Shown here: positions 1 to 52,902 of the stretch, piece after piece | How positions within the stretch are numbered: the first letter of the stretch is position 1 | How the letters are laid out: each line of letters begins with the position of its first letter | Assembly (NCBI GenBank): GCA_964410475.1 | Contig: CAYPGH010000001.1 | Span: 1-52,902 of the forward strand | Source of the DNA: an uncultured Candidatus Saccharibacteria bacterium | Lineage (GTDB): Bacteria > Patescibacteriota > Minisyncoccia > Phycocordibacterales > UBA2100 | Reading direction: 5' to 3' | DNA: 52,902 bases | Position numbers and translations under genes: made by a program | The notes under the pieces: model-generated | What the model was told of the DNA's origin: nothing | The model's database searches: none | Seen by the model: the letters and a program-made list of their open reading frames with translations, nothing else

Positions 1-1
1 G

Positions 2-151
2 GTAAAGCATGTCATGGAGCATCCGGAGAAAGTGCGCGCAGTTATTGCGACGGCGTGCGCGATGGTTATGGAAAAGTATGATTGGGACATTATCGCGAAA
101 GACATGCGCGAGCGGGTATTCATGCCGCTTTTGGAGCGAGGGGATAACTGA
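2..151 (+). CDS. C-terminal fragment of a GT-B (group 1) glycosyltransferase; the 5' part lies outside the window
   Basis: Frame 2 is open from the window edge to TGA at 149-151. My translation, ...VKHVMEHPEKVRAVIATACAMVMEKYDWDIIAKDMRERVFMPLLERGITD, looks like the tail of GT4 enzymes. It is absent from the ORF track because it has no start. Confidence 0.45.
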   Translation, partial: VKHVMEHPEKVRAVIATACAMVMEKYDWDIIAKDMRERVFMPLLERGDN

Positions 152-490
152 TTTGTGCGTTCCGGAGGATGGGTGTTTGCTGTGAGCAGAGGGTGTGCAT
201 TTGGCATGCCCGGAAAGAGAGGACGTCATGGATGACGCTACAAGAAATTTCATTCATCTTTGGTGGTTTTTCTATCTCGGCGGGTGGGCGGTCGTTTCTT
301 TCGACGCTGCGATGAGGGCGACGGCTATCGCGACTGGCGACCATCTCGCGTACGTGCGAGGCGAGTCGCCGCCGAGGCGGTGATAGTTCAAGAAATGGGA
401 CGCATGTGAGCCATGCGCCCCATTCCCATTGCGTTGGGTAGCCACAATAGCTTTGAGGACAAAGTTGATGTGGTGGTATACAGTAACGCA

Positions 491-1495
491 ATGCGGATCA
501 TCATCGCAACCGGACTCTATCCGCCGGAAATAGGCGGACCCGCATACTACGCAAGGGGTCTTGAGGAAGCATTTCGCGCGCTTGAGCATGATCCCGTCGT
601 TGTTTCCTACAGAGGATTGAGGCGCCTCCCCACGGGTATAAGTCACGCGCTTTATTTCGCACGTCTTTTTCCCAGACTTTTCGGCGCTCATGCGGTTATA
701 GCACTGGACACCGCAAGCGTAGCTATTCCCTCGGCACTCGCCTGCGTACTCACGGGTACGCAATTCATTGTTCGTACCGGCGGCGATTTTGTCTGGGAGC
801 ACTATCTAGATCGCACGAAAGATATGCTCCCACTCGCGCGCTTTTATGCCGAGCACAAACCGCTCTCCTTCAAAGAACGACTTGTTCTTGCGCTCACGCG
901 CTGGGCTCTTTCACGGGCCGTTATCGTTTTCAGCACAAAGCTTCAGCGTGATGTGTGGATCAAACCCTACGGCCTCGCGCTCGATCGCACAAAGATCATC
1001 GGCAATGCAGTGGATATGCCTCTGCCGCCCGCGCCGCCGCGCGCGAAGAACTTTCTATGGCATGTACGCCCGATAGCAATGAAAAACGGCGAACGCCTAC
1101 ATGCGGCTTTTGCGCGAGCCAAAGCAGAACATCCTGAAATAAAACTTGAGGAAGGATTGATCCACAAGAAAGAACTGCTGGAACGTATGAAAAGTTGTTA
1201 TGCGGTAATACTGCCATCGCTTACCGAGATTAGCCCCAATTACATTTTGGACGCACTGCGATTCAAGAAACCTTTCATTATGGACAAATATTCTGGCTTC
1301 GCGGAGTGGCTTGCGCCATATGGCACACTGGTTGATCCGCTCGATGAGGATGGTATAGTGCGGGCGATATCGGAGCTTGCGGAGGACGCAGGGTACGAGA
1401 GGGCGAAAAAGAAAGCTGACGCGTTCTCCTTTGTTCGCTCATATGATGAAGTAGCCAGTGATTTTCTTGAATTGATTCGAGGATTGAAACCTTGA
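491..1495 (+). CDS. GT-B fold glycosyltransferase (GT4-like)
   Basis: ORF 413..1495. I prefer the internal ATG at 491 because MRIIIATGLYPPEIGGPAYY is a typical GT4 N-terminus. Confidence 0.7.
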   Translation: MRIIIATGLYPPEIGGPAYYARGLEEAFRALEHDPVVVSYRGLRRLPTGISHALYFARLFPRLFGAHAVIALDTASVAIPSALACVLTGTQFIVRTGGDFVWEHYLDRTKDMLPLARFYAEHKPLSFKERLVLALTRWALSRAVIVFSTKLQRDVWIKPYGLALDRTKIIGNAVDMPLPPAPPRAKNFLWHVRPIAMKNGERLHAAFARAKAEHPEIKLEEGLIHKKELLERMKSCYAVILPSLTEISPNYILDALRFKKPFIMDKYSGFAEWLAPYGTLVDPLDEDGIVRAISELAEDAGYERAKKKADAFSFVRSYDEVASDFLELIRGLKP

Positions 1496-1513
1496 AAAAG
1501 GGCCAAAAATCGG

Positions 1514-1519
1514 TATAAT
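1514..1519 (+). promoter_or_regulatory. Candidate -10 box (TATAAT)
   Basis: A perfect TATAAT hexamer lies in the 38-nt gap upstream of the ATG at 1534. No clear -35 box. This is a motif match only. Confidence 0.3.
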
Positions 1520-1533
1520 ACGGCCATTCTCGT

Positions 1534-3501
1534 ATGCGAGTAGTCTCATTTTCAACAGATTGGAGCGTATTTGATGAGCATAGCGCTGTTGCGCGGCGAC
1601 AGCGTATGCAGGCATCAACGCTTGAACGATTGGAAGTATTCGTTCCGCACGGTCCAAAGCAGATAGCACATCTTGCGCCGAACGCTACGATAAGAGGGTT
1701 TGGTCTCGGTAGAACACTTGGTGCGCTACGCGCCATTCTTGCCGCACTTCGTTTGCCGCAACCGGATATAGTTTCCGCACAAGACCCATTTCTTATTGGC
1801 CTTACTGCGTGGTGCGCCGCACGACTGTCGGGTGCCAAACTGCATGTCCAAGTGCATACCGATGTTTTTTCACCGGGGTTCTCCGCACACTCCAGGAAGA
1901 ATCGTCTTTTTGTGGTCCTCGCACGTTTCATTTTGCGCCGCGCTGATGCCGTCCGCGTCGTTTCAGAACGCATCAAAGAAACGCTTAAGCCGCTTCATCT
2001 CACCACTCCAGTATCAGTATTACCCGTGTTTGTTGATGGGGAAGCAATTACTCGCGCAGAAGCAATAGACAAGAAAAAAGAATTTCCCGATTTTCAAAAA
2101 CTCGTACTAGTCGTCTCTCGGCTTGAGCCGGAGAAAAATGTAGCTGCCGCAATACGGGCATTCTTCCAAATCCAAAAGGCGCAAGTCGGGGCCGGTTTGG
2201 TTATCGTAGGGAGTGGAAGCGAGGGAGCGGCACTTTATGAGCTTGCTCAAGAGCTTGGGATTGAGAAGCAAATTGTATTTGTGGGAGCCAGGGATTCACT
2301 TCCGTTTTATAAAGTAGCGGATCTTCTGCTGGTCACCTCTGAGTTTGAAGGGTACGGCATGGTTATTGTGGAGGCGCTCGTCGCCGGATGCCCTGTGGTT
2401 TCCTATGATGTCGGTGTTGCTCGGGAGGCGGGAGCTATCCTTGCGTCTCCGGAGGAACTTCCTTCGCGCGCGATCGCGGTTCTCTCCGAAGGTCGGCGCG
2501 GCTCTCTTTCATTTCCGCTTCTTTCAGAATCAGAATATAGAGACATGTGGCGCGCCGAGATAGGGGGAGCGTTGGCAGAAGGTTCGATGAGTTCTGTTGC
2601 GCAGAAGGAAAAAGTGAAATCTCGCATTGGCTACATCGGGCAAGGCTTCATCGGCAAGAATTATGCCGATGACCTGGAACGCCGCGGATTTGAGGTAGTT
2701 CGGTATGCTCTTGAAGAGCCGTATCGTGCGAACAAAGAGAAAATACGCGATTGCGATATCGTATTCATTGCGGTACCGACGCCGACGACTCCTGAGAAGT
2801 TTGACGACAGCATTGTTCGGAGTGCACTTTCGCTGGTCGGAAAAGGAGAGACGGCAGTCGTTAAGTCTACACTCTTGCCGGGAACCACAGCACAATTGCA
2901 AAAGGCGTATCCGGATATCTTTGTGATGCACTCGCCGGAATTCTTGCGCGAGGCGACGGCTGCGTTTGACGCGTCGCATCCTGATAGGAATATCATCGGT
3001 ATCGCAAATGACACACCTGAAGCGCGACGCAAAGCCGGAGAAGTACTTGCGGTCTTGCCAGCTTCGCCGTTTAGTCTTGTGTGCTCTTCTCTCGAGGCGG
3101 AGATAGTCAAATACGCGGGGAACAGTTGGCTGTATGTAAAGGTCGTGTATATCAACATGCTCTATGATCTCGTACAGAAGCTCGATGGAAACTATGATGT
3201 TGTCCGCGACGCACTTGCCGCCGATCCGCGCGTCGGCCGCTCGCACCTGGATCCCGTGCATCAAAGCGGGCACGGGGGTAAACCCGCGCGTGGGGCCGGA
3301 GGCCACTGTCTTATCAAGGATTTCGAGGCATTGCGGCGTTTGTATGAAGAGAAGGTGGCCGACGAATATGGTGCGCGAGTATTTGACACGTTAGCTGCAA
3401 AAAACCTTGACCTTCTCCTATCAAGCGGCAAGGATATTGATCTTCTAAAGGGTGTATATGGAGAAGATGTGGAGAAGGAGAAAAAGAATCTTCTTGAGTG
3501 A
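1534..3501 (+). CDS. Fusion protein: GT4 glycosyltransferase (N-terminal, about 360 aa) plus a short UDP-glucose/GDP-mannose dehydrogenase-family domain (C-terminal, about 290 aa)
   Basis: One uninterrupted 655-aa ORF. The N-terminal half has the GT4 E-x7-E region (SEFEGYGMVIVEAL). The C-terminal half has IGYIGQGFIGKN (Rossmann fold), AVPTPT, SPEFLREATA and GAGGHCLIKD (catalytic Cys motif of UGDH-type enzymes). Confidence 0.75.
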   Translation: MRVVSFSTDWSVFDEHSAVARRQRMQASTLERLEVFVPHGPKQIAHLAPNATIRGFGLGRTLGALRAILAALRLPQPDIVSAQDPFLIGLTAWCAARLSGAKLHVQVHTDVFSPGFSAHSRKNRLFVVLARFILRRADAVRVVSERIKETLKPLHLTTPVSVLPVFVDGEAITRAEAIDKKKEFPDFQKLVLVVSRLEPEKNVAAAIRAFFQIQKAQVGAGLVIVGSGSEGAALYELAQELGIEKQIVFVGARDSLPFYKVADLLLVTSEFEGYGMVIVEALVAGCPVVSYDVGVAREAGAILASPEELPSRAIAVLSEGRRGSLSFPLLSESEYRDMWRAEIGGALAEGSMSSVAQKEKVKSRIGYIGQGFIGKNYADDLERRGFEVVRYALEEPYRANKEKIRDCDIVFIAVPTPTTPEKFDDSIVRSALSLVGKGETAVVKSTLLPGTTAQLQKAYPDIFVMHSPEFLREATAAFDASHPDRNIIGIANDTPEARRKAGEVLAVLPASPFSLVCSSLEAEIVKYAGNSWLYVKVVYINMLYDLVQKLDGNYDVVRDALAADPRVGRSHLDPVHQSGHGGKPARGAGGHCLIKDFEALRRLYEEKVADEYGARVFDTLAAKNLDLLLSSGKDIDLLKGVYGEDVEKEKKNLLE

Positions 3502-3544
3502 TGTTCGTAGTCCTTCATATAAATATCCGAAAAAATTGTACCGC

Positions 3545-4660
3545 ATGAGTCTCCAAGAAAATGACATGCAAAAGGAACGAATTTCCCTATCTCGCAGGAA
3601 AAAAATACTGATCTGTGCTCAAGCCGTAGATACGCAGGATCTTGCGCTTGGTTTTTTTGTACGCTGGATAGAAGAGTTTGCGAAACACCACGAGCACGTC
3701 TCCGTCATTTGCCTGAAACAGGGCTCTTTTACACTGCCGAAAAATGTGTCTGTATACTCACTGGGAAAAGAGCAGTCCTCTCGTCCACGTCTTTTCCAGC
3801 GTATACGGTATGGCCTGCGTCTCTACAAATATGCATGGAGTCTTCGTCGAGAATATGACATGGTCTTCGTCCACATGAATCAAGAGTACATTCTTGCGGT
3901 GGGCTGGCTCTGGGCTCTCTTGGGCAAGAAGATATACATGTGGCGCAATCACTATGCCGGGAATAGTCTTACTGACATAGCCGCGGCATTTTGTACGAAA
4001 ATCTTTTGCACTTCACGCCACTCATACACCGCACGATATAAAAGATCGGTCCTGATGCCGGTCGGAATAGATGTCGAGACCTACCATGTCATTCCGGGTG
4101 TTGCGAGGATTCCGAATTCTATACTATGGTATGCGAGAATTGCACCGTCCAAGCGTCTGAAGTTGTTTATAGAGACGTTAGGCCTTCTTCGTAGTCGCGG
4201 TGTTTCGTTTTCTGCGTCTGTATATGGGACGCCACTTCCTGAAGATGTAGAATACTATGAAAACATAAAATCACGCGCAGCCGCTTTGAGTATTTCGGAC
4301 TCGGTGCGGTTTTTTTCGGGCGTTCTTCATTCAGAAGGTCCGAATATTTTTAGTGCACACGAATTGTTTGTGAATACATCTCCGGGCGGCATGTATGACA
4401 AAACGATATTTGAGGCGGCAATGTGCAGGTGCATTGTACTTGCGTCGAATCAAGACTTTGCGGGAATCGCCATGTCACACTTAGTGTTTGAGGAGGATAA
4501 CCCTGTTGATTTAGCAGGAAAAATCGCAAAGCTTCTCACTTTACGGTCGGTAGAACGTGAAGAGATAACAGATTCACTCAAAAAAATAGCAGAACGAAAT
4601 AATCTTACTGCGCTTGGAAATGCACTTATCAAAGAAATGCAGAACGCATCCTCTGTATGA
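3545..4660 (+). CDS. GT-B fold glycosyltransferase (GT4-like)
   Basis: ORF 3452..4660. The ATG at 3545 avoids overlap with the upstream gene. The protein has KKILICAQAVD...VFVHMNQEY and a GT1-type C-terminal half. The start is uncertain (3545 or 3566). Confidence 0.6.
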   Translation: MSLQENDMQKERISLSRRKKILICAQAVDTQDLALGFFVRWIEEFAKHHEHVSVICLKQGSFTLPKNVSVYSLGKEQSSRPRLFQRIRYGLRLYKYAWSLRREYDMVFVHMNQEYILAVGWLWALLGKKIYMWRNHYAGNSLTDIAAAFCTKIFCTSRHSYTARYKRSVLMPVGIDVETYHVIPGVARIPNSILWYARIAPSKRLKLFIETLGLLRSRGVSFSASVYGTPLPEDVEYYENIKSRAAALSISDSVRFFSGVLHSEGPNIFSAHELFVNTSPGGMYDKTIFEAAMCRCIVLASNQDFAGIAMSHLVFEEDNPVDLAGKIAKLLTLRSVEREEITDSLKKIAERNNLTALGNALIKEMQNASSV

Positions 4661-5283
4661 CAACAATATACAGAAAGGCGGAACATATGGCGCTCTCCGG
4701 CGTTACTCTTTCTGGAAAGGTGCTTGACCTTGGAGGGCACAAAAACTCTCCATATAGAGATTTGTTTAAGGGTGAATTTTCAATTACCACGGCAGACTTG
4801 TCGTCCGAAGCCGATATCCAATGCAATTTTGAATTACCCTTGCCTATATCTGACGCTTCGTACGATGGAGTGCTACTCATCAACGTCCTCGAGCACATCT
4901 TCGAGTATCGTCAACTAATTGGAGAATGTGCGCGGGTATTGAAGCCTAGGGGCACGATTATCATTGCGGTCCCTTTCTTGTTTCCTTATCACGCGTCCCC
5001 CGATGACTTTCATCGATATACGTCGACCGCGTTAGAGCGTACATTAGCATTGGCCGGTTTCTCGGATATTCATGTACAATCGCTCGGTTCAGGAGTATGT
5101 GCGGTTCGATGGGCACTGGTCGAACGTTTACTGCCCGGGCCGTTTCGAGCGCTCTCCCTTGTTACTGTTCCTTTCGCGAGGTTTTTTGATGGAATAATTA
5201 CTGGATTCGCGCGGGCGTTTGGTAAAAAATACTCACCATCCGATTACTCGCTTGGATATGTGGCCAGTGCTCACAAGAGTTGA
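4657..5283 (+). CDS. Class I SAM-dependent methyltransferase (Methyltransf_11-like)
   Basis: Contains VLDLGG, LLINVLEHIFEY, LKPRGTIIIAVPFLFPYHASPDDFHRYT. ATGA overlap with the upstream gene. Paralogous to the genes at 7034 and 20271. Confidence 0.75.
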   Translation: MTTIYRKAEHMALSGVTLSGKVLDLGGHKNSPYRDLFKGEFSITTADLSSEADIQCNFELPLPISDASYDGVLLINVLEHIFEYRQLIGECARVLKPRGTIIIAVPFLFPYHASPDDFHRYTSTALERTLALAGFSDIHVQSLGSGVCAVRWALVERLLPGPFRALSLVTVPFARFFDGIITGFARAFGKKYSPSDYSLGYVASAHKS

Positions 5284-5915
5284 ATATTTGTATGTATTAC
5301 AACAAAAAAGAGCTTATCGCCGCGCAGATACACAAAGAGGACGTCGTCTTGGATGTGGGTTTTCTTGGGCAGGGTATCAAGAAAGAGAATCCGGATTGGC
5401 CTCATGCTCTCCTCAAGAATTGCGCGAAGGAAGTACATGGGTTGGATCTGGAACTTAGCGACGAATTCAAGAATGATGCTCACTACAAAGAGGCAAGCGC
5501 CGAGGAATTTTCTTTCTCCGTCAAGTTCGATGTCATCACAGCTCTTGATCTCATAGAGCATCTTTCAAATCCGGGTCTATTTATAAGGCGCTGTACGGCA
5601 CACTTGAAACAGAGTGGACGGCTTATTCTAACGACCCCCAATACTTTCAATCTCTTTAATCTTGCAGAGAAACTTACAAAGCGGGAACCAACGACTAATT
5701 CCGACCACACGTTTTACTTTAATAGCAAGACGCTCGGAAAACTATTACAAAAAAACGGCATGGAAGTCACAGAAGTTAGTTTCCTATACACTCTCGGTTA
5801 CGAACACAAAGAAAGCTGGAAAAAGAAGTTTCTCAACGGAGTATACGGATTTCTTTCACTTTTTACCAATAAATTTATGGAAACTTTGGTTGTGGTCGCC
5901 AAGATACGCTCATGA
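5280..5915 (+). CDS. Class I SAM-dependent methyltransferase
   Basis: Contains VLDVGFLGQG, ITALDLIEHLSNPGLFI, SGRLILTTPN. The start is either TTG 5280 or ATG 5292. Confidence 0.7.
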   Translation: MNICMYYNKKELIAAQIHKEDVVLDVGFLGQGIKKENPDWPHALLKNCAKEVHGLDLELSDEFKNDAHYKEASAEEFSFSVKFDVITALDLIEHLSNPGLFIRRCTAHLKQSGRLILTTPNTFNLFNLAEKLTKREPTTNSDHTFYFNSKTLGKLLQKNGMEVTEVSFLYTLGYEHKESWKKKFLNGVYGFLSLFTNKFMETLVVVAKIRS

Positions 5916-7030
5916 AGATCCTCTACATAACAACCGTTCGGATACCGACGGAAAAGGCGCATGGCGTCCAGATTATGAAAATGTGCGAGGCCATAGCTTC
6001 GCTTGGACATACCGTAGAGTTGGTCGTTCCACGTCAGCTGAATAAACTAAAGGACGATCCATTTACCTATTATGCCGTGGATAGGACGTTTACCATCACC
6101 TATGCGAATGCCATCGGTTTTGGTCCCTACAACAGAATCGGCTATTGGATACATCGTCTAACATTTGCTCTTGCTGCTATATGGTTGACGAAACAGCATC
6201 ACGCGGATCTTTTGTACACTCGCGACGAATTGATCGCGGGATTTTTAAGCTTACTCCATAAACGTTTTATTTTTGAAGTTCATGAAGGTCGATGGAACGC
6301 TTTCATGCGGCGAGCTACATTCGCGGCATCGCGGACCGTCGTTCTTACGAAGGGTCTTGCCGACTATCTTGTTGAACGCGGCGTGCCAAAGGAAAAGATT
6401 CATGTTGCGCCGGATGCAGTTGATCAAAGAACTTTTCAAAACCCAGAATCTCTCGAAGCGGCCCGATTGCGCCTCGAGCTCCCGCTTCATGAAAAGATTG
6501 CTCTCTACATAGGACGCATCGATGACTGGAAGGGGACAGACACTTTTTTCAAATCTGCGGCGCTGATGCCGTCTAACATTTTAGTGGCTGTTATCGGTGG
6601 CGAAGAGCAACAGATAGCAGACCTAAAGAAAAGCTATCCGAGGGTGTTATTTTTAGGGTATAGGCCATACCGCGAGCTCGCCAACAACCAAGCAGTAGCA
6701 GATGTGCTTATTCTTCCAAATTCTGCAAAGCATGACATATCAACTCGTGACACTTCTCCATTAAAACTTTTTTCATACATGGCGTCTGGTAAACCAATTG
6801 TGGCATCTGACGTACCAAGTCTACGGGAAATTCTCGATGAGAAAACTGCGTCTTTCTTCAAGCCGGATGATCCTGCCAGTCTTGCCCGAGCAATCGAGTA
6901 TACCCTTGAAGATTCTGTTTCCGCCTCGAAGCGCGCCGAGGCCGCGCGCGTGAAAGTTCAGCAGTTTTCATGGGAAAATCGTGCCAAGCTTATTCTCGCA
7001 TCGCTAAATGATTCCGCGTTCGTGCGGTAA
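5912..7030 (+). CDS. GT4 family glycosyltransferase
   Basis: MKILYITTVRIPTEKAHGVQIMKMCEA at the N-terminus, and a GT1 C-terminal domain (LILPNSAKHDISTRDTSPLKLFSYMASGKPIVASD). ATGA overlap with the upstream gene. Confidence 0.8.
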   Translation: MKILYITTVRIPTEKAHGVQIMKMCEAIASLGHTVELVVPRQLNKLKDDPFTYYAVDRTFTITYANAIGFGPYNRIGYWIHRLTFALAAIWLTKQHHADLLYTRDELIAGFLSLLHKRFIFEVHEGRWNAFMRRATFAASRTVVLTKGLADYLVERGVPKEKIHVAPDAVDQRTFQNPESLEAARLRLELPLHEKIALYIGRIDDWKGTDTFFKSAALMPSNILVAVIGGEEQQIADLKKSYPRVLFLGYRPYRELANNQAVADVLILPNSAKHDISTRDTSPLKLFSYMASGKPIVASDVPSLREILDEKTASFFKPDDPASLARAIEYTLEDSVSASKRAEAARVKVQQFSWENRAKLILASLNDSAFVR

Positions 7031-7033
7031 TAT

Positions 7034-7660
7034 ATGCACGTGAAAAGACCCTGGGACACTTTTGCAGAAGAGAAGATACGACAAATCTTTTCCGACAAGA
7101 AACGCGTCATTGATATCGGCGGCGGTCTGCGCGTTGATAGAGAAAAAAACAATCGGCTCAACGAAGATAGAGCAAAGTGGCTTCTTCCGCTCATAAAGAA
7201 TGTTGAGTACTTAATTCTCGATAAGGTTCCGGATTACAAGCCCGACATAGTGGGCGACGTGCACAATCTTCCTTTTCCAGACGCATCAGAGGAAGCAATT
7301 GTGTGCATAGCGGTATTGGAACATGTAGAAAACCCTATGCAGGCGATGGATGAAATATACAGAACGCTCAAGCCGGGGGGATACGCCTTCATCTATGTTC
7401 CGTTTCTCTATTACTACCATGCGTACCCGGGATATTACGGCGACTATTGGCGGTTTACCAAAGATACGCTGGAACTCTTCGGCAGGCGTTTCTCAACATG
7501 CGAAATTGCGTCTGTGCGCGGGGCCATTGAAACATGGATTAAATTAAGCCCTCTTGGGCGCGTAAACTTCTTTTGCTATATCGGATACATTCTTGATCGT
7601 ATAACCGGAAAAATCCGAAGCGCTCAGACCAGCGGATACAATGTGTTTCTTATAAAATAA
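7034..7660 (+). CDS. Class I SAM-dependent methyltransferase
   Basis: Contains VIDIGGGL, VCIAVLEHVENPMQAMDEIYRTLKPGGYAFIYVPFLYYYHAYPGYYGDYWRFT. Confidence 0.75.
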   Translation: MHVKRPWDTFAEEKIRQIFSDKKRVIDIGGGLRVDREKNNRLNEDRAKWLLPLIKNVEYLILDKVPDYKPDIVGDVHNLPFPDASEEAIVCIAVLEHVENPMQAMDEIYRTLKPGGYAFIYVPFLYYYHAYPGYYGDYWRFTKDTLELFGRRFSTCEIASVRGAIETWIKLSPLGRVNFFCYIGYILDRITGKIRSAQTSGYNVFLIK

Positions 7661-7662
7661 TC

Positions 7663-8100
7663 ATGAATCTGCACGAGTGGCGGTCGGAGTTGGGGAGAAG
7701 AAAAGAAACTATTAAGCAGGTCCTGCGATTCGGGATTTCTGGCGGCATAGCAGTGCTCCTCGGTTTGGTATCCATCTATGTTCTGACCGATATTTTTCAT
7801 GTGTGGTATGTAGTATCAAGCATCATCGCCTTCACGATAACGTTCCTCGTCTCATTCTCCATGCAGAAATTCTGGACGTTCCGGGAAAAGACGATTTCCA
7901 GAATACCCGTCCAGGGTTCGCTTAGTCTAATGCTCGGCGGCCTAAATTTCGTTTTAAACGTTATTCTCATTTACATACTCGTAGATTTTCTTCATATCTC
8001 ATACCTGATTGCTCAAGTCATAATCTACGCATTTTTTGGTGCCCTGGACTTTTTCATCTACAAGCTTGTTATCTTCAAATCGCAACAAAATTATCAGTAA
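7663..8100 (+). CDS. GtrA family membrane protein
   Basis: 145 aa with 4 predicted TM segments. Contains LRFGISGGIAVLLGL...MQKFWTFRE, typical of GtrA-like proteins. Confidence 0.8.
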   Translation: MNLHEWRSELGRRKETIKQVLRFGISGGIAVLLGLVSIYVLTDIFHVWYVVSSIIAFTITFLVSFSMQKFWTFREKTISRIPVQGSLSLMLGGLNFVLNVILIYILVDFLHISYLIAQVIIYAFFGALDFFIYKLVIFKSQQNYQ

Positions 8101-8129
8101 AACATGATTATTCCTTTGCGGAGATATAT

Positions 8130-9410
8130 CTAAACTTTCGAGTTTTTAACTATTCTCAAATCTGGTAGGACCATTACAAAATCGGATTTCAATCCTGCCT
8201 TCTTCAACCTCTTCATAATTACATCGGCATATTGCCATGACATAAGAACGACATAATCCGGTTGTTGTTTAAATAATATCTTTTCGTGTACTACGGGGAT
8301 ATGTTTTCCCGCCAAATACTTGCCCAATTTTAATGACGTCGGTAGCTCTGCCAGATAGGGAATATATTCGGTATCGATGCCGTAGTAATTCAAGAGCGTT
8401 GTGGCTCGTCCCGGGCACGATTTTCCGACGATGGATTTACCGGACCTTTTTACCTTTATCAGGAAATCCATAAATTCAAGACGCGCCTTCTGTGCGCGCC
8501 GTGCGAACTTCTTGTACGTTGCGAGCTTGTCTAACCCGGCCTCCTTCTCCAGTTTCAGCAATTGGGATACACGCGGACTCACGTCTCTTCCCTTACCCTT
8601 CGCGACATGCACGCGGATATTGCCGCCGAAATTACGCCCCCGCTCCACATCGGTCACAGTAAAGTCGTACTGATCAAACAGGGAGATGAGTGAGCGGAGA
8701 GAATATGTCCTTAGATGCGCGTGGTAGATGGTGTCGAATTGACCCACTTCTATCACGTCGAGAAGATAATGCATTTCAGCAATAAATACGCCGTCGTCCT
8801 CCAATAGATTGTGTATTCCCATGATGACCTCACCCATCTCCTGCACATGGGCGAACACGTTCGTCGTGATTATTATCGCCGCCCTGCCGTATTTTTTCTT
8901 GATTTGTTCCGAGGTCTTGATGTCAAAAAACGACTGAATAGTCCGAATGCCATCGGCATTTGCGATTTTAGCGATATTGGTCGGCTCAATCCCCAAGATC
9001 CTCACACCCTCCCTTTTAAAACCGCTAAGCAAAGTGCCGTCGTTTGAACCGATGTCTATAGCGAGATCTTTTGAGGTCAGATTATATTTTTCAATGAGAG
9101 AGATGCATATCTGCCTCTGATAATCTGCCAATGGTTTGGAGATGCCACTACGATATGGATAGTCGGGGTAATACAGTTCTTTACTGTCTACGCAATAATC
9201 TATTTGGACATCGGTGCACGTTTGACACCATACCATGCGCAATGGGTACGTTTTCTCGGGTTCATTAAGTGTCTCTTTGGTAAGCAGGGTGTCACAGAGC
9301 GGTTGGTGCCCGAGATCCAATATGACGTGTACTTTTGACGAATTACAGATTTGACAGCGCTGGACATGCCCTGTTTTCACTGAATGATGTTTAGGGTATG
9401 TCGATTTCAT
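8130..9410 (-). CDS. NDP-hexose C-methyltransferase (Zn-ribbon + Methyltransf_13/14 type, TylCIII-like)
   Basis: ORF 8130..9482. I start it at ATG 9410 (MKSTYPKHH...) because the upstream 24 codons are a translation of repeat copy A. Contains CQICNSSKVHVILDLGHQPLCDTLL, WCQTCTDVQ, AIDIGSNDGTLL. Confidence 0.8.
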   Translation of the reverse strand: MKSTYPKHHSVKTGHVQRCQICNSSKVHVILDLGHQPLCDTLLTKETLNEPEKTYPLRMVWCQTCTDVQIDYCVDSKELYYPDYPYRSGISKPLADYQRQICISLIEKYNLTSKDLAIDIGSNDGTLLSGFKREGVRILGIEPTNIAKIANADGIRTIQSFFDIKTSEQIKKKYGRAAIIITTNVFAHVQEMGEVIMGIHNLLEDDGVFIAEMHYLLDVIEVGQFDTIYHAHLRTYSLRSLISLFDQYDFTVTDVERGRNFGGNIRVHVAKGKGRDVSPRVSQLLKLEKEAGLDKLATYKKFARRAQKARLEFMDFLIKVKRSGKSIVGKSCPGRATTLLNYYGIDTEYIPYLAELPTSLKLGKYLAGKHIPVVHEKILFKQQPDYVVLMSWQYADVIMKRLKKAGLKSDFVMVLPDLRIVKNSKV

Positions 9411-9536
9411 CCCGTTAGAGGCAGGAAGCAACGCTTCCCGTACCTGATTTATTGCCAATAACCGACCCTGCTGATTTTCCACGTAGATGCTTCATATATT
9501 AAGTTTGCCTTCCGCGGCCTCTAACGGGATTCATGA
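9406..9536 (-). repeat. Long-stem element (LSE) copy A, 131 bp
   Basis: Arms ATCCCGTTAGAGGC (9409-9422) and GCCTCTAACGGGAT (9517-9530) form a 14-bp perfect stem. Second stem GGAAG 9424-9428 / CTTCC 9509-9513, with 1-nt and 3-nt bulges. Identical to copy B at 130/131 positions. Confidence 0.9.
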
Positions 9537-9617
9537 CCGAATTGTTGTCTCTTTAGCGGTTCGCAATTATAGCATCTCGCTTTCGTGGCTCAAGGACAGT
9601 GTTTCTGCCGGAGTTTT

Positions 9618-10577
9618 TCATTTTCCGCCCGCTTTACGTCGTCGATAAAAAGCGACCGTCTTTTTAAGACCACTCTCGAAACGAATCTTTGGCTTCCATC
9701 CCAAAGCCTTCTGCGCTTTCAAAGACTTAAGCGCGTAGCGGAAATCGTGGCCGAGCCTGTCCTCAACATGCTCTATCTGCCGCCGATCTTTTCCGAGGGC
9801 GCGTACGAGCATTTGTGCGACTTCTATATTAGGTAGTTCATCATGCCCACCGATGTTGTATATCTCACCGCTCTTTCCTTTGTGGAACGCGAGATCAATA
9901 CCTTTCACGCCGTCCTCGACGTAGAGCCAGCTACGCACATTTTTACCGCTACCATAGAGCGGTACGTTCTTTCCTGCGAGCAGGTTGGTAATTGAAAGTG
10001 GAATGAGTTTCTCCTCGTATTGTCGCGGACCGTAGTTGTTCGAGAGGCGCGTAATCACGATGTCGAGCCCAAAGGTGCGATTGTATGCGAGGACGAGCAT
10101 GTCGGCGCCTGCCTTTGATGCGCTGTATGGGCTACTCGGAGATAGCGTGTCTCCTTCTTTCGAGGGACGCGCATTCTTTGTAAGTGAGCCATACACCTCG
10201 TCGGTCGATATGTGATGAAAGCGTTGTACACAATGGCGTTTCGCGAGGACGAGCAGGTTATGCGTGCCGACGATGTTGGTCTCGATAAAAATGTCGGGAT
10301 TCTTGATACTCACATCGACATGGCTCTCTGCAGCGAAATGGATGATGTGTGTCGGATTATATTTCTTGAATATTCGCTCCATGGCCGCGAGGTTGCGGAT
10401 ATCTGCTTTCACGAACGAGTAATTCTTCGCCCTTGAGATCTCGATGTTTGCGAGGCGGCCTGCATAGGTAAGCACGTCGACGTTTATGAAGCGGTATCGA
10501 GGGTATTTTCGCACTGCATAGTTGAGGTAATTACTACCGATAAATCCCGCACCCCCGGTAACAAGAATAGTTTTCAT
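9618..10577 (-). CDS. rfbB: dTDP-glucose 4,6-dehydratase
   Basis: MKTILVTGGAGFIGSNY, HFAAESHVD, YSASKAGADMLV, and a length of 319 aa. Sits immediately downstream of a sugar-1-P nucleotidyltransferase. Confidence 0.9.
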   Translation of the reverse strand: MKTILVTGGAGFIGSNYLNYAVRKYPRYRFINVDVLTYAGRLANIEISRAKNYSFVKADIRNLAAMERIFKKYNPTHIIHFAAESHVDVSIKNPDIFIETNIVGTHNLLVLAKRHCVQRFHHISTDEVYGSLTKNARPSKEGDTLSPSSPYSASKAGADMLVLAYNRTFGLDIVITRLSNNYGPRQYEEKLIPLSITNLLAGKNVPLYGSGKNVRSWLYVEDGVKGIDLAFHKGKSGEIYNIGGHDELPNIEVAQMLVRALGKDRRQIEHVEDRLGHDFRYALKSLKAQKALGWKPKIRFESGLKKTVAFYRRRKAGGK

Positions 10578-10693
10578 GATGGCAATATAAGAGAGCCGAC
10601 TTGCCCCGTAGCCGACGCGAAGCGTCGCGGTACTGGGGTGAATCCCGCACCACCCGAGACGAGCATCGTTGTCTCTTTCATATTGCGCTTCAT
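10574..10693 (-). pseudogene. Orphan 5' stub of a different SDR epimerase/dehydratase gene
   Basis: Starting at the ATG that follows copy B, the frame reads MKRNMKETTMLVSGGAGF (a Rossmann-fold N-terminus), then loses similarity in a GC-rich imperfect hairpin. It stops at a TGA overlapping the rfbB ATG. Confidence 0.5.
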
Positions 10694-10819
10694 CCCGTTA
10701 GAGGCAGGAAGCAACGCTTCCCGTACCTGATTTATTGCCAATAACCGACCCTGCTGATTTTCCACGTAGATGCTTCATATATTAAGTTTGCCTTCCGAGG
10801 CCTCTAACGGGATTCATGA
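10689..10819 (-). repeat. Long-stem element (LSE) copy B, 131 bp
   Basis: Arms at 10692-10705 and 10800-10813. The only difference from copy A is 10798 a versus 9515 c, in the 3-nt bulge. The TAG stop of the rfbA-like gene (10804-10806) lies inside the arm. Confidence 0.9.
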
Positions 10820-11553
10820 GGTGCGCGCTTTTTCATAAAGAGGGAAGCCTTATGCAAAGCCTCGATGTTGCCAATATCGAACCACTCTTTTTTGAGAACA
10901 TGAGCGTTCAGAGACCCCTCCGCGAGATATAGGGAATTTACCGACGTAATCTCATATTCGCCCCGTTCACTTGGAGACACCCTTCTGATTTTATCAAAGA
11001 CGCTGTTGTCATATATATAGAAGCCGGTAACCGCCATGTTACTTTTTGGTTTGGACGGCTTCTCCTCAAGACTTATTATTTTACCTCTCGGGTTCACCTC
11101 CGCTATGCCAAAGCGCTTTGGGTCGGAGACTTTCTTTAAAAACACAGTGGCGCCCTTTTTGAATTTCTTGATAGCGGGTGAGATATCATCCATGAATATA
11201 TTGTCTCCCAAAAAAAGCACGCAGTTATCGTCTCCTATGTAATCCTCTGCAATATGGAGTCCATACGCGATGCCATTCGGCTCGTTTTGAATGCCGTAGA
11301 CTATCTGTATCTGTCTGGCGGTTGTCGATGTTGTTGGTACAAAGTGCTGTCCTGAACCAAGCAACTTTACGAATGCGTCAATGTGATGAGGAGAGGTTAC
11401 GACCATTATCTTCGTTATACCCGCATCAACCAGCTTCTCTATAGCATAGTAGATGACAGGCTTATTAAATACAGGTAATAGATGTTTGTTTGTAACAAGG
11501 GTTAGCGGGTGCAATCTGATGCCAGACCCTCCTGCGAGGATGACTGCTTTCAT
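10804..11553 (-). CDS. rfbA: Sugar-1-phosphate nucleotidyltransferase (glucose-1-phosphate thymidylyltransferase-like, short form)
   Basis: ORF 10804..11580. I start it at ATG 11553 (MKAVILAGGSGIRLHPLTLVTNKHLLPVFNKPVIYY). The substrate is inferred only from its position upstream of rfbB. Confidence 0.75.
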   Translation of the reverse strand: MKAVILAGGSGIRLHPLTLVTNKHLLPVFNKPVIYYAIEKLVDAGITKIMVVTSPHHIDAFVKLLGSGQHFVPTTSTTARQIQIVYGIQNEPNGIAYGLHIAEDYIGDDNCVLFLGDNIFMDDISPAIKKFKKGATVFLKKVSDPKRFGIAEVNPRGKIISLEEKPSKPKSNMAVTGFYIYDNSVFDKIRRVSPSERGEYEITSVNSLYLAEGSLNAHVLKKEWFDIGNIEALHKASLFMKKRAPHESR

Positions 11554-11674
11554 CCCGTTAGAGGCAGGACGCGGAAACAAAATATGCTCCGCACACTGGC
11601 ATGCTAATGCTAATAAATTTCGATTTCATAAGTAAATTAGCGATGAGTCGTCCGCGGCCTCTAACGGGATTCAT
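11549..11674 (-). repeat. Long-stem element (LSE) copy C
   Basis: Arms at 11552-11565 and 11657-11670, identical to those of A/B. The interior is unrelated. The second stem is GGACG/CGTCC (a compensated change relative to A/B). It ends directly at the rfbA-like ATG. Confidence 0.85.
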
Positions 11675-11831
11675 CCCGTTAGAGGCAGGAAGCTTGCCCC
11701 GTTAGAAATATCGTTTCTAACGGGGCTTGCACTTCCGACTCGGAAATTATTGCTTGTAAGCATACAACTGATGATAAACATATAGAGAATGTAGCACAAC
11801 CGGAACTACCGCGGCTTCTAACGGGATTCAC
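11670..11831 (-). repeat. Long-stem element (LSE) copy D, with a nested hairpin
   Basis: Arms at 11673-11686 (ATCCCGTTAGAGGC) and 11814-11827 (GCTTCTAACGGGAT; one position gives a G-T/G-U pair). Nested perfect hairpin GCCCCGTTAGAAA-TATCG-TTTCTAACGGGGC at 11696-11726. Together with copy C it forms a 30-bp perfect palindrome at 11657-11686. Confidence 0.85.
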
Positions 11832-11870
11832 TGCGGCCATACTATACTTTCCGTGATATAGTGTCCAATC

Positions 11871-12635
11871 ATGTTGAGTGAGGGCAAGAAATCCATATGT
11901 ATTATCCTTGCCTACAACTGCGGCAACGTCCTTGAGAACACGTATAGACGCATACCGAAAGATTCCGTGGACCACATCGTGCTAATTGACGATGGCTCTA
12001 CTGACAATACGCTTGCAGAGGCAAGCCGGCTCGGCATTGAGTACTACACTCACGAGAATCTGGGGTACGGAGGAAATATAAAATACTCCATAAGGAAAAG
12101 CATTGAACTGGGATTCGAATACATAGTCGATTTACACGGAGACGGGCAATACGATCCTACGGCCATACCTATAGCGCTTGCAAAAGCCAGGGAGGGTTAT
12201 GATTTTGTACTGGGGTCCCGCTTCACAGATCCTATGCAGCCGTTGCGGGATGGCATGTCGTGGGCGCGCTATTTTGCAAATATCGGCTTAAGTTCCATTG
12301 AACGTCTTGTGCTCAATCTTCCTCTCACAGAGTTCCACACGGGATTCAGGATCTATACAAAACATCTGGCAGAGACCGTAGCGCTCGAAAACACGTCCGA
12401 CGATTTTCTCTTTAGCTTTCAGATTATCGCGCAAGCCGTTTTTGCCAAGCTCAAGATAGGAGAAGTGCCGATACGTTGTAACTATAAGGAAGAACACTCA
12501 TCCATCTCTATTCCAAGATCCATTAAGTACGCATTTCAAACATTTGGAATTCTCGCACTCTATCTTTTGGCGAGGATGGGTTTCAGAACCAAGCTATTTG
12601 CAAAAAATGATGCCGGACTTAAACGGCAGTATTGA
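11871..12635 (+). CDS. GT2 family glycosyltransferase
   Basis: ICIILAYNCGNVLENT...IVLIDDGSTDNT, then DLHGDGQYDP (DxD-type region). 254 aa. Confidence 0.8.
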   Translation: MLSEGKKSICIILAYNCGNVLENTYRRIPKDSVDHIVLIDDGSTDNTLAEASRLGIEYYTHENLGYGGNIKYSIRKSIELGFEYIVDLHGDGQYDPTAIPIALAKAREGYDFVLGSRFTDPMQPLRDGMSWARYFANIGLSSIERLVLNLPLTEFHTGFRIYTKHLAETVALENTSDDFLFSFQIIAQAVFAKLKIGEVPIRCNYKEEHSSISIPRSIKYAFQTFGILALYLLARMGFRTKLFAKNDAGLKRQY

Positions 12636-12691
12636 GAGGCATTGCAATCCTTCGGTTATCTCTCGCAAAGCGGGCATTGAGGCCACTCTGC

Positions 12692-13375
12692 TTACTCCCT
12701 CTCTGCGAGTATGAGATGTTGATATGCAAAAAATCCGGGAAGAGCCCAGGCGATCGCGAGCCTGATTTTCGAGATTGCTTCAAAAAGAGGATTGTCCCAC
12801 AACGCCTTGGGTAAAAGAAGTTCCACGGGTTCAATACTGGAACTGAACACGCACTTCTTCAGAGGAGGCCCACTGCGGAGAAACTGGCGCACTCGCTTGC
12901 GGGTGAAGAATTGATAATGCGTCCGATCCATGATGCCGCGGTCGTAATAGTCGAATACCCCGAAGAGGAGGGGTATCCTCACGCTCCAGTGCGCGACGTT
13001 GGGCAGGGAAATCAGGACTTTTCCGCCAGGAGCAAGCGTTTTCATGGCGTCGGAAAAAAGGGTCTGCGGGTCTGTCACATGTTCAAGAACGTCAAGAAGA
13101 AGAATCAGGTCGAATGTCCGACCGGAAAATTCCGAGATGTCAGACGCCACCTCCTCATAAATGTCTTTGACATGTTCCCGAGCTTCCGCATCAACCTCGA
13201 CTGCGTACAGGTTTGTGACTCCTTGCATTTTGAGCGCCTGTCCGATCGCTCCAGAACCCGAGCCAACATCCAAGACACGAGTGGAAACGGGAAGTTGAGT
13301 GAGCTGTCGGAGAACCCACCAGTGATTTGAGCCAACGAAAGGTTTGAATTGGTACCGAATGTGTGGAGCGGCCAT
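12692..13375 (-). CDS. Class I SAM-dependent methyltransferase
   Basis: ORF 12692..13609. The ATG at 13375 (MAAPHIRYQF...) is preferred because the upstream part overlaps the divergent gene region. Contains VLDVGSGSGAIG, LILLLDVLEHVTDPQ. Confidence 0.7.
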   Translation of the reverse strand: MAAPHIRYQFKPFVGSNHWWVLRQLTQLPVSTRVLDVGSGSGAIGQALKMQGVTNLYAVEVDAEAREHVKDIYEEVASDISEFSGRTFDLILLLDVLEHVTDPQTLFSDAMKTLAPGGKVLISLPNVAHWSVRIPLLFGVFDYYDRGIMDRTHYQFFTRKRVRQFLRSGPPLKKCVFSSSIEPVELLLPKALWDNPLFEAISKIRLAIAWALPGFFAYQHLILAERE

Positions 13376-13511
13376 AGTTGGTAGTTTATCAAGTGAACTC
13401 TGATATTGAGTATCTATGACTGAACTCGCGACCTTCAATTCGCCACATGATACATCGTTTTTTCTAAGAATCAATTTCGTTGAGAGGCACATGATATAGT
13501 GACTTTTCAAA

Positions 13512-14063
13512 ATGAACAGGATTAATGTAGCAGTGGCAATAGAATATTCATCAGACAAGAATTGCACCGACCTTGCGCCTGCGACTATCGCGACGCTTGA
13601 AGCCGCCACTCTGTTCCTGAACGGTGAACGCGAGAATGACTTTGTACTCGCGTACTGTAATGCAAATCTGCGAAACGCGATGATTCCACAAGAGACAGAA
13701 TCAAAAAAGTCGGAAATTCTCCGTAAGTTGCTGAAGAATCCGGTAAAACGAGTCGTAGTGGAGGCGGGGAACTCGATTGAGGAAGCGAAGAATATCGGCG
13801 ATGCTCTCGCTCAAAATGGCATAGAGCCCAGGAAGATAATCATTTTCTGCGATATTCAGCATAAGCGGCGGCTGTGTATTATCTGGCCACATGTGTTTCC
13901 GGGGAGCGAAATCGAAATCCGGCCTGACCGATATATACACGGGGGAGACTTCAATCAGATTTTCCTGCGCAACAGGTTCACATGGTGGCTCGCCAATGTT
14001 GCCGGGCTGATCGCGATGAAGACGTTCGGGATAGACCGGGTGGCTTCGATTAAAGAGCCATGA
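13512..14063 (+). CDS. DUF218 (YdcF/SanA-like) domain protein
   Basis: AGNSIEEAKNIGDALAQNGIEPRKIIIFCDIQHKRR resembles the NT-x-ENA ... VTS-x-x-H core of DUF218. Weak, by-eye call. Confidence 0.5.
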   Translation: MNRINVAVAIEYSSDKNCTDLAPATIATLEAATLFLNGERENDFVLAYCNANLRNAMIPQETESKKSEILRKLLKNPVKRVVVEAGNSIEEAKNIGDALAQNGIEPRKIIIFCDIQHKRRLCIIWPHVFPGSEIEIRPDRYIHGGDFNQIFLRNRFTWWLANVAGLIAMKTFGIDRVASIKEP

Positions 14064-14119
14064 GGAACTCGTGAGAAATTAGCGTCACTGCGAGCTTCCT
14101 TTTTTTGTTACACTACAGT

Positions 14120-14545
14120 ATGCGAGAGATTCCGCTTCCTCTATTTGCCAAAAAATACGAGCAGATTTTAAGATTCCTCATAGCGGGGGGAATAGCGTTC
14201 ACGGTCAACATCGCCGTGCTGTATCTTTTTACCGACATACTAGGCATCTACTATCTGATTTCCACAGTGTGGGCTTTTGTAATCTCTCTCGGCGTAAGTT
14301 TTCTTCTCCAAAAATTCTGGACGTTCCAAGATGGCTCCCGCGATAAGTTGCATATCCAGCTTCCGCTCTACCTCGGAATGCAGGTCATGAACCTCATCCT
14401 AAATACAGCGCTTATGTATGTATTCGTGGAATACCTGCATTTATGGTACCTGTTTTCTCAAGTGATTATTGCATCTGGGATTGCGTTCAGCAGTTTTTTC
14501 ATTAACAAAACGTACATTTTCAAGTACGATGTTCCGGAATCTTAG
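14120..14545 (+). CDS. GtrA family membrane protein (second copy)
   Basis: ORF 14105..14545 (TTG); ATG at 14120. Contains LRFLIAGGIAFTVNIAVLY...LQKFWTFQD. Confidence 0.75.
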   Translation: MREIPLPLFAKKYEQILRFLIAGGIAFTVNIAVLYLFTDILGIYYLISTVWAFVISLGVSFLLQKFWTFQDGSRDKLHIQLPLYLGMQVMNLILNTALMYVFVEYLHLWYLFSQVIIASGIAFSSFFINKTYIFKYDVPES

Positions 14546-15977
14546 CTGAACGGCCATTATTCTTGATAGCCAATGCATGGCTTTTTGTGTGCTGGAATAA
14601 CGACTCCAGCGCATAAGCCGCGAGAATGAATAGAAGAGGTTCAACGGGAACCCGATAACGCACGCCTACTCCGAGGCCGACAATGATTGTCGTACATGCG
14701 AAATAAGCAATCATTCCCGTAATAAATATTAATTTGGGCGTAAGACCCTTCTTCATCCAATACATAATGGCACCAGCCACAGAGAGTAGGGTTATCGCAA
14801 TCCAGAAGAGTCTTCCCAGCACGACAATAGCTCCGGGTCCCTGCATAAGGTTGCCGAAAAAGGAGACGGCTTCTCTTGGGTGCGTCAATAGCTCAAAGAC
14901 GGGCGGATGAGCATAGGGTATTCCTGCATCAAACCTGTTGTTAAGTAATCCGGCATATCCATCGTGAGTGAAAAATCCGTACATAGTAACTCCGAATAAT
15001 TCTGCGAGTCCTTTCGGATGTTGCCAGAGTTTCGCAAATGCACGCTGTCTGAATTCACTCGTATTTCCGAGATTTACTTCCTCAATACTTTCCGTGCCCA
15101 GGCTACCCAGGAATTGCTTTGCGGCTTCATCAAATGGAATGTTTTGTTCAAGCGCTATCGTTGAGGGCACGAGAAATGCGTATAAAGCGCTAACCGGCTC
15201 AACGTTGAGACTCGTATTTCCGAAAGTCTCGTAATTTCTGTATATCCAAGGCGAAAGTATGAGCAGGAAGACACCCAGGACCACAGGAACTTCTTTCAGG
15301 AGAAATCTCTTGACGTTGAAGCCGCCGTTCCATAACATGATTACGAGCATAAAGATCGGCACATATTGCGTCGTCGGTTTAATAAGCGTTGCGATACCAA
15401 GGAGTGCAGAGGTAAGCACGAGCATTCGCAAGCTTCTGTTTTTAAGATATCGCAAGAAGCAGTATATGAAGCAGAGAAAAACAAACGTAAATAGTGTCTC
15501 GGTCAACACTAAGCCCGTAAGATACGCGGTATACGGCTCTAGAGCCGTCAACAATCCCACAGCAATGCTCAAACGAGGTCCCAAAAACTCTCTCGCAATC
15601 ATCCAGGCAATTACTGCGCTCGCGCTTCCCAAAAGCGCCTGAATAATGAAAAGTGCTTTATAGCTTCCAAAAATATTCAGGATTCCCGCGATAAAAAGTG
15701 GGTAGAGTGGCATCCGCACCGAGTCGGGGACATAAGGTTCACCTGCGCTACGGGTGAAGCCGTGTCCGGCAACGAGGTTGTTGGCTATCTCATAGTATCC
15801 ATCATAGGCGACCGTCATCGGATTAACCGGCTTGTTGTCTACAAGCGAAAAGGGGAGAAAGTATAAGCGTATCGCAAACGCGAGGAGAAAAATCACGAAT
15901 ACTATGGTATATGGACGCGAGATGTTCACGATGGTATCGTACCATGGTGAAGGTATGCAGAAGATACAACTCTCCAT
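14520..15977 (-). CDS. GT-C fold membrane glycosyltransferase (ArnT/PMT_2, GT39/GT83-like)
   Basis: 485 aa with many TM segments. The N-terminal loop has FLPFSLVDNKPVNPMTVAYDGYYEIANNLVAGHGF, typical of dolichyl/undecaprenyl-phosphate-sugar-dependent transferases. Confidence 0.7.
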   Translation of the reverse strand: MESCIFCIPSPWYDTIVNISRPYTIVFVIFLLAFAIRLYFLPFSLVDNKPVNPMTVAYDGYYEIANNLVAGHGFTRSAGEPYVPDSVRMPLYPLFIAGILNIFGSYKALFIIQALLGSASAVIAWMIAREFLGPRLSIAVGLLTALEPYTAYLTGLVLTETLFTFVFLCFIYCFLRYLKNRSLRMLVLTSALLGIATLIKPTTQYVPIFMLVIMLWNGGFNVKRFLLKEVPVVLGVFLLILSPWIYRNYETFGNTSLNVEPVSALYAFLVPSTIALEQNIPFDEAAKQFLGSLGTESIEEVNLGNTSEFRQRAFAKLWQHPKGLAELFGVTMYGFFTHDGYAGLLNNRFDAGIPYAHPPVFELLTHPREAVSFFGNLMQGPGAIVVLGRLFWIAITLLSVAGAIMYWMKKGLTPKLIFITGMIAYFACTTIIVGLGVGVRYRVPVEPLLFILAAYALESLFQHTKSHALAIKNNGRSAKIPEHRT

Positions 15978-16914
15978 CGTCGTGCCCGTTTACAATGAAG
16001 AACGCAACATTCCGGAGCTTACTTCCCGGCTTCTCTCGGTGCTCAGTGGCATAGGACGTCCGTTCGAGATAATCGCGGTTGATGACGGTTCGCGTGACGC
16101 ATCTTTCAAAGTTCTTTCCGAACGCGCCTCTCGTGATTCGCACGTGCATGCGATACGCTTCAAGCGTAATTTTGGCCAAACCGCCGCTCTTGCGGCCGGC
16201 ATTGAATACGCTCACGGAGATACGATAATTACGATTGACAGCGACCTTGAGAACGATCCTGCGGATATACCGCGGATTTTGGAAAAGATAGACGAAGGGT
16301 ATGATGTCGCCTCCGGTTGGAGGCAGGGCAGGTGGAGTGAACAGAAACTTACGCGCAAATTGCCATCGCTTATGGCGAATAAACTAATCTCTACGCTTAC
16401 GGGAGTTCACCTGCATGATTATGGGTGTACGCTCAAAGCCTATCGCGCCGATGTAATCAAAGGTGTCAAGTTATACGGTGAAATGCATCGATTCATTCCT
16501 GCATATGCCGCGTGGCAGGGCGGGCGGGTAGCGGAGGTTCCAGTCAGCCACACGCCGCGAAAACACGGCAAGAGTAACTATGGGCTAAGCCGCATATTTC
16601 GCGTCCTTCTTGATCTTGTGGTCGTCGTCTTCATGTACCGTTATATGAACCGCCCGATGCATTTCTTTGGCATGTGGGGATTGGGGAGTCTCGTTCTTGG
16701 ATCCATCGCAGGGTTTGTCGCAATACTTTTGCGCCTATTCGGCATTTTGCATTTCGTTGAAACCCCGTTGCCTGTGTTTTCAGCGCTATTTATTATAGTC
16801 GGTGTACAGCTCATCATGTTCGGTGTTATCGGTGAAATGCTCATGCGAACATATTATGAATCGCAGGGTCGCCGTCCTTACGTTATATCGGAATCGTCGG
16901 CGGAAAAATTCTAA
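15955..16914 (+). CDS. Polyprenyl-phosphate glycosyltransferase (GT2; GtrB/ArnC/DPM1-like)
   Basis: ORF 15832..16914; ATG at 15955 gives MQKIQLSIVVPVYNEERNIPEL...IIAVDDGSRD, plus two C-terminal TM helices. The start diverges from, and overlaps, the GT-C gene start. Confidence 0.8.
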   Translation: MQKIQLSIVVPVYNEERNIPELTSRLLSVLSGIGRPFEIIAVDDGSRDASFKVLSERASRDSHVHAIRFKRNFGQTAALAAGIEYAHGDTIITIDSDLENDPADIPRILEKIDEGYDVASGWRQGRWSEQKLTRKLPSLMANKLISTLTGVHLHDYGCTLKAYRADVIKGVKLYGEMHRFIPAYAAWQGGRVAEVPVSHTPRKHGKSNYGLSRIFRVLLDLVVVVFMYRYMNRPMHFFGMWGLGSLVLGSIAGFVAILLRLFGILHFVETPLPVFSALFIIVGVQLIMFGVIGEMLMRTYYESQGRRPYVISESSAEKF

Positions 16915-17053
16915 CATGCCCAGCAGGACAATTTGGCATTGCCTTGGTTGTGGAATTCATCAACAAAAATCAGATCGTCTTATGCCGATAAGAATTTCAA
17001 ATTTAAGTGGGATTGGCGTCGGCAGAAACGATGTCAAATTGTACTAGCCGGGT

Positions 17054-18922
17054 ATGTGCGGCATCGCGGGATTTCTTGGTAAGGGCACGCGTGGTGAGCT
17101 TGAGGCGATGATTGGTTCCATCAAGCATCGTGGCCCTGATGATAGCGGTATCTTCCTTGAAAAAAACGTCGGTCTTGCGCACGCGCGACTTGCAATCATC
17201 GATACGAGCCCGACTGGACATCAGCCGATGTCCTTGCCTAACGCATCGGTCACCATAGTATTAAACGGCGAGATTTATAATTATCGCGAATTGCGAGAAG
17301 AACTAATCAAAGATGGATGCACATTTCGCGGCACCTCCGACACCGAGGTTATTCTCTCCCTTTATAAACTAAAGGGCGTTGAGTGTTTCAAAGAGCTAAT
17401 AGGAATGTTTGCGATCGCGCTCTACGACGCGAAGAAAGAAACATTAATTCTTGCGCGAGACAGGATGGGTGAGAAGCCACTGTATTGGACTAAACAAGAT
17501 GGAACGATTCTTTTTGCATCGGAATTGTGCGGCCTGATGGCGATAAATCGTGTGGCTCGGAACATTAATCGGGATGCGCTCAAACACTACCTTTTTTCTG
17601 ATTACGTACCGACGCCGTTAAGTATTTTAGAGAATGTTTTCAAACTTGAACCGGCGACACTTCTTATCTGTACGGAGAATTCGGTTGAGAAAAAGAAATA
17701 CTGGACGCCACCGCAACACACTGTGTCATTATCTCTCGCGGATGCTTCTGCGCAGCTTGAGGAGCTTTTGCAAAAGAGCGTTTCTCGCGAAGTTCTCTCG
17801 GCCGATGTTCCTATAGGTGTGTTTTTGAGCGGAGGATTGGATAGCTCTACCATTGCGTACTTTGCGCAAAAATCTTCCGCACGCCCCATCGATACATTTT
17901 CTATCTCCTTTGACGACCCATCATTCGATGAATCGCGTTACGCTCGTGAGGTTGCCACACACATTGGTTCTAACCACCATGAGGAGAAATTCACTGCCAG
18001 CGCAGCACTCGGATTGGTAGAACAAATCCCGGATATTTTGAGCGAGCCGGTAGCTGACGCGTCGATTCTTCCCACCATGCTCCTTTCGCGTTTTGCACGA
18101 AAATCGGTCGCCGTCGCGCTCGGAGGAGATGGGGGCGACGAGTTATTCGCAGGGTACCCGACGTTTCAGGCCGATATGTTTTCGAACTTGTATACACGCA
18201 TGCCGATAACCTTTCAGCGCATGTTGGAGGCCGGGGGAGACATGCTTCCCGCAAGTCATGAAGATTTTTCGTTCTCCTACAAGCTTCAAAAATTATTATC
18301 AAGCCATGTCAGCGACCTAATAGAACGCCATCTAGAATGGCTTGGATCGTTCCAGCCGAGTGCGCTCGCGAAACTTGCCGGTCCTACACTTAAAAACACG
18401 CATGACCCCGACCTATTTAAACATGCACATCAATATGCAGATGAGATTGACGATAGCGATGCAGGAAATCAACTCTTGTATATGTACGCACGCACGTATC
18501 TCATGGACGAGGTTCTGGTAAAAGTGGATCGCGCGAGCATGCACTATGCGCTCGAAACGCGCGCGCCATTTCTTGATCACACGATTGTGGATTTTGTTTT
18601 CTCGCTTCCGTATTCGCTCAAATATAGAAACGGCACGACCAAGTATATTTTGAAAAGACTCATGGACGGAAAACTTCCTTCACACATTGTCCGAAGGAAA
18701 AAGAAGGGTTTTGGGGTCCCGATTGCACGATGGCTTACGAAAGAGTTGCGGCCGTTGTGCGAAGAACTTCTTTCGCCCAGCTCCCTGAGTGCACACCAAC
18801 TCTTTGACCAAAAGTATGTCGATAGACTGAAAAATGAGCACATGGAAGGCAAGAGAGACAACCGTAAGGAGCTGTGGAACTTGACGGTATTCCAGCTATG
18901 GTACAAGCGGTGGATGCGGTAG
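17054..18922 (+). CDS. asnB: Asparagine synthase (glutamine-hydrolysing) family amidotransferase
   Basis: MCGIAGFLG (N-terminal nucleophile Cys2), and the SGGLDSS PP-loop. 622 aa. Confidence 0.9.
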   Translation: MCGIAGFLGKGTRGELEAMIGSIKHRGPDDSGIFLEKNVGLAHARLAIIDTSPTGHQPMSLPNASVTIVLNGEIYNYRELREELIKDGCTFRGTSDTEVILSLYKLKGVECFKELIGMFAIALYDAKKETLILARDRMGEKPLYWTKQDGTILFASELCGLMAINRVARNINRDALKHYLFSDYVPTPLSILENVFKLEPATLLICTENSVEKKKYWTPPQHTVSLSLADASAQLEELLQKSVSREVLSADVPIGVFLSGGLDSSTIAYFAQKSSARPIDTFSISFDDPSFDESRYAREVATHIGSNHHEEKFTASAALGLVEQIPDILSEPVADASILPTMLLSRFARKSVAVALGGDGGDELFAGYPTFQADMFSNLYTRMPITFQRMLEAGGDMLPASHEDFSFSYKLQKLLSSHVSDLIERHLEWLGSFQPSALAKLAGPTLKNTHDPDLFKHAHQYADEIDDSDAGNQLLYMYARTYLMDEVLVKVDRASMHYALETRAPFLDHTIVDFVFSLPYSLKYRNGTTKYILKRLMDGKLPSHIVRRKKKGFGVPIARWLTKELRPLCEELLSPSSLSAHQLFDQKYVDRLKNEHMEGKRDNRKELWNLTVFQLWYKRWMR

Positions 18923-18923
18923 A

Positions 18924-19496
18924 ATGCCCTCCATGCTAAAAAGGCTCAATCTCGGCTGTGGCGAGGACAAAAAAGTCGGCTACATCAACGTTGATTGGTC
19001 GTCGCTTGTTTCTCCTGATGTGGTACATGATCTGAATAAGGTGCCGTACCCGTTTGAAGACAGTTCCATCGACCGCATCGAGGCATTCCATGTACTCGAG
19101 CATCTGGAAAAACCATTTGTGTTGATGAAGGAATTTCATCGGATACTGAAACGGGGTGGGGAATTGAACATAAAAGTCCCGCATTTCAGCCGTGGCTTCA
19201 CGCATGCCGAACACGAGCACGGATTCGATGTCACGTTCCCCTTGTATTTCAACGAGAACTTCACCAAATCTGGCTACTACGGCGTTCCATTCGAACTCAA
19301 ATCTCTGCGTCTTTCATGGCTCGCATTTTTCCACCTTCTTCCATACATGGGGTATGGGCGCTTCTCCATTTCGATATTGCGCGCCGTGAATGCTTTTATT
19401 TCTACTCTCGCGAATATCTCTCCCACATTCACGAGCCGCATTTGGTGCTTCTGGGTAGGAGGATTCGACGAAATTGAATTTATATTCGTAAAATAG
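18924..19496 (+). CDS. SAM-dependent methyltransferase (Methyltransf_11-like)
   Basis: Contains LNLGCGEDKKVGYINVDW, IEAFHVLEHLEKPFVLMKEFHRILKRGGELNIKVPHF. Confidence 0.7.
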   Translation: MPSMLKRLNLGCGEDKKVGYINVDWSSLVSPDVVHDLNKVPYPFEDSSIDRIEAFHVLEHLEKPFVLMKEFHRILKRGGELNIKVPHFSRGFTHAEHEHGFDVTFPLYFNENFTKSGYYGVPFELKSLRLSWLAFFHLLPYMGYGRFSISILRAVNAFISTLANISPTFTSRIWCFWVGGFDEIEFIFVK

Positions 19497-19504
19497 AAAT
19501 ACCT

Positions 19505-20278
19505 ATGTCATCTGAACATCGATTCGGTTATGAGTGGGATCGCTATTCGCGTATGACCAGTGATTATGAACGTCAGTTTCGTAACTGGACGCACCCGATG
19601 AGGCCTGAAGATTGGAAAGGCCTGCGCATTCTTGATGCGGGATGTGGCATGGGTCGCAATAGCTACTGGCCACTAAAATGGGGTGCCGCATCGGGCGTTG
19701 CTTTTGATTTTGACGAACGATCGGTCGGGAGAACACAAGAAACACTAAAAGATTTTCCGAATGCGCACGTTTTGTTCAGCAGTATCTATGATATCCAATG
19801 GAAGAATGAGTTTGATATCGCATTTTCTATCGGCGTTATTCATCATCTTGCGGAACCGCGCCGCGCGCTATCGCGGCTTGTGGATGCACTCAAGCCGAAG
19901 GGGAGATTGCTTATCTGGGTGTATAGCTATGAAGGAAATGAATGGATAGTTTGGTACGTCGATCCCGTCAGAAAAGTCATCACATCGAAACTGCCCCCTG
20001 TGCTTGTCCATACGCTTTCATATCTCTGCTCAATTCCATTGTATGTTTTCCTTAAAATCATGCGTGGTCCTTCTGCTTACTTACGCCAACTTTCCTCATT
20101 TGATTTCTGGCATATTCACTGTATTGTATTTGACCAGCTCATTCCGGATATTGCCAACTATTGGCGACGCGACGAGGTGCGCGCTCTTGCGGACGGGCTC
20201 CCACTTGCGGATGTGCGCGTTGAGGCGACACCGGAAGGCACGGGGTGGATTTTAACTGCAAAAAAACTATATGACTGA
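19505..20278 (+). CDS. Class I SAM-dependent methyltransferase
   Basis: Contains ILDAGCGMGRNSYW, AFSIGVIHHLAEPRRALSRLVDALKPKGRLLIWVY. Confidence 0.75.
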   Translation: MSSEHRFGYEWDRYSRMTSDYERQFRNWTHPMRPEDWKGLRILDAGCGMGRNSYWPLKWGAASGVAFDFDERSVGRTQETLKDFPNAHVLFSSIYDIQWKNEFDIAFSIGVIHHLAEPRRALSRLVDALKPKGRLLIWVYSYEGNEWIVWYVDPVRKVITSKLPPVLVHTLSYLCSIPLYVFLKIMRGPSAYLRQLSSFDFWHIHCIVFDQLIPDIANYWRRDEVRALADGLPLADVRVEATPEGTGWILTAKKLYD

Positions 20279-20951
20279 TATTCGAGAATTTTTTAAACGC
20301 TGGCCTCGCTTCTACTTTTTCATCGCAACTGTTTTTGGCCCAATGATGTTTTGTGGATTGAGCGCGAAAGATTTTCTCAAACGCTATCCGTCCGTAGGGA
20401 AGACACTTAATCTCGGCTCAGGCCCGCGTGTGCTTCGTGACGATGTGATAAATGTGGATATATATCCATATCCAGGTGTGAAAATTAATGCAGATGTTTG
20501 CGCAATACCTTTGCCTGATGCAAGCGTGGCACGCATAATTTCTGATAACGTTCTCGAGCATGTGAAAAATCCTGTCGCAGCTGTTGCGGAAATGCATCGA
20601 CTTTTAGACGCGGGAGGTTTGGCATACGTTGCAACACCTTTCATGTACCCGTTCCATTCTTCTCCGAATGATTATCAGCGCTGGACAAGGGAAGGCCTCA
20701 TTGAGTTATTTTTCGCATTTGAGATGGTAGAAATAGGTGTGCGTGCAGGGCCATTCTCCGCACTCGATGCGTACTTATGTCATATGACAGGAATTATCTT
20801 TTCTTTTGGTTCACCTGCACTCAACTCACTCATCGCGAATCTTGCGATGTTTGTATTCTTCCCAATTAAGCTTTTAGACCTGGTTTTCAACCATTGGCCG
20901 AATGCACACATGGTGTCCGCAATTTTGTATTGCGTTGTCAGGAAAGAATAA
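20271..20951 (+). CDS. Class I SAM-dependent methyltransferase
   Basis: Contains LNLGSGPRVL, IISDNVLEHVKNPVAAVAEMHRLLDAGGLAYVATPFMYPFHSSPNDYQRWT. Paralogous to the genes at 4657 and 7034. Confidence 0.75.
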   Translation: MTDIREFFKRWPRFYFFIATVFGPMMFCGLSAKDFLKRYPSVGKTLNLGSGPRVLRDDVINVDIYPYPGVKINADVCAIPLPDASVARIISDNVLEHVKNPVAAVAEMHRLLDAGGLAYVATPFMYPFHSSPNDYQRWTREGLIELFFAFEMVEIGVRAGPFSALDAYLCHMTGIIFSFGSPALNSLIANLAMFVFFPIKLLDLVFNHWPNAHMVSAILYCVVRKE

Positions 20952-20958
20952 CTTATCT

Positions 20959-22674
20959 ATGTTGTCTTTCGCGTGTACGCATCGCATCGCCATTCTCGTT
21001 GCTCTCTTAGTTGGGAGTATTACGGTGGCGCCTTCAATCATCGCGCCTCTCTCTTTGGGGAGTGCTTATCAGGGTGTTCAATTTTTGCCTATTGATGACG
21101 AAGAGGTGTACCGCGCGCGCATTCACGAAATAACAGATGGCTATCCGAGAGCGTCTTCGCCGTATTTTCTAGAGTACAAAAATGCTGATTCACCGATGGC
21201 TACTATCAATGACTGGGTCTATGCTCTGCCTGCATTTGTACTCGGGCTCTCGGCAGTCATTGTCATGAGTAAATTTCTTTTTCCGGCGCTTCTATTTTTA
21301 TTGGTGTACTTACTTGTGCGGAGAATCATTGGGGAGCAGAGTGGCGATGCGATTCTCGCCGCGGTTCTCGGTGGGCTACTCGTTGTCTTAGGATACGACC
21401 TTATCGATTACAGGACGGTTCTTGAAGTCCTTAGCGGGACTGCCATTCCCTCATTCCCAGTATGGACGCGTCTTGTGAATCCTATTGTCGGCGCGCTTCT
21501 CTTTTTTGGATTTCTCCACGCTCTTTGGTCAATGGTGGAGAGAAAGAAATATGCGTATGTAGGCACTGGGATACTGATAGCACTCTCAGTCGGTTATTTT
21601 TTCAATTTCGCACTAGCGCTTGCTATTACGGGGTCACTTTTCCTCGTTGCCTTCTTACAGAAGAATTATACGTTGGCTCGTGAATGTGCGTACGCTATAG
21701 GTATATCGGTCGTACTTGACGCATGGTATTGGTACAGCACGCTTACCGCGATCGGTGGCGAGGCGGGCAAAAAGCTCGCGCTTCTCAATGGTATGTTCTT
21801 CACACACGACCCCGTCATCAACATGCTCGTTCTCGCAACGACACTGTTTTTCCTAGGTAGTATTTTTTTGGCGTGGAAGCAGGGAGTTTTGGGAGAAAGA
21901 AGGTTCGCGTGGGGATTTATGGTCGCTCTGCTTTTTGGATCGTGGGTCGCGTTCAATCATCAGATTATTACCGGTCGTACTATCTGGTATTACCACTTTG
22001 TTCAGTATGTGATTCCGCTGTGCCTTGTCGTTGGAATACTCGTTTTACATAGTGTATGGAGACCTCTTGCGCCATGGCTATGGCGCATCAGTATGGTTCT
22101 ACTTGCGGTGTTTGTGTTGGGATACGGAGTCTACGGCGTGCTCCAAGTTAAGAATCACTTGCCCGCGTACGAGCGCCTTCAAAACTACGCAACAGTATTT
22201 GAATATCTTGCGGACGATAAGGAGTGCGTTGTGATGATCTTGGATGACAATGAAGTGCTTGAAAGATTAATCCCTGCATATACAGACTGCAATACGTACA
22301 CTTCTACCTATGTATATTTTGGAGTGCCACAAGAGCGCATATTGCACAATTACTTGTTCACTATGAAGATCAAAGGAATTAGTCCTAAGGAGGTGCGCGC
22401 ATACATAGACGCGCGCCCGGACTTGGTTAGATCATATTTCTTCTCGGATTGGGATCAGATGTTTGGAAGGGATGATGGCACATGGTTTGCCGACACAGTT
22501 GCGTATATTGAGGATGAATATACACAATTTGAAAAAGGAAATATGGATGAACAATTTACGAAATATCAGCTTGACCACATTATTTCAAAGCAACAGCTAT
22601 CAACATCTGTACTCGACATGCTCCCGACTACAGTCGTGGAGAAAAAAGGGGAATTCTTTTTCTACTCGTTTTAG
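20959..22674 (+). CDS. Polytopic membrane protein of unknown function with a soluble C-terminal domain
   Basis: ORF 20902..22674; the ATG at 20959 follows the upstream stop. There are at least 10 hydrophobic segments by eye. I recognise no motif. A GT-C-like role is only a context-based guess. Confidence 0.55.
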   Translation: MLSFACTHRIAILVALLVGSITVAPSIIAPLSLGSAYQGVQFLPIDDEEVYRARIHEITDGYPRASSPYFLEYKNADSPMATINDWVYALPAFVLGLSAVIVMSKFLFPALLFLLVYLLVRRIIGEQSGDAILAAVLGGLLVVLGYDLIDYRTVLEVLSGTAIPSFPVWTRLVNPIVGALLFFGFLHALWSMVERKKYAYVGTGILIALSVGYFFNFALALAITGSLFLVAFLQKNYTLARECAYAIGISVVLDAWYWYSTLTAIGGEAGKKLALLNGMFFTHDPVINMLVLATTLFFLGSIFLAWKQGVLGERRFAWGFMVALLFGSWVAFNHQIITGRTIWYYHFVQYVIPLCLVVGILVLHSVWRPLAPWLWRISMVLLAVFVLGYGVYGVLQVKNHLPAYERLQNYATVFEYLADDKECVVMILDDNEVLERLIPAYTDCNTYTSTYVYFGVPQERILHNYLFTMKIKGISPKEVRAYIDARPDLVRSYFFSDWDQMFGRDDGTWFADTVAYIEDEYTQFEKGNMDEQFTKYQLDHIISKQQLSTSVLDMLPTTVVEKKGEFFFYSF

Positions 22675-22778
22675 AGAAACTAGACAAGTAAGTTTTTGAG
22701 GTTTTTCTACCAAAGTTAAACCTTTCGAAACACAAAACACTCGCTATACGGTTCCGTAAAGTTCGTGACTAAGTGTAG

Positions 22779-24170
22779 CTACACTTTCTGCACGTGCTTC
22801 AGCCGGAAGAAATTCTCAAACGTTTTTTTGACATGCTCTATATGCCCAGCAGTAAGAGCTGGATGACAGCCAATGAAGACAGCGTTATCCCTCAAAAAGC
22901 GCGACACTTGTAAACGACCGACAGACCGATGCGGCTGGTCTCGGAAAGCCGGCTGATCAGGCAAACAGCCATCAAAAAAAGGCCTAGTCTCAATACCGTT
23001 CTTTTCAAGAAATAATATTAGCTCTCTACGCGTGCATGGCGCATCCGGCCGCAGCAAGACTGTATATCCGTAGAAGTTGTGATATGTACCAGGGCGTACT
23101 GTCGGAAGCTGCAGATACTTCTGCCACGGCGATAAAAAGGCAGTGTATTTTTTGACGACCTGCATACGACGGCGATTGAGTTGATCTAACTTCTTCAACT
23201 GTTCGAGTCCTAGCGCTGCCATTACATCGGTCATACGCACATTGAAACCCAGGCGCTGTGTAATATAGCGCGCATCATAATATCCGAGCAGTCGGTCACG
23301 ATAATGCAGTCTACGTGTGCGGATGATATCTATCGGCAATCGGCCAAATTCACGCAAGGATGTCAAAAGATCGTAGTATTTCTTTTTGTTCGTCAATATC
23401 ATTCCACCCTCTCCAGTAGTCATATTGTGCGCCACGAAAAAGCTTAGGGTTGCCATGTCTCCGAAAGAGCCAACTTTTCTTGTGCCAATCATAGCTCCAT
23501 GAGCCTCACAGCAATCTTCCAATACGCATAGATTATGCTTTCTGGCCAAGCGCATAATGGCCGGCATATCAGCAGGATTACCAAAACTATGCACCACCAT
23601 AATGATACGTGTTTCTTTGGTAATCGCCTTTTTTATTTCTCGGGGATCAATATTCCACGTGTCCTTGTCTACGTCGACATACACGGGTTTCATCTTCAAG
23701 TGCAAGACCGGAGAGGCCACAGCCGAAAATGTTGCCGCTGGCATAATGACCTCGGCTCCATCGGGGATGTTATGCGCTTCCTTCAAAGCGGCTAAGGCAA
23801 GCAAATTTGCAGAAGAGCCAGAGTTCACAGCGACCGCTTCCTTGACACCAAGATACTTCGCAAAATTCTCTTCAAAGGCTTTGACTTTCGCGCCCTGAGA
23901 TAATCTCAAATCCAACAGAGAATCTAACGCGTTCAAAATCTCACGCTCATCATACATCGGCCAACTTAAATTGACCTTACCCGGCTTAAGTGCAGATGTA
24001 CCATGACGCTTCACCATTATCCTCTTGACCAAAGCGTTAAGCTGTCGTTGATACCACTTTCTCTTCATAGCGGTATATACAATAGGCCATATATCAGATT
24101 TGTAAAGAACCCTGCGCCAGCGCGCGACTTCCCCGGTGCTTCCAGTAAATACTTCATGAAATTCTTGCAT
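22779..24170 (-). CDS. DegT/DnrJ/EryC1-family PLP enzyme with His in place of the Schiff-base Lys (ColD/E1-like sugar 3-dehydratase)
   Basis: Contains LSQGAKVKAFEENFAKYLG, NSGSSANLLAL, and SFFVAHNMTTGEGG. This aligns with SLNFHKHIHTGEG and SLQSTKHMTPGEGG in the other DegT proteins here, so K becomes H (codon 23427-23429). The start is uncertain (24170, 24068 or 24017). Confidence 0.7.
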   Translation of the reverse strand: MQEFHEVFTGSTGEVARWRRVLYKSDIWPIVYTAMKRKWYQRQLNALVKRIMVKRHGTSALKPGKVNLSWPMYDEREILNALDSLLDLRLSQGAKVKAFEENFAKYLGVKEAVAVNSGSSANLLALAALKEAHNIPDGAEVIMPAATFSAVASPVLHLKMKPVYVDVDKDTWNIDPREIKKAITKETRIIMVVHSFGNPADMPAIMRLARKHNLCVLEDCCEAHGAMIGTRKVGSFGDMATLSFFVAHNMTTGEGGMILTNKKKYYDLLTSLREFGRLPIDIIRTRRLHYRDRLLGYYDARYITQRLGFNVRMTDVMAALGLEQLKKLDQLNRRRMQVVKKYTAFLSPWQKYLQLPTVRPGTYHNFYGYTVLLRPDAPCTRRELILFLEKNGIETRPFFDGCLPDQPAFRDQPHRSVGRLQVSRFLRDNAVFIGCHPALTAGHIEHVKKTFENFFRLKHVQKV

Positions 24171-24187
24171 GGATAGGGTCGGTGCAA

Positions 24188-24193
24188 TATAAT
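24188..24193 (+). promoter_or_regulatory. Candidate -10 box (TATAAT)
   Basis: TATAAT lies in the 43-nt divergent gap, 20 nt upstream of the ATG at 24214. This is a motif match only. Confidence 0.3.
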
Positions 24194-24213
24194 GCCCTCT
24201 GATAAAAAATACT

Positions 24214-24594
24214 ATGGATCAAGCGCGTGCATTACAGTACGATTCCTTCAAAGACATCAGAGGCGAGATTTTCTTCCTGGAAATGAAGGGAATGAAATTC
24301 CATCTTATGTACACTAAGGCGGGCATGCTTCGTGGGGGCGACAGTCATCCCGATGGACAACGTGATTTGATTTTAAAAGGTCAAATGGAAGTAACGACTC
24401 ACGAGAGTGGTAGAGATATGTCTCGTGTGTACGGCCCGAACGAAATGATCAATATACCTGGGAGCGTACCGCATCTGTACCGATCTGTAACCGATACTGT
24501 AATGTTCGAGTGGCGCGACGGAGAGTACAAAGCTGATTACTACGCTCCATTTAGAGAGCAGGTAGAGAAACAGATTAAAGAACTCGAAGAATAG
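24214..24594 (+). CDS. Small cupin-fold protein (WxcM/FdtA-like sugar isomerase/epimerase candidate)
   Basis: 126 aa. [10 protein letters not shown]...[22 protein letters not shown] resembles the D-x-RG ... RG-x-H-x-H cupin pattern of nucleotide-sugar ketoisomerases. Confidence 0.45.
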
Positions 24595-24596
24595 AT

Positions 24597-25697
24597 ATGT
24601 CGCAAAAGAAAGCAATTATCACTGGTATTACAGGTCAGGACGGCTCATATTTGGCAGAGTTGCTACTAGAAAAGGGGTACAAAGTGTATGGCCTTCAGCG
24701 CCGTTCCAGTTTACCCAATACCTATCGCGTTGATCACTTGTACGAGAATACAAAGCATCCGAATTTCAACATGATGTATGGAGATTTGGCAGACAGCTCA
24801 AACCTGTTTCGCCTCATTCATTCCGTGAAGCCGGATGAAATTTATAATCTTGGCGCCCAGAGCCATGTTCAGATCAGCTTCGATATGCCGGAATACACAG
24901 CCAACATCAATGCTATTGGCGCACTTCGAATCCTAGAAATCATCCGCAACCTCCAATTGCCGATAAAATATTATCAAGCAAGCTCATCTGAAATGTTCGG
25001 AAAAGTTTTGACGATACCTCAAAACGAAAAGACCCCATTTAATCCTCGGTCACCCTATGGAGTGTCTAAGGTTTTTGCATTTCAAATAACTAAGGCATTT
25101 CGCGAGAGCTACGGCATATTCGCGGCCAACGGCATCCTATTTAATCACGAGTCACCGCGTCGAGGACTTAATTTCGTTACGAGGAAAATTACCCTCGGCT
25201 TGTCTCGCATAAAGTTGGGACTAATAGATAAGATTCTGCTGGGTAATTTGGACGCTGTGAGAGACTGGGGTCACTCAAAGGATTATGTGAACGCGATCTG
25301 GAAAATACTGCAGCACCGAGAACCTGACGACTTTGTCATATCAACTGGCAAGACACATAGCGTGCGGGAATTTGTCGTCGAAGCCGCGAAAAATCTAGAT
25401 TACGATATCGTCTGGAAAGGAAAGGGCTTGAACGAGAAAGGTATTGATAAAAAGAGCGGTAAAGTATTGATTGAAGTAGATCCGATCTTCTTCCGTCCCA
25501 ACGAGGTCGCCTTCTTGCAAGGAGATTCTAGTAAAGCGAGGAAATTATTGAATTGGGAGCCCAAGGAAACTTTTCAATCGTTGGCTAAACTTATGGTTGA
25601 GTCTGACCTAGAGTACGCTGAAGAAGAGGCCCGCTCACATAGGCCAGTAATCTCGCAAAAGCGGTATACAGTCAAAGAGAAAAAACGTAGGAAGTAA
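24597..25697 (+). CDS. gmd: GDP-mannose 4,6-dehydratase
   Basis: Contains [70 protein letters not shown]. Confidence 0.9.
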
Positions 25698-25745
25698 CGC
25701 GCTTTAAAACTAATAACTAAGCGCACACCATATCTCTGATATCAC

Positions 25746-26951
25746 ATGAAGATTTACTTCATCACGCCCAAACTGGATTTCGTAAAATCCGGAGGTTCGA
25801 CAAGCGAATACGATCTAACCTATCGAACGTTGCAAAAATTAGGGCAGGAAGTTGTGGTAATCACGACCACACCGGAACGCAACCGGATTCCGCATGAACT
25901 ACCTTACACGGTTATAACTGAGGCGCAGGTTCCGCTTAACCGAGGACAGGTCGCAATACAGAAAGGAGTATACAAAGTTCTCCGAAAGTATGAATCTGAT
26001 GCTGATATTTTTCATATCGATGGGCAAGTCTATCTCTATGGCGCGGGACTCTACCGGCTTCTCGGGGGTAAGATTCCTGTTTTTGCGTACTTCAATAGAG
26101 AATTGACAGCGTGGCCAGAGAATTTCTCACCTTTTTTGGGAGTAGCGAAGGTGTCGCTCTATAAAGAAATTAGGCAGAAACTTCGGATCTTCATTGAAAG
26201 ATACATCGGCATGCCGATAGCAAATAGGATAGATTATTTTACTATTACAAATCCTTACTTACTCAAAGCGTACACAGATTTTGGATTCAAGGCAGACAAT
26301 AAGCACGCGATTATCGGTGACCCGTTTGACTACAAACAACTGATGTCCGAGAACAATGTTACGGAACACTCGTATCGACAACGAAACAAGAAGGAAGGCA
26401 CTCTCACTCTATACTCTTCAGGTCGCATGGCTCCCGGCAAGGGTTTTGACTTGCTGCTGACGGCGCTCTCTAAAGTCAAACATAAAGACCAGTTACGTCT
26501 CGTTATCGGAGGAACCGGGCCTGAGGAGAGCAAAATACACCAGCTCGCAAAGGATTTAGATCTTGAGCAGTATGTTGAGTTTCCTGGATGGGTGACAAAG
26601 GAACAGGTACATCTCTACTATTCAACGATCGATATCTTCATCCAGCCCCGTTGGCGTCCAGAATTAATCTCGATTATTTTGATGGAGGCCATGTCCTTTG
26701 GACTACCGATAATCTTGCCAGCTAACGGCGGATTGCAGTGGGTAACAAGCTCGGCAGCGCTCGCGTTTGAACATGACAATCCCGATGATTTGGCCGAGAA
26801 AATAGAGCGTTTAGTTTCTGACAGCTCTCTTCGAGAGCAACTATCGGAAGCGTGTTACGTTCGGCTCAAAGATGATGCATTGAATTACGAGAAAAACATC
26901 GCGAACATGTTGCAGGTCATGCAAACAACATGTTCAGCTAAAGAAGTTTAA
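25746..26951 (+). CDS. GT4 family glycosyltransferase
   Basis: Contains MKIYFITPKLDFVKSGGS, GRMAPGKGFDLLLTAL, and a GT1-type C-terminal domain. Confidence 0.8.
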   Translation: MKIYFITPKLDFVKSGGSTSEYDLTYRTLQKLGQEVVVITTTPERNRIPHELPYTVITEAQVPLNRGQVAIQKGVYKVLRKYESDADIFHIDGQVYLYGAGLYRLLGGKIPVFAYFNRELTAWPENFSPFLGVAKVSLYKEIRQKLRIFIERYIGMPIANRIDYFTITNPYLLKAYTDFGFKADNKHAIIGDPFDYKQLMSENNVTEHSYRQRNKKEGTLTLYSSGRMAPGKGFDLLLTALSKVKHKDQLRLVIGGTGPEESKIHQLAKDLDLEQYVEFPGWVTKEQVHLYYSTIDIFIQPRWRPELISIILMEAMSFGLPIILPANGGLQWVTSSAALAFEHDNPDDLAEKIERLVSDSSLREQLSEACYVRLKDDALNYEKNIANMLQVMQTTCSAKEV

Positions 26952-26995
26952 GAACACATATTTGGCGCAGTAAACGTGAAGTGTATACCGCGTGT

Positions 26996-28534
26996 TTAGG
27001 CGCTGTCCGAAGAATCTTTAGGCCGTACCAATATATTTCCTAGTACAGACATGACGACGAGCTTCAGAGTCGAATATGGACCGCGCTTAAGCACGAGGCC
27101 GAAAAGCGTGATCGTGAGAGCATAGACACTTCCTGCAAGTGCGAACAGGAGGATGTACCCTAGTGTCGTATTGAAGAACGAATAGTCGAGTAGGTATAGC
27201 GCTCCTTCAATCGGTAGCGCGGAGGCTAGTGCGACTATTACTACCGTCCAGGTGATGCGGTAAAGGTTGATGGGGATTCTTGTTAAGATGAAGTAAACGG
27301 TTATTGATGCCGCCGCGAGAACTCCAAAGAGGGCGGCGTATGATGCTCCTAAAATGCCCCACGTTGGCACGAGAAGAAAGAATCCAGAGAGCGTGACGGC
27401 AGTATAAATTAGTCCGACAGCGAATTGTATACGCGGCTTGCCGATGCCGTTGAATACGGCGGATGCGAGGATAACGGTAAGTGCGTTAATCGTTGCGGCG
27501 ACGGTCAGTACTTTGAGTGACGGTGTGAGGGGCGTCCAATTTGGGCCGAGGAGAACAAGAACGAGACGGTTACCTGCGAAAACAATCGCCAGAACGTAAG
27601 GGAGTCCGATGGCAAAAAGGATCTCGAACGTTTTACTTATTCCTTCTCCTATGTGCGGCAGTGAGTCTCGCACATGCAGATACGACGAGAAACTTACTTT
27701 ATTGATACTGCTGATTATCGGCGAAGTCGCAAGCATTGCGAGAGATTTAGCTTTGCCGAAGAGGCCTAGGTCTGCAGGTGTCATGAAGCGACCTATCACA
27801 GAATCTCCGACGGTGCGTTCGAGCTGAGCCATCATCTCCTGGCCGAACAGCCACTGGCTGAAGGAGCGAAGGTCCTCAAGTTTTCTGAACGCGAAGTCCA
27901 GACTCGGTCGGTATGGGTGAAGTGCATAAGTTATGGCCGCTCCTGCCACTGCCGAAACGACGGTAGCGAGGAAGATCGCCCAGAATGAGTGCAGAATAAT
28001 AGCGAGACTTATCGCGGTTACGGAGTAGACAATTTTCTGAAAGACATCTCGGTAGAAGATTTTTTTGAAGTCGAAATTTAGGAAGAAATAACCTTGGCCG
28101 ATGTTTGTTAGGTTCTGGGCGAAGACGACGAGACCCGCCATGTACAGAGCTGGTAGTGCATATTCGATATGGAAGAAGTCTGCAACAAATGGTGCCGCTA
28201 TGAATGATATTAAAAGTATTACAAGCGTTCGTAGGATGTTGAATGTCCATATCACGTCTAAATATGGCCGCATGCCCTCCTTTTTTTGCAGGGCGGATGT
28301 CTCGAATGCGAACGAAGTTATTCCATCTATGAACGTTGGCACAAGGGCAATAAGCACCGCGACACCGAAATCTTGAGGTAAAAGGATACGTGCTAGAACG
28401 AGGAAGGTTCCGATTGTAATAAGCTGCTGCGCGAACATGTTGATGAATTGCCATTGTCCCGCTGCTAGGGAAAGACGTAGCACATCTCGATTTTCCGTAT
28501 TGACCTGAGTTGTGTTCGGTCCCATGGATATCAT
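26996..28534 (-). CDS. wzx: Oligosaccharide flippase (Wzx / MOP superfamily polysaccharide biosynthesis protein)
   Basis: 512 aa with about 12-14 TM segments, and an N-terminal region typical of Polysacc_synt proteins. The symbol denotes the family only. Confidence 0.75.
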   Translation of the reverse strand: MISMGPNTTQVNTENRDVLRLSLAAGQWQFINMFAQQLITIGTFLVLARILLPQDFGVAVLIALVPTFIDGITSFAFETSALQKKEGMRPYLDVIWTFNILRTLVILLISFIAAPFVADFFHIEYALPALYMAGLVVFAQNLTNIGQGYFFLNFDFKKIFYRDVFQKIVYSVTAISLAIILHSFWAIFLATVVSAVAGAAITYALHPYRPSLDFAFRKLEDLRSFSQWLFGQEMMAQLERTVGDSVIGRFMTPADLGLFGKAKSLAMLATSPIISSINKVSFSSYLHVRDSLPHIGEGISKTFEILFAIGLPYVLAIVFAGNRLVLVLLGPNWTPLTPSLKVLTVAATINALTVILASAVFNGIGKPRIQFAVGLIYTAVTLSGFFLLVPTWGILGASYAALFGVLAAASITVYFILTRIPINLYRITWTVVIVALASALPIEGALYLLDYSFFNTTLGYILLFALAGSVYALTITLFGLVLKRGPYSTLKLVVMSVLGNILVRPKDSSDSA

Positions 28535-30078
28535 GTATGCGAAGTGTGTAGGATTTTATCGGCTAGCAAGCGCGCAAGGTTACGAATACCACTGTCCGCG
28601 TGCACCTCTTCGGAGGATGCTCCCTTGTTCCACAGGGCGCTGAAATCTACCGCCACAGAATCCTCGAGTAGCGCGCTCATGTATGCAATTAGAGTCTCCT
28701 CATCATGCCGCCATTCCTCGAGTTGCCTCTTTACGATGAATGGAAGGTTTTCAATGCTTTGGCAACGCTCCACGCCGGGGATGTCGTTAAAGAACACGTC
28801 TCCAAACGTGATCACAGGTTTCTTTAGAAGAACGCTTTCCCACGCGTTTGTACTAGTGATCGTGATAGTAAGCGAGGAGTGCGCGGCGAGATCAAGACCG
28901 GAGACACTCGGCGACATGAGTCGGACGTTGGGGATTTGCGTGAGTTCTCGATAATAGACACGCGTTCGATAGCCCACCATGCCCGGGTGCTCTTTTACGT
29001 ATAGCGGCATGTCAATGGGGAGCGATCGGGCGATCGCACGTATTAGTTCGAGTTGGTTGGTATAGAACGGTGCGTAGAGCATCGTCGCAACTTCTGGATC
29101 TATATGGAGGGGAAAATAGGCGAACTGCTTCTTCATATCGGCTGGGCTGAAGAGGTCGCCTGCGCCTCGAAGTCCACGGATCTTTCGTTTGACCTTGTCC
29201 CACAGGGCCCACCAGAGAAATATATCCGTGTAGTCGGGATCTTTTCTGCGCTTGAAATCCTGCAGGAGCGTTCGAATATGCCAAGGGACACTGCGCGCTA
29301 AGTTCCTTGGTTGCAAGAAGCGTATGTTCGCGAGGCGACCGGTCTGTTTATAGAATTCGGGGACCGCGCTTTCGTCGTAATGCACGGGTGTAGCGCGGAA
29401 TTCCGCGAGGAATCGCTTCGCCTCTTCGTGCATCGGAGAGAGCTGTCCGCTTCGGATCTTCTCGAATTTCTCTCGTACCCACGTGAAGGTGTGATAATTC
29501 TCCGAGAAAACGATTCGGTTGCCGATGCGCGCGAATTCGATTTGTATTGTTTGTATACCACGCTTCTTTGCGATGTGGTGTAGGAGCATTGAACCGACAG
29601 AACCGATTACAGAAATGACCACGGCATCCGGTTGCTCTTTGTCGAGGAACGCGATCACTGCTTTCGCAGTGACCTGAAGCCGTCTTAGCATGTCTTCGTG
29701 CGAGAGAGATGGTGCATCGAAGGGGTATTCACGTACTAGCTGTCCGTTCATAATTACGCGGTCGATATATAGATACGGCCAGAGATTGGGGATTCCATAT
29801 TCATTCTCGAGCCAGCGAAGGTACTTCATATCAAGCTCTTCCGAGTACAGTTTTTTGTGAACGTCCTCTTCAAGCAAGAGTGACGTATAGGCGATATCTC
29901 TCTGTGCTTCAAGAAAACGCAGGCTCGAGCGTTGGCCGATGAGCGCACAAAACTCCATCTTGGGGTCAAAGGTTTTCAAATGGCGTGCCATAGCATGCCC
30001 GATGTAGGCGAAGCGACGTTGTAGGACAAAGCAGGTCTTTCTTGGTCGTGTCATATTAAAGAATAGAGTAAAAAGCAT
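28531..30078 (-). CDS. Capsule polysaccharide biosynthesis protein family (KpsS/KpsC-like, PF05159-type)
   Basis: Contains FAYFPLHIDPEVATMLYAP and LYVKEHPGMVGYR, which resemble the conserved PLQ...D and K-x-HP blocks of this family. Confidence 0.6.
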   Translation of the reverse strand: MLFTLFFNMTRPRKTCFVLQRRFAYIGHAMARHLKTFDPKMEFCALIGQRSSLRFLEAQRDIAYTSLLLEEDVHKKLYSEELDMKYLRWLENEYGIPNLWPYLYIDRVIMNGQLVREYPFDAPSLSHEDMLRRLQVTAKAVIAFLDKEQPDAVVISVIGSVGSMLLHHIAKKRGIQTIQIEFARIGNRIVFSENYHTFTWVREKFEKIRSGQLSPMHEEAKRFLAEFRATPVHYDESAVPEFYKQTGRLANIRFLQPRNLARSVPWHIRTLLQDFKRRKDPDYTDIFLWWALWDKVKRKIRGLRGAGDLFSPADMKKQFAYFPLHIDPEVATMLYAPFYTNQLELIRAIARSLPIDMPLYVKEHPGMVGYRTRVYYRELTQIPNVRLMSPSVSGLDLAAHSSLTITITSTNAWESVLLKKPVITFGDVFFNDIPGVERCQSIENLPFIVKRQLEEWRHDEETLIAYMSALLEDSVAVDFSALWNKGASSEEVHADSGIRNLARLLADKILHTSHT

Positions 30079-30195
30079 TAGGCAATATACCGAGGTGAGT
30101 TACGAGACAATAGTAACGAAATTACACGTGTCTGTAAATTCGGCTCAAAAGCGTCTTTTCGCACGCACTACACTTCTGTATACTGATGTGCACGT

Positions 30196-31410
30196 ATGAC
30201 ACGCAGACGACCGCAGCCACTTTTCCCTCATTTGCAATATTGCACGCGCTGCTGTGTTCCGGAGACACAGGAAGGTATCAGGTTTGACGAAATGAGTATC
30301 TGCCAGGCATGCCAATCCTCGGAACAAAAGATTCATATCAATTGGGTGGAGCGGGAAGGTCAGCTTCGAAAGATATGTGATGAGGCTAAAGCGAAGGCGG
30401 GCGATAACTACGATTGCATTATTCCGATATCGGGCGGGAAAGACAGTGCATATCAATTGCACGTTCTAACAAAAATATATGGCATGAAGCCACTTGCGGT
30501 TACTCATAGTCATAATTGGTGGAGCGAGAGCGGGTGGTACAACCTCCAGAATACTCTGGAGACTTTTAACGTAGACCATATCGTATTCACTCCGAATAGG
30601 GGGCTCATAAATCGATTGGCAAAGAAATCCGTCGAAATGATCGGCGACGTGAGCTGGCACGATCATTCGGGAATCGGCTCCGTCCCGATCGGAATTGCGG
30701 TGCGCTTCAAGATTCCTCTTCTCGTCTGGGGGGAATCGCTCGCGGAGAATTCTGGAAGAGCGACCTATGAAGATCCCGTGCACAAGTGGGACAGGGAATA
30801 TCACCTTAAACAATCGGCGAAAAAGGATGCTGATCAGATGGTGGGCGAGACGCTTTCTTCGCGCGACCTCTATCCGTACATCGTTCCTTCAGAAGAGGAG
30901 ATGAAATCGGTAGGAGTGTGGGGAATACACTTGGGCGATTATATTTTTTGGGATGATGAGCGTCAGACGGAATTTTTGCGCGATACGTACGGGTGGAAAG
31001 AAACGGAAATGGAAAACACCTACAAGCGCTACAAGAGTGTCGAAGACATTATGTCGGGTATGCACGATTTCACCTGCTACCTCAAGCGCGGTTTTAGCCG
31101 TACGACCGAGCAAGCATCGATTGATGTGAGGAACGGCCTCTTGACGCGCGACGAAGCTTTTGCGCTCATCAGAGAGCATGAGTCCGAGCGGCCTGAAGCG
31201 CTTGATTACTATCTGAAAATTACTGATTCGACAGAAGAAGAATTCTATGAGGCCATGAAGAAATTGCGTTTGCCACAGATGAAGGATGTCGACATTCCGG
31301 TAAAGCAGAAAAATCACAAGAACGAAGAGAGACTTGTTCCGTTTCCCGAACAGCTCATTCAGAAATTCAATAAAACCGATTCTAAACGCAAGTATCTCGA
31401 TGAAATATGA
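30196..31410 (+). CDS. N-acetyl sugar amidotransferase (WbpG/PseA-like PP-loop enzyme)
   Basis: Contains YCTRCCVPETQEGIRFDEMSICQACQ (Zn-ribbon) followed by ISGGKDSAYQLHVL (PP-loop). Confidence 0.8.
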   Translation: MTRRRPQPLFPHLQYCTRCCVPETQEGIRFDEMSICQACQSSEQKIHINWVEREGQLRKICDEAKAKAGDNYDCIIPISGGKDSAYQLHVLTKIYGMKPLAVTHSHNWWSESGWYNLQNTLETFNVDHIVFTPNRGLINRLAKKSVEMIGDVSWHDHSGIGSVPIGIAVRFKIPLLVWGESLAENSGRATYEDPVHKWDREYHLKQSAKKDADQMVGETLSSRDLYPYIVPSEEEMKSVGVWGIHLGDYIFWDDERQTEFLRDTYGWKETEMENTYKRYKSVEDIMSGMHDFTCYLKRGFSRTTEQASIDVRNGLLTRDEAFALIREHESERPEALDYYLKITDSTEEEFYEAMKKLRLPQMKDVDIPVKQKNHKNEERLVPFPEQLIQKFNKTDSKRKYLDEI

Positions 31411-31534
31411 ACCTCGTTAGAGACCGCAGTCACACAAAATACACACTACAATGGTACATTCACTTTTCTATTTCACAAATTATATGAGTGACAATAACAA
31501 TACACGACCGCGACCTGTCTCTAACGGGGTGAAC
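31407..31534 (+). repeat. Long-stem element (LSE) copy F (plus-strand sense)
   Basis: ATGAACCTCGTTAGAGACCGCAG ... CGACCGCGACCTGTCTCTAACGGGGTGAAC. The stem 31411-31424 with 31517-30 is 14 bp including one G-U pair. The element fills the whole gap between the amidotransferase TGA and the GTG at 31529. Confidence 0.8.
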
Positions 31535-32881
31535 AAGTTATTTTTTGATAATTCGATTGGTCGTATCATCGAAAAAATACGCGCTAAGGAAATATCCACG
31601 TCAGATGTATTAAACGCATCGATAGAGAACATAAAAGAGTTTGACCCGAAATATTTTGCGTGGGTCACATATCGAGATTCGAAGTGGAAAGCCCCAGAAT
31701 CGCGCGCGCCTATGGACGGCCCCGTTTTAGCATCACGGTTTCTTGATGGAATCCCGGTTGGCATCAAGGATATATACAACACGTATGATTTTCCAACTGA
31801 GATGGGAAGTCCCCTGTGGAAAGGGTTCACCCCAGGGAATGACGCACGTGCGGTTTTCAATCTTAAGCGGCAAGGCGCCATTGTAGTCGGCAAAACGGTA
31901 ACGGCAGAATTTGCTGTTCACGCACTCAATAAGACACTCAATCCCCACGACGTGAGCAAAACGCCGGGCACGTCTTCAAGCGGCTCGGCGGTCGCGCTCG
32001 CGCTCGGCATGGTGCCGATAGCTGTTGGGTCACAAACTGCCGGCTCAATCGTACGCCCAGCCAGTTTTTGCGGTGTGTACGGATGCAAACCATCGTTCGG
32101 CACTATCCCACGCACTGGGACTTTGAAGACTACTGACAGTTTGGATACTCTCGGATTCCTGGTTATTCATCAAGAAGATTTACGACGCGGGTTCGATTCG
32201 ATGCGTGTTTCGGGATTGGATTATCCGATTAGTAATTCAGTGCTTTGCGACGAGTCGCGGCAAAAGAGACCTTCCGGTAGGCCGTGGCGCGTGGGATTTG
32301 CAAAAACACATACGTGGAAGGACGCTCCCAAATATGCAAAGGACGCGATAGAAGGATACGTCAAGAAACTAGCGGTCGAGAAAGATATTGACATTACAGA
32401 AGCGGAACTACCCACACAATTACAGCGTGCACATACTATTCATGAGACGATCTACAACAAAGCGCTGTCGTACTACTTTAAAGGCGAGCACAAACAATCA
32501 GATTTCGTCTCGCCGATTATGAACGAGCTTATCGCAAAAGGGAGCTCGATTGAACTCGATGTATATGCAAAAGCGACTGATGATCAGATGGAGCTTATCC
32601 ACGACATGGACGACTTCTTTTCTGGTTACGATATTCTCATTTCTTTGAGTACCGCGGGCGAAGCGCCTCCGCGTGATATTGCTGAATTACCTGATCCCGC
32701 TCTTATGTGGACACTCGCGCACCTTCCTGTCGTCGCGGTGCCGCAATTCAAATCTCCGAGCGGATTACCGTTTGGCATGCAGGTCGTCGCCAGAAAATAC
32801 AATGACTATCTACTGTTTGATTTTCTTGATAATCTTGCCGCAAGAGATCTCATTTCTAAAACGGGTGTACATATTGTATGA
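31529..32881 (+). CDS. Amidase-signature family enzyme (GatA-like amidase)
   Basis: ORF 31451..32881. Contains GIPVGIKD and GTSSSGSAVALALG (amidase signature). I propose the GTG start at 31529, by analogy with the other LSE-flanked starts. ATG 31484 or 31451 remain possible. Confidence 0.7.
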   Translation: MNKLFFDNSIGRIIEKIRAKEISTSDVLNASIENIKEFDPKYFAWVTYRDSKWKAPESRAPMDGPVLASRFLDGIPVGIKDIYNTYDFPTEMGSPLWKGFTPGNDARAVFNLKRQGAIVVGKTVTAEFAVHALNKTLNPHDVSKTPGTSSSGSAVALALGMVPIAVGSQTAGSIVRPASFCGVYGCKPSFGTIPRTGTLKTTDSLDTLGFLVIHQEDLRRGFDSMRVSGLDYPISNSVLCDESRQKRPSGRPWRVGFAKTHTWKDAPKYAKDAIEGYVKKLAVEKDIDITEAELPTQLQRAHTIHETIYNKALSYYFKGEHKQSDFVSPIMNELIAKGSSIELDVYAKATDDQMELIHDMDDFFSGYDILISLSTAGEAPPRDIAELPDPALMWTLAHLPVVAVPQFKSPSGLPFGMQVVARKYNDYLLFDFLDNLAARDLISKTGVHIV

Positions 32882-33822
32882 CGGAAAAATATCGTGTCGG
32901 TATAATCGGAGCTGGACGAATCGGCTCTTCATTTGATGCACCAGATTCCGAACACGTGCTCACACATGCGCATGCTTTTTCTCGCAATCCAAAATGCGAG
33001 CTCGCAGGAATCATGGATGTTGATTCTGAACAGGGGAAAAAAGAAGCAAAGAAATGGGAAACTGAATTTTTTCCTGACATTGAGTCGCTGTTCTCATCAA
33101 CGAAGCCCGACATCGTCGTCATCGCGACACCGGACGACACGCATGCTGAATTGCTGCTGACTGTGGCAGATAAAGGAGCACGTCTCATTATTTGTGAGAA
33201 GCCTGTATCAGCAAGTAGAGATCAATCCGAGCAGTTGCGCGGCTTTCATGGAGTGCCCGTTATTGTAAATTTTCGCAGACGTTTTGATGATGATGTGCAG
33301 TCCCTCGCAGAAGACATTAAGAGTGGGACATACGGCGCTGTTATCTCTGCGACAGCGATCTACTCGAAGGGTACGTTGCACAACGGTTCGCATATAATTG
33401 ATCTCGCGCGGTTTCTTTTTGGCGAGTTGAAAACAGGCGTGCCACTTTCCCGCATACAGGATTGGGATGGCGAACCCACGGTAAGCGCGTTCATCAGTTT
33501 CGAACGTTGTCCGCGATTTTACTTAACGACAGGCGACGAGCGTGCGTACTCGGTGTTCGAACTTGATATTCTCACGGAGAAAAAAAGATTTCACTTCTCT
33601 GACGAAGGCATGACGCTCTCGACACAGGAAGTCATAGACGACCCGCTCTATAAAGGATTTCGCATATTGGGAGAAAGCACGGTACAAAAGACGAATCTCA
33701 TTCATGCGATGGAAAATATTGCGGAGCATGCTGTACGCGTTCTTGATGGGAGCGAAGAGTCGCGTGCAACTTTGGAGAATGCACTTAAAACACAAGATGC
33801 GTGTTTTCGGTTATTGGAGTAG
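32878..33822 (+). CDS. Gfo/Idh/MocA family NAD(P)-dependent oxidoreductase (WbpB-like candidate)
   Basis: Contains YRVGIIGAGRIG, IVVIATPDDTHAELL, LIICEKP. Confidence 0.8.
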   Translation: MTEKYRVGIIGAGRIGSSFDAPDSEHVLTHAHAFSRNPKCELAGIMDVDSEQGKKEAKKWETEFFPDIESLFSSTKPDIVVIATPDDTHAELLLTVADKGARLIICEKPVSASRDQSEQLRGFHGVPVIVNFRRRFDDDVQSLAEDIKSGTYGAVISATAIYSKGTLHNGSHIIDLARFLFGELKTGVPLSRIQDWDGEPTVSAFISFERCPRFYLTTGDERAYSVFELDILTEKKRFHFSDEGMTLSTQEVIDDPLYKGFRILGESTVQKTNLIHAMENIAEHAVRVLDGSEESRATLENALKTQDACFRLLE

Positions 33823-33831
33823 CATACAGCT

Positions 33832-35142
33832 ATGGCAAAGCTTGCGATAAAGGGTGGAAAGCCGGTGCGGGAGCAATCAGACGTATTTCCAGCATACAAC
33901 ACGATTGGGGAAGAAGAGACTGAGGCAGTTCTGCGCGTCATGAAGACGGGCGCACTATCGAAATATATAGGCGGATGGTGCCCGCAATTTTTCGGAGGCC
34001 CCGAAATCCAGGCCTTCGAAAAAGAGTGGGCTACGAAATTTGGTGTTAAACATGCGGTTGCCATGAATTCGGCCTCATCGGGCCTCATTGCGGCGCTTGG
34101 CGCGATCGGCATAGAACCGGGCGATGAAGTAATCGTTTCTCCGTACTCGATGTGTATTTCGGCGACAGCTCCGCTTTTTTACGGCGCAGTGCCCGTCTTT
34201 GCCGATATAGAGCCGGACTATTTCTGCATCGATCCTGTTTCAGTCGAAAAACTTATAACACCACGCACGAAGGCCATAATTCCAGTAGATATTTTGGGTC
34301 AGTCGCATGACGTGGACGCTATTAACGCGATTGCACAGAAGCACGGACTTAAAGTGATTGTAGACGCGGCGCAAGCGCCCGGTGCTCTCTATAAAGGCAA
34401 GCACGCGGGAACTCTCTCTGACATCGGCGTCTACTCGCTCAACTTCCACAAGCATATACACACTGGCGAGGGAACAGTCGTTGTGACGGACGACGATTCG
34501 CTCGCCGAACGCTTACAGCTTATTCGCAATCATGCCGAGGTTGTAGTAGAAGACAAGGGGGTGAGTGACCTCACTAACATGGTTGGATACAACTTCCGAA
34601 TGCTCGAATTACAGGCTGCGATAGGTCGTGAGCAGCTCAAGAAACTCGATGCGCTTATCGCCGAGCGCCAGAAAAACTGTGAATACATCGCGGAGGGTTG
34701 TCGAGATATGCCTGGCATTCATCCAGTCTCGGTGCGCGAGGAGTGTACCTCCGTCTATTACCAGCACTGTTTTCTCTATGATGAGAATGTCGTTGGGATC
34801 CCGCGTGAGAAATTCATCGTCGCACTTCAGAAGGAACTTCCGCCGACGGAGCTGCAGGAGGAAGAAGGCACGCTCATTTGGGACGGCTACGCTAAGCCCA
34901 TTTATCTAATCGCACTGTTTCAAAAACAAATCGCAATCGGCTCCAAGGGATATCCATTTAATTCTCCTTATTACAAAGGAACGCCAAACTATTCAAAAGG
35001 AATTTGCCCTGTCGTGGAGAAATTGTATGAGAAAGAAGTCATCTCACACGATCTTATGCGCCCTGGTATGACGTCAAAAGATCTCGACGATGTCATAGAG
35101 GCATTTCACAAAGTGTACAATAATCGCAACGAGCTGAAATAA
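33832..35142 (+). CDS. DegT/DnrJ/EryC1/StrS family sugar aminotransferase
   Basis: Contains FEKEWATKFGVKHAVAMNSASSGL, and YSLNFHKHIHTGEG with the PLP lysine present. Confidence 0.85.
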   Translation: MAKLAIKGGKPVREQSDVFPAYNTIGEEETEAVLRVMKTGALSKYIGGWCPQFFGGPEIQAFEKEWATKFGVKHAVAMNSASSGLIAALGAIGIEPGDEVIVSPYSMCISATAPLFYGAVPVFADIEPDYFCIDPVSVEKLITPRTKAIIPVDILGQSHDVDAINAIAQKHGLKVIVDAAQAPGALYKGKHAGTLSDIGVYSLNFHKHIHTGEGTVVVTDDDSLAERLQLIRNHAEVVVEDKGVSDLTNMVGYNFRMLELQAAIGREQLKKLDALIAERQKNCEYIAEGCRDMPGIHPVSVREECTSVYYQHCFLYDENVVGIPREKFIVALQKELPPTELQEEEGTLIWDGYAKPIYLIALFQKQIAIGSKGYPFNSPYYKGTPNYSKGICPVVEKLYEKEVISHDLMRPGMTSKDLDDVIEAFHKVYNNRNELK

Positions 35143-35147
35143 TACGT

Positions 35148-35702
35148 ATGAAGAATCCCTTTTTAATCGGAGAGACTGTCTACTTGCGCACTATTGATGA
35201 GGAAGACCTTAATGCAAACTATCGCGAGTGGCTCAACGATGAAGAAGTGTGTCGTTATAATTCGCATCATCGTTTTCCAAACTACGATGAGAACATGCGC
35301 GATTACTACGAACGCGTGATAAAGTCGCGTGAGAATTTGGTGCTCGCGATTTGTGACAAGAAGACAGACGCACACATCGGCAATATCGCACTTGAGAATA
35401 TCGATACACTCAACCAATCCGCAGAACTGGCCATTTTGATCGGGGATAAATCGGCGTGGGGAAAAGGGTTTGGCACTGATGCGGTACGACTTCTCATCAG
35501 TCACGGATTCAAAGAATTAAATCTGCATAGAATATATTGCGGTACTTCCGAGGACAACAAGGGAATGCAGAAGCTTGCATTATCGCTTGGTTTTACCGAA
35601 GAAGGGCGCGCACGCGATGGAATATTTAAAAGAGGATCCTTCAAGAATGTCATTTACTATAGTTTGATTCGCGATGAATTCGAAACTGGCAAGAAGGCCT
35701 AA
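35148..35702 (+). CDS. GNAT family N-acetyltransferase (RimJ/RimL/PseH-like)
   Basis: 184 aa. Contains IGNIALENID...AELAILIGDKSAWGKGFGTDA. Confidence 0.8.
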   Translation: MKNPFLIGETVYLRTIDEEDLNANYREWLNDEEVCRYNSHHRFPNYDENMRDYYERVIKSRENLVLAICDKKTDAHIGNIALENIDTLNQSAELAILIGDKSAWGKGFGTDAVRLLISHGFKELNLHRIYCGTSEDNKGMQKLALSLGFTEEGRARDGIFKRGSFKNVIYYSLIRDEFETGKKA

Positions 35703-36588
35703 AGTGCTTGTGACGGCACACGACGCGGGTGGGGGCGAGATACTCGCAGCATACATTCGTGCCAACCCGAAGAGCGATTATATCGTGTACGCAGCGGGGC
35801 CTGCGTGGGAAATATTCAAGCGTGAGCGAATTCCTAGTCGCTTGATTATTGAATCTCGGAGTCGGATTAGAACGATAATTGCTCGCCACAGAGACGCCGC
35901 GTTCCTGCTGGTAGGGGCGCGATGGTATACGCATATTGAGAGCATGGCACTTGATGAGGCAAAAAGACTCGGCATTCACTCCGTTGTGTACCTAGACTCC
36001 TGGGTGAACTTTCGCGAGCGGTTTTTCTATCCCCAAACGGACTGGAAGAAGAACTTACCGGATGAACTGTGGGTAGGAGATGAATATGCGCAAGCGCTCG
36101 CGCGCAAACTGTTCCCACGTACGCTACGGATAAAACTTGTAAAAAACCAATATTTTTTTGCAGCAATCAAGCGCTATCGAGCCGCCCGGAAGCATGGCAC
36201 GAAAAGCGACCACATACTCTTTTTGAGTGATGTTTCTGATGCGGCGAAACGCGCCCTCGCCGAGACGCTTGCCATTCTTGCGCACCAGAGCCCGCCGCCA
36301 GTCGTACGAGTACGATTTCATCCTGCCGATGATCGGAACCGGTACGATGTGCTACAAAAGAAGTATCCCGCGATTGAGTTTTCTACTGAAAGGGATCTCG
36401 CGCGAGATCTTGCGGGCGCCCGCATGGTAATAGGCGTCGATACGGTGGCGCTCGCGGTAGCAGTTCTCTGCGGGATACAAACACTTTGTATTCTTGAGCC
36501 CGGGGAGCGTATAATGATTCCGTTCAAAGAAATAATCACTATTCGCAGAATATCCCAGCTGCGACGCGCACTCCAGACAGTACTATGA
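35674..36588 (+). CDS. Hypothetical protein (possible GT-B-like/PseG-like hydrolase; unproven)
   Basis: 304-aa ORF translationally linked on both sides. KVLVTAHDAGGGEIL hints at a Rossmann-like N-terminus. No diagnostic motif recognised. Confidence 0.4.
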   Translation: MNSKLARRPKVLVTAHDAGGGEILAAYIRANPKSDYIVYAAGPAWEIFKRERIPSRLIIESRSRIRTIIARHRDAAFLLVGARWYTHIESMALDEAKRLGIHSVVYLDSWVNFRERFFYPQTDWKKNLPDELWVGDEYAQALARKLFPRTLRIKLVKNQYFFAAIKRYRAARKHGTKSDHILFLSDVSDAAKRALAETLAILAHQSPPPVVRVRFHPADDRNRYDVLQKKYPAIEFSTERDLARDLAGARMVIGVDTVALAVAVLCGIQTLCILEPGERIMIPFKEIITIRRISQLRRALQTVL

Positions 36589-37865
36589 AAGAATTTCTAT
36601 CTCAAACAGCCAATCTAAACCGTGCGATTGTCTCGGACGATTTTCTAAAGACACTCAATATAATCGGAAAGCGAATATCGCTCACGATTCACAAATATGG
36701 TACGGGAACACAATGCTTTGATTGGATTATCCCAAAAAAATGGTCAGTGCGCGGCGCGTATATTGAAACACTGTCGGGCAAACGCATACTCGACTGGAAA
36801 AACAATCCATTGCACATTGTAATTGGATCATTGCCTGTTAAACGCAAGAAAATCGCAAGAGCAGATCTCCTAAAGAAGATCTATGTAAGCAACGAATATC
36901 CATCACACATACCATATCAGTTTAAATACTACGAACTTGACTGGGGATTCTGTATGTCAAAGGACGATGCAGCGAAATTGTCTGAAGAAGAGTACTGGAT
37001 CGAAATTGATTCGGAATATACCGAAGGGAACTTGCTTGTCGGCGAACATGTCATTGAGGGGGAGAGTGAGAAAAGTATTGTACTGCTTTCGCATATTGAT
37101 CATCCCGGGCAGGTCAACGACGGTCTCGCCGGTGCGGCGGTACTGCTTGCGTTAGCTGAGGAGCTCAAAGAGTATAAGCCTACATATACGATTCGTATTC
37201 AGTTTCTCTCGGAGACGATTGGATCAATCGCTCACCTTCACAATCATCAGAAGATCATCCCGCAAATTCTTGGAGCGATATTCCTGGAGATGCCGGGCAC
37301 ACCGGCATACCCGATGGTTCTGCAGCACTCAAAACAAAAGAACTCGCGACTTGATCTCATTGCCGCAGCAGTGTTGCGCGATTCGGGTGAAAAAGTCGAA
37401 TACGCTGAGTGTTTCAAGCACGTTGTCAATGACGATGGCTTCTACAACAGCCCGGGTATTGATGTGCCATGCATCTCGCTCTCACGTTCAAAGAAACTTT
37501 CCCCGGAGAATTGGTACCATTTCCCGTACTATCACACGAGCGGGGATTCCATTGAGAACTTTGATATAGACGCCGCACAGAGATATTTGAAATACTTGAA
37601 AGAAATCTTGGAAATTGCCAATGCAGATCATCGCATCACAAAAAAATATCAAGGCATTCCAAATCTTTCACGACATGGTCTCTGGATTGATTGGCGACTG
37701 TATCCTAAAGCATCTCAGGCCATTGATTCAATACTGTTTAGTCTCGATGATGGGGTCACTATCTTTGACGTTGCGGAACTGACAGGGGTACCGTTTGAAG
37801 AAGTAAATTCTTTTGTAAAGAAGTTGGAGGAAAAAGACTTGGTGTCGCTTTCCATTGTTGTATGA
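36585..37865 (+). CDS. Aminopeptidase-like domain protein (DUF2172/DUF4910 type) with a C-terminal winged helix
   Basis: 426 aa. Contains FDWIIPKKWSVRGAYIE, and LLSHIDHPGQVNDGLAGAAVL (M28-like metal site region). This family recurs in polysaccharide loci. Confidence 0.55.
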   Translation: MKEFLSQTANLNRAIVSDDFLKTLNIIGKRISLTIHKYGTGTQCFDWIIPKKWSVRGAYIETLSGKRILDWKNNPLHIVIGSLPVKRKKIARADLLKKIYVSNEYPSHIPYQFKYYELDWGFCMSKDDAAKLSEEEYWIEIDSEYTEGNLLVGEHVIEGESEKSIVLLSHIDHPGQVNDGLAGAAVLLALAEELKEYKPTYTIRIQFLSETIGSIAHLHNHQKIIPQILGAIFLEMPGTPAYPMVLQHSKQKNSRLDLIAAAVLRDSGEKVEYAECFKHVVNDDGFYNSPGIDVPCISLSRSKKLSPENWYHFPYYHTSGDSIENFDIDAAQRYLKYLKEILEIANADHRITKKYQGIPNLSRHGLWIDWRLYPKASQAIDSILFSLDDGVTIFDVAELTGVPFEEVNSFVKKLEEKDLVSLSIVV

Positions 37866-38665
37866 AAATCGCGCTTTTTACCGGCACGGCATATCGCCAT
37901 CTCTATTATGCGAATACAATCGCGGCGTGCGGTAATGTTGTACTACACGTCAAAACAACCCGGAGCAATAATTTGACCGATGAAGTGAAGGGTGCCTCAT
38001 ACAGCGCGGAAGATACTCGGCTCTTGCAAGAACATAGCGATCTGCGGCTCGCCAAAGAACGTGAGTATTTCCTGTCGCGCGCTGAAGAGCAATCCGGCAT
38101 CCCAATGTCACTCGAGGTTCCAATGAACGAATTAAACACAGAACAGGTAATCGATGCTGTCCGTAAAAGTGCTCCTGATGTCGTGCTTGTGTATGGCACC
38201 GGACTGATTAAATCTGCTCTTCTTTCGGCTATGCCGAAGTGGGTCATTAATCTTCACGCGGGGCTTTCCCCCTACTATCGCGGTGGGGCGACCTTGTATT
38301 GGCCGGTCTATTTCATGCAGCCCCAATACGTTGGTTATACCTTGCACATCATAGATACGCAGATTGATCATGGGGCAATTCTCCATCAGAATAGGCCGGA
38401 GATTAAAGCTGGGGATACCATCCATGATCTTGGATGCAGAACGATTGTTGTTGCGGCCGCGGACACATTGAAACTCCTGGACAAGATCAAAAGGAACGAT
38501 ATCGAATTCCATGAGCCACACTCGGCGGGCAGGGTATTTTACGAGGCAGACTTCAAACCATACCACTTGCGTGTTACTGATTATTTGATGAAAAATGGAT
38601 TGTTTGCGGAATATTTACAACATAAAGACTTGTTTCCAGATCCGCGCATTATTCAGCAGGTATAG
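37862..38665 (+). CDS. Formyltransferase family protein (Fmt/PurN-like N-terminal domain)
   Basis: VINLHAGLSPYYRGGATLYWP matches the formyl_trans_N HxSLLPxxRG block. Confidence 0.65.
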   Translation: MKIALFTGTAYRHLYYANTIAACGNVVLHVKTTRSNNLTDEVKGASYSAEDTRLLQEHSDLRLAKEREYFLSRAEEQSGIPMSLEVPMNELNTEQVIDAVRKSAPDVVLVYGTGLIKSALLSAMPKWVINLHAGLSPYYRGGATLYWPVYFMQPQYVGYTLHIIDTQIDHGAILHQNRPEIKAGDTIHDLGCRTIVVAAADTLKLLDKIKRNDIEFHEPHSAGRVFYEADFKPYHLRVTDYLMKNGLFAEYLQHKDLFPDPRIIQQV

Positions 38666-38669
38666 TGGG

Positions 38670-39707
38670 ATGCTTGATTTAGGCCGTGAAGAGGCTACTA
38701 TGGTCCGCATGTCGGCCGATATAATCACTGGGAAAACTGTACTTATTACAGGAGGTACGGGCTCTTTCGGCAGAGCATGCGTTCGGAAGCTCCTCACAGA
38801 ACACAAGCCGAAAGCGATTCGCGTTTTCAGCCGCGACGAGCTAAAACAGTGGGAGATGCGACATGAGTTTAAGGACGACCCACGACTGCGTTTCCTAATA
38901 GGTGATGTGCGTGATGCGGGGCGCATCAATCGTGCGACTGAAGATGTAGATATCATTATTCATGCGGCGGCCATGAAGCAGGTGCCTGCGTGCGAGTACA
39001 ATCCGATTGAGGCCATTCGGACCAATGTGGACGGCGCCGTCAACGTTATAAACGCGGCACTCGACAATAATGTGCCGCGCGTAGTTGCGCTCTCGACCGA
39101 CAAAGCAGTGAGCCCCGTGAACCTCTACGGCGCGACTAAACTTTGCTCTGACAGACTTTTCATACAATCGAATGAATACCGAGGTTCGAAGCGCACCACG
39201 ATGTTTAGTGTTGTTCGCTACGGCAACGTGATGGGAAGCCGCGGCTCTGTCATTCCGCTTTTTCGCGCACAGAAGGAGAAAGGGGAGTTGACGATTACCC
39301 ATGAGGACATGACGCGCTTTTGGATTTCACTACCTGAAGCGGTGGATCTAGTGCTCTCATCACTCCAAGTAATGCAAGGGGGAGAACTTTTTGTGCCGAA
39401 GATTCCGACGATGAAAATCGTGGATCTCGCAAAGACAATTGCTCCGAAAGCAACGTGTCGGATCATTGGAATCCGTCCTGGCGAAAAGGTGCACGAGTGC
39501 CTCGTTACCAAAGAAGAGGGGCGCCACGTGTACGAGTTGAAAGATCGCTACATAATTATATCGCCGTCGCTCTCCGATATGCCCGATATAAAGAAATACA
39601 AAGGCGCGAAGCGCATGAAAAATGGTTTTGAATATCACAGCGACACGAACCATCACTACCTATCGGTTTTAGACATGAAAGATCTTTTGTCCAAGATGGA
39701 CCACTGA
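38670..39707 (+). CDS. pseB: UDP-N-acetylglucosamine 4,6-dehydratase (PseB/FlaA1/CapD-like)
   Basis: ORF 38595..39707; ATG at 38670 follows the upstream stop. Contains GKTVLITGGTGSFGRACVRKLL, VFSRDELKQWEM, FLIGDVRD, IIIHAAAMKQVPACEYNP. I cannot tell PseB from LegB-type by eye. Confidence 0.8.
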   Translation: MLDLGREEATMVRMSADIITGKTVLITGGTGSFGRACVRKLLTEHKPKAIRVFSRDELKQWEMRHEFKDDPRLRFLIGDVRDAGRINRATEDVDIIIHAAAMKQVPACEYNPIEAIRTNVDGAVNVINAALDNNVPRVVALSTDKAVSPVNLYGATKLCSDRLFIQSNEYRGSKRTTMFSVVRYGNVMGSRGSVIPLFRAQKEKGELTITHEDMTRFWISLPEAVDLVLSSLQVMQGGELFVPKIPTMKIVDLAKTIAPKATCRIIGIRPGEKVHECLVTKEEGRHVYELKDRYIIISPSLSDMPDIKKYKGAKRMKNGFEYHSDTNHHYLSVLDMKDLLSKMDH

Positions 39708-39708
39708 T

Positions 39709-40782
39709 ATGAAGAAGTCGTTCCAGTTCTCGCGGACAATCACCATTGACGGGCGCCGAATTGGGGAAGAACAACCTACATATTTCATTGCCGATATTGG
39801 TGCTAATTTCGATGGAGACCTGAAAAAAGCAAAAAAGCTAGCCCTTGAAGTGAAGCAGGCTGGTGGCGATGTTGCGAAAATTCAAAGCTTCAAAGCAAAA
39901 AAGATAGTGTCGAGCAAAGGATTCGCCTCAATGAAACTGAAAGGTGTTCACGGAAGCTGGAAACGGCCGGTTAATGAGGTATTTGCCGAAGTCGAATTCC
40001 CACGCAAGTGGCATAAAGATTTTTTTGAATATTGTCGCTCCATTGGCATCACGCCCTCATCTTCCCCATATGATTACGAAGCAGTAGATTTGATGGAAGA
40101 AATAGGCACTGATTTTTACAAAATAGGTTCGGGCGATATCACGTGGCTTGAGATGGTGGAATATATCGCGCGCAAGGGAAAACCCGTGATTCTTGCCACA
40201 GGCGCTTCTACTCTCTCTGAGGTAGACGAGGCGGTGCGAGTAATAGAAAAAACTGGGAATAGAGATCTAGCAATACTCCAGTGCATAACAAACTATCCTT
40301 CAAAGATAGAGAGTGCGAATATCAACGTGCTCAAAACCTACCAAGAGGCATTCGGCGCGATAGTCGGTTACTCTGACCACTCGCCGGGGGATACAGTTGT
40401 CTTGGGCTCAGTTGCATTGGGAGCCAAAGTTATCGAAAAACATTTTACACTGAGTAAGAAAGACAAAGGGCCAGATCATCCGCATTCAATGGAGCCGCAA
40501 GAATTCGCCGATATGATCCGCCGTACGCGCGATCTGGAAAGCGCGATGGGCTCTTCGAGAAAAGATGTTGTTGTAGAAGAATCGGAGACCGTTATCGTTC
40601 AGCGTCGCGGACTGACCGTGGCAAAAGATGTTGCGAAGGGCGCGACGTTAAAGAAAAGTGACATTATCGAATTACGCCCCGCACTCGGCATCTACCCCAA
40701 ATTTAAAGATGCTGTCGTCGGCAAGAAGGTGAAAAAGGCACTAAAAGCTGGCGAGCCGATTCGCTGGGAGGATATCGCGTAA
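39709..40782 (+). CDS. NeuB-family nonulosonic acid synthase (NeuB/PseI/LegI) with a C-terminal SAF domain
   Basis: Contains YFIADIGANFDGDLKKAKKL, KIGSGDITWLEM, ILQCITNYPS, VGYSDHSPG, EKHFTL. Confidence 0.85.
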   Translation: MKKSFQFSRTITIDGRRIGEEQPTYFIADIGANFDGDLKKAKKLALEVKQAGGDVAKIQSFKAKKIVSSKGFASMKLKGVHGSWKRPVNEVFAEVEFPRKWHKDFFEYCRSIGITPSSSPYDYEAVDLMEEIGTDFYKIGSGDITWLEMVEYIARKGKPVILATGASTLSEVDEAVRVIEKTGNRDLAILQCITNYPSKIESANINVLKTYQEAFGAIVGYSDHSPGDTVVLGSVALGAKVIEKHFTLSKKDKGPDHPHSMEPQEFADMIRRTRDLESAMGSSRKDVVVEESETVIVQRRGLTVAKDVAKGATLKKSDIIELRPALGIYPKFKDAVVGKKVKKALKAGEPIRWEDIA

Positions 40783-40788
40783 CGCTCT

Positions 40789-41358
40789 ATGTCTCGAGAG
40801 GAATTCGTGACGCTCATTGAGAAGGATGTACCGCGCACAGCAGACGTCATTTTTCTCTTGCAGGGAGACGGGCTCAACCGTGTGCCCTTTGCCGCTGATC
40901 TATTCGCGAAAGGTTATGCGCCGATTGTAGCGATAGTTGGCAGTGATACGCGTCGTGATTACGGAAGTTTCCCTGGCACGGAAATTAGGGAAGCACTTTT
41001 GGAATGCGGTGTCCCATCCTCTTCCATACACCTTGAGGAAATAGCGCCACATACCAAAGCGGAGGCCGTGCGAGCAATGGAGCTTGCGAAAGAGAGAAAG
41101 TGGCGCACAATTCTTATCGTCACGTCGCCTCACCACCAATACCGCGCATTTCTCACGTTTCTTCAGTCCATGAAAGATGCCGGTCTTTCTCTCACGCTCG
41201 TCAATGTATGCGCGCCGCTCTCGTGGGAAGAAGACACGCCGTGGGGCCAGCGCAAAGATCATCTAGAAGGAGAACTTCAGAAGATAAGAGACTATGGTTT
41301 GCGGGGAGATGTTGCAACATATGAAGAGGGGTTAGAATATCTTAAAGAGAGACTATGA
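40789..41358 (+). CDS. DUF218 (YdcF-like) domain protein
   Basis: Contains ADVIFLLQGDG, IVAIVGSD, ILIVTSPHHQYRAFLTF. Confidence 0.6.
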   Translation: MSREEFVTLIEKDVPRTADVIFLLQGDGLNRVPFAADLFAKGYAPIVAIVGSDTRRDYGSFPGTEIREALLECGVPSSSIHLEEIAPHTKAEAVRAMELAKERKWRTILIVTSPHHQYRAFLTFLQSMKDAGLSLTLVNVCAPLSWEEDTPWGQRKDHLEGELQKIRDYGLRGDVATYEEGLEYLKERL

Positions 41359-41972
41359 ATGAAGAAACAGCACGACAAATATTGGGAAAACACTTTATTG
41401 GCTCGGAAGAACTAAAAAGTCTCCCCATCTTGTTTCAATGTAAAAACGTGAATGCTCCGGACATCTCATTTACCGCCGATGTACTTCGTGAACGAGCAAA
41501 AACACATATATTGATTCTCACCCCACCGATAGAGGACATCACACTCAACGGTCTGCGTGAAAAATTCGGAATGGATCCTGCCGTATCAGAGCCGTGTATG
41601 TACAACCAAGATTGGTACGTGAAAGAAACATTTGCGAATCTTCCGCTCGATGGAAAGTGGCACTTAATTCGGAAAGATGTACTCGAAGAGGGGCGCTCCA
41701 AACAGCCTGAAGATATCGAGGCGGCGCTCCAAGGAGAAGGATTCCCTAGCGCTATAACTGTGGCATTCACTTTTTTTGTGTGGTGGCATTTGCAAAAGGA
41801 GGTACTGTGGAGACACGATTTTCTCTGGTCTCAAGATCGTGACCACAATAATGATCGTGTCTATGTTGGGCGCTACGAGGACCCTGATGGCGTAAACAAA
41901 AAGGGATTCAACATCCACCGCCATCTTTCGCTCCGCCATTCATACACCGCCGCGCCGGAGGTGATACTATAA
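41355..41972 (+). CDS. Hypothetical protein
   Basis: 205-aa ORF with an ATGA overlap upstream and a 4-nt gap downstream. No recognisable motif. Confidence 0.4.
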   Translation: MNEETARQILGKHFIGSEELKSLPILFQCKNVNAPDISFTADVLRERAKTHILILTPPIEDITLNGLREKFGMDPAVSEPCMYNQDWYVKETFANLPLDGKWHLIRKDVLEEGRSKQPEDIEAALQGEGFPSAITVAFTFFVWWHLQKEVLWRHDFLWSQDRDHNNDRVYVGRYEDPDGVNKKGFNIHRHLSLRHSYTAAPEVIL

Positions 41973-41976
41973 CCGT

Positions 41977-43194
41977 ATGCATGAGTACATAAATCGTATA
42001 GGCGAGAAAGAAAGGATGTATGTCGAGGAAGTGCTTGCAAGTGATTTTTCGAATTCACGGGGCACAAATATGCTGGCGCGATTCGAGAAAGCGTTTGCGG
42101 AAAAGTTCGGCATGAAATATGCGATAGCTCATACGAACGGAACGGCGACTCTACACTCTGCCCTTTATGCCGCGGGTGTGCGTGCGGGCGACGAAGTCAT
42201 AACGACTCCACTCACGATGTCGGCGACATGCATGGCGATTCTGCATGCCGATGCGGTGCCTGTTTTTGCGGATGTTGTTGAATATACATTTCAGATTGAT
42301 CCGAAATCTATTGAAAAATTGATAACCCCGCGCACCAAAGCCATAATGACCGTCGCACTCTACGGGCTTTCGCCAGAGATGGACGAAATTATGGATATCG
42401 CTAAGAGGCACGATCTTGTAGTTATAGAAGATGATGCGCAGTGCTTTCTAGGGTTTTACAAAGGACGCATAGTCGGTTCGATTGCAGACTTCTCGAGTTT
42501 CAGCTTGCAGTCAACTAAACATATGACACCTGGTGAAGGAGGGCTTGTGTGTACCAACAATGCAAGCGCGGCTGACTTAATACGGCGGTTTTCGGTTCTC
42601 GGTTACGGTAGTGTGTCACGCGCAAAAGGGATTATTACAAAGGATGACATTCAGAATCCAAACTACGAGCGGCATGTTCAAATGGGCTACAACTACCGTA
42701 TGCCCGAACTGTGCGCCGCGGTCGCTCTCGGACAGCTTGAGCATCTCGACGAACTCGTACAGCGCCGTGTTGACGTCGCGAATCTTTTCCTCGACTCTAT
42801 GGCGGGATGTTCATGGTTAAAACCGCAAGTCACCCCATCGCATTCAGTGAATTCATACTGGTCTCTTGCCGTGCGTCTGGTAAACGCCGATATAGAATGG
42901 ACAGCATTTCGGAAAAAATATATTGAACTTGGTGGAGACGGTATCTACGCCGCATGGATGCTTTCATACCTCGAACCGATGTTCCAAAAAGAATCGCGCA
43001 ATTTCTCTGGCAAGGAGCGCGTCATAGAGGCGACGTATAAGGGAGAGATGCAGAAATGGAAGACAGGACTGTGCCCGGTCGCGGAAAGGATTCAGCCTCA
43101 GATACTTGCGTTCAAAACGAATTATTGGGATTGGGAACGCGCGAAACAGCAAGCGGAGGTTTTGAGGAAGACAATTGCTTTCTATGGCAATTAA
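41977..43194 (+). CDS. DegT/DnrJ/EryC1/StrS family sugar aminotransferase
   Basis: Contains FEKAFAEKFGMKYAIAHTNGTATL, and FSLQSTKHMTPGEGG with the PLP lysine present. Confidence 0.85.
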   Translation: MHEYINRIGEKERMYVEEVLASDFSNSRGTNMLARFEKAFAEKFGMKYAIAHTNGTATLHSALYAAGVRAGDEVITTPLTMSATCMAILHADAVPVFADVVEYTFQIDPKSIEKLITPRTKAIMTVALYGLSPEMDEIMDIAKRHDLVVIEDDAQCFLGFYKGRIVGSIADFSSFSLQSTKHMTPGEGGLVCTNNASAADLIRRFSVLGYGSVSRAKGIITKDDIQNPNYERHVQMGYNYRMPELCAAVALGQLEHLDELVQRRVDVANLFLDSMAGCSWLKPQVTPSHSVNSYWSLAVRLVNADIEWTAFRKKYIELGGDGIYAAWMLSYLEPMFQKESRNFSGKERVIEATYKGEMQKWKTGLCPVAERIQPQILAFKTNYWDWERAKQQAEVLRKTIAFYGN

Positions 43195-43942
43195 TGGCAA
43201 AAAAGTTGTTGCGACGATAGAAGGTCGTATGACCTCGACACGCCTGCCCGGTAAGATATTAATGCCGCTTGCTGGCAAACCAGTCATGGCACATATGATA
43301 GAGCGACTACGCAGGAGCAAATATACAGACGAGGTAGTGGTCGCGACGACAACAAACACGGCCGATGACCCTGTCGTTGCACTTTGCGAGGAAATGAAAT
43401 GCGCGTATTTTCGTGGGAGTGAAGACGACGTGCTCGGACGTATCGTTGGAGCGGGGGACGAGCATGGCGCCGATATTCTTGTGCAAGGTATGGCCGACAG
43501 CCCACTCGTGGATTGGCGGCTTGTTGATCGATGTGTTGAACTCTTTGAAAAAGAAGGAGCAGATTGCGCGAGTAATGAATTCACCGAAACGTTTCCCGTG
43601 GGTTTCGATGTTCGAGCATACAAATTTGAGACACTTCGCCGGGCGCAGATGCACGATACTGATCCGGCGTACCGCGAGCACGCTGGCTATTCTATCCGTT
43701 CCCAGGCAGGAAAATTCAAGCTTTCCAATTGGGAGGCGGAGGGAGCGATGCATTGGCCAGAACTCCGACTCACACTGGACACCGCCGAGGACTATGCACT
43801 TATTGGTGCAGTGTATGATGCGTTGTATCCTGAGAACCCCGATTTCTCTTCAGAAGATGTGATTGTGTTTTTGAAAAATCGGCCGGATCTTGTGGCTATC
43901 AACAGCGCCGTCGCGCAGAAGGTCCCAACGATATCGACCTGA
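43184..43942 (+). CDS. Cytidylyltransferase (CTP_transf_3; SpsF/PseF/NeuA-like)
   Basis: ORF 43175..43942 (TTG); ATG at 43184. Contains VVATIEGRMTSTRLPGKILMPLAGKPVMAHMIERL, EVVVATT. Confidence 0.75.
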   Translation: MAINGKKVVATIEGRMTSTRLPGKILMPLAGKPVMAHMIERLRRSKYTDEVVVATTTNTADDPVVALCEEMKCAYFRGSEDDVLGRIVGAGDEHGADILVQGMADSPLVDWRLVDRCVELFEKEGADCASNEFTETFPVGFDVRAYKFETLRRAQMHDTDPAYREHAGYSIRSQAGKFKLSNWEAEGAMHWPELRLTLDTAEDYALIGAVYDALYPENPDFSSEDVIVFLKNRPDLVAINSAVAQKVPTIST

Positions 43943-43955
43943 TTTTATTTGTGCT

Positions 43956-44188
<233 letters not shown>

Positions 44189-44264
44189 CTAAATTATAGT
44201 AAGGTCAAACAGGATTTTTAGTTGCACTCTCGCAGAATTCTTGCATGATGAGGGCACAGAGAGT

Positions 44265-45335
44265 ATGAAATCAAAATCACAAAACCGATGGGTCGTCATT
44301 ATGGCGGGAGGGGAAGGAACGCGACTATGGCCCATGAGTAGCGGCGAAAAGCCGAAACAATTCCACTCGTTTCTCGGCGAATTATCCCTCCTACAATCGA
44401 TGTATGCTCTCCTTGCTCAATCGGTCAGAAAAGAACGGATATTGGTTCAAGTTTCTCCGCGTCTCCTTCCTCTGGTTAAGAAACAACTTCCCACACTCTC
44501 AAAGGAGCAGATAGTAGTAGAGCCAGAAGCGCGGGATACGGGGCCGGCATTTGCGTTCGCCGCCGCTTCGATCCTCGTTCGCGACCTGAACGCAGTTATT
44601 GGTTTCTATTATTCTGACCACCTCATACAATCAGAGAAGGCATTTAAGCAAACACTTGAACAAAGCTTCCGGACCGCTGAAGCATTTCCGGACCATCTTG
44701 TACTTGTCGGAGTTCAACCACTCTATCCTCACACTGGCTTGGGCTACATGGAATTGGGCAAGTCGGTCACCAGCTCAGGAGTATCCGCTCAGCAGGTGAA
44801 GTCTTTCATAGAGAAGCCTGACCGTGCCCGGGCAAAACGCATGACACTGTCAAAGCGATATCTTTGGAATACTGGATATAAGATAGCGCCTGCGAAACAT
44901 ATTTTAAAGATGCTTGCCGAATCTGATGCGCTCTATGCCAAACACCTTCCACAACTGAATGATGCGATCCAGAAACATAACGCCCGAGCGATGGCTTCTG
45001 TATTCAAAAAGTTGCCTAAATGCTCCTTTGAATACACCGTAACAGAAAAGGCCACCGGTCTTCTCGCGGTGGAATCCGACATGATCTGGTCCGATATCGG
45101 TGATTGGGAAGCCATCTACCAGACATTGGAGAACAAACGGGAAGGAACACTTCAAATGGTTGGTCGGGTGGCCGAGCACGGTTCACGAAACTCCCTTCTC
45201 GTCAGTTACCATCGTCCCATCGTCGCAGTCGGCCTCGCCAACGTTATTGTTGTTGAAACGAAGGACGGCATCTTGGTCATGGCTAAGGGGCACAGCCAGC
45301 ACGTAAAAAAAGCGCTCTTGAAGCTTCGTTCATAA
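44265..45335 (+). CDS. manC: Mannose-1-phosphate guanylyltransferase-like nucleotidyltransferase
   Basis: ORF 44241..45335 (TTG); ATG at 44265. Contains WVVIMAGGEGTRLWPMSSGEKPKQF, VVEPEARDTGPA, GLGYME. It lacks the C-terminal PMI cupin, which may be the separate gene at 46312. Confidence 0.75.
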   Translation: MKSKSQNRWVVIMAGGEGTRLWPMSSGEKPKQFHSFLGELSLLQSMYALLAQSVRKERILVQVSPRLLPLVKKQLPTLSKEQIVVEPEARDTGPAFAFAAASILVRDLNAVIGFYYSDHLIQSEKAFKQTLEQSFRTAEAFPDHLVLVGVQPLYPHTGLGYMELGKSVTSSGVSAQQVKSFIEKPDRARAKRMTLSKRYLWNTGYKIAPAKHILKMLAESDALYAKHLPQLNDAIQKHNARAMASVFKKLPKCSFEYTVTEKATGLLAVESDMIWSDIGDWEAIYQTLENKREGTLQMVGRVAEHGSRNSLLVSYHRPIVAVGLANVIVVETKDGILVMAKGHSQHVKKALLKLRS

Positions 45336-45351
45336 GCGTTAGCATGTTGGT

Positions 45352-46305
45352 ATGAAGAAAATTCTTGTTACAGGCGGTGCGGGGTTCATTGGCTCCAATT
45401 GTTGCAATGCACTCGCGCGAGATGGGCATATCGTAGTCGCTTTCGATAACTTGTCACTCGGGACGGGAGATGCTCTTGAGCCAGGGGTCCAGTTGGTGAA
45501 GGGAGATGTGCGGGACGCCGCCGCTCTCCAAGCTCTCGGGCCAGTTGACTTCGTGATTCACTTGGCGGCCGCTTCCTCTGCCCCTATGTTTATGGACGAT
45601 TTTATAGGGAGTATAGCTAACAACGTTTTGGGGCACGTCACCGTCTTAGAATATGCCAGGAAGAATGGAGTCCAGAAAGTCCTCTTCGCGTCGACTTCAT
45701 CAATTTACGGCAACAACCCTACGCCGCTCACAGAGGACCAACGCGTTGAGCCGCCAAATTTCTACTCGGTGACGAAACATGCACAAGAAGAATTATCCTC
45801 GGTGTATAGTGCGCTCCATCAGCTTGAGATAATCGGTTTTCGCTTCATGAGTGTCTATGGGCTCCACGAAGAACACAAGGGAAGATTTGCCAACCTCGTT
45901 TCCCAATTTATATGGGGAATAGAAAAGAGGAAGCGTCCTGTTTTGTACGGGGATGGAAATCAAACCCGCGATTTCGTGAATGTACGGGATATCATCGAAG
46001 CCTTCCGGCTTGTCTTAGAGACTCCCAAACGATTCGGATATACGGTATTTAACATTGGTACCGAACGCTCATTAAGTTTACGTGAACTCGTTTCGGTCAT
46101 TGGCGGCGTCATGGGAGAAGCCATTGAGCCGATTCTCATCCCCAACCCAATCTCTAAAGGGTACGTTATGGCACAGCAGGCCGACGCGTCGAAGATAAAA
46201 AGCGAATTGAACTTCGAAGCATCGGTCACGCTCGATACTGGGGTACGAGAAATTGTTGAATATCGCAAGAAACACAAGAAAGAACCAACTTCGCTCAGTT
46301 TTTAA
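45352..46305 (+). CDS. NAD-dependent epimerase/dehydratase (extended SDR)
   Basis: Contains MKKILVTGGAGFIGSN, YSVTKHAQE (YxxxK). 317 aa. Confidence 0.8.
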   Translation: MKKILVTGGAGFIGSNCCNALARDGHIVVAFDNLSLGTGDALEPGVQLVKGDVRDAAALQALGPVDFVIHLAAASSAPMFMDDFIGSIANNVLGHVTVLEYARKNGVQKVLFASTSSIYGNNPTPLTEDQRVEPPNFYSVTKHAQEELSSVYSALHQLEIIGFRFMSVYGLHEEHKGRFANLVSQFIWGIEKRKRPVLYGDGNQTRDFVNVRDIIEAFRLVLETPKRFGYTVFNIGTERSLSLRELVSVIGGVMGEAIEPILIPNPISKGYVMAQQADASKIKSELNFEASVTLDTGVREIVEYRKKHKKEPTSLSF

Positions 46306-46311
46306 CAAAAG

Positions 46312-46731
46312 GTGGATATGGATACTCGGAAGGTCATATCCACGAACGTATTCTCCAGAAGCGCGGTCGTTGTCGAAGTATTTGCGCTCATTGCCTGTGG
46401 CGGCGAGTATTACGGATGGGATACTGGTAAAAACTGGTACGTCAAAACAATGTACGTTAAGCCACAAAAACGTCTCTCTCTCCAGTACCACCATCATCGC
46501 TCTGAACGTTGGATATTGGTGGAGGGCGATCTAACGGCAGTCATTGTAAAGAACGGCATTCGCACTGAACATCCACTCAAGGTAGGCGATACCTTCATCG
46601 TGCATAAAGGAACTGCCCATCGCCTGATGTCCAAGCGTGGAGGAGTGGTCGTTGAGGTAGCTATTGGGAGTACATTCAACGAGGAAGATATTGTGCGTCT
46701 AGAAGATGATCACGGACGAACAACAACCTAA
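46312..46731 (+). CDS. Cupin domain protein (type II phosphomannose isomerase C-terminal-like)
   Basis: VKPQKRLSLQYHHHRSERWILVEGDL...GDTFIVHKGTAHRL matches the PMI type II cupin core. Confidence 0.65.
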   Translation: MDMDTRKVISTNVFSRSAVVVEVFALIACGGEYYGWDTGKNWYVKTMYVKPQKRLSLQYHHHRSERWILVEGDLTAVIVKNGIRTEHPLKVGDTFIVHKGTAHRLMSKRGGVVVEVAIGSTFNEEDIVRLEDDHGRTTT

Positions 46732-46740
46732 ACTTCATAT

Positions 46741-46890
46741 TTCTTAACGGGGTGGTACCCCGTTAGAAACAGGAAGCGAAGCTTGCCGTCTGAAAATTAC
46801 GGAAGGTGAACGATGTACCTCTTTATATTCGAGCAAGAATCCTAATCGCGCAATAACTTCCGCAGCTTCTAATGGGGTGGTACAATCCCG
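46741..46890 (-). repeat. Long-stem element (LSE) copy E (diverged), flanked by half-sites
   Basis: Arms CCCCGTTAGAAAC (46758-46770) and GCTTCTAATGGGG (46865-46877), with 2 non-Watson-Crick positions. The second stem GGAAG/CTTCC is conserved. There is an extra palindrome AACGGGGT-GGT-ACCCCGTT at 46746-46764. Confidence 0.7.
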
Positions 46891-46896
46891 TGCATG

Positions 46897-47032
46897 CCCC
46901 ACACCAGTCATAGCGTAGCGAAGCATTGTTTACCCTATTATATTACTAGGAAACTACGATAATCACATGAGATACATCCACATTACACACCGTATGGCTT
47001 CACAAAACAATAACGCTATGACTGGTGTGGGG
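46897..47032. repeat. 19-bp perfect inverted repeat with a 98-nt spacer
   Basis: CCCCACACCAGTCATAGCG (46897-46915) is the exact reverse complement of CGCTATGACTGGTGTGGGG (47014-47032). The right arm ends 2 nt before the ATG at 47035. Confidence 0.9.
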
Positions 47033-47034
47033 GT

Positions 47035-49389
47035 ATGACGCTTGAGAAAGTCTTGCGATGGATCGCGTTGGGAGGGATTTTTGCTCTCCCATTCATCGTT
47101 TTTCTTGTTTCCACATCACTTTTTTTCCCTTTTATTACGGCGAAGAACTTCGCTTTTCGACTCATCATTGAGGTGATAACAGGTGCATGGTTGGCGCTCG
47201 CACTCGTTAATTCCACGTATCGTCCTCGAAGGCAATGGCTTTTAGGAACATTTGCTGTCTTTGTCATTATCATCGCACTTGCGGACGCCTTTGGCGCGAA
47301 TCCGTTCAAGAGTTTCTGGAGTAACTATGAGCGCATGGATGGATGGATAACGCTCGCACACCTCTTCCTTTACGTTGTTGTCTCGTCGGTGATGCTTTCG
47401 ACGGAAAAATTGTGGCGCGCATTCTTTAGAGTATCTCTTGCCGTTTCGGCAGTTGTTGGTGCGCATGCACTCCTCCAGCTCTTCGGTGTCGCAAGTTTGA
47501 ACCCGGGATTTTCTTCAGAAACTCGTCTTGACGCTACGTTTGGGAACCCAATATATCTCGCGTCTTACATGCTCTTTCACGTCTTCATTGCGGCGCTTCT
47601 CATGGCGCATTCAGGCAAAGAGAAGTGGGACAAGGTTGAACGATATGTTGTCGGAGGAATCTTTGCAGGAGCGGCTATTTTGGGACTTAGTGTCTTTGGC
47701 AAAACAGGTCTAACTTTTTATGCGTTTCTAATAATTCTAGGCACTATTGGAGGGTTCCTGCTTTATAAACGGAAGATGTATCTTCTTGCCTTCATTCTCA
47801 TACTCGACGCGGTCATCCTCTTTCTTACGGGGACACGGGGCACGATACTGGGCTTTACCGGTGGAGTCATACTTGCGGCATCTCTTTTTGCTCTGTTTGC
47901 ACGCGATTACTCAAAGCGTGCGCGTCAATCTGCCGCAGGAGTCGTTGTAATAATTCTCGTTCTTGCCGGAGGGTTGTATTTCGTGAGAGATCAGTCGTGG
48001 GTGCGAGATACACCCGTTCTCGGTCGCATAGTTACGATATCGATCACAGAGTCAACAGCGAAAGCGCGCATCATGAACTGGGGAGTGGCCTGGCAGGGAG
48101 TGAAAGAGAGACCTCTTTTGGGCTGGGGACAGGAGAATTTCGCGATTGTATTCAACAAGTACTACAACCCTCAGATGTATTCGCAGGAACAATGGTTTGA
48201 TCGAGTTCATAATATTATCTTCGATTGGCTTGTGGCGGGTGGAGCTCTTGGACTTCTTGCGTATCTGTCGCTTTTCGTGCTTTCTCTCTGGTATATCTGG
48301 CGACGAGGTGTAGGGGAAAGCGCTTTTACCGTTAGTGAAGGCAGTATTTTGACGGGCCTTCTAGCCGCCTACTTCTTTCATAATCTCTTTGTGTTCGACA
48401 ATGTCATGAGCTATTTCTTTTTCGCATCCGTGCTCGCATTTGTTTCGTTCCGCGCTGGAGAACATGCGAACAGACCTCGTCTCATTACGGCGTCGCTTTT
48501 CCCACTTCGTTCCCTGCCTTTTATTTCAGCGATCATTGCAGTTTCCGTGTTTGGGGTGGTGTGGTTTGCGAACACTAATCCGCTGGCATCGAACAAAGCG
48601 CTTTTGCAGGCGCTGGCTCCGCACTCGGAGGGTCTTCTTAAGAACCTCGATTACTTCGAGAAAGCGATTTCGTATAACACTCTGGGGAACCAGGAAGCTC
48701 GTGAACAGCTCGCGCAGGCCGCTATGCAAATTGCGCGCCGTGAAGAAGTTCCCATTGAAACGAAACAGAAATTTCTGGAAGCCGCGGCGCGAGAGCTTAC
48801 TCTTCAATCCGAAGCGTCTCCACTCGACCCGCGACCTCTGTTATTTCTCGGCGTTCTCTTGAATACCTACGGACTCTACACTGAAGCGGAGCCAATTCTG
48901 GCACGCGCGTACGCGCTCTCGCCCACCAAGCAGTCAATTATTCTCGAAGTTGCCGCGAATGCGATAGCGCGCGATGATATCGAAACAGCTTTGTCTTTCT
49001 ATAAAGAGGCATATGAGTTAGCGCCCAATTTTACAGACGCACATATACTTTACGCTACGGTCGCCATTCATGCGAAGCAGGACAAATTGGCCGAAGAACT
49101 TCTCACACCGCTTATTGCTGCGGGCGATGCAACCGATAAACGTATCGCTTCAGCATATGCTTCACGCGAGCGTTACGACAAAATCGTATCTATCTGGGAA
49201 GCTCATTTACAAAAGAATCCGGAGGATATTCAAGCGCGCTTCACGCTCGCCTCTGCATACTATGCGGCAGGGAACGCACAGCGTGCGATAGAACAGCTTG
49301 AGATCGCCGCGAGAGCAAATCCATCTTATAAGGAACAGGCTGAAACACTTATGCGCGATATCAGGTCAGGCGCTCTGCGCATCGAGTAA
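47035..49389 (+). CDS. O-antigen ligase/polymerase-like (Wzy_C) membrane protein with a C-terminal TPR domain
   Basis: 784 aa with more than 10 TM segments. Contains RPLLGWGQENF and VHNIIFDWLVAGGALGLL (O-antigen ligase-like loop). The C-terminal 250 aa or so is TPR-like (AYALSP, AYELAPNF, ARANPSY). Confidence 0.7.
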   Translation: MTLEKVLRWIALGGIFALPFIVFLVSTSLFFPFITAKNFAFRLIIEVITGAWLALALVNSTYRPRRQWLLGTFAVFVIIIALADAFGANPFKSFWSNYERMDGWITLAHLFLYVVVSSVMLSTEKLWRAFFRVSLAVSAVVGAHALLQLFGVASLNPGFSSETRLDATFGNPIYLASYMLFHVFIAALLMAHSGKEKWDKVERYVVGGIFAGAAILGLSVFGKTGLTFYAFLIILGTIGGFLLYKRKMYLLAFILILDAVILFLTGTRGTILGFTGGVILAASLFALFARDYSKRARQSAAGVVVIILVLAGGLYFVRDQSWVRDTPVLGRIVTISITESTAKARIMNWGVAWQGVKERPLLGWGQENFAIVFNKYYNPQMYSQEQWFDRVHNIIFDWLVAGGALGLLAYLSLFVLSLWYIWRRGVGESAFTVSEGSILTGLLAAYFFHNLFVFDNVMSYFFFASVLAFVSFRAGEHANRPRLITASLFPLRSLPFISAIIAVSVFGVVWFANTNPLASNKALLQALAPHSEGLLKNLDYFEKAISYNTLGNQEAREQLAQAAMQIARREEVPIETKQKFLEAAARELTLQSEASPLDPRPLLFLGVLLNTYGLYTEAEPILARAYALSPTKQSIILEVAANAIARDDIETALSFYKEAYELAPNFTDAHILYATVAIHAKQDKLAEELLTPLIAAGDATDKRIASAYASRERYDKIVSIWEAHLQKNPEDIQARFTLASAYYAAGNAQRAIEQLEIAARANPSYKEQAETLMRDIRSGALRIE

Positions 49390-49475
49390 ACCACAGCAAG
49401 CGCGTAACGTGTTGCCGTACTACTATTTGTATTGTGAGTACCACTAATCGTGTGGCTCTCGAAAGGAATGTCACC

Positions 49476-49510
49476 GAACACCGCCCTCCGGGCGGTGTTT
49501 CAGTTTGTTG
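49476..49510 (+). terminator. Candidate intrinsic terminator
   Basis: AACACCGCCC-TCC-GGGCGGTGTT is a 10-bp GC-rich stem, followed by TTCAGTTTGTT. It lies 87 nt after the stop at 49389. Confidence 0.55.
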
Positions 49511-49627
49511 GCGGCGTAGAACGAGAGTGCGTAGATATGCTCCGTGGGTGGATGACCTGACGTGCGGAGAAAAGAGGTATTGAGTAAAGAGAGAGTAAGA
49601 TATCGGAAATAGTAAACAAATTTCTAT

Positions 49628-50289
49628 TTCCCAAAGTCTAGCCGACCGGCTAGGATATGGGATAATAAGAAGACATGGGAAAGATCGAAGAAAAAGCAAA
49701 GCAAAAAACGAAGAAGAATGCACACGTACAAGATGCAATTCTTCTATACTTTCGCACCGTAGGAGCAATGGCGGCCGTTATACTTTCACCTAATCCGACC
49801 ATGTACAAACTCTTGCGTCAGATGGATCCTAATCCTTCAGGAAAGCGGAATGCCACGCATCGCATCAGAGAAGCTGCAAAACGCCTTGAGGCAGGTGGTC
49901 TCTTGAAGCGGGATCACAAAGGTCAATTTGTTCTCACCAGGAAAGGAGAACAGCGATCTGTCTTTTTAGAGAGCATGCAGAACATGCACATGATGAAACC
50001 GCACCATTGGGACGAGAAGTGGCGTATTGTTATTTTTGACGTGTGGGAGCGCAGGCGCGGGATACGTCAGCGACTGCGGGCGCTTCTTGAGAAGGCAGGG
50101 TTTGTGCGTCTGCAAGACAGCGTATGGGTGTATCCGTATCCATGCGAGGAATTTGTGGCATTTATACGCGCTGACCTACGGCTTGGCCCGGGCATGCTCT
50201 ATATCATTGCAGAAGAGATAGAACATGACCGGCATTTGAAGGAACATTTCGGCATCCCAATATCATGACGGTCGGCTAGACTTTGGGAA
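49628..50289. repeat. 21-bp perfect inverted repeats bracketing a single gene
   Basis: TTCCCAAAGTCTAGCCGACCG (49628-49648) is the exact reverse complement of CGGTCGGCTAGACTTTGGGAA (50269-50289). The right arm begins at the nucleotide after the TGA stop (50266-50268). Confidence 0.9.
49675..50268 (+). CDS. Winged-helix + Cas2-fold (PaaX-like C-terminal) domain protein
   Basis: The N-terminal part ends in a wHTH-like LLKRDHKGQFVLTRKGEQ. The C-terminal WRIVIFDVWERRRGIRQRLRALLEKAGFVRLQDSVWVYPYP follows the beta-alpha-beta pattern of Cas2/PaaX C-domains. Confidence 0.55.
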   Translation: MGKIEEKAKQKTKKNAHVQDAILLYFRTVGAMAAVILSPNPTMYKLLRQMDPNPSGKRNATHRIREAAKRLEAGGLLKRDHKGQFVLTRKGEQRSVFLESMQNMHMMKPHHWDEKWRIVIFDVWERRRGIRQRLRALLEKAGFVRLQDSVWVYPYPCEEFVAFIRADLRLGPGMLYIIAEEIEHDRHLKEHFGIPIS

Positions 50290-50609
50290 TCGTTTATTGT
50301 AGAGCGGGAGATTTTTCCGAAGCGAGGCAATGGGGATGAATGGCGCGTAGAATTTGAAGCGGCCTGTTTTATTCAAAGCGCAGAATTCACCGACAGCTTG
50401 GCCGTTAGTTTATTTTTTGATATCCCGCATCTCGTTTTTTTCTTTATTTTTTTTTGCATGCAATTTTGTCTTTTAGTTATCCACACATGCGCGCGTAAAA
50501 ACACTTATGCGCACATATGAATGCAATAATTAAAAAGTAAAACGCATCTTCGCATGTTTGTGCGCAAGTGCGGGTCGAGTTAATACAAAAAATATTTCTA
50601 TTTATATCT

Positions 50610-50669
50610 ATGGCAAAGAAACGAAAGACAGCAAAGAAGAAGAAGGCGACGAAAAAGAAGCGCCGCTAG
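50610..50669 (+). CDS. Candidate 19-aa polybasic micro-protein
   Basis: My translation is MAKKRKTAKKKKATKKKRR, then TAG, followed within 26 nt by a strong intrinsic terminator. No homology evidence; it is too short for the ORF track. Confidence 0.3.
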   Translation: MAKKRKTAKKKKATKKKRR

Positions 50670-50694
50670 CGCCTCTTCTCTCGAATGTTCGAGA

Positions 50695-50729
50695 AAACAC
50701 ATCGCTCTTGATGGGCGATGTGTTTTTTT
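50695..50729 (+). terminator. Intrinsic terminator
   Basis: ACACATCGC (50697-50705) pairs with GCGATGTGT (50715-50723) around a 9-nt loop, running into a T tract that ends at 50729. Confidence 0.75.
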
Positions 50730-51014
50730 ACCCCGTTATAAGCAGAACGCCCCGCGGCTTGCCGCGGAGATGAATGCTAGTCGGGCTTAGCGAACTCGGG
50801 GTTTAATCCATGCGCAGAATTCCCCGACAGCTTGGCTGCGGGGATGAATGCGCATGAGGAAAGGAGGGTCGGGGAAAACGTAGTTTTCCCCGTGGAGGAG
50901 AGCAGAGAGCCTGTAATCAGGCGAACGTTGAGAACCGAGTGGTTCTCAAAATAAAATACCGCGACAGCTTGGCTACGCGGTAGTTTATTGTTCCGCGTGA
51001 GCTTCTAACGGGGT
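50730..51014 (-). repeat. Long-stem element (LSE) copy G, with a large (257-nt) interior
   Basis: ACCCCGTTATAAGC (50730-50743) pairs with GCTTCTAACGGGGT (51001-51014), 14 bp with one mismatch. A 1-nt bulge plus GAAC/GTTC second stem echo the other copies. The interior holds two of the GACAGCTTGGC hairpins. Confidence 0.6.
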
Positions 51015-51120
51015 TTAGTCCCACACCTTTCGTTTTGTAGCTTCGGATTATCGCGATACGATAAGACGAAAGGTGGGGTATTTTATGATAGGATGCCCGA
51101 ACACTAACTCCGCGCTATCA

Positions 51121-51126
51121 TATAAT
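51121..51126 (+). promoter_or_regulatory. Candidate -10 box (TATAAT) upstream of secA
   Basis: TATAAT lies 65 nt upstream of the secA ATG, with a weak -35-like CGAACA 17 nt upstream of it. This is a motif match only. Confidence 0.3.
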
Positions 51127-51191
51127 GCATGTACTACTTTATGACACGCTTAACAATAAGTCTTCACCAAGCGCGAAGTTAGTGTGCTGGT

Positions 51192-52902
51192 ATGGCCTTC
51201 TGGAAACGGATTTTGGGAGATGAGAATACTGCGGCGCTTAAACGTGCCGAGTCTATTGTCGTGCCGACAAATACGCTGGAAGACGCTACGCAAGCACTCT
51301 CTGATGTCGAATTGAGGGCGAAGACAGATGAGTTCAAAGCTCGATTACAATCCGGAGAGACACTTAATGAGTTAGCGCCGGATGCATTCGCCGTTGTGCG
51401 CGAAGCGTCACGTCGGACGCTTGGCCAGCGCCATTTTGATGTCCAGCTCATTGGAGGGAAGATTCTTCACAATGGCGATATAGCCGAGATGCGGACAGGT
51501 GAAGGGAAGACGCTTGTCGCGACTCTTCCGGCATATTTGAACGCGCTCACAGGGAAAGGTGTCCATGTCGTAACGGTCAATGATTATCTCTCGCGGCGTG
51601 ATGCCGTTTGGATGGGGCAGATCCATCACGCGCTCGGACTCTCTGTCGGAGTATTGAATCACGAGGCCTCATATTTATACGATCCTGCGCATGTGTCCCC
51701 TGAGGTTCTTGCAGAAGAGGACGCGGAGCGCGATAAGACGGGAGGATTCCGTGTGCTACATGATTTTCTTCGTCCGTGCACGCGCACAGAAAGCTATGCG
51801 GCTGATATTACATACGGTACGAATAATGAGTTTGGTTTTGACTATCTGCGCGACAATTTGGAGTACGAACCTGAAAAGCTTCGTCAGCGTGGTTATCACT
51901 ATGCCATTGTGGATGAAATAGACTCTATTTTGATAGACGAAGCACGCACTCCTCTCATTATCTCTGCGCCTGTCGCCGAGGCCGAGAATCTCTACGAGCG
52001 TTTTGTTGCCATAGCTCGCTCTCTTGAACGTGACACGGATTATGAAGTTGACGAGAAACGGAAAGCCATCTCACTTTCAGATGCAGGTATTGAAAAGGCA
52101 CAGGCCGCTCTTGGTATCGAGAATATTTATACTGATGCCGGTATCAAGTACGTCCATCATCTGGAAACTGCGGTGCGCGCCAAAGCGCTCTTTCAGCGTG
52201 ACAAAGAGTACGTCGTAAAGAATGATGAGGTCATCATTGTGGACGAGTTTACCGGGCGTCTTCAGCCCGGGCGGCGCTGGAGCGACGGTCTTCATCAAGC
52301 CATAGAAGCGAAAGAGGGAGTGCGTATTCAGCAGGAATCTCGCACGTTTGCCTCCATCACGTTCCAAAATTATTTCCGTCTCTACGAGAAATTATCCGGC
52401 ATGACAGGGACCGCACTCACAAGTTCGGAAGAGTTTTATAAAGTATACGGCCTCAACACCGTTGCGGTGCCGACCAATAAACCGAGTAAGCGCACTGATC
52501 ACGAAGATTTTATACTCCAGACCGAGGAAGGGAAGATGAAAGCTATCGCGCGAGTAGTGAAGAAGCTCCATGAGAAAGGCCAGCCGGCGCTCATAGGCAC
52601 CGTCTCGGTAGAAAAGAATGAGCTTTTGTCGGCGCATTTTAAGCAGGAGGGAATTCCGCACGAAGTATTGAATGCCAAGAACCACGAACGAGAGGGAGAA
52701 ATAATCGCGCAAGCGGGGCGCAAGAGAGGTGTCACTATTGCGACCAACATGGCGGGACGTGGTGTTGATATCAAGCTCGGTGGCAATCCGGCGACCGATG
52801 AGGAGTATGAGGAGGTGAAGCAACTTGGAGGTCTCTTCGTGCTTGGCACCGAGCGGCACGAAGCGCGGCGCATCGACAATCAGCTACGCGGCCGTTCCGC
52901 TC
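51192..52902 (+). CDS. secA: Preprotein translocase ATPase SecA (N-terminal 570 aa; the 3' end lies outside the window)
   Basis: My translation from ATG 51192 is [18 protein letters not shown]...[61 protein letters not shown]...[18 protein letters not shown]. The frame is open to the window end, so it is not in the ORF track. Confidence 0.95.

Follow-up and report, generated by a model that had tools for sequence, protein, structure and literature searches.

The window, a stretch of 52,902 nt from an uncultured Candidatus Saccharibacteria bacterium, contains a single small gene bracketed by two copies of a 36-bp quasi-palindrome. This gene probably encodes a PaaX-type repressor that has been cut down to a winged helix and a Cas2-like dimerisation domain (hereafter mini-PaaX), a dimer of which would read the palindrome as a duplex and repress its own gene. 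That mini-PaaX binds the palindrome flanking it is the most likely interpretation of the sequence patterns described below.

A short gene between two long quasi-palindromes

The module and its immediate surroundings consist of the following elements:

49476–49500, plus strand: intrinsic-terminator-like hairpin, with a stem of 11 pairs and a T-rich tail after it, which ends the upstream wzy/TPR gene
49628–49663, no strand assigned: upstream site, the 36-bp quasi-palindrome TTCCCAAAGTCTAGCCG-AC-CGGCTAGGATATGGGAT, with 13 of 17 arm positions symmetric
49650–49666, plus strand: candidate −10 elements TAGGAT (49650–49655) and GATAAT (49661–49666), read from the sequence
49675–50268, plus strand: mini-PaaX gene, 197 aa, with winged helix, WDxKW linker and Cas2-like PaaX_M domain
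50002–50226, plus strand: region coding for the Cas2-like (PaaX_M) domain, residues 110–184, including D122, E125 and helix α1
50254–50289, no strand assigned: downstream site, the 36-bp quasi-palindrome ATCCCAATATCATGACG-GT-CGGCTAGACTTTGGGAA, with 11 of 17 arm positions symmetric

A preliminary description of this DNA had pointed out a perfect 21-bp inverted repeat, and the repeat is indeed exact: TTCCCAAAGTCTAGCCGACCG at 49628–49648 returns as its reverse complement at 50269–50289, while the chance expectation for such an arm pair is 0.00 at up to 3 mismatches (100 dinucleotide-preserving shuffles). Its further statements also agree with the sequence, namely that a single ORF follows the left arm after 26 nt, that the right arm directly adjoins the TGA on its 3′ side, that a local palindrome CTAGCCG-AC-CGGCTAG lies at 49638–49653, and that the flanks of the repeat show no clear target-site duplication. 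Complementarity between the arms reaches 36 nt, at 81%, because what had been described as an “arm” is in each case one half, the outer one, of a separate imperfect palindrome around CCG-AC-CGG; the left arm comprises the outer half and centre of the upstream site, and the right arm those of the downstream site. The outer halves of the two sites are identical at 21 of 21 positions, and the inner half of the downstream site codes for the final five codons of mini-PaaX and the TGA. The downstream site has the same sequence in the sister genome G021, which lacks 57 nt holding the upstream palindrome and shows “NN” in their place, probably an assembly gap. As single-stranded DNA, the upstream site folds at −8.8 kcal/mol (z −3.2); the downstream site alone forms no significant hairpin, folding no better than shuffles (z −0.7), and has no T-run on its 3′ side. 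Scans of the window for Rfam families, tRNAs and tandem repeats gave no matches.

The neighbours of the module are the wzy/TPR gene (47035–49389; Wzy_C and TPR domains were seen in its orthologue) and secA, with no phenylacetate (paa) catabolic genes adjoining it. Given the terminator-like hairpin on its 5′ side, the mini-PaaX gene presumably needs its own promoter. The candidate −10 elements fall within the upstream site's gene-proximal arm or on its border, and an orthologue of 75% identity carries TAGAAT in the same position, 6 nt 5′ of the ATG; a consensus scan for full σ70 promoters called no clear one in the window, the upstream site included.

A winged helix joined to a Cas2-like domain

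In mini-PaaX, a recognition helix at about residues 60–73 precedes the Cas2-like PaaX_M domain at residues 110–184, whose Arg-rich helix α1 (residues 125–141) contains Q132. The combination of a winged helix with a Cas2/PaaX-like fold, proposed from the translation alone, was upheld by profile searches: PaaX_M (PF20803) matches at E 7.6e-18, scoring 64.8 bits (cut-off 24), and Cas2 models match at E 1e-4 to 1e-7. The score against TIGR01573 (cas2), 28.3 bits, passes the NCBI cut-off of 24.5, which explains the public name “CRISPR-associated endonuclease Cas2”, and the score against the PaaX equivalog TIGR02277, 39.4 bits, falls below the cut-off of 264.55. The absence of nearby cas genes and arrays, pointed out earlier, is matched by the lack of Cas1 in the genome (82% complete) and of a tandem array in the window.

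A structure prediction, one of the checks that had been proposed, gave an AlphaFold2 model with pLDDT 82, in which the N-terminus forms a winged helix of the helix-helix-helix-hairpin type. The best Foldseek match to this model was PaaX 8a39, ahead of Rv0674 and numerous Cas2 chains (probability 0.97–1.00 for Cas2); PaaX is the repressor that responds to phenylacetyl-CoA in E. coli and Pseudomonas (PDB 8A39, 3L09), and 3KFW is Rv0674. The family profile aligns residues 60–119 to residues 56–113 of 8a39 (E 0.007), and the relationship with PaaX is supported by structural as well as profile matches to 8a39 and 3kfw. The Pfam model of the PaaX N-terminus is absent among the Pfam matches of mini-PaaX, so that the homology of its winged helix to that of PaaX is weak. 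PaaX_C has no match either, the protein ending at residue 197, a few residues past the Cas2-like domain; a phmmer search of the single protein against the PDB returned only noise, and Y1_Tnp did not match it. D122 and E125 are invariant columns in the family and fall where Cas2 has its catalytic Asp. Such residues would be superfluous in a domain devoted purely to dimerisation and binding, which leaves room for an enzymatic role.

Conservation of the bracket and covariation with the protein

As judged from aligned relatives, the bracket is conserved across the family, and residues of the protein covary with bases of the sites. We collected 112 relatives, of which about 100 have both flanks readable, and homologous sites stand at both gene ends in ~85% of the latter. 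More than 590 stretches in species-representative genomes, among the matches listed, contain the module, and genomes within the genus hold between 0 and 7 copies. The end of the upstream site is at most 2 nt from the ATG in 41 of 83 loci; the site in the window, which ends 11 nt 5′ of the ATG, departs from this abutting geometry typical of the family. In 51% of loci the upstream site has a −10-like hexamer in its gene-proximal arm, as opposed to 15–23% for the other three half-sites. Mismatches between arms cluster at arm positions 9–12, with the outer box and core preserved, and they show no excess of G:T over A:C (42 versus 46 in upstream sites, 54 versus 41 in downstream sites); selection for RNA hairpins was rejected on this ground.

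Across 64 loci, mean identity (out of 17 positions) is 13.6 between outer halves, 13.3 between inner halves, 13.9–14.2 within sites and 14.4 in the direct comparison; on average, the two sites of a locus are thus direct rather than inverted copies. The identity of the outer halves in the window (21/21), together with an x-y′ ... y-x′ pattern at G021:C4, had raised the idea of integration at the dyad, in which a target palindrome would supply the outer halves and the element the inner ones. This idea was rejected family-wide, since outer-outer and inner-inner identities lie below the within-site values and empty loci have no solo palindrome.

The covariation falls into two zones. Bases 11–17 nt from the dyad covary with the predicted recognition helix of the winged helix (residues 60–73), with columns 58, 60, 62, 63, 65, 66 and 68 on top, and bases 4–8 nt from the dyad covary with α1, with columns 132, 136, 139, 129 and 99 on top. 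Where the base 4 nt from the dyad is C, residue 132 is not D, N or E (19/19); where it is any other base, residue 132 is D, N or E in 47 of 52 cases. Column 132 ranks top in two disjoint site classes, and its association holds by about 6 to 0 (median p 0.03) in an independent-pairs test comprising only ~7 phylogenetically independent pairs, for a column that was chosen post hoc from the same data with shuffle thresholds that ignore phylogeny. These patterns suggest that α1 of the Cas2-like domain reads DNA base-specifically, which to our knowledge is not a known property of Cas2.

Three paralogs, three palindrome families and their solo copies

In this small genome, taken to be of Kaiserbacteria, three mini-PaaX paralogs pair one-to-one with three palindrome families. 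A search for further repeat copies and for paralogs with repeats of their own, as had been advised, yielded C1, C42 (40% identity) and C5 (24% identity), all of which match PaaX_M at E ~1e-17 and each of which is flanked by its own long palindrome. The multi-copy long-palindrome families of the genome (0–2-nt spacer) are likewise three in all, one per paralog. Each family has 2–5 further solo copies, giving totals of 4–7; the solo sites adjoin housekeeping genes, and one is placed between the convergent genes cysS and leuS. Perfect palindromes make up 11 of the 13 solo loci versus one of the six flanking sites, even at positions that are seemingly not read by the protein, and as hairpins the solo copies reach z −7 to −11. 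Past the 17-nt arms, symmetry is in weak excess only (49% in solo versus 38% in flanking sites).

Solo copies are lineage-specific, and one of them stands in frame in tsaD. The site 5′ of metK is confined to G000, the genome of the window, and G021 among 26 genus genomes with a metK match. The essential gene tsaD contains a perfect 36-bp copy, in frame, within a loop that is 20 residues shorter and without palindrome in seven genus members; 12 of the 20 extra codons are the palindrome itself. All alignable solo sites are common to G000 and G021, and one orthologous site differs between them by two symmetric pairs of changes and zero unpaired ones. Two leads were dropped. No clean empty-site pair emerged between these two genomes, the one G021 site without a counterpart lying inside a messy indel. 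Palindromes in tsaD of other species could not be matched to a mini-PaaX, the copy in G006 (n = 5) nowhere adjoining a detected paralog. In G021, a genuine Y1_Tnp gene has a ACCTCCCGAGGTTTAACCTCGGGAGGT palindrome on either side, and true Y1_Tnp genes occur in G000 as well, away from the window.

Presence and absence at the wzy/TPR-secA locus

The synteny of wzy/TPR and secA is kept across the genus, and at this locus the whole unit is either present or absent. The cassette is found in G000, in G021 and in a metagenome contig (75% identity); G041 holds a fragment at a contig end (45% identity), and in G042 the locus is occupied by another paralog (38% identity), whose palindrome is of the CTTGTTTATAA type. 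No cassette is present in at least 11 genus members, and no solo palindrome or scar was seen at these empty loci. A tract of ~2 kb around the cassette is 96–100% identical to G021, compared with 81–91% on either side; this tract is not special, since identity to G021 reaches 98% or more over ~10% of the aligned genome.

A model for the module and its alternatives

In the model that we judge probable as a whole, a mini-PaaX dimer would sit on one face of ~36 bp of duplex DNA. Its two winged-helix recognition helices would read the outer boxes (TTCCCAWA here), ~11–17 bp from the dyad, the Arg-rich α1 of each Cas2-like domain would read the core (GCCG-AC-CGGC here), ~4–8 bp from the dyad, and the 4 bp separating the two zones would be left unread. 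Since the upstream site overlaps the −10 region of the gene, binding there would repress it. The downstream site may act as a second operator at the 3′ border, by looping or as a roadblock or insulator. The gene and both sites would be gained and lost as a unit, while the solo sites would spread in a REP-like manner, arising by copying or insertion and not as an ancient regulon; their symmetry may persist via template switching within the palindrome during replication. Among the readings first offered for this locus, autoregulation through operator half-sites is thus the best supported, except that each end appears to be a complete palindromic site.

A plain repressor, on the other hand, would not account for the convergent cysS/leuS site or the in-frame tsaD site, nor for copy numbers of 0–7 per genome within one genus or the perfectly symmetric solo sites. 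A bolder version, possible but in our view rather doubtful when taken with all its parts, sees protein and palindrome as a selfish, co-evolving pair: the Cas2 fold would read bases via α1, next to a winged helix, and the pair would seed perfect palindrome copies throughout the genome, through the protein's acidic centre or through hairpin-driven replication switching, with copies landing in frame even in essential genes, amounting to a REP/RAYT-like lifestyle with an unrelated protein that would be widespread in Patescibacteria.

We regard it as unlikely that the module is REP/RAYT-like down to its chemistry, with a protein that recognises single-stranded hairpins or cruciforms and a Cas2-like domain that cuts or joins them, multiplying solo palindromes and moving the cassette. 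The layout of a gene flanked by repeats with dispersed solo copies matches, as do the Y1_Tnp gene between palindromes in the sister genome and the perfect hairpins formed by solo copies. The paired changes at the orthologous solo site, the in-frame tsaD insertions, the lineage-specific solo sites, the patchy copy numbers and the invariant acidic residues at the Cas2 active-site position point the same way. However, the gene-flanking sites are poor hairpins, and their arm mismatches are mostly non-wobble and confined to a fixed middle segment, as for duplex half-sites read by a protein. Moreover, the covariation maps to the recognition helix of the winged helix, a reader of the duplex major groove, and families of 4–7 copies compare with tens to hundreds. 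We know of no PaaX_M domain with nuclease activity, and replication template switching (quasipalindrome mutagenesis) can make solo sites symmetric without an enzyme.

Still less probable is a minimal transposon-like cassette, in which the 21-bp repeats would be terminal repeats moved in trans by a transposase and the PaaX-like gene would be cargo. In its favour are the identical outer halves in the window, a syntenic locus that has the unit in some genomes, lacks it in others and has a different paralog in G042, and the tract nearly identical to G021. Yet in the comparison of 64 loci, outer halves resemble each other no better than the two halves of a single site do, the relation between the two sites is on average direct, and the near-identical tract is unexceptional. 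Neither a target-site duplication nor a solo palindrome or scar at empty loci was found, and the covariation of the repeats with the protein argues that the gene is not cargo. Of the mobile cassette with a passenger gene that had been suggested, the presence or absence as a unit at wzy/TPR-secA therefore stands, whereas the gene appears to be the partner of the repeats, and transposon-like ends and a target duplication are lacking.

Two further early suggestions seem highly improbable. Site-specific recombination between the inverted 21-mers, flipping the gene, has the perfect repeat as its sole support, and against it stand the single gene orientation relative to wzy/TPR and secA in all four related assemblies (G000, G021, the 75%-identical contig and G042), the absence of a recombinase gene among nearby window ORFs, sites that are on average direct copies with a mixed orientation of the central dinucleotide across relatives (~17 direct to ~11 inverted), and the fact that a flip would separate the gene from nothing, because its promoter sits inside the segment's own end. 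An RNA-level role, with the arms pairing the 5′ and 3′ ends of the mRNA or the palindromes acting as RNA hairpins (terminator or stability element), fits the 21 nt of perfect complementarity and the position of the downstream site at the gene's 3′ end, but the likely −10 lies within the upstream site, which in half of the relatives ends at the ATG, implying a leaderless mRNA and a left arm that is mostly untranscribed; a terminator already stands 5′ of the cassette, the arm mismatches have no sense-strand G:U bias, and the downstream site shows no folding beyond that of shuffled sequences and lacks a T-run.

Comparison with known systems

Our literature search found no paper joining PaaX or Cas2-like proteins with Patescibacteria palindromes, nor a description of the bracketed arrangement. 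According to PMC9493321, the operator bound by E. coli PaaX is a spaced palindrome of 39 bp, TGATTC-N27-GAATCA, and the protein blocks its own promoter through steric hindrance. Mini-PaaX shares with PaaX the N-terminal winged helix, the WDGKW linker and the Cas2-like middle domain, as well as a long spaced palindromic operator (~36 bp versus 39 bp). Unlike PaaX, it has no C-terminal effector domain and hence no ligand site of the PA-CoA type; it has no paa genes nearby and has sites at both gene ends, the centre of which is also sequence-specific and covaries with the Cas2-like α1. It further differs in that one genome has many paralogs, which diverge fast and have a site each, and in sites that are dispersed, even in frame within coding DNA.

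In REP/RAYT systems (REP-associated tyrosine transposases; REPINs/BIMEs), an HUH/Y1 transposase gene reportedly lies between copies of a palindromic repeat, with further copies dispersed over the genome. The likeness lies in a single gene flanked by copies of a dispersed palindrome, with a repeat family for each paralog and a patchy distribution among relatives. In contrast to RAYTs, mini-PaaX joins a winged helix to a Cas2 fold, its repeats look as if read as duplex half-sites and number 4–7 copies per family, and its mobility is putative, a genuine Y1_Tnp gene between palindromes coexisting with it in the sister genome. With Cas2 and VapD-type solo nucleases it has in common the ferredoxin-like fold, the conserved Asp at the end of β1 and the QxSVW strand, but it is fused to a winged helix and occurs without cas1 or a CRISPR array. 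Rickettsia palindromic elements are said to insert in frame into protein genes, with a length of ~100–150 bp. The copy in the permissive loop of the essential TsaD resembles them in this respect, although the repeat is only 36 bp long, is tied to a cognate protein gene and belongs to a different lineage.

Significance of the module

The name “CRISPR-associated endonuclease Cas2” is misleading for proteins of CRISPR-less Patescibacteria and inflates counts of cas genes. Being very common, the module accounts for a considerable fraction of the long palindromes and contig breaks in these tiny genomes, and of their odd in-frame insertions. If α1 indeed reads bases, this would be a new use of the Cas2 fold in DNA recognition, with a simple residue-to-base rule, and if the palindromes do spread with the help of the protein, the REP/RAYT lifestyle would have arisen here a second time, independently.

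A mini-PaaX gene bracketed by two dyad-symmetric sites

The preliminary description of a perfect 21-bp inverted repeat enclosing one gene holds: TTCCCAAAGTCTAGCCGACCG lies at 49628-49648 and its exact reverse complement at 50269-50289, a pair for which the expected number of matches in shuffled sequence is 0.00 even with three mismatches allowed, and the arms enclose 26 nt and a single ORF, the right arm beginning directly after the TGA. The repeat finder extends the complementarity of the arms to 36 nt at 81%, because each arm belongs to a separate quasi-palindrome with CCG-AC-CGG at its centre, of which it forms the outer half. Therefore, the feature is a 36-bp dyad-symmetric site present in two copies, at either end of the gene, rather than a pair of transposon-like ends.

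Sites and gene of the window cassette (forward-strand coordinates)
49628-49663, upstream site, quasi-palindrome TTCCCAAAGTCTAGCCG-AC-CGGCTAGGATATGGGAT
49675-50268, ORF for mini-PaaX (197 aa)
50254-50289, downstream site, quasi-palindrome ATCCCAATATCATGACG-GT-CGGCTAGACTTTGGGAA

The architecture first proposed for the protein, a winged helix followed by a Cas2/PaaX-like domain, is backed by domain models, structure prediction and the family profile. Residues 110-184 match Pfam PaaX_M ("PaaX central Cas2-like domain", E 7.6e-18), and Cas2 models match with E 1e-4 to 1e-7. Since the score with the NCBIfam cas2 model (28.3 bits) exceeds the cut-off of 24.5, relatives are publicly named "CRISPR-associated endonuclease Cas2", or else "PaaX family regulator". 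With an AlphaFold2 model (68 homologues as input, mean pLDDT 82), Foldseek ranks E. coli PaaX first (8a39, E 8.6e-5), then Rv0674 (3kfw) and some twenty Cas2 chains; the family profile finds 8a39 and 3kfw from sequence alone. The C-terminal effector domain of PaaX is absent from the window protein. As initially noted, the gene has no CRISPR context: Cas1 was not found in the window's own genome (G000; 755 kb, 135 contigs, 82% complete), nor any CRISPR array in the window.

The bracket across relatives and how its sites may be read

We collected 112 relatives with flanks from genus, order and species-representative genomes, the last with more than 590 stretches among the matches listed. Homologous quasi-palindromes of about 34-38 bp stand at both gene ends in about 85% of the roughly 100 relatives with both flanks readable, and the two-site bracket thus appears to be a family rule. 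The upstream site ends at most 2 nt from the ATG in 41 of 83 non-redundant loci, and a -10-like hexamer occurs in its gene-proximal arm in 51% of loci, versus 15-23% in the three other half-sites; together, these features imply a leaderless or near-leaderless mRNA, with a putative promoter inside the upstream site. In the window, 11 nt separate the end of this site from the ATG, with TAGGAT and GATAAT as candidate -10 boxes; at the corresponding place, a 75%-identical orthologue has TAGAAT, 6 nt short of its ATG. A generic promoter scan called no full promoter for the window cassette; a terminator of the upstream gene is called at 49476-49500, and the cassette therefore needs its own promoter.

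A comparison of the four half-sites over 64 loci shows agreement in the outer box (arm positions 1-8) and the core (positions 13-17), falling to only 45-66% at positions 9-12. Because arm-to-arm mismatches are concentrated at these same positions 9-12, show no excess of G:T over A:C (42 vs 46 upstream, 54 vs 41 downstream) and are accompanied by weak folding of the window sites (downstream no better than shuffles, z -0.7; upstream moderate, z -3.2), each gene-flanking site seems to act as duplex DNA with two half-sites read by protein, and not as a conserved stem. The non-wobble share of the mismatches is about 61-65%.

Covariation between sites and proteins was scored on 78 aligned non-redundant proteins, with site bases counted outwards from the dyad. 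For the base 4 nt out, mutual information peaks at residue 132 (Q132 here; helix alpha1 of the Cas2-like domain), in columns picked from the same data and against shuffle thresholds that ignore relatedness. Residue 132 tops this signal separately in the CG-RY-CG and ...TA|TA... site classes: with C at base 4 it is other than D/N/E in 19/19 cases, and with non-C it is D/N/E in 47/52. Among about seven phylogenetically independent pairs on supported branches, the association is upheld about 6 to 0 (median p 0.03). When all site positions were scanned, bases 4-8 nt from the dyad paired best with residues 132, 136, 139, 129 and 99, and bases 11-17 nt with residues 58, 60, 62, 63, 65, 66 and 68, which fall in the predicted recognition helix (60-73) of the winged helix. 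The two contact zones lie about one helical turn apart with unread bases between them, a spacing that would suit a dimer lying on one face and touching four major grooves in succession.

Three paralogs, three palindrome families

A genome-wide check for further repeat copies and for paralogs with repeats of their own, as proposed at the outset, found both. The window gene has two paralogs in G000, at C42:151-738 (40% identity) and on C5 (24% identity), each flanked by its own palindrome (ACTTGTTTATAAGTCCCG-AC-CGGGACTTATAAACAAGT and GGTCAGTTTATGAACATATGTTCATAAACTGACC, respectively). We searched G000 and the sister genome G021 with half-sites only, scoring outer box and core and ignoring the partner arm, so that a bias towards palindromes was avoided. 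The multi-copy long palindromes with 0-2-nt spacers in G000 form three families, one-to-one with the three mini-PaaX genes.

Palindrome copies in G000 besides the two flanking sites of each family
Family A (the window's), C51:412-447, perfect copy
Family A, C85:700-735, imperfect, between a CYTH-like gene and folA
Family B, C7:10870, between a peptidase gene and purA
Family B, C126:175
Family B, C50:739, between convergent cysS and leuS
Family B, C51:3017
Family C, C13:7877, between maf and metK
Family C, C30:3171, between uvrC and carA
Family C, C64:1273, upstream of rpsJ
Family C, C77:59

On C30, a 10-N gap lies inside a family C palindrome. G021 holds two further multi-copy families of 4 copies each, ACACAGAGAACCGTTCTCTGTGT and CAGTGAGGTCWGACCTCACTG, on contigs C9, C37, C54 and C30, C61, C71, C77; no partner gene was identified for either. 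A dispersed GCGCAGAATTCNCCGACAGCTTGGC-type repeat occurs in three copies in the non-coding 0.9 kb before secA (window 50290-51191), at the start of C42 (G000:C42:1-60), immediately before the second mini-PaaX cassette, and on G000:C30 (about 3080-3170).

Solo sites and their symmetry

Solo sites, which lie away from any mini-PaaX gene, appear to behave like insertions and not like an old regulon. Of the 26 genus genomes in which metK was matched, G000 and G021 alone carry the family C site in front of it. The perfect family A copy is a 36-bp palindrome in frame within tsaD, where it encodes SHNLSGRIDYGN in the loop that links motifs HMEGH and SGGHT of TsaD; this stretch measures 33 residues and is palindrome-free in seven genus members, versus 53 residues in G000. 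Unrelated long palindromes occupy the loop in G023 (perfect, 36 bp) and G006 (perfect, 38 bp), with a third type in G010, G001 and G020 and a fourth in G013 (loci L038-L066), and the loop is thus a hot spot where, across species of the genus, long palindromes of at least four unrelated types stand in frame. The G006 palindrome, CGATACTTCGTTATATAACGAAGTATCG, has five copies in that genome (L239-L243), two of them in the symmetric variant ...TTAGTT...AACTAA..., and no mini-PaaX gene was detected beside any of the five.

Solo sites shared by G000 and G021 are 100% conserved within flanks about 86% identical (C13 and C33), and at the rpsJ-upstream site the only differences between the two genomes are changes that form two symmetric pairs. 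Perfect palindromes make up 11 of 13 solo loci, including positions apparently unread by the protein, versus 1 of 6 flanking sites. We cannot account for this symmetry by binding alone. In E. coli, template switching within quasipalindromes during replication perfects palindromes, and the same process would perfect solo sites in places free of promoter or coding constraint. Alternatively, mini-PaaX might itself produce the perfect solo palindromes through an enzymatic role of D122 and E125, which are invariant in the family.

Gain and loss of the cassette

The wzy/TPR-secA synteny is kept across the genus, with the following occupants.

Occupants of the wzy/TPR-secA interval
G000, window cassette
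G021, cassette (99% protein identity)
L156, metagenome contig, cassette (75% identity)
G041, cassette fragment at a contig end (45% identity)
G042, different paralog (38% identity) with a CTTGTTTATAA-type palindrome

In at least 11 other genus members, the interval (about 390-960 nt) holds neither a mini-PaaX gene nor a solo palindrome. Since gene and palindrome are present together in some members and both absent in these, the gene and its two sites are gained or lost as a unit. Of the suggested mobile cassette, the coming and going as a unit is therefore retained and the transposon-like ends are not. The suggested invertible segment is not supported, the gene orientation being identical wherever the gene is present in the interval, and an origin by integration at the dyad was rejected. 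Over a 2-kb tract (48385-50400), identity to G021 is 96-100%, versus 81-91% around it; we place little weight on this because about 10% of the aligned genome reaches at least 98%.

Irregularities also occur at the palindromes themselves. In the 99%-identical orthologue on G021:C34, "ANN" stands in place of the 57 nt with the upstream palindrome (opposite window 49614-49671), most likely because assembly or scaffolding left a gap at the palindrome. At the end of G042:C26 (L280), a 170-bp near-perfect palindrome centred on the downstream site of the G042 cassette mirrors the gene's 3' end, and is probably an assembly fold-back and not real DNA. Further away, the G021 assembly lacks a counterpart of window 1-43989, a stretch of sugar and glycosylation genes, and about 10.6 kb in G021:C34 takes the place of 145 nt in G000 (window 46732-46877), which points to a variable surface-polysaccharide island between the two genomes (about 89% ANI).

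Comparison with known systems

We found no published description of a mini-PaaX/palindrome module in the literature. The binding site of E. coli PaaX is TGATTC-N27-GAATCA, and repression of its own promoter works through steric hindrance (PMC9493321). Mini-PaaX shares with E. coli PaaX the winged helix and Cas2-like dimer, the same long-spaced operator geometry and, putatively, autorepression; however, the missing effector domain, the absence of paa genes and a score far below the equivalog cut-off set it apart from PaaX equivalogs.

A classical REP/RAYT-type system seems to coexist with the mini-PaaX modules, since an IS200/RAYT-like Y1_Tnp gene (G021:C27:2377-3139, L093; HVHILL motif, Pfam E 4.6e-5) stands between two copies of ACCTCCCGAGGTTTAACCTCGGGAGGT, and G000 has two Y1_Tnp genes (C114:620-955 and C37:4728-5075). 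We counted about seven copies of the ACCTCCCGAGGTTTAACCTCGGGAGGT palindrome in G021 and saw two in G000 (C38:4320, C57:4027). The mini-PaaX gene and its palindromes resemble REP/RAYT in organisation, although the protein is unrelated to RAYT and its flanking sites look as if they are read as duplex.
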